Position numbers and translations under genes: made by a program. From Candidatus Helarchaeota archaeon (GTDB lineage Archaea; Asgardarchaeota; Lokiarchaeia; Helarchaeales; RDOG01), in contig JALGVI010000101.1 in the NCBI GenBank assembly GCA_029838215.1, positions 1 to 12,849 of the forward strand: a stretch of 12,849 nucleotides of DNA, given 5' to 3'. Within the stretch, counting starts at the first letter, position 1, and every line of letters begins with the position of its first letter. A model generated the notes under the pieces. That model was not told the origin of the DNA and ran no database searches. It was given only the letters and a program-made list of their open reading frames with translations. Below, piece by piece: positions 1 through 12,849 of this stretch.

Positions 1-1
1 C

Positions 2-130
2 GAAAAATGCCCTTCTTGCGGGCAAAAAAATGAAATCTGGTCCCGCGTGACCGGCTACTATCGCCCCGTAAACTCATACAACCCCGCAAAAAAGGTCGAA
101 TTCAAGTACCGCACTCTATATCAAATATAA
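2..130 (+). CDS. nrdD: 3' end (partial) of anaerobic class III ribonucleoside-triphosphate reductase
   Basis: Not in the ORF track. Translating from nt 2 gives EKCPSCGQKNEIWSRVTGYYRPVNSYNPAKKVEFKYRTLYQI* (TAA 128-130). The CPxCG Zn site followed by SRVTGY-RP...K..E...R is the characteristic NrdD C-terminus. Confidence 0.9.
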   Translation, partial: EKCPSCGQKNEIWSRVTGYYRPVNSYNPAKKVEFKYRTLYQI

Positions 131-336
131 TTTTTGTAACTTCGATAAGTAAATGAAAGAGTCCACATTATTTCTTCCTTTTTTCTGAGTAAATAAATAA
201 TTTAAAGTACATCTCAATTTTGAAATAGTTAAAAAACGAGATTTGATGATTTGAAATTTCTCTCAATAACTATAAATAAATTAATGCCCCTTTTATTCTA
301 TAACAAGGGTTTAGGAATCCGTAAATGGATTAAAGA

Positions 337-355
337 GGAAAATAATTTATTTTCC
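337..355. promoter_or_regulatory. Palindromic operator-like site upstream of the Argonaute gene
   Basis: GGAAAATAA-T-TTATTTTCC: perfect 9-bp arms around 1 nt, ending 47 nt before the ATG at 403. Confidence 0.4.
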
Positions 356-390
356 GATTTAGTGTAAATAAAGGTGTAAACGAGAAGGAA

Positions 391-395
391 GAGGA
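391..395 (+). promoter_or_regulatory. Shine-Dalgarno-like site for the Argonaute gene
   Basis: GAGGA, 7 nt before ATG 403. Confidence 0.6.
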
Positions 396-402
396 TATTT
401 AA

Positions 403-2703
403 ATGTTTAATATCATTCGTAGCAATGAATCAATTCCAAAAAGTATTCAAATATTTGAAATAAATGAGAAGGCTCTTCAATCTGGACTTTCGGAGTGTAG
501 GCGTGCATATTTAGAGTTGGGTTGGAATCTATGGAAGGAAAAGAAGAGTATTTATCTCCTAAATTTAAATCCCGATAATATTAATAAACCTCCAGAATAT
601 ATAGAACCTTTTTTTGATATTTTATACCCATTTCGAAAGAAAAAATATACTTGGAACGAAAACTCTTTTTCTAGAAATGTATTCGCCTTTGCTTTTTTTG
701 CTACATTAGAGTATCAAACGAAATTTAGATCGAAAATTCAGGTTAAACGCCCTTCTGAATTAGGATTGAGGAAGCATCGCCATGAATTCCTTTTTCCTAC
801 ACCAATTATTAGCATAGAGGATATTCCTGTATTCAAGGGTATTTCTTTTCGCCCCATAATTTTAAAAGATGAAGATAGGAATTTTCCCGCATTTTTAGTT
901 AATAGAATAATTCGGGTAAAATCTGGTATTAAAGGGAGCCCCAAGAATTTATTAACTCTATCCTCATTACGCACAGTTCTTTTCTTCAGAGAATTGTCTT
1001 CTATATTAAAAAAATTTGAAACCCCCCTCCAAAATCTATGCATTGGAAATTTCAAATTCTCTATTAACACTGATTTTACTAAATTGAATATTCTTGAAAT
1101 AGAGAAGGAGGAAGAATCTGATGAGATTTTTGAGGAAGAGGAATATACCCTTGAAGATGAGGAATATACTTTTACTGATGAGGAAGAATTATGCGAAGAC
1201 GAATCTGAAGAAATTATTGAGGAATTCAAGATACCTAAAGAAATTCTAGATGAGAGTTTACCAATTTTCCCTATTTCAATACATTCTTATACTTTACAAG
1301 AAACATCTCTAACAGTTGGTGGTAATTTCTGCAGGAAAAAAATGACAACAATGTACATGCTCGAAAAATATGGTCCTTTTTCAGCTAAAAATGATCTTTC
1401 GGTAGTATTTGTCCCAATATATCCCTCAAATCAACCAAGCATACGAAATAAGCTGATAGATTTCTGTAACCATCTCATTAATGGAACTCGAGTGAACCAA
1501 TATCAATTCCCTGGTTTTAATAAATGTTTTAACATTTCTTCACAATCAGTCGATCCATATGAGATTTCTACCCAATCAGACAGTAGAGCGTTCAAATATA
1601 GTATTGAAGCAATCATTAGAGAAGTTAGAAGCAAAATTCCTCAATTGGAAAAGCAATATACCCATTTAAGTAACGCTATTCCATTTTTTATTTTTGGACA
1701 GCAAAGAGAAAAAAGGATACATCAAGGAGAGTTTACCCCTTCTTACCGATTTGTGAAACAGCAGCTAACAGAGATGGGAATCCCGAATCAAACAGTTGTT
1801 CGATTTGATACGTTGAATTATGATAAATGGCGAATATATCCGTTATGGAGCATCGCATCTCAAATATTTTCTAAAATCGGTGGTGTTCCTTGGGTAATCG
1901 AAAGTCATTTAGACCGAAATATGAACCCAATTCATGCTATTATTGGAATAAGATTTGCAAAACGGTATAATCCCATTAATGAAAGAAAGTATATCTTAGG
2001 CGTTTTATCTATAATCACTAGTGATGGTCGATTCAAAGGTTTTATAACTGATTCTTTTGATTATAGCAAAGAAATAGAAGAATATAATTGGATTAGTCGC
2101 CAACACGGTTTAACTCATTTTTATGATGGATTAAAATTATCTCCAGATGATGTAAAAAAATTGTGTTCTGAAATCGTTTCATTTCTTAAGGATAAAATGG
2201 GTTTAATTGATCAATCGGGTAGCATTATTATTCATAGGTTAGGACTTGTTCCAAAACAAGAACAGGAAGAATTTAAACGTTTTTTTGATCGATCCAGTTT
2301 CAATTTAGCCCTTATTTCAATTTCACATTTTTCTTTACGTCATTGTTCGCCTAAAGGGGACATTCAAAGAGGAACATTATTCAAAATTGATGATAAATCT
2401 GCCTATCTATTCACTCAAGGTAGTTGTCAATACAATACTTCACCAACTACGAGAAAGACTTTTAAGCCCAGAAGTTGCCCAAGTGCATTAAGTTTAAAGT
2501 TAACGATTAATGATGGAGTATACTCAGATATTGTTGATGCTTCTAGCGATGTATTATCATTAACTCGAATGAATTGGCGTCATACTACATATGTCCCTAC
2601 AAATTTTCCTGTTTCTCTTCAATATGCATTGTTAGTTGCACAAAATAAAAAGAACGAAATCGAGCCCAAAGGAGATTATCGTGAATTACCCTGGTTTCTC
2701 TAA
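403..2703 (+). CDS. ago: Prokaryotic Argonaute, catalytically inactive PIWI, long-B-like, 766 aa
   Basis: MID 5'-phosphate pocket Y448/K452/Q463/K491 (SYRFVK...GIPNQ...QIFSKIGGVPW). PIWI motifs IIGIRFA, IIIHRLG, RGTLFKIDDKSAYLFTQG and LTRMNWR...PVSLQYA. DEDX acidic positions are replaced (R517, L613, L743). C-terminus is PWFL. L2 motif LQETSLTVGG...YGPFS. Confidence 0.93.
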   Translation: MFNIIRSNESIPKSIQIFEINEKALQSGLSECRRAYLELGWNLWKEKKSIYLLNLNPDNINKPPEYIEPFFDILYPFRKKKYTWNENSFSRNVFAFAFFATLEYQTKFRSKIQVKRPSELGLRKHRHEFLFPTPIISIEDIPVFKGISFRPIILKDEDRNFPAFLVNRIIRVKSGIKGSPKNLLTLSSLRTVLFFRELSSILKKFETPLQNLCIGNFKFSINTDFTKLNILEIEKEEESDEIFEEEEYTLEDEEYTFTDEEELCEDESEEIIEEFKIPKEILDESLPIFPISIHSYTLQETSLTVGGNFCRKKMTTMYMLEKYGPFSAKNDLSVVFVPIYPSNQPSIRNKLIDFCNHLINGTRVNQYQFPGFNKCFNISSQSVDPYEISTQSDSRAFKYSIEAIIREVRSKIPQLEKQYTHLSNAIPFFIFGQQREKRIHQGEFTPSYRFVKQQLTEMGIPNQTVVRFDTLNYDKWRIYPLWSIASQIFSKIGGVPWVIESHLDRNMNPIHAIIGIRFAKRYNPINERKYILGVLSIITSDGRFKGFITDSFDYSKEIEEYNWISRQHGLTHFYDGLKLSPDDVKKLCSEIVSFLKDKMGLIDQSGSIIIHRLGLVPKQEQEEFKRFFDRSSFNLALISISHFSLRHCSPKGDIQRGTLFKIDDKSAYLFTQGSCQYNTSPTTRKTFKPRSCPSALSLKLTINDGVYSDIVDASSDVLSLTRMNWRHTTYVPTNFPVSLQYALLVAQNKKNEIEPKGDYRELPWFL
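1138..1179 (+). repeat. Imperfect 21-bp tandem duplication inside the acidic insert of the Argonaute
   Basis: gaggaatatacccttgaagat / gaggaatatacttttactgat, encoding EEYTLED / EEYTFTD. Confidence 0.75.
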
Positions 2704-3940
2704 AATAAAAAAATTCAAAGATGAAATTAAAACTCATTTAAAGACTTTAATAGATCATTTAGAAAAAAGTCTACTAGAAAATGAGGAACGAAATAATCCA
2801 GAAATACTTATCTTGAATATGGCAAAAATCCGTATTAATACCTTATCATTTGAAGATGATCCTCAAAATAAGAATGAATTGATTATGCTTTTTGAGTCTT
2901 TACTTGACATTGATTTATCCTCTTTTTGGAATAACCCTCAAATTATCCTTCTTATTTGCGTTGTTATGGAATCTATTTCATCTTTATTAGGATTACTTCA
3001 ACTAAAGCAGAAAATTGATGAATTAATTCAGAAGTTTATGAATTTTGAATTTGAATATATTAATAAATGGAGTGTTTCAATTGAAAACGTTTTAACACAA
3101 ACCTTGCCATTTATTGGTTATTTTGACGGTGATAAGAATGTTTTTTTGAAAAAAATTGTTAATATTTGCTTGAATCTAGCTGCTGGGAATATTAAAATTG
3201 TAAATTGGTTGAATTCTCTGCAAATTGCTTTCTTCGAGAATATTAATATAATGAAAACTATTACTGAAATTCCAATAAATAATGAAATTTTATATTATGA
3301 AATTTTTTGGTTATTTAGAAAAAAAACAATCGAGAATGTCTTTGATATTCTTAGTGAGAGACTAGAAGATATTGAAAATGAATACAACATTGGTATTAAA
3401 AGAAATAAAAACATACCACTTCTATTTTTTAAGTGGATTTGTATGGAAATTACATTTTCTTCCCTTCGTGTCGTTGTAGCAAATAGATACTCACTCATAA
3501 CACAAATACTTCCATTTTTTGAATTGGCTCCAGGTGAGTTTGAAAGACTTTGTTTCTGGATAATATGTTCACAAACTTCTAAATGGAAGGAAGTCCAATG
3601 GCTTGGTGCTTCAGGAAGTGAGGGAGGGAAGGACATTCTGGCGAAATGTATACAATCGGATCGTTATTGGATTATACAGTGCAAGAGAGTAAGGAGCTAT
3701 GGTCCAAAATCGTTCCTAAACGAGTTTGGAAAAGTATCTGCTGAAATCCAGAGATATAATGCTGAGGGTTACTTGACTTACCTTGCGCGATCCGCATCAG
3801 ATAGATTAAGAGGAGAAATGAAAAAAAAATCTCGTGAAACAGGTCTCAGAGTTGAAGTAATTGATGATTCAAAAATAGATATGGTAATAAAGCAAAATCC
3901 ATTGTTATTAAAAGAATTTTTTCATAAATCAAATTATTAA
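2681..3940 (+). CDS. Argonaute-associated protein with unknown helical N-terminal region and C-terminal Mrr-like (Mrr_cat-type) PD-(D/E)xK endonuclease, ~419 aa
   Basis: C-terminal ELAPGEFERLC...GASGSEGGKDI (D at 3632)...WIIQCKR (QCK 3677-3685) is the Mrr_cat pattern. The start is moved from the track's TTG 2636 to in-frame GTG 2681, which has AGGAG (2670-2674) 6 nt upstream. ATG 2819 is an alternative start. Confidence 0.82.
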   Translation: MNYPGFSKIKKFKDEIKTHLKTLIDHLEKSLLENEERNNPEILILNMAKIRINTLSFEDDPQNKNELIMLFESLLDIDLSSFWNNPQIILLICVVMESISSLLGLLQLKQKIDELIQKFMNFEFEYINKWSVSIENVLTQTLPFIGYFDGDKNVFLKKIVNICLNLAAGNIKIVNWLNSLQIAFFENINIMKTITEIPINNEILYYEIFWLFRKKTIENVFDILSERLEDIENEYNIGIKRNKNIPLLFFKWICMEITFSSLRVVVANRYSLITQILPFFELAPGEFERLCFWIICSQTSKWKEVQWLGASGSEGGKDILAKCIQSDRYWIIQCKRVRSYGPKSFLNEFGKVSAEIQRYNAEGYLTYLARSASDRLRGEMKKKSRETGLRVEVIDDSKIDMVIKQNPLLLKEFFHKSNY

Positions 3941-3994
3941 GATTTACAAGTCAAGATGGGGGATTAAAAACGCTTACCAGATTATTAAGAAATT

Positions 3995-4104
3995 TCACAT
4001 CCCGACCTGCTCGAAAGTTCCATCAACACGTTATATTATCTTTTTTTTTCAAGTTTTAATGCATAATTGCTGAGTGTTGACAAATCTATTCCTAATTCTT
4101 GGTT
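3995..4104 (-). pseudogene. Possible decayed winged-HTH regulator fragment
   Basis: Minus strand 4104-4036 reads NQELGIDLSTLSNYALKLEKKR*, resembling an HTH recognition helix. After a shift in the 9-A run it continues II*RVDGTFEQVGM*. No start codon was found and there is an in-frame stop just upstream. Confidence 0.3.
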
Positions 4105-4290
4105 CTAATACCAGAAAGAACTATTTTCTCGTCCACTCGGAATTAATGCTTGAGCTCCGTTTGATCTGGACTCAATGGTTCGTGATTTCTCAAAGGCTTC
4201 CACTATAGGCAAAAAAGTCACCGATACTGGCTCGAACCAGAAATTTTTTCAGGGGGGATCGAATTTAATTGAGCACGGGATTTAGTTATT

Positions 4291-4298
4291 TTTATAAA
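4291..4298 (+). promoter_or_regulatory. Candidate archaeal TATA box for the ATPase-HEPN gene
   Basis: TTTATAAA ends 33 nt before ATG 4332, a spacing compatible with a short-leader archaeal transcript. Confidence 0.4.
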
Positions 4299-4331
4299 TG
4301 GAAAAAATATCATTATATTTTTTATAGAATT

Positions 4332-7300
4332 ATGCTTAAATCGAGAGAGGATCTTATGATCTGGTGGGAGAGATTTGGACTTCTCGAAGGTCCATTTGAT
4401 AAAATAAAGGCAATACCAACAAATAAATTAGACAAATTATTAGTAAAAACGTCTATCTTTCAAGAATATGAATTGTTGGCTGAAAAACAAAGAACTTTTT
4501 TTGGAAGGGCCATTCTAATTTACGGTCCGTTTGGTTCAGGGAAAACAACTTTATTTAACTTCATCAAAAAATGCTTTTTTGGTCAAAATATTATCTGTCA
4601 AATTTTAAGATTAAGTGGTCCTTTTGAAACCAGCAAAGAATTAGAAGAAAAATTCTTATCACAACTTTACGAAGCCATAGAACATAGGAAAGGAAAAGAT
4701 ATTGGCTATTATGATATCATTCAATCTCTCAAAATCAAAAAAGACAGGGATAAAATAAATGGATGGATTTTTTTTCTTGATGAATTGCATAAAAATCCAA
4801 ATCCAGAAATAACTTTAGAGTTTTTAAAGAATTCTCAAGGGTTTTTTGAAGATATTTTTGATGAAATTGCTAATGTAGGGTTCTTTGTGGCGGGTGATGA
4901 TAAATGGAATGAACGAATGAAAAAAGCGCCTCAATATTCAGGGACTTTTGAAATTAAGAAAGAAATTAATAAAATTAATTCTAAAGAAGCTTATGAAATA
5001 ATTAAAAGACGATTCATTGATTGTGCTGAAGAAAGAGAGAATATTGAAAAGAATTTCACCAAAATGGTCGAAAAATCTGCAATAGATAAATTATTTCTAA
5101 GTTTAAAGGAAAAAACACCTCGTCAATTATTAATCAAAACCCAACAAGTCTTTGAGAATCTTCCTCCTAACAAAACTAATTTATCTTTAACGGATGTTGG
5201 TTTAGAAATAGAAAACAAGAAATTAGAAACAATTACAAGATATCTTAAAAACATAAGAATAGGAAAAAGCGAAAAACTGAGTAAAGACCAAACAAAGAGA
5301 AGTAAGGCTATATTGAATAAAAAAGTTAAATTAACTAAAAATTTTGAATTAGTATATGAACCAGATACGATTAATTCTTTATTTCAAAAAGTTTTAAATA
5401 AATATTCAAATAAAGAGGAGAAAAAGGCTGTATTAAAAGCCATTTCTAGAATCTATTATTTACGATATATAAAATTAGCAAAGTCTAAGTTAAACAACAC
5501 AATTTTAAGCGATTTAGGGATTGAAGATCCTTTAATAATCAACACATTAATAGAATTCAATGTCCTACATAAGAAGCACGTGAAAATAGAAATTCCAGAT
5601 AAGGAATTTGGATTTAAAGGGGTCACACAATATTCTGAAAATAGATTAACTTTAAATCCAAAGATTTCAAACGCATTTGATAAAATTAAGGGCGATCATA
5701 ATCTATCCCCTGAGGATTATTTGCTCAAAATTTTCATTCCTTTTGATAAACCACCAAAAAGAAAAATTCCTGGAAAAGAAGAAGAAATTTTAAAAAATGA
5801 AACGGTTCAGAATTTTAATGACATTAAAGAAAAATTGAAAAAGTTTGGTTTAAACAGAGCTTCTAATCTATTTAATCGATGTATTTCGAATTATGTTGAA
5901 GTTCTAAGATATCTTAGAAACCCACATGTTCATTTAAAATCTATGGATGTCATATCTCGTCTAGATGGAATGATAGATGATATTTTTCAGGCATATCGCA
6001 TCTATAAAATAATGGATGATGAATATAATTCAGATCCTGCTGATATCCATAATCATTTTGATAATGAAGAATTAATTGAATTTAAGAACCATGTCCAATT
6101 TATAAAAAGTACAGGTAAAATGCCAGATCGTGATGATGCTGAAACCTTATGTGATCTTTTCAATTCGTTTATCAGAGAAGTTATACTTATTTTCATGCAA
6201 GATATTAAATATGATACTGAGCTCCAGATAGATTCTCCAGATTTGACTAAGAAAGATAAAAAAACACTTAGAGAAATTAGAACTTATTTTTTTGATCTAA
6301 GAAAAGAACGTCTTGCATTTGATGAAGCAATTTTTCACTTTGAAAATAAAATAAGATCCTTTATCGTACTATTTTTGAATAACGAATATGAAGAATGGAT
6401 TGATCAATTAGACAGAATAAAAATTAAAGAACAGACGCTAAAAAACAAAATCATAAGTAAAATTAGGCAAGAAAATAAAAAATTGGAGGATATTAAAAAT
6501 CCTTTATGTTTTTCAGATTTTCATGATTTATTGTTGATAATGACAAACAAAAATCTATGGAATAAAAATTTTTGGAAGGTATTTAAAAAGAATAAAAAGA
6601 AAAAATTAATTTCGAAATGGGAGGTAATTGAAGAATTAAGAAATCCATGGGCACATAACAGGGGAAAAGATCCTTCATTCTTAAATAACGTTAAGGAATC
6701 TTTTATGAATATGATTTGGATTCTTGAGAAAATCAATAAAGAAATTCCGGATATTGACCAACGATCAGATCTATACCATTGTGAAGAAATTACGGGAGTT
6801 CAAAGAAAGATATTAGAAAAAACAATTCCGGTTAAAGAAAAGAATATCAAAAAGCCTAAGAAAGTTGATATTATTCAAAAAAAGAAGAAAATTGAAAAGA
6901 AATCCAAACTCAAAACTAAAAAAATTGAAGGATCTAGTAAACCAGATATACAGGAGGAAGAGCTCAAAGAACCCATAATTTCTAAAGAAAAATCAATAAT
7001 TATCCATAATGAAGTTTACGAACGGCTTAAAAACAGGAAAATTGCGAGAAATAATTTTGATAGAATAATTCAATATCTGAGGACATCTGGGTCCTTAGAT
7101 TTTCAAACACTGAAAACCGCTTTAGACCTATTACCAAGTCATCTCGAAGCTATTATTGATTTTCTTGTAGATTTAAATTGGATTAAGACATATGAAACTA
7201 CTGAAGAGGCAGAATTCATAATTTTACAAAACCCTAAATGGTTAAGAAGAGTTGAAGCTAAAAAGAAAAAATTGACCAGAGGTGAATATTCACGAATGAC

Positions 7301-7505
7301 ATCATTTATTAGGTCATTAAAACCCAGAAAACCCATTCTATTAATAAGAGTTCTTGAGAATTCTAAATTCACAGACACTAAACTAAGAAAAATGATAGAA
7401 AAAATAAATGTGGCTAGTCCATCGACTATTAAATTAATTTGGGATAAAGTTAAAGTGAATAAAATCGAAGTAATTAAAGATAAGTTTGGATTTTATGCTA
7501 TTTAG
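4332..7505 (+). CDS. Large P-loop ATPase (AAA/STAND-like) with wHTH, Swt1-like HEPN RNase domain and C-terminal wHTH-like region, ~1057 aa
   Basis: N-terminal WERFGLLEGPF; Walker A GPFGSGKTT (4524-4550); Walker B WIFFLDE (DE at 4779); TPRQLL sensor-type motif. Swt1-like HEPN signature FSDFHDLLLIM..NLWNKNFWKVF followed by ELRNPWAH (RxxxxH, 6639-6656). ATG 4332 is preferred over the track's TTG 4269. Confidence 0.75.
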   Translation: MLKSREDLMIWWERFGLLEGPFDKIKAIPTNKLDKLLVKTSIFQEYELLAEKQRTFFGRAILIYGPFGSGKTTLFNFIKKCFFGQNIICQILRLSGPFETSKELEEKFLSQLYEAIEHRKGKDIGYYDIIQSLKIKKDRDKINGWIFFLDELHKNPNPEITLEFLKNSQGFFEDIFDEIANVGFFVAGDDKWNERMKKAPQYSGTFEIKKEINKINSKEAYEIIKRRFIDCAEERENIEKNFTKMVEKSAIDKLFLSLKEKTPRQLLIKTQQVFENLPPNKTNLSLTDVGLEIENKKLETITRYLKNIRIGKSEKLSKDQTKRSKAILNKKVKLTKNFELVYEPDTINSLFQKVLNKYSNKEEKKAVLKAISRIYYLRYIKLAKSKLNNTILSDLGIEDPLIINTLIEFNVLHKKHVKIEIPDKEFGFKGVTQYSENRLTLNPKISNAFDKIKGDHNLSPEDYLLKIFIPFDKPPKRKIPGKEEEILKNETVQNFNDIKEKLKKFGLNRASNLFNRCISNYVEVLRYLRNPHVHLKSMDVISRLDGMIDDIFQAYRIYKIMDDEYNSDPADIHNHFDNEELIEFKNHVQFIKSTGKMPDRDDAETLCDLFNSFIREVILIFMQDIKYDTELQIDSPDLTKKDKKTLREIRTYFFDLRKERLAFDEAIFHFENKIRSFIVLFLNNEYEEWIDQLDRIKIKEQTLKNKIISKIRQENKKLEDIKNPLCFSDFHDLLLIMTNKNLWNKNFWKVFKKNKKKKLISKWEVIEELRNPWAHNRGKDPSFLNNVKESFMNMIWILEKINKEIPDIDQRSDLYHCEEITGVQRKILEKTIPVKEKNIKKPKKVDIIQKKKKIEKKSKLKTKKIEGSSKPDIQEEELKEPIISKEKSIIIHNEVYERLKNRKIARNNFDRIIQYLRTSGSLDFQTLKTALDLLPSHLEAIIDFLVDLNWIKTYETTEEAEFIILQNPKWLRRVEAKKKKLTRGEYSRMTSFIRSLKPRKPILLIRVLENSKFTDTKLRKMIEKINVASPSTIKLIWDKVKVNKIEVIKDKFGFYAI

Positions 7506-7579
7506 TTTTTAAGCGCATCGTTTGAAAATTTTAAAAATAAATTGTTAATCCTTTATCTTTCCTTTTTAGGGCATTTGGA

Positions 7580-7607
7580 CTTATTTATAACAAATATTAT
7601 AAATAAG
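7580..7607. repeat. Perfect 11-6-11 inverted repeat, dif/Xer-like layout
   Basis: CTTATTTATAA-CAAATA-TTATAAATAAG; the arms are exact reverse complements with an ATAA-N6-TTAT core. Confidence 0.7.
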
Positions 7608-7689
7608 AGAGAGTTCCGACGGAGATTATTGAGTTTTTTAAATGAAAAATAAGTTAGAAAAGAATAACCTGAATTGAATTATTTTGGCA

Positions 7690-8584
7690 TTATGAATCGT
7701 TCAGAGGCACGTTTTTCAACCACGCCGTGATTTTTTGCACGCATTCGTTGCGTCTTTCGTGCAGGATCATGTGGCTTGCATCTTTAATGATTTCCAATCG
7801 CTTGTATTTGGATTTTTCGAGCCTGTTAAATATTTCGGTCATGTATTCAACGCTGAACAGGACATCACCATCGGGATTGATGAGCAGGATGGGTGTTTCG
7901 ATTTCTTCGATTGGGCGTGCAAGAGGTGCTTTCATCTGCGTTGCCAATGCTTTCAGAGTGTATCTATCGCTTGCCAAAGGATCATTTAAGAGAACGTCAA
8001 GTCGTTCATCTAGGAATGACGGGTCTCTGAACAATTGCGTTGGATCCAGATATATCCAGACGGAAAATGAAAGGGTTGGCATTATCTTTGAAAGTGGCCT
8101 TACGAAATGGCGCAAGACCTTGTAAAAACCTTTTAATTTAATTATTTTCTTGTGTGCACCTTCGTTGAAAATTGCGGCGTTATGACATATCCCTGCCTTG
8201 ATTCGTTCATCATTTGCCACGGAATAAAGGGCGGTAATGCCTCCCAGGCTCGATCCCATCACCACGACATTTTCGCCATGTTTTTCAATCACGTGGGAAG
8301 TGACATCGTAGATGGTGTCCGTCAATTCTTCCATGCCGAAATGCCCGCGTTTTCCATCACTCAGACCGTGCCCCGGAAGGTCGGGAGCAACGATCCTGTA
8401 ACCTTCCAGATTCATTTGATATAAAAACTCGGCATAGAAGCGTGCGTAGACTGCCGTGCCGTGGATGAAAAGAAGTGATGTATTCTTCCCTGATGGATGC
8501 CTTGATTTCATTTGGATCGAAGTCGCCAAGGCAATATTTAAACCACGTGTCATTATCTTGAAGGGTTTTTTGCTTCATTTTCAA
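7690..8584 (-). pseudogene. Alpha/beta hydrolase (lipase/lysophospholipase-like), apparently frameshifted near the 5' end
   Basis: The C-terminal frame has FIHG, DLPGHGLS, nucleophile GSSLG, acid GDVLF and base SHMILHE. The plausible N-terminus (MKQKTLQDNDTWFKYCLGDFDPNEIKASIREEYITS) is in the frame of ORF 8357..8584, with SD GAGGT 7 nt before TTG 8584. The frames switch at about 8471-8476. Confidence 0.65.
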
Positions 8585-8634
8585 CTCTGAGACCTCTTGA
8601 TGAATTTTTGATTTACTTTTTTTCCTTTTTTGTC

Positions 8635-8650
8635 AAAAAAAAGAAGAGAA
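8635..8650 (-). terminator. Oligo-U/pyrimidine tract directly after the maoC-like stop
   Basis: Minus strand TTCTCTTCTTTTTTTT immediately follows TAA. Confidence 0.45.
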
Positions 8651-9115
8651 TTAACCGTAATAACGATATACTACTTCAGCAACGCAGGCTGGTTTTTCCT
8701 GTCCTTCTACCTCGAAAGTCAGCTGGAAATTCGCCTGAACGCCGCCTTTTACTTCTTTCAGGCTCGAAAGAACCGATTTCATTCGTATTTTCTTGCCGAT
8801 GGGAACGGGTGCAGGAAAGCGTACTTTCTCCGTTCCGTAATTTATACCCATTTTTTTTTCTTGAATTTCGAGAATTTGGGACATCAATACGGGAGCAAGG
8901 CTAAGCGTGTAATAGCCGTGTGCAATTGGTCCTCCGTATGGGGACTCTTTCTTGGCGCGTTCGACATCCACGTGGATCCATTGGTGATCCCCCGTTGCAT
9001 CAGCAAACAGGTTAATTTCGTTTTGCGTTACCAGATGCCAGTCACTCACGCCAATTTCTTTACCCAAGTACTGATTTAATTCCGAGATGTTTTTCAAAAC
9101 CAATTTTGCCATCAT
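8651..9115 (-). CDS. MaoC-family (hot-dog fold) dehydratase / (R)-enoyl-CoA hydratase
   Basis: Hydratase motif FADATGDHQWIHVD, plus PIAHGYYTLSL and NYGTEKVRFPAPV. SD GGTGA lies upstream of ATGATG. Confidence 0.93.
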   Translation of the reverse strand: MMAKLVLKNISELNQYLGKEIGVSDWHLVTQNEINLFADATGDHQWIHVDVERAKKESPYGGPIAHGYYTLSLAPVLMSQILEIQEKKMGINYGTEKVRFPAPVPIGKKIRMKSVLSSLKEVKGGVQANFQLTFEVEGQEKPACVAEVVYRYYG

Positions 9116-9134
9116 TTTTCACCTTGTCCGGTTA

Positions 9135-9177
9135 AATTTCCGCTTGCTTCTTCTCATGAGAAGCGAGTTTGGAAATT
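9135..9177. promoter_or_regulatory. Nested inverted repeat / hairpin in the leader of the maoC-like gene
   Basis: Perfect 14-bp palindrome CTTCTCATGAGAAG (9150-9163) inside outer arms AATTTCC (9135-9141) and GGAAATT (9171-9177). Confidence 0.5.
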
Positions 9178-9212
9178 GCAGGATCATCATTAAGATTTTA
9201 GCTTCAGGTATC

Positions 9213-9220
9213 TTTTATAA
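9213..9220 (-). promoter_or_regulatory. Candidate TATA box for the maoC-like gene
   Basis: Minus strand CAAATAA-TTATAAAA, just after the T-tract that follows the upstream gene's stop. Confidence 0.4.
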
Positions 9221-9236
9221 TTATTTGAAAAAGAGT

Positions 9237-9449
9237 TCACGTGGGTAGGTCCTTTCGTATTTCACCATTCGGAAGCATGTTATCGGGATGAAAAGCACCT
9301 TCTTCTTCCATTTTTTTCCGAACGCAATTCTTTCCATTTTGCATGCAATAGTTTTGGATCCATTTTGCATCGATTAGTCCTGCTTCGAAATAGCGCTTCA
9401 TTGGACAGACCGAATACCAGTGACATGCTTGTTTTTTCTGAGTTGTCAT
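9237..9449 (-). CDS. Small conserved Cys-rich (probable metal-binding) protein, 70 aa
   Basis: C9-x5-C15-x19-C35-x6-C42 plus HPDNMLPNG. I recall similar proteins being auto-annotated as uracil-DNA glycosylase, but no UDG motifs are present. Confidence 0.75.
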   Translation of the reverse strand: MTTQKKQACHWYSVCPMKRYFEAGLIDAKWIQNYCMQNGKNCVRKKMEEEGAFHPDNMLPNGEIRKDLPT

Positions 9450-9478
9450 TCAAATCCTTTTAAAGCCTTGATTTCACA

Positions 9479-9488
9479 CTTTTAAAAG
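9479..9488. promoter_or_regulatory. Palindromic TATA-like element between divergent genes
   Basis: CTTTTAAAAG reads the same on both strands and lies between starts 9449 (-) and 9535/9574 (+). Confidence 0.3.
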
Positions 9489-9573
9489 CATTCAAATTCA
9501 ATAATTTTTAGCATCATGATTTATTATTAAATCAATGATATTGGATTATAAACAAAAAGAAAGGTATCCATTC

Positions 9574-10635
9574 ATGGGAGTCTTGAAGAAACGGAAGAAA
9601 GATAAAAAGGAGACACGTGATGATGTCAGGTCGCGTCTTCACGACTTGCATCCATCTTTGGCAGTTCAGATGATGAAAGCAAATGAGACGGAACAAGATC
9701 AAATATTACGAATGAAAATTGAGATGGAATTAAAGGAGAAAGAACGCCAAAGAGAAGAAACCCAAAAAGCAGAGATTCAACTGCGCATTCAAGAGATAAG
9801 GGAAAAAGCCAGAAAATTGAAAGAACAGAAAGAGGCAAAAAGAACCGATCATGATGAGAAAATTGACAGGTTGGTTAAATTATTTAATGATTTGACCAAG
9901 TTCTACCAACTGATTGCCAGTCCTGACGTGAACACGCGGATCAAGCAGGTATTTCTCGAGTTAAATGAGATAAAATCAGCAATTAAGGAACATTTGGCTT
10001 TGAGTTCAGTTGGACTTGATGTAGATGCCTTTCTCCAAGAGCTCATGATGAAATCGGTCCCTGAGATGAACGAAGAAGAAATCATCCAGTTGAAATTTAA
10101 GATCTTCACCTGGCTTATCACCGTTTTTAATGCTTTGTCTACCGATTTCGCTCGCCTCGATAGGTCTGATGCAAAGCAAGAGGCAAAGTCAAGATTCGTT
10201 CAACTTGAGAATGACTTGAAAATTCAATTAGAAACCATTAGAAAGAATTACGAACATCAGATTCTCGTTGCCTTGATCATTCTTGGAAAGGATACGGGAG
10301 TTCCTTATGTTGCCTATGAATTTGGTTCTCTTTCACTTCAATCGGACTTGATAACGGGTTTTTTATCAGCGATTCAAAGTTTTGCGAGTGAAATCGTGAA
10401 GAGGCAAGCCAAGATGAGGCGACTGACGTTCGCAGAATTCATCATAGAAATGTTTGAGGGAGATAAAAGCATCATGGCACTCATTTTGAAGGGACCGATC
10501 ACGAAAAAACTTCACGATAATTGCACTCACGTGATCCGTGAGTTCGAGGTCGATTTCAGGGATGTATTGACCAATTTTGACGGAAATATAGGACAGTTTC
10601 GACCTTTTATAGAGAAAATATCGGGTTTATTATGA
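9574..10635 (+). CDS. Coiled-coil protein with C-terminal longin/roadblock-like domain (Asgard-type), ~353 aa
   Basis: Charged heptad-rich N-terminal half. From nt 10261: ILVALIILGKDTGVPYVAYEF...DLITGFLSAIQSFASEI...LTFAEFIIEMFEGDKSIMALIL, the pattern of Asgard longin-like domains. ATG 9574 has AAGGT upstream; ATG 9535 is an alternative start. Confidence 0.7.
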   Translation: MGVLKKRKKDKKETRDDVRSRLHDLHPSLAVQMMKANETEQDQILRMKIEMELKEKERQREETQKAEIQLRIQEIREKARKLKEQKEAKRTDHDEKIDRLVKLFNDLTKFYQLIASPDVNTRIKQVFLELNEIKSAIKEHLALSSVGLDVDAFLQELMMKSVPEMNEEEIIQLKFKIFTWLITVFNALSTDFARLDRSDAKQEAKSRFVQLENDLKIQLETIRKNYEHQILVALIILGKDTGVPYVAYEFGSLSLQSDLITGFLSAIQSFASEIVKRQAKMRRLTFAEFIIEMFEGDKSIMALILKGPITKKLHDNCTHVIREFEVDFRDVLTNFDGNIGQFRPFIEKISGLL

Positions 10636-10658
10636 AATAAAAATGAGAGACGAACATC

Positions 10659-11858
10659 GTGGCTCAAGATCGCTCGATTTTTGAACTTTTTCAGAGAGCA
10701 AAGGACTTCGAAAGCAGGAATCAATACGAAGAAGCCATCGCAGCGTATAAATTGATCCTTCAAATCAAGCCAAATCATTATTTTTCTCTTCTTTCATTAG
10801 GTATCAACTATTCGAAGCTTGGAGACTTGGAAAGCTCATCCAGGTACTACGATCTCGCCGATGAAGTGCAACGGCAATTTCAAGAAGACCGTGAGAAATT
10901 TCAGGTCACTATTTCTGCAAGTGAGGAAAAAGAGCTTGAGGATCTAAACGTTGACCAAATTTTGACAGAATTAATCGACGAAGTCAAAAAAGAGAAGGAA
11001 TCTCAGGCAGATATTGATTTGGATGACTTGCTTCAATCCGTAAAGGGCTCCTCTCCAGAAATGACCAATAAACCTGTAATCGTTCGTCCTGCTTCAATGC
11101 CTTCACCAGTAAAAAAGCCGAAAGAAGACATTAACGTGCTTTTAGATCGTGCCTCGCAATTAATCGGGCAAAGAAAATATGACGATGCGCTTCAGATCTA
11201 TAAGACCGTCATTCATCGCGACCCGCAGAATGAACAGGCGTGGTTTCAATCGGCTTTGATATATAAAGAACAAAAAAAATATCACAAGACGGCCATTTAT
11301 TTTCAGAAAGTCCTCGAGCTCAATTCAAAAAACGCGCTGGCTCTCGATTACATAAGCTGGGCATTTTTGAATTTAAAACGCTTTGACAAGACGGTTGAGC
11401 ACGCGAAGATGTCGCTTGAACTCAATTCCGAAAATTTTCAAGCGTGGGTCAATTTAGGAGATGCATATTTTGAATTGGAACAATACAGATATGCTCTTTA
11501 TTGCTATCAGCAAGCCATTACGATTTCTCCAGATCCAGAAATAGAGCGACAGGTCGCGTCCTTAGTGGAGCAAGACGTGAAACCACACGATCCACGAGAT
11601 GAACATTTCAAGATTTGTCCTAAATGTAACGAAAAGATTCGGCAGATTGCGAAATTCTGCGATCAATGTGGCATTTCGTTATTGGAACGCACGCAAGACG
11701 TGATTAAAACCTGCATTATTTGCAGGGAAAATATAGTTTCGGAGAGACCGACAATCTGCATGAGTTGTAACTCGCCATTCCACCGATCTTGCTTGTTAAA
11801 ATGGATTCAGAATTATCAGGTTTGTCCTCATTGTAATCAGAATCCGGGATGGATTTGA
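10659..11858 (+). CDS. TPR-repeat protein with Zn ribbon and C-terminal C4HC3 RING-like domain (putative E3 ligase)
   Basis: TPR consensus blocks (YEEAIAAYKLILQIKP; YDDALQIYKTVIHRDP; AWVNLGDAYFELEQYRYALYCYQQAITISP). Zn ribbon CPKC-x10-CDQC. RING C352-x2-C-x11-C-x2-C-x4-H-x2-C-x3-W-x6-C-x2-C392. GTG start. Confidence 0.85.
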   Translation: MAQDRSIFELFQRAKDFESRNQYEEAIAAYKLILQIKPNHYFSLLSLGINYSKLGDLESSSRYYDLADEVQRQFQEDREKFQVTISASEEKELEDLNVDQILTELIDEVKKEKESQADIDLDDLLQSVKGSSPEMTNKPVIVRPASMPSPVKKPKEDINVLLDRASQLIGQRKYDDALQIYKTVIHRDPQNEQAWFQSALIYKEQKKYHKTAIYFQKVLELNSKNALALDYISWAFLNLKRFDKTVEHAKMSLELNSENFQAWVNLGDAYFELEQYRYALYCYQQAITISPDPEIERQVASLVEQDVKPHDPRDEHFKICPKCNEKIRQIAKFCDQCGISLLERTQDVIKTCIICRENIVSERPTICMSCNSPFHRSCLLKWIQNYQVCPHCNQNPGWI

Positions 11859-11932
11859 TTTCATGACGGCATATCTTTCAGGATTGATATAGAAACAGGG
11901 GATGAGTTGAAATTAAAGAAAATGAGAACTTC

Positions 11933-12733
11933 ATGAATTGGGAAAATCCGGGAATTGCCTTAATAACGGGTGCCTCTGCAGGCATTGGAGCGGAGTTTGC
12001 ACGTGCATTGGCGGCTCAGGGATTCAGCGTGATCTTGACGGCTCGGAGACGAGAAAAGTTGGAAGAGGTCGCACGAGAAGTAAAAGATAATTACGGAGTA
12101 GAAGCAGAAGTTTTTCCAGCAGATTTATCGAAAATGGAAGATATTGAAAAACTGGTTAATCATGTTCAGGGGCTAAAAAAACTGGACGTATTGATAAATA
12201 ATGCAGGATTTGGAATTAGTGGCTTTCTTAATGAACTGGACACGAAACCAATTCTTGACATGATGAGCGTTCACGATACGGCTCCCATTTTATTATGTAA
12301 GGCAGCTTTACCTACCATGCTTGAACAAGACCGAGGTGCCATCATTAACGTGGCTTCTCTTGCTTGCTTCCTGCGATTTCCGAGTGGCTCCATTTATAAT
12401 GCGACCAAATCTTTTCTCATCGCCTTGACGCAAAGTCTTCACCTGGACCTACACGGAACCGGTATTAAGGTACAGGCTTTATGTCCGGGCATGACGGTGA
12501 CGGAATTTCATTCCGTTGGTTATTTTGAGGGTTTTGATAGGAGTACCATTCCAAAGTGGCTGTGGATGTCATCTGAAAAGACGGTAAGGCAATCTCTTGC
12601 CGCATTTAGAAAAAATAAGGTAGTTTTCATCCCAGGACGCAAGAATCGCTTGTTCAAATCATTGTACAATAGTCGAATCATCGGAGGAATCATTAGAAAA
12701 TCAGCAATCAAGCGACAACAAGAAAGTTTTTAG
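11933..12733 (+). CDS. Short-chain dehydrogenase/reductase (classical SDR)
   Basis: TGASAGIG nucleotide-binding motif, NNAG, catalytic S...YNATK. Confidence 0.95.
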   Translation: MNWENPGIALITGASAGIGAEFARALAAQGFSVILTARRREKLEEVAREVKDNYGVEAEVFPADLSKMEDIEKLVNHVQGLKKLDVLINNAGFGISGFLNELDTKPILDMMSVHDTAPILLCKAALPTMLEQDRGAIINVASLACFLRFPSGSIYNATKSFLIALTQSLHLDLHGTGIKVQALCPGMTVTEFHSVGYFEGFDRSTIPKWLWMSSEKTVRQSLAAFRKNKVVFIPGRKNRLFKSLYNSRIIGGIIRKSAIKRQQESF

Positions 12734-12738
12734 TTTTA

Positions 12739-12849
12739 TCAAGGAAGGATTTCTTCGAGAGTGACTTCGGTGGCTTCATTCCAATAGTAATTAAACAGGT
12801 CTTTCGCCCAATTAGTAAAATCTTCATTATTTTCGGCGAATAGACATTG
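12739..12849 (-). CDS. 3' end (partial) of a probable archaeal HTH transcriptional regulator (DUF1724/TrmB-like C-terminus)
   Basis: Not in the ORF track. Minus frame from 12849: QCLFAENNEDFTNWAKDLFNYYWNEATEVTLEEILP* (TGA 12741-12739). The W-A-x-x-L-F-x-Y-Y-W pattern is typical of that C-terminus. Confidence 0.55.
   Translation of the reverse strand, partial: QCLFAENNEDFTNWAKDLFNYYWNEATEVTLEEILP

Follow-up and report, generated by a model that had tools for sequence, protein, structure and literature searches.

An inactive, PAZ-less Argonaute paired with a downstream Mrr-type nuclease in an Asgard archaeon

Do an Argonaute, an Mrr-type nuclease and an ATPase-HEPN protein that are encoded side by side in an Asgard archaeon act as one system, and is that system new? 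A first-pass annotation had proposed both for a locus of Candidatus Helarchaeota. We addressed the question in a 12,849-nt stretch of DNA (the window) and in related loci and genomes.

Three co-oriented genes in a low-GC block

We confirmed the three co-oriented open reading frames and the motifs that had been described in them, and the suggestion of an Asgard-like genome also held, as its same-class relatives are Promethearchaeota metagenome-assembled genomes (MAGs). The features of the locus, in window coordinates, are the following.

403..2703, + strand: Argonaute (Ago) gene, 766 aa; catalytically inactive, PAZ-less single-chain pAgo
403..1077, + strand: N-L1-L2-like (APAZ-equivalent) module, aa 1-225, pLDDT about 80-95
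1078..1275, + strand: disordered hyper-acidic linker at the PAZ position, aa 226-291, pLDDT below 50
1276..2700, + strand: MID-PIWI module, aa 292-766
2681..3940, + strand: gene 2 (effector gene), 419 aa from GTG 2681, the start in the database gene call
2681..3505, + strand: all-helical N-terminal domain of gene 2 with no fold match, aa 1-275; low-confidence model
3506..3937, + strand: Mrr-type PD-(D/E)XK nuclease domain of gene 2, aa 276-419
4332..7505, + strand: gene 3, 1057 aa from ATG; P-loop ATPase, putative Swt1-like HEPN and variable C-terminus

The longest reading frame of gene 2 runs from TTG 2636 to 3940 (434 aa), and a longer frame of gene 3 runs from TTG 4269 to 7505 (1078 aa). 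Positions 1 to 7505 have a GC content of 30.1%, the lowest when compared with 796 windows of 7 kb from the 3.62-Mb genome, which average 38.5% (sd 2.1). As part of the explanation that we favour below, the three genes likely share one horizontally acquired low-GC island. A search for tRNA genes at the locus found none, and a repeat scan showed no flanking repeats above the AT-rich background. Scanning for sigma-70 promoters returned 38 sites against 38.5 expected; such a scan is uninformative for an archaeon.

The Ago has the MID-PIWI fold that defines membership of the superfamily, and its residues 296-748 match the PADLOC pAgo model (E 5.9e-54). The residues of its 5'-phosphate pocket (YKQK; Y448, K452, Q463 and K491) are invariant in 10/10 family members, and the pocket K, Q and K are invariant over 42 aligned Agos. 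We mapped three of the DEDX-equivalent positions, the two aspartates and the last residue, by conserved flanking motifs rather than by residue-level superposition, and found R517 (GxDV), L613 (RDG) and L743 in all ten family members. The protein does not have the DEDX tetrad of a catalytically active (long-A type) pAgo. With R/L/L at these positions and a disordered linker in place of PAZ, the earlier description of a dead, PAZ-less Ago that keeps its pocket is borne out. All aligned family members share the acid-rich stretch of the linker. As a remote possibility, this insert might mimic nucleic acid and so keep the duplex cleft or the nuclease of the partner in an autoinhibited state.

Long Agos align to this protein over 534-588 residues beginning at residue 1, in comparison to only about 380-420 residues, from about residue 290, for short pAgos; about 140 extra residues are thereby aligned in long Agos relative to MID-PIWI-only Agos. 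The N-module showed weak language-model matches to ArgoN/ArgoL1 clusters (0.82-0.83), and a sequence-profile search of it against the PDB gave no meaningful match. For the Ago as a whole, the best matches in a PDB sequence search were the short GsAgo (E 4.9e-4), followed by the long-B EcAgo (E 8.5e-4) and RsAgo. An NCBIfam search yielded only a far sub-threshold Argonaute match, and an exhaustive profile search only 191 matches at E <= 0.001. The closest non-family relatives by sequence are Agos of about 470 aa and not classical long-B proteins, which makes any clade assignment tentative.

In gene 2, the site that had been noted as intact-looking is an invariant E..D..QxK within the C-terminal nuclease domain, whose fold and catalytic residues (D333, K350) are intact. 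This matches the Mrr-like definition, a restriction-endonuclease-like core with catalytic (E)...D...(E/Q)xK. The N-terminal domain has no Pfam, NCBIfam or solved-structure match, and comparison of its low-confidence model with a fold library gave no clear match. Sequence and profile searches of the protein against PDB chains, bAgaN included, returned no meaningful match. PADLOC reported a weak match to PDC-M58A (E 3e-8). Complex prediction with full-length Ago and gene 2 residues 1-234 gave a score of 0.00 and a mark of 0.32, which count neither way on binding.

The Argonaute and gene 2 as a conserved pair

The Ago and gene 2 are the only genes common to 13 independent loci, and wherever the region is present gene 2 lies directly downstream of Ago (13/13 loci), the two ends overlapping by 23 nt or lying 3 nt apart. 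The pair recurs in Promethearchaeota MAGs and in marine-sediment metagenomes. Every genome with a full-length gene 2 also has the Ago; one genome (G232) carries a decayed gene 2 remnant with three stop codons, and the Ago was not found there. Pairwise identities of the two proteins correlate at r = 0.977, a value that overstates co-evolution because kin share ancestry. Recurrence of gene 2 beside Ago homologues was thus observed across the family, and this conserved pairing supports the proposal that the Ago is functionally tied to the Mrr-type nuclease, its likely effector.

The Ago family probably belongs to the HrAgo2 subclade, which Bastiaanssen et al. (2024) described as Asgard-specific and predicted inactive, containing long and short asAgos and sister to short pAgos (PMC11217426). 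One of the closest non-family relatives, from a same-class genome assembled as a single contig, is an Ago of 471 aa encoded beside PCNA and TOPRIM genes, and the match to the published locus description indicates that it is probably HrAgo2. HrAgo2 is without the N-terminal part, its probable locus places the Ago in a set of three with genes for a 207-aa protein and for a 405-aa protein that weakly matches DUF4145, and the Mrr partner is absent from the description of the subclade (PMC11217426). Profile-profile comparison gave a probability of 0.2% or less for the Ago N-module against the proteins of 207-244 aa that are encoded upstream of short Agos in the sister group. The same was true of gene 2 against the 405-435-aa proteins downstream of these Agos, and against a partial ORF downstream of a 719-aa relative (P0018). 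Judging from lengths, gene order and the AfAgo-N precedent, one idea is that the 766-aa Ago may have arisen by fusion of a small upstream protein with a short Ago.

Our best explanation, which we consider probable, is that the Ago and gene 2 together make up a two-gene defence module of the long-B/BPAN type and that gene 3 is separate. The Ago would act as a guide-loaded sensor, with an intact 5'-phosphate pocket, an N-L1-L2 region forming the duplex cleft, no PAZ and no slicer activity, and the gene 2 protein would dock via its helical N-domain. Once the Ago binds complementary invader nucleic acid, the Mrr-type DNase of the partner might be released or assembled as an active oligomer and degrade DNA indiscriminately, resulting in abortive infection or plasmid loss. 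We infer the physical interaction between the two proteins, the type of guide, the target-dependent activation of the nuclease and the role in defence.

The nuclease might instead serve mainly as a guide generator, loading the Ago with 5'-phosphorylated invader fragments while interference proceeds by binding or through another effector. Cleavage by PD-(D/E)XK enzymes leaves 5'-phosphates, and such ends suit the YKQK pocket. One report also describes some pAgos that acquire guides together with co-encoded nucleases (PMC11162769). However, a dead Ago without another conserved partner would then have no output, and BPAN and SPARDA use the nuclease as effector, mostly with RNA guides (PMC13535254, PMC12205087), so that we regard this role as unlikely.

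Slightly less likely still is a module that serves a mobile element rather than host defence, for example by helping elements compete with each other, by addiction, or by guide-directed processing of DNA when an element transposes or replicates. This would fit an acquired low-GC island, as well as the sister clade, in which the probable HrAgo2 locus lies among PCNA and TOPRIM genes and was called unlike known effector-linked short pAgos by its authors (PMC11217426). Across the 13 loci, however, the fused Ago family has no conserved neighbour among integrase, transposase or replication genes, and what adjoins the pair differs between loci and is in many cases defence-like (an SMC-like ATPase, a PLD protein or a PRTase-CE protein).

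Gene 3 and the three-part proposal

Gene 3 carries the motifs that had been ascribed to it, in part conserved. Its Walker A (GPFGSGKT) begins at residue 86 and its Walker B (WIFFLDE) at residue 166, and we found weak profile matches to AAA_22 and to HEPN_Swt1 (E 2.7e-5; 24.8 bits, below the cut-off of 27.5). RxxxxH motifs begin at residues 550 and 791, of which only the second is conserved, in 3/5 homologues. A tandem HEPN arrangement, comparable to the intramolecular double HEPN of Cas13, finds no support since the first motif (RNPHVH) is not conserved in homologues. PADLOC reported a weak match to mad8 (E 3e-3).

A three-part system, in which the Ago senses, the Mrr protein is the DNase arm and the ATPase-HEPN protein a second, RNase arm, draws on the co-orientation of all three genes in one low-GC island and on HEPN and Walker motifs that look intact. 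The comparative data argue against it. None of the 13 loci with the pair, two of them with 10 kb of downstream sequence, contains a gene 3 homologue, and unrelated genes follow gene 2 elsewhere. Among 400 genomes of the phylum there is no overlap: the 7 other genomes with a gene-3-like ATPase carry no member of the Ago family, and in G184 a gene-3-like copy and a short Ago lie on different contigs. Homologues of gene 3 stand alone or adjoin DISARM-like genes or other defence contexts, without pAgo neighbours. In the window, a gap of 391 nt separates gene 2 from the ATG of gene 3, in agreement with the roughly 390 nt first reported, and a TATA-like box lies about 35 nt upstream of that ATG. We consider the three-part system very improbable, and the caveat that accompanied it, which allowed for gene 3 belonging to the island independently of the pair, proved correct. 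Gene 3 is probably a separate single-gene ATPase-HEPN protein, a defence gene and a passenger in the island. There is equally little to expect from a recent combination in this lineage only, in which Ago-triggered DNA damage or the Ago complex would activate the HEPN RNase; this would, if true, amount to a two-armed DNase/RNase response.

Relation to known Argonaute systems

The two-gene module that we favour is not a new system, contrary to the original claim: its architecture has been catalogued before (PMC10954474), and an analogue, BPAN, has been characterised by experiment (PMC10620215, PMC13535254). No new principle is revealed, and the ATPase-HEPN protein, the source of the apparent exceptionality, lies outside the system. 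Instead, the finding adds a very divergent Asgard-specific family to the inactive Argonaute and nuclease defence systems. In one Asgard clade, a single-chain Ago that joins N-L1-L2 to MID-PIWI and has an Mrr effector occurs beside a split form, in which an Ago of ~470 aa is accompanied by a small protein encoded upstream and by a partner that weakly matches HEPN-like domains. Together, the two forms cleanly illustrate in nature the evolution by splitting, fusion and exchange of effectors that has been proposed for long-B and short pAgos. Tools of the DefenseFinder/PADLOC type would flag the Ago only, and the gene 2 effector family is a possible addition to their catalogues because its N-domain matches no Pfam or NCBIfam family and no solved structure.

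Manakova et al. (2024) described split or single-chain PAZ-less inactive pAgos followed by a conserved alpha-helical domain, encoded downstream and fused to TM, TIR, HEPN or PD-(D/E)XK (PMC10954474). Like the Af1317-type long-B operons, the present locus has a PAZ-less Ago with an inactive PIWI, which is single-chain or split in that group, and an effector directly downstream, often overlapping, with a helical N-region and a C-terminal PD-(D/E)XK domain; the AfAgo island is likewise low in GC. Two features of long-B operons with such an effector were found here, namely N-L1-L2 with PAZ reduced or absent (residues 1-225, with 226-291 disordered) and, in 13/13 loci, a downstream gene with a helical N-region and PD-(D/E)XK. 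Unlike the Af1317 type, the family is Asgard-specific, its nearest relatives are ~470-aa Agos including the probable HrAgo2, and it has a hyper-acidic disordered insert of roughly 65 aa at the PAZ position. Homology between the Af1317-type and gene 2 helical domains was undetectable in sequence and profile searches. Gene 2 resembles neither bAgaN nor any solved chain in sequence, so that kinship of its helical domain with the Af1317/bAgaN-type domain is putative at most.

Membership of the short pAgo clade S2B (SPARDA) was rejected. In S2B, Mrr/DREN precedes APAZ on a protein of its own that is usually encoded upstream (PMC12205087, PMC9097488), whereas here the APAZ-equivalent N-L1-L2 lies within the Ago chain, and the protein encoded downstream has a helical N-domain that is not APAZ and carries the nuclease at its C-terminus.

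Among long pAgos, EcAgo keeps a PAZ-region remnant. BPAN (EcAgo and EcbAgaN; PDB 23wq) resembles our pair in that a partner of two domains, with PD-(D/E)XK at the C-terminus, follows a dead long pAgo. In EcBPAN, the N-domain of bAgaN does not engage the MID/PIWI interface until guide and target are in place, and the C-terminal PD-(D/E)XK domains assemble into an active DNase (PMC10620215, PMC13535254). By analogy, a BPAN-like mechanism of target-triggered collateral DNA degradation may be expected. The nucleases differ, bAgaN being RecB/Card1-like with a D-EVK motif and gene 2 Mrr-like with E..D..QxK, and the 8:8 assembly is a feature of BPAN. In conclusion, the pair belongs to a known type, the inactive Argonaute with a helical-domain nuclease effector, of which it is a divergent member specific to Asgard archaea (Promethearchaeota).

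An AT-rich, probably acquired block on the contig

The window is an entire contig (C94; 12,849 bp) of the 3.62-Mb, 94%-complete MAG. We observed three co-oriented ORFs that take up positions 403-7505:

403-2703, Argonaute (Ago), 766 aa
2681-3940, gene 2, Mrr-type nuclease, 419 aa
4332-7505, gene 3, ATPase-HEPN protein

The AT-rich character that the first-pass annotation ascribed to this block is evident in its GC content, which for positions 1-7505 is 30.1%, compared to 40.4% in the remainder of the contig, and the lowest among 796 7-kb windows of the genome (mean 38.5%, sd 2.1). The block is very probably a horizontally acquired island. The label 'Asgard-like' is likewise valid, since the close Ago relatives come from MAGs named Promethearchaeota archaeon (Asgard phylum), of the same class as this genome.

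Positions 1-128 hold the last ~42 codons of a gene with a CxxC motif in its C-terminus, which we take to resemble the Zn-ribbon tail of anaerobic ribonucleotide reductase; GC falls directly after it, marking the left edge of the island. At the right edge, in the intergenic sequence immediately after gene 3, lies a perfect 11-6-11 palindrome (7580-7607) that might, judging by its sequence, serve in recombination or form a hairpin at the end of a transcript. Further along, a 366-aa ORF (9535-10635) without a match in a Pfam search sits between a MaoC dehydratase gene and a gene (10659-11858) whose product combines TPR repeats, a zinc ribbon and, at the C-terminus, a RING finger (zf-RING_2, E 7.7e-8); this E3-ligase layout, here in an Asgard genome, is eukaryote-like.

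The Argonaute and its nuclease partner

A Pfam search returned no match for the Ago, and the PADLOC pAgo model matched residues 296-748 (E 5.9e-54). The AF2 model, built from a 42-sequence alignment (mean pLDDT 81.8), has three parts:

residues 1-225, well-ordered N-terminal module
residues 226-291, disordered hyper-acidic segment
residues 292-766, MID-PIWI

The canonical 5'-end pocket is made up of Y448, K452, Q463 and K491, all four of them invariant. The GxDV Asp, the RDG Asp and the last position of the slicer tetrad, three of its four positions and placed here via conserved flanking motifs, are R517, L613 and L743 in 10/10 full-length family members. With the pocket kept, these tetrad positions lost and no ordered PAZ, the Ago is predicted to be a guide-binding, non-slicing, PAZ-less, single-chain protein, in agreement with the initial description of a dead PAZ-less Ago with a YKQK pocket. 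The acid-rich disordered stretch at the PAZ position is kept across the family and might be a mere linker or a nucleic-acid mimic. One relative, P0017 (227 aa; L069:165-970), stops exactly where the N-terminal module meets the acidic linker, and on its 971-bp contig the acidic region goes on in another frame; the break is a natural split unless a frameshift or an error of assembly produced it.

For gene 2, Pfam gave Mrr_cat matches below threshold. Its C-terminal domain (residues 280-415) is confidently modelled by AF2 (pLDDT ~90) and superposes on Mrr-type nucleases, and its ESM Atlas neighbours are Mrr_cat clusters. E303, D333, Q348 and K350 (TTG-ORF numbering) are invariant across ten homologues, in keeping with the intact-looking Mrr site first noted. 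Residues 1-275 are all-helical, with low to moderate AF2 confidence, and searches of PDB, Pfam, NCBIfam and the Atlas gave nothing specific for them.

The first-pass annotation had suggested collecting Ago homologues and looking for recurring neighbours. A word-indexed search of 5.8 billion proteins gave two further full-length relatives. An exhaustive profile search against 1.84 billion representatives, with 191 matches in total at E <= 0.001, brought the number to three with the more distant P0018 (719 aa). Contexts taken from the contigs that encode the proteins, from genome searches and from a scan of metagenomes yielded 13 loci with a readable Ago and downstream region. Only the Ago and gene 2 were common to all 13 in an all-against-all ORF comparison. 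Gene 2 starts either within the Ago gene, so that the two overlap by 23 nt (by 50 nt at a single locus), or 3 nt past the Ago stop. Across ten loci, the pairwise identities of the Ago track those of the gene 2 protein (r = 0.977), a value that overstates independence because the loci are kin. Four of 400 phylum genomes carry the fused Ago family (the window's own, G144, G160 and G237); three of these have full-length gene 2, and the G237 contig ends at the expected gene 2 site. A fifth genome, G232, in which a search found no Ago, holds a decayed gene 2 copy (C14:78196-78825; residues 203-412, three in-frame TAA stops) that by its sequence looks like the remnant of a lost module. The pair is a real, conserved module, and probably a defensive one.

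In one Ago subclade, the Ago is closely preceded by one or two beta-CASP/metallo-beta-lactamase genes (~490-512 aa; L049:2509-5689, L021:4799-8063, L022:194-1681) that carry the RNA-specificity RMMBL domain and could, from their domains, encode guide-processing RNases; the window contig begins too near the Ago to show any such gene. In another locus (L004:2831-6403, MAG contig CAZGJX010000115.1), a cluster of three co-oriented genes lies ahead of the pair; the last of the three encodes a 639-aa SMC_N/AAA_23 ATPase, and the cluster may be another defence system.

The ATPase-HEPN gene and its contexts

Gene 3 carries Walker A and Walker B motifs, as initially read, and a Swt1-type HEPN match near threshold. 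The C-terminal RxxxxH motif was kept in 3/5 homologues; the upstream RNPHVH motif was not conserved among them. Atlas neighbours of the ATPase are AAA_22, AAA_16, NPHP3_N and KAP-like P-loop proteins, and in one of the clusters listed there 11% of members carry HEPN_Swt1.

A tblastn search with gene 3 found no match in any Ago locus, including two with 10 kb of downstream sequence (L045, L049). At the other loci, gene 2 is followed by a PRTase-CE protein, an opposite-strand PLD protein or small unrelated ORFs. Homologues of gene 3 are either solitary, with a transposase-like gene as neighbour, or found in surroundings resembling DISARM; in L026:6395-16043, such a cluster, homologue P0165 is directly upstream of a SNF2 helicase, an Eco57I/MmeI-type methyltransferase, a TBP gene and a DEAD/MZB helicase. 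Seven other phylum genomes carry a gene-3-like ATPase and none of them the fused Ago family; in G184, this ATPase and a short Ago are on different contigs. Since, in addition, gene 3 is separated from gene 2 by 391 nt and has a TATA-like box ~35 nt upstream of its ATG, we conclude that it is an independent cargo gene of the island, a caveat already raised at first reading. The genes and motifs described there are confirmed, and the three-part system proposed from them is supported in part: its Ago + Mrr module stands, but the ATPase-HEPN 'second arm', on which the claim of novelty mostly rested, does not belong to it.

Sister Argonautes, a proposed mechanism and known systems

The nearest Ago relatives outside the family are ~470 aa long and align to Ago residues 313-765. 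Four sister loci, from the same class or metagenomes, have a constant set of a 207-244-aa protein, the Ago and a 405-435-aa protein:

L023:5292-8708
L024:8446-11686
L025:8439-11855
L067:7267-10737

The last protein has a weak, sub-threshold C-terminal match to DUF4145, which belongs to the HEPN clan. In L024, within a single-contig 4.4-Mb genome, PCNA and an OLD-like TOPRIM gene adjoin the set; matched by locus description, L024 probably corresponds to the HrAgo2 locus published for 'Ca. Harpocratesius repetitus'. We infer that the 'long' part of the HrAgo2 subclade is the 766-aa family, which would correspond to a fusion of the small upstream protein with the short Ago; profile comparisons gave no confirmation of this fusion.

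From the observed architecture, the retained and missing residues and the linkage of the two genes, together with analogy to known systems, we propose that the Ago would take up a 5'-phosphorylated guide, likely RNA, the guide type of long-B and short systems. Once bound, a complementary strand of the invader would change the MID/PIWI surface or dimerise the Ago, whereupon the helical N-domain of gene 2 could dock, and the Mrr domains would oligomerise and degrade DNA, leading to abortive infection or plasmid loss.

We rejected the Mrr-APAZ/SPARDA class of short pAgo systems, because in the window the Ago itself carries the N-L1-L2 module, and its non-APAZ partner has the nuclease at the C-terminus. 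AfAgo and its upstream N-L1-L2 protein form a 'long PAZ-less pAgo', and among long-B pAgos, which may be split or single-chain, PAZ has been lost to every degree (Manakova et al. 2024, PMC10954474). In the E. coli BPAN system (Song et al. 2023; Liu et al. 2026; PMC10620215, PMC13535254), bAgaN, an N-terminal domain followed by a C-terminal PD-(D/E)XK DNase, is recruited to the MID/PIWI interface only once EcAgo holds guide RNA and target DNA; the resulting 8:8 complex is a non-specific DNase that protects against phage. The window Ago and gene 2, known here from genes and models, share the BPAN architecture exactly, and the sister operons resemble its split + HEPN version. The claim of a new system thus yields to a two-gene Ago + nuclease architecture that is already catalogued (PMC10954474), of which the window pair is a highly divergent Asgard member.
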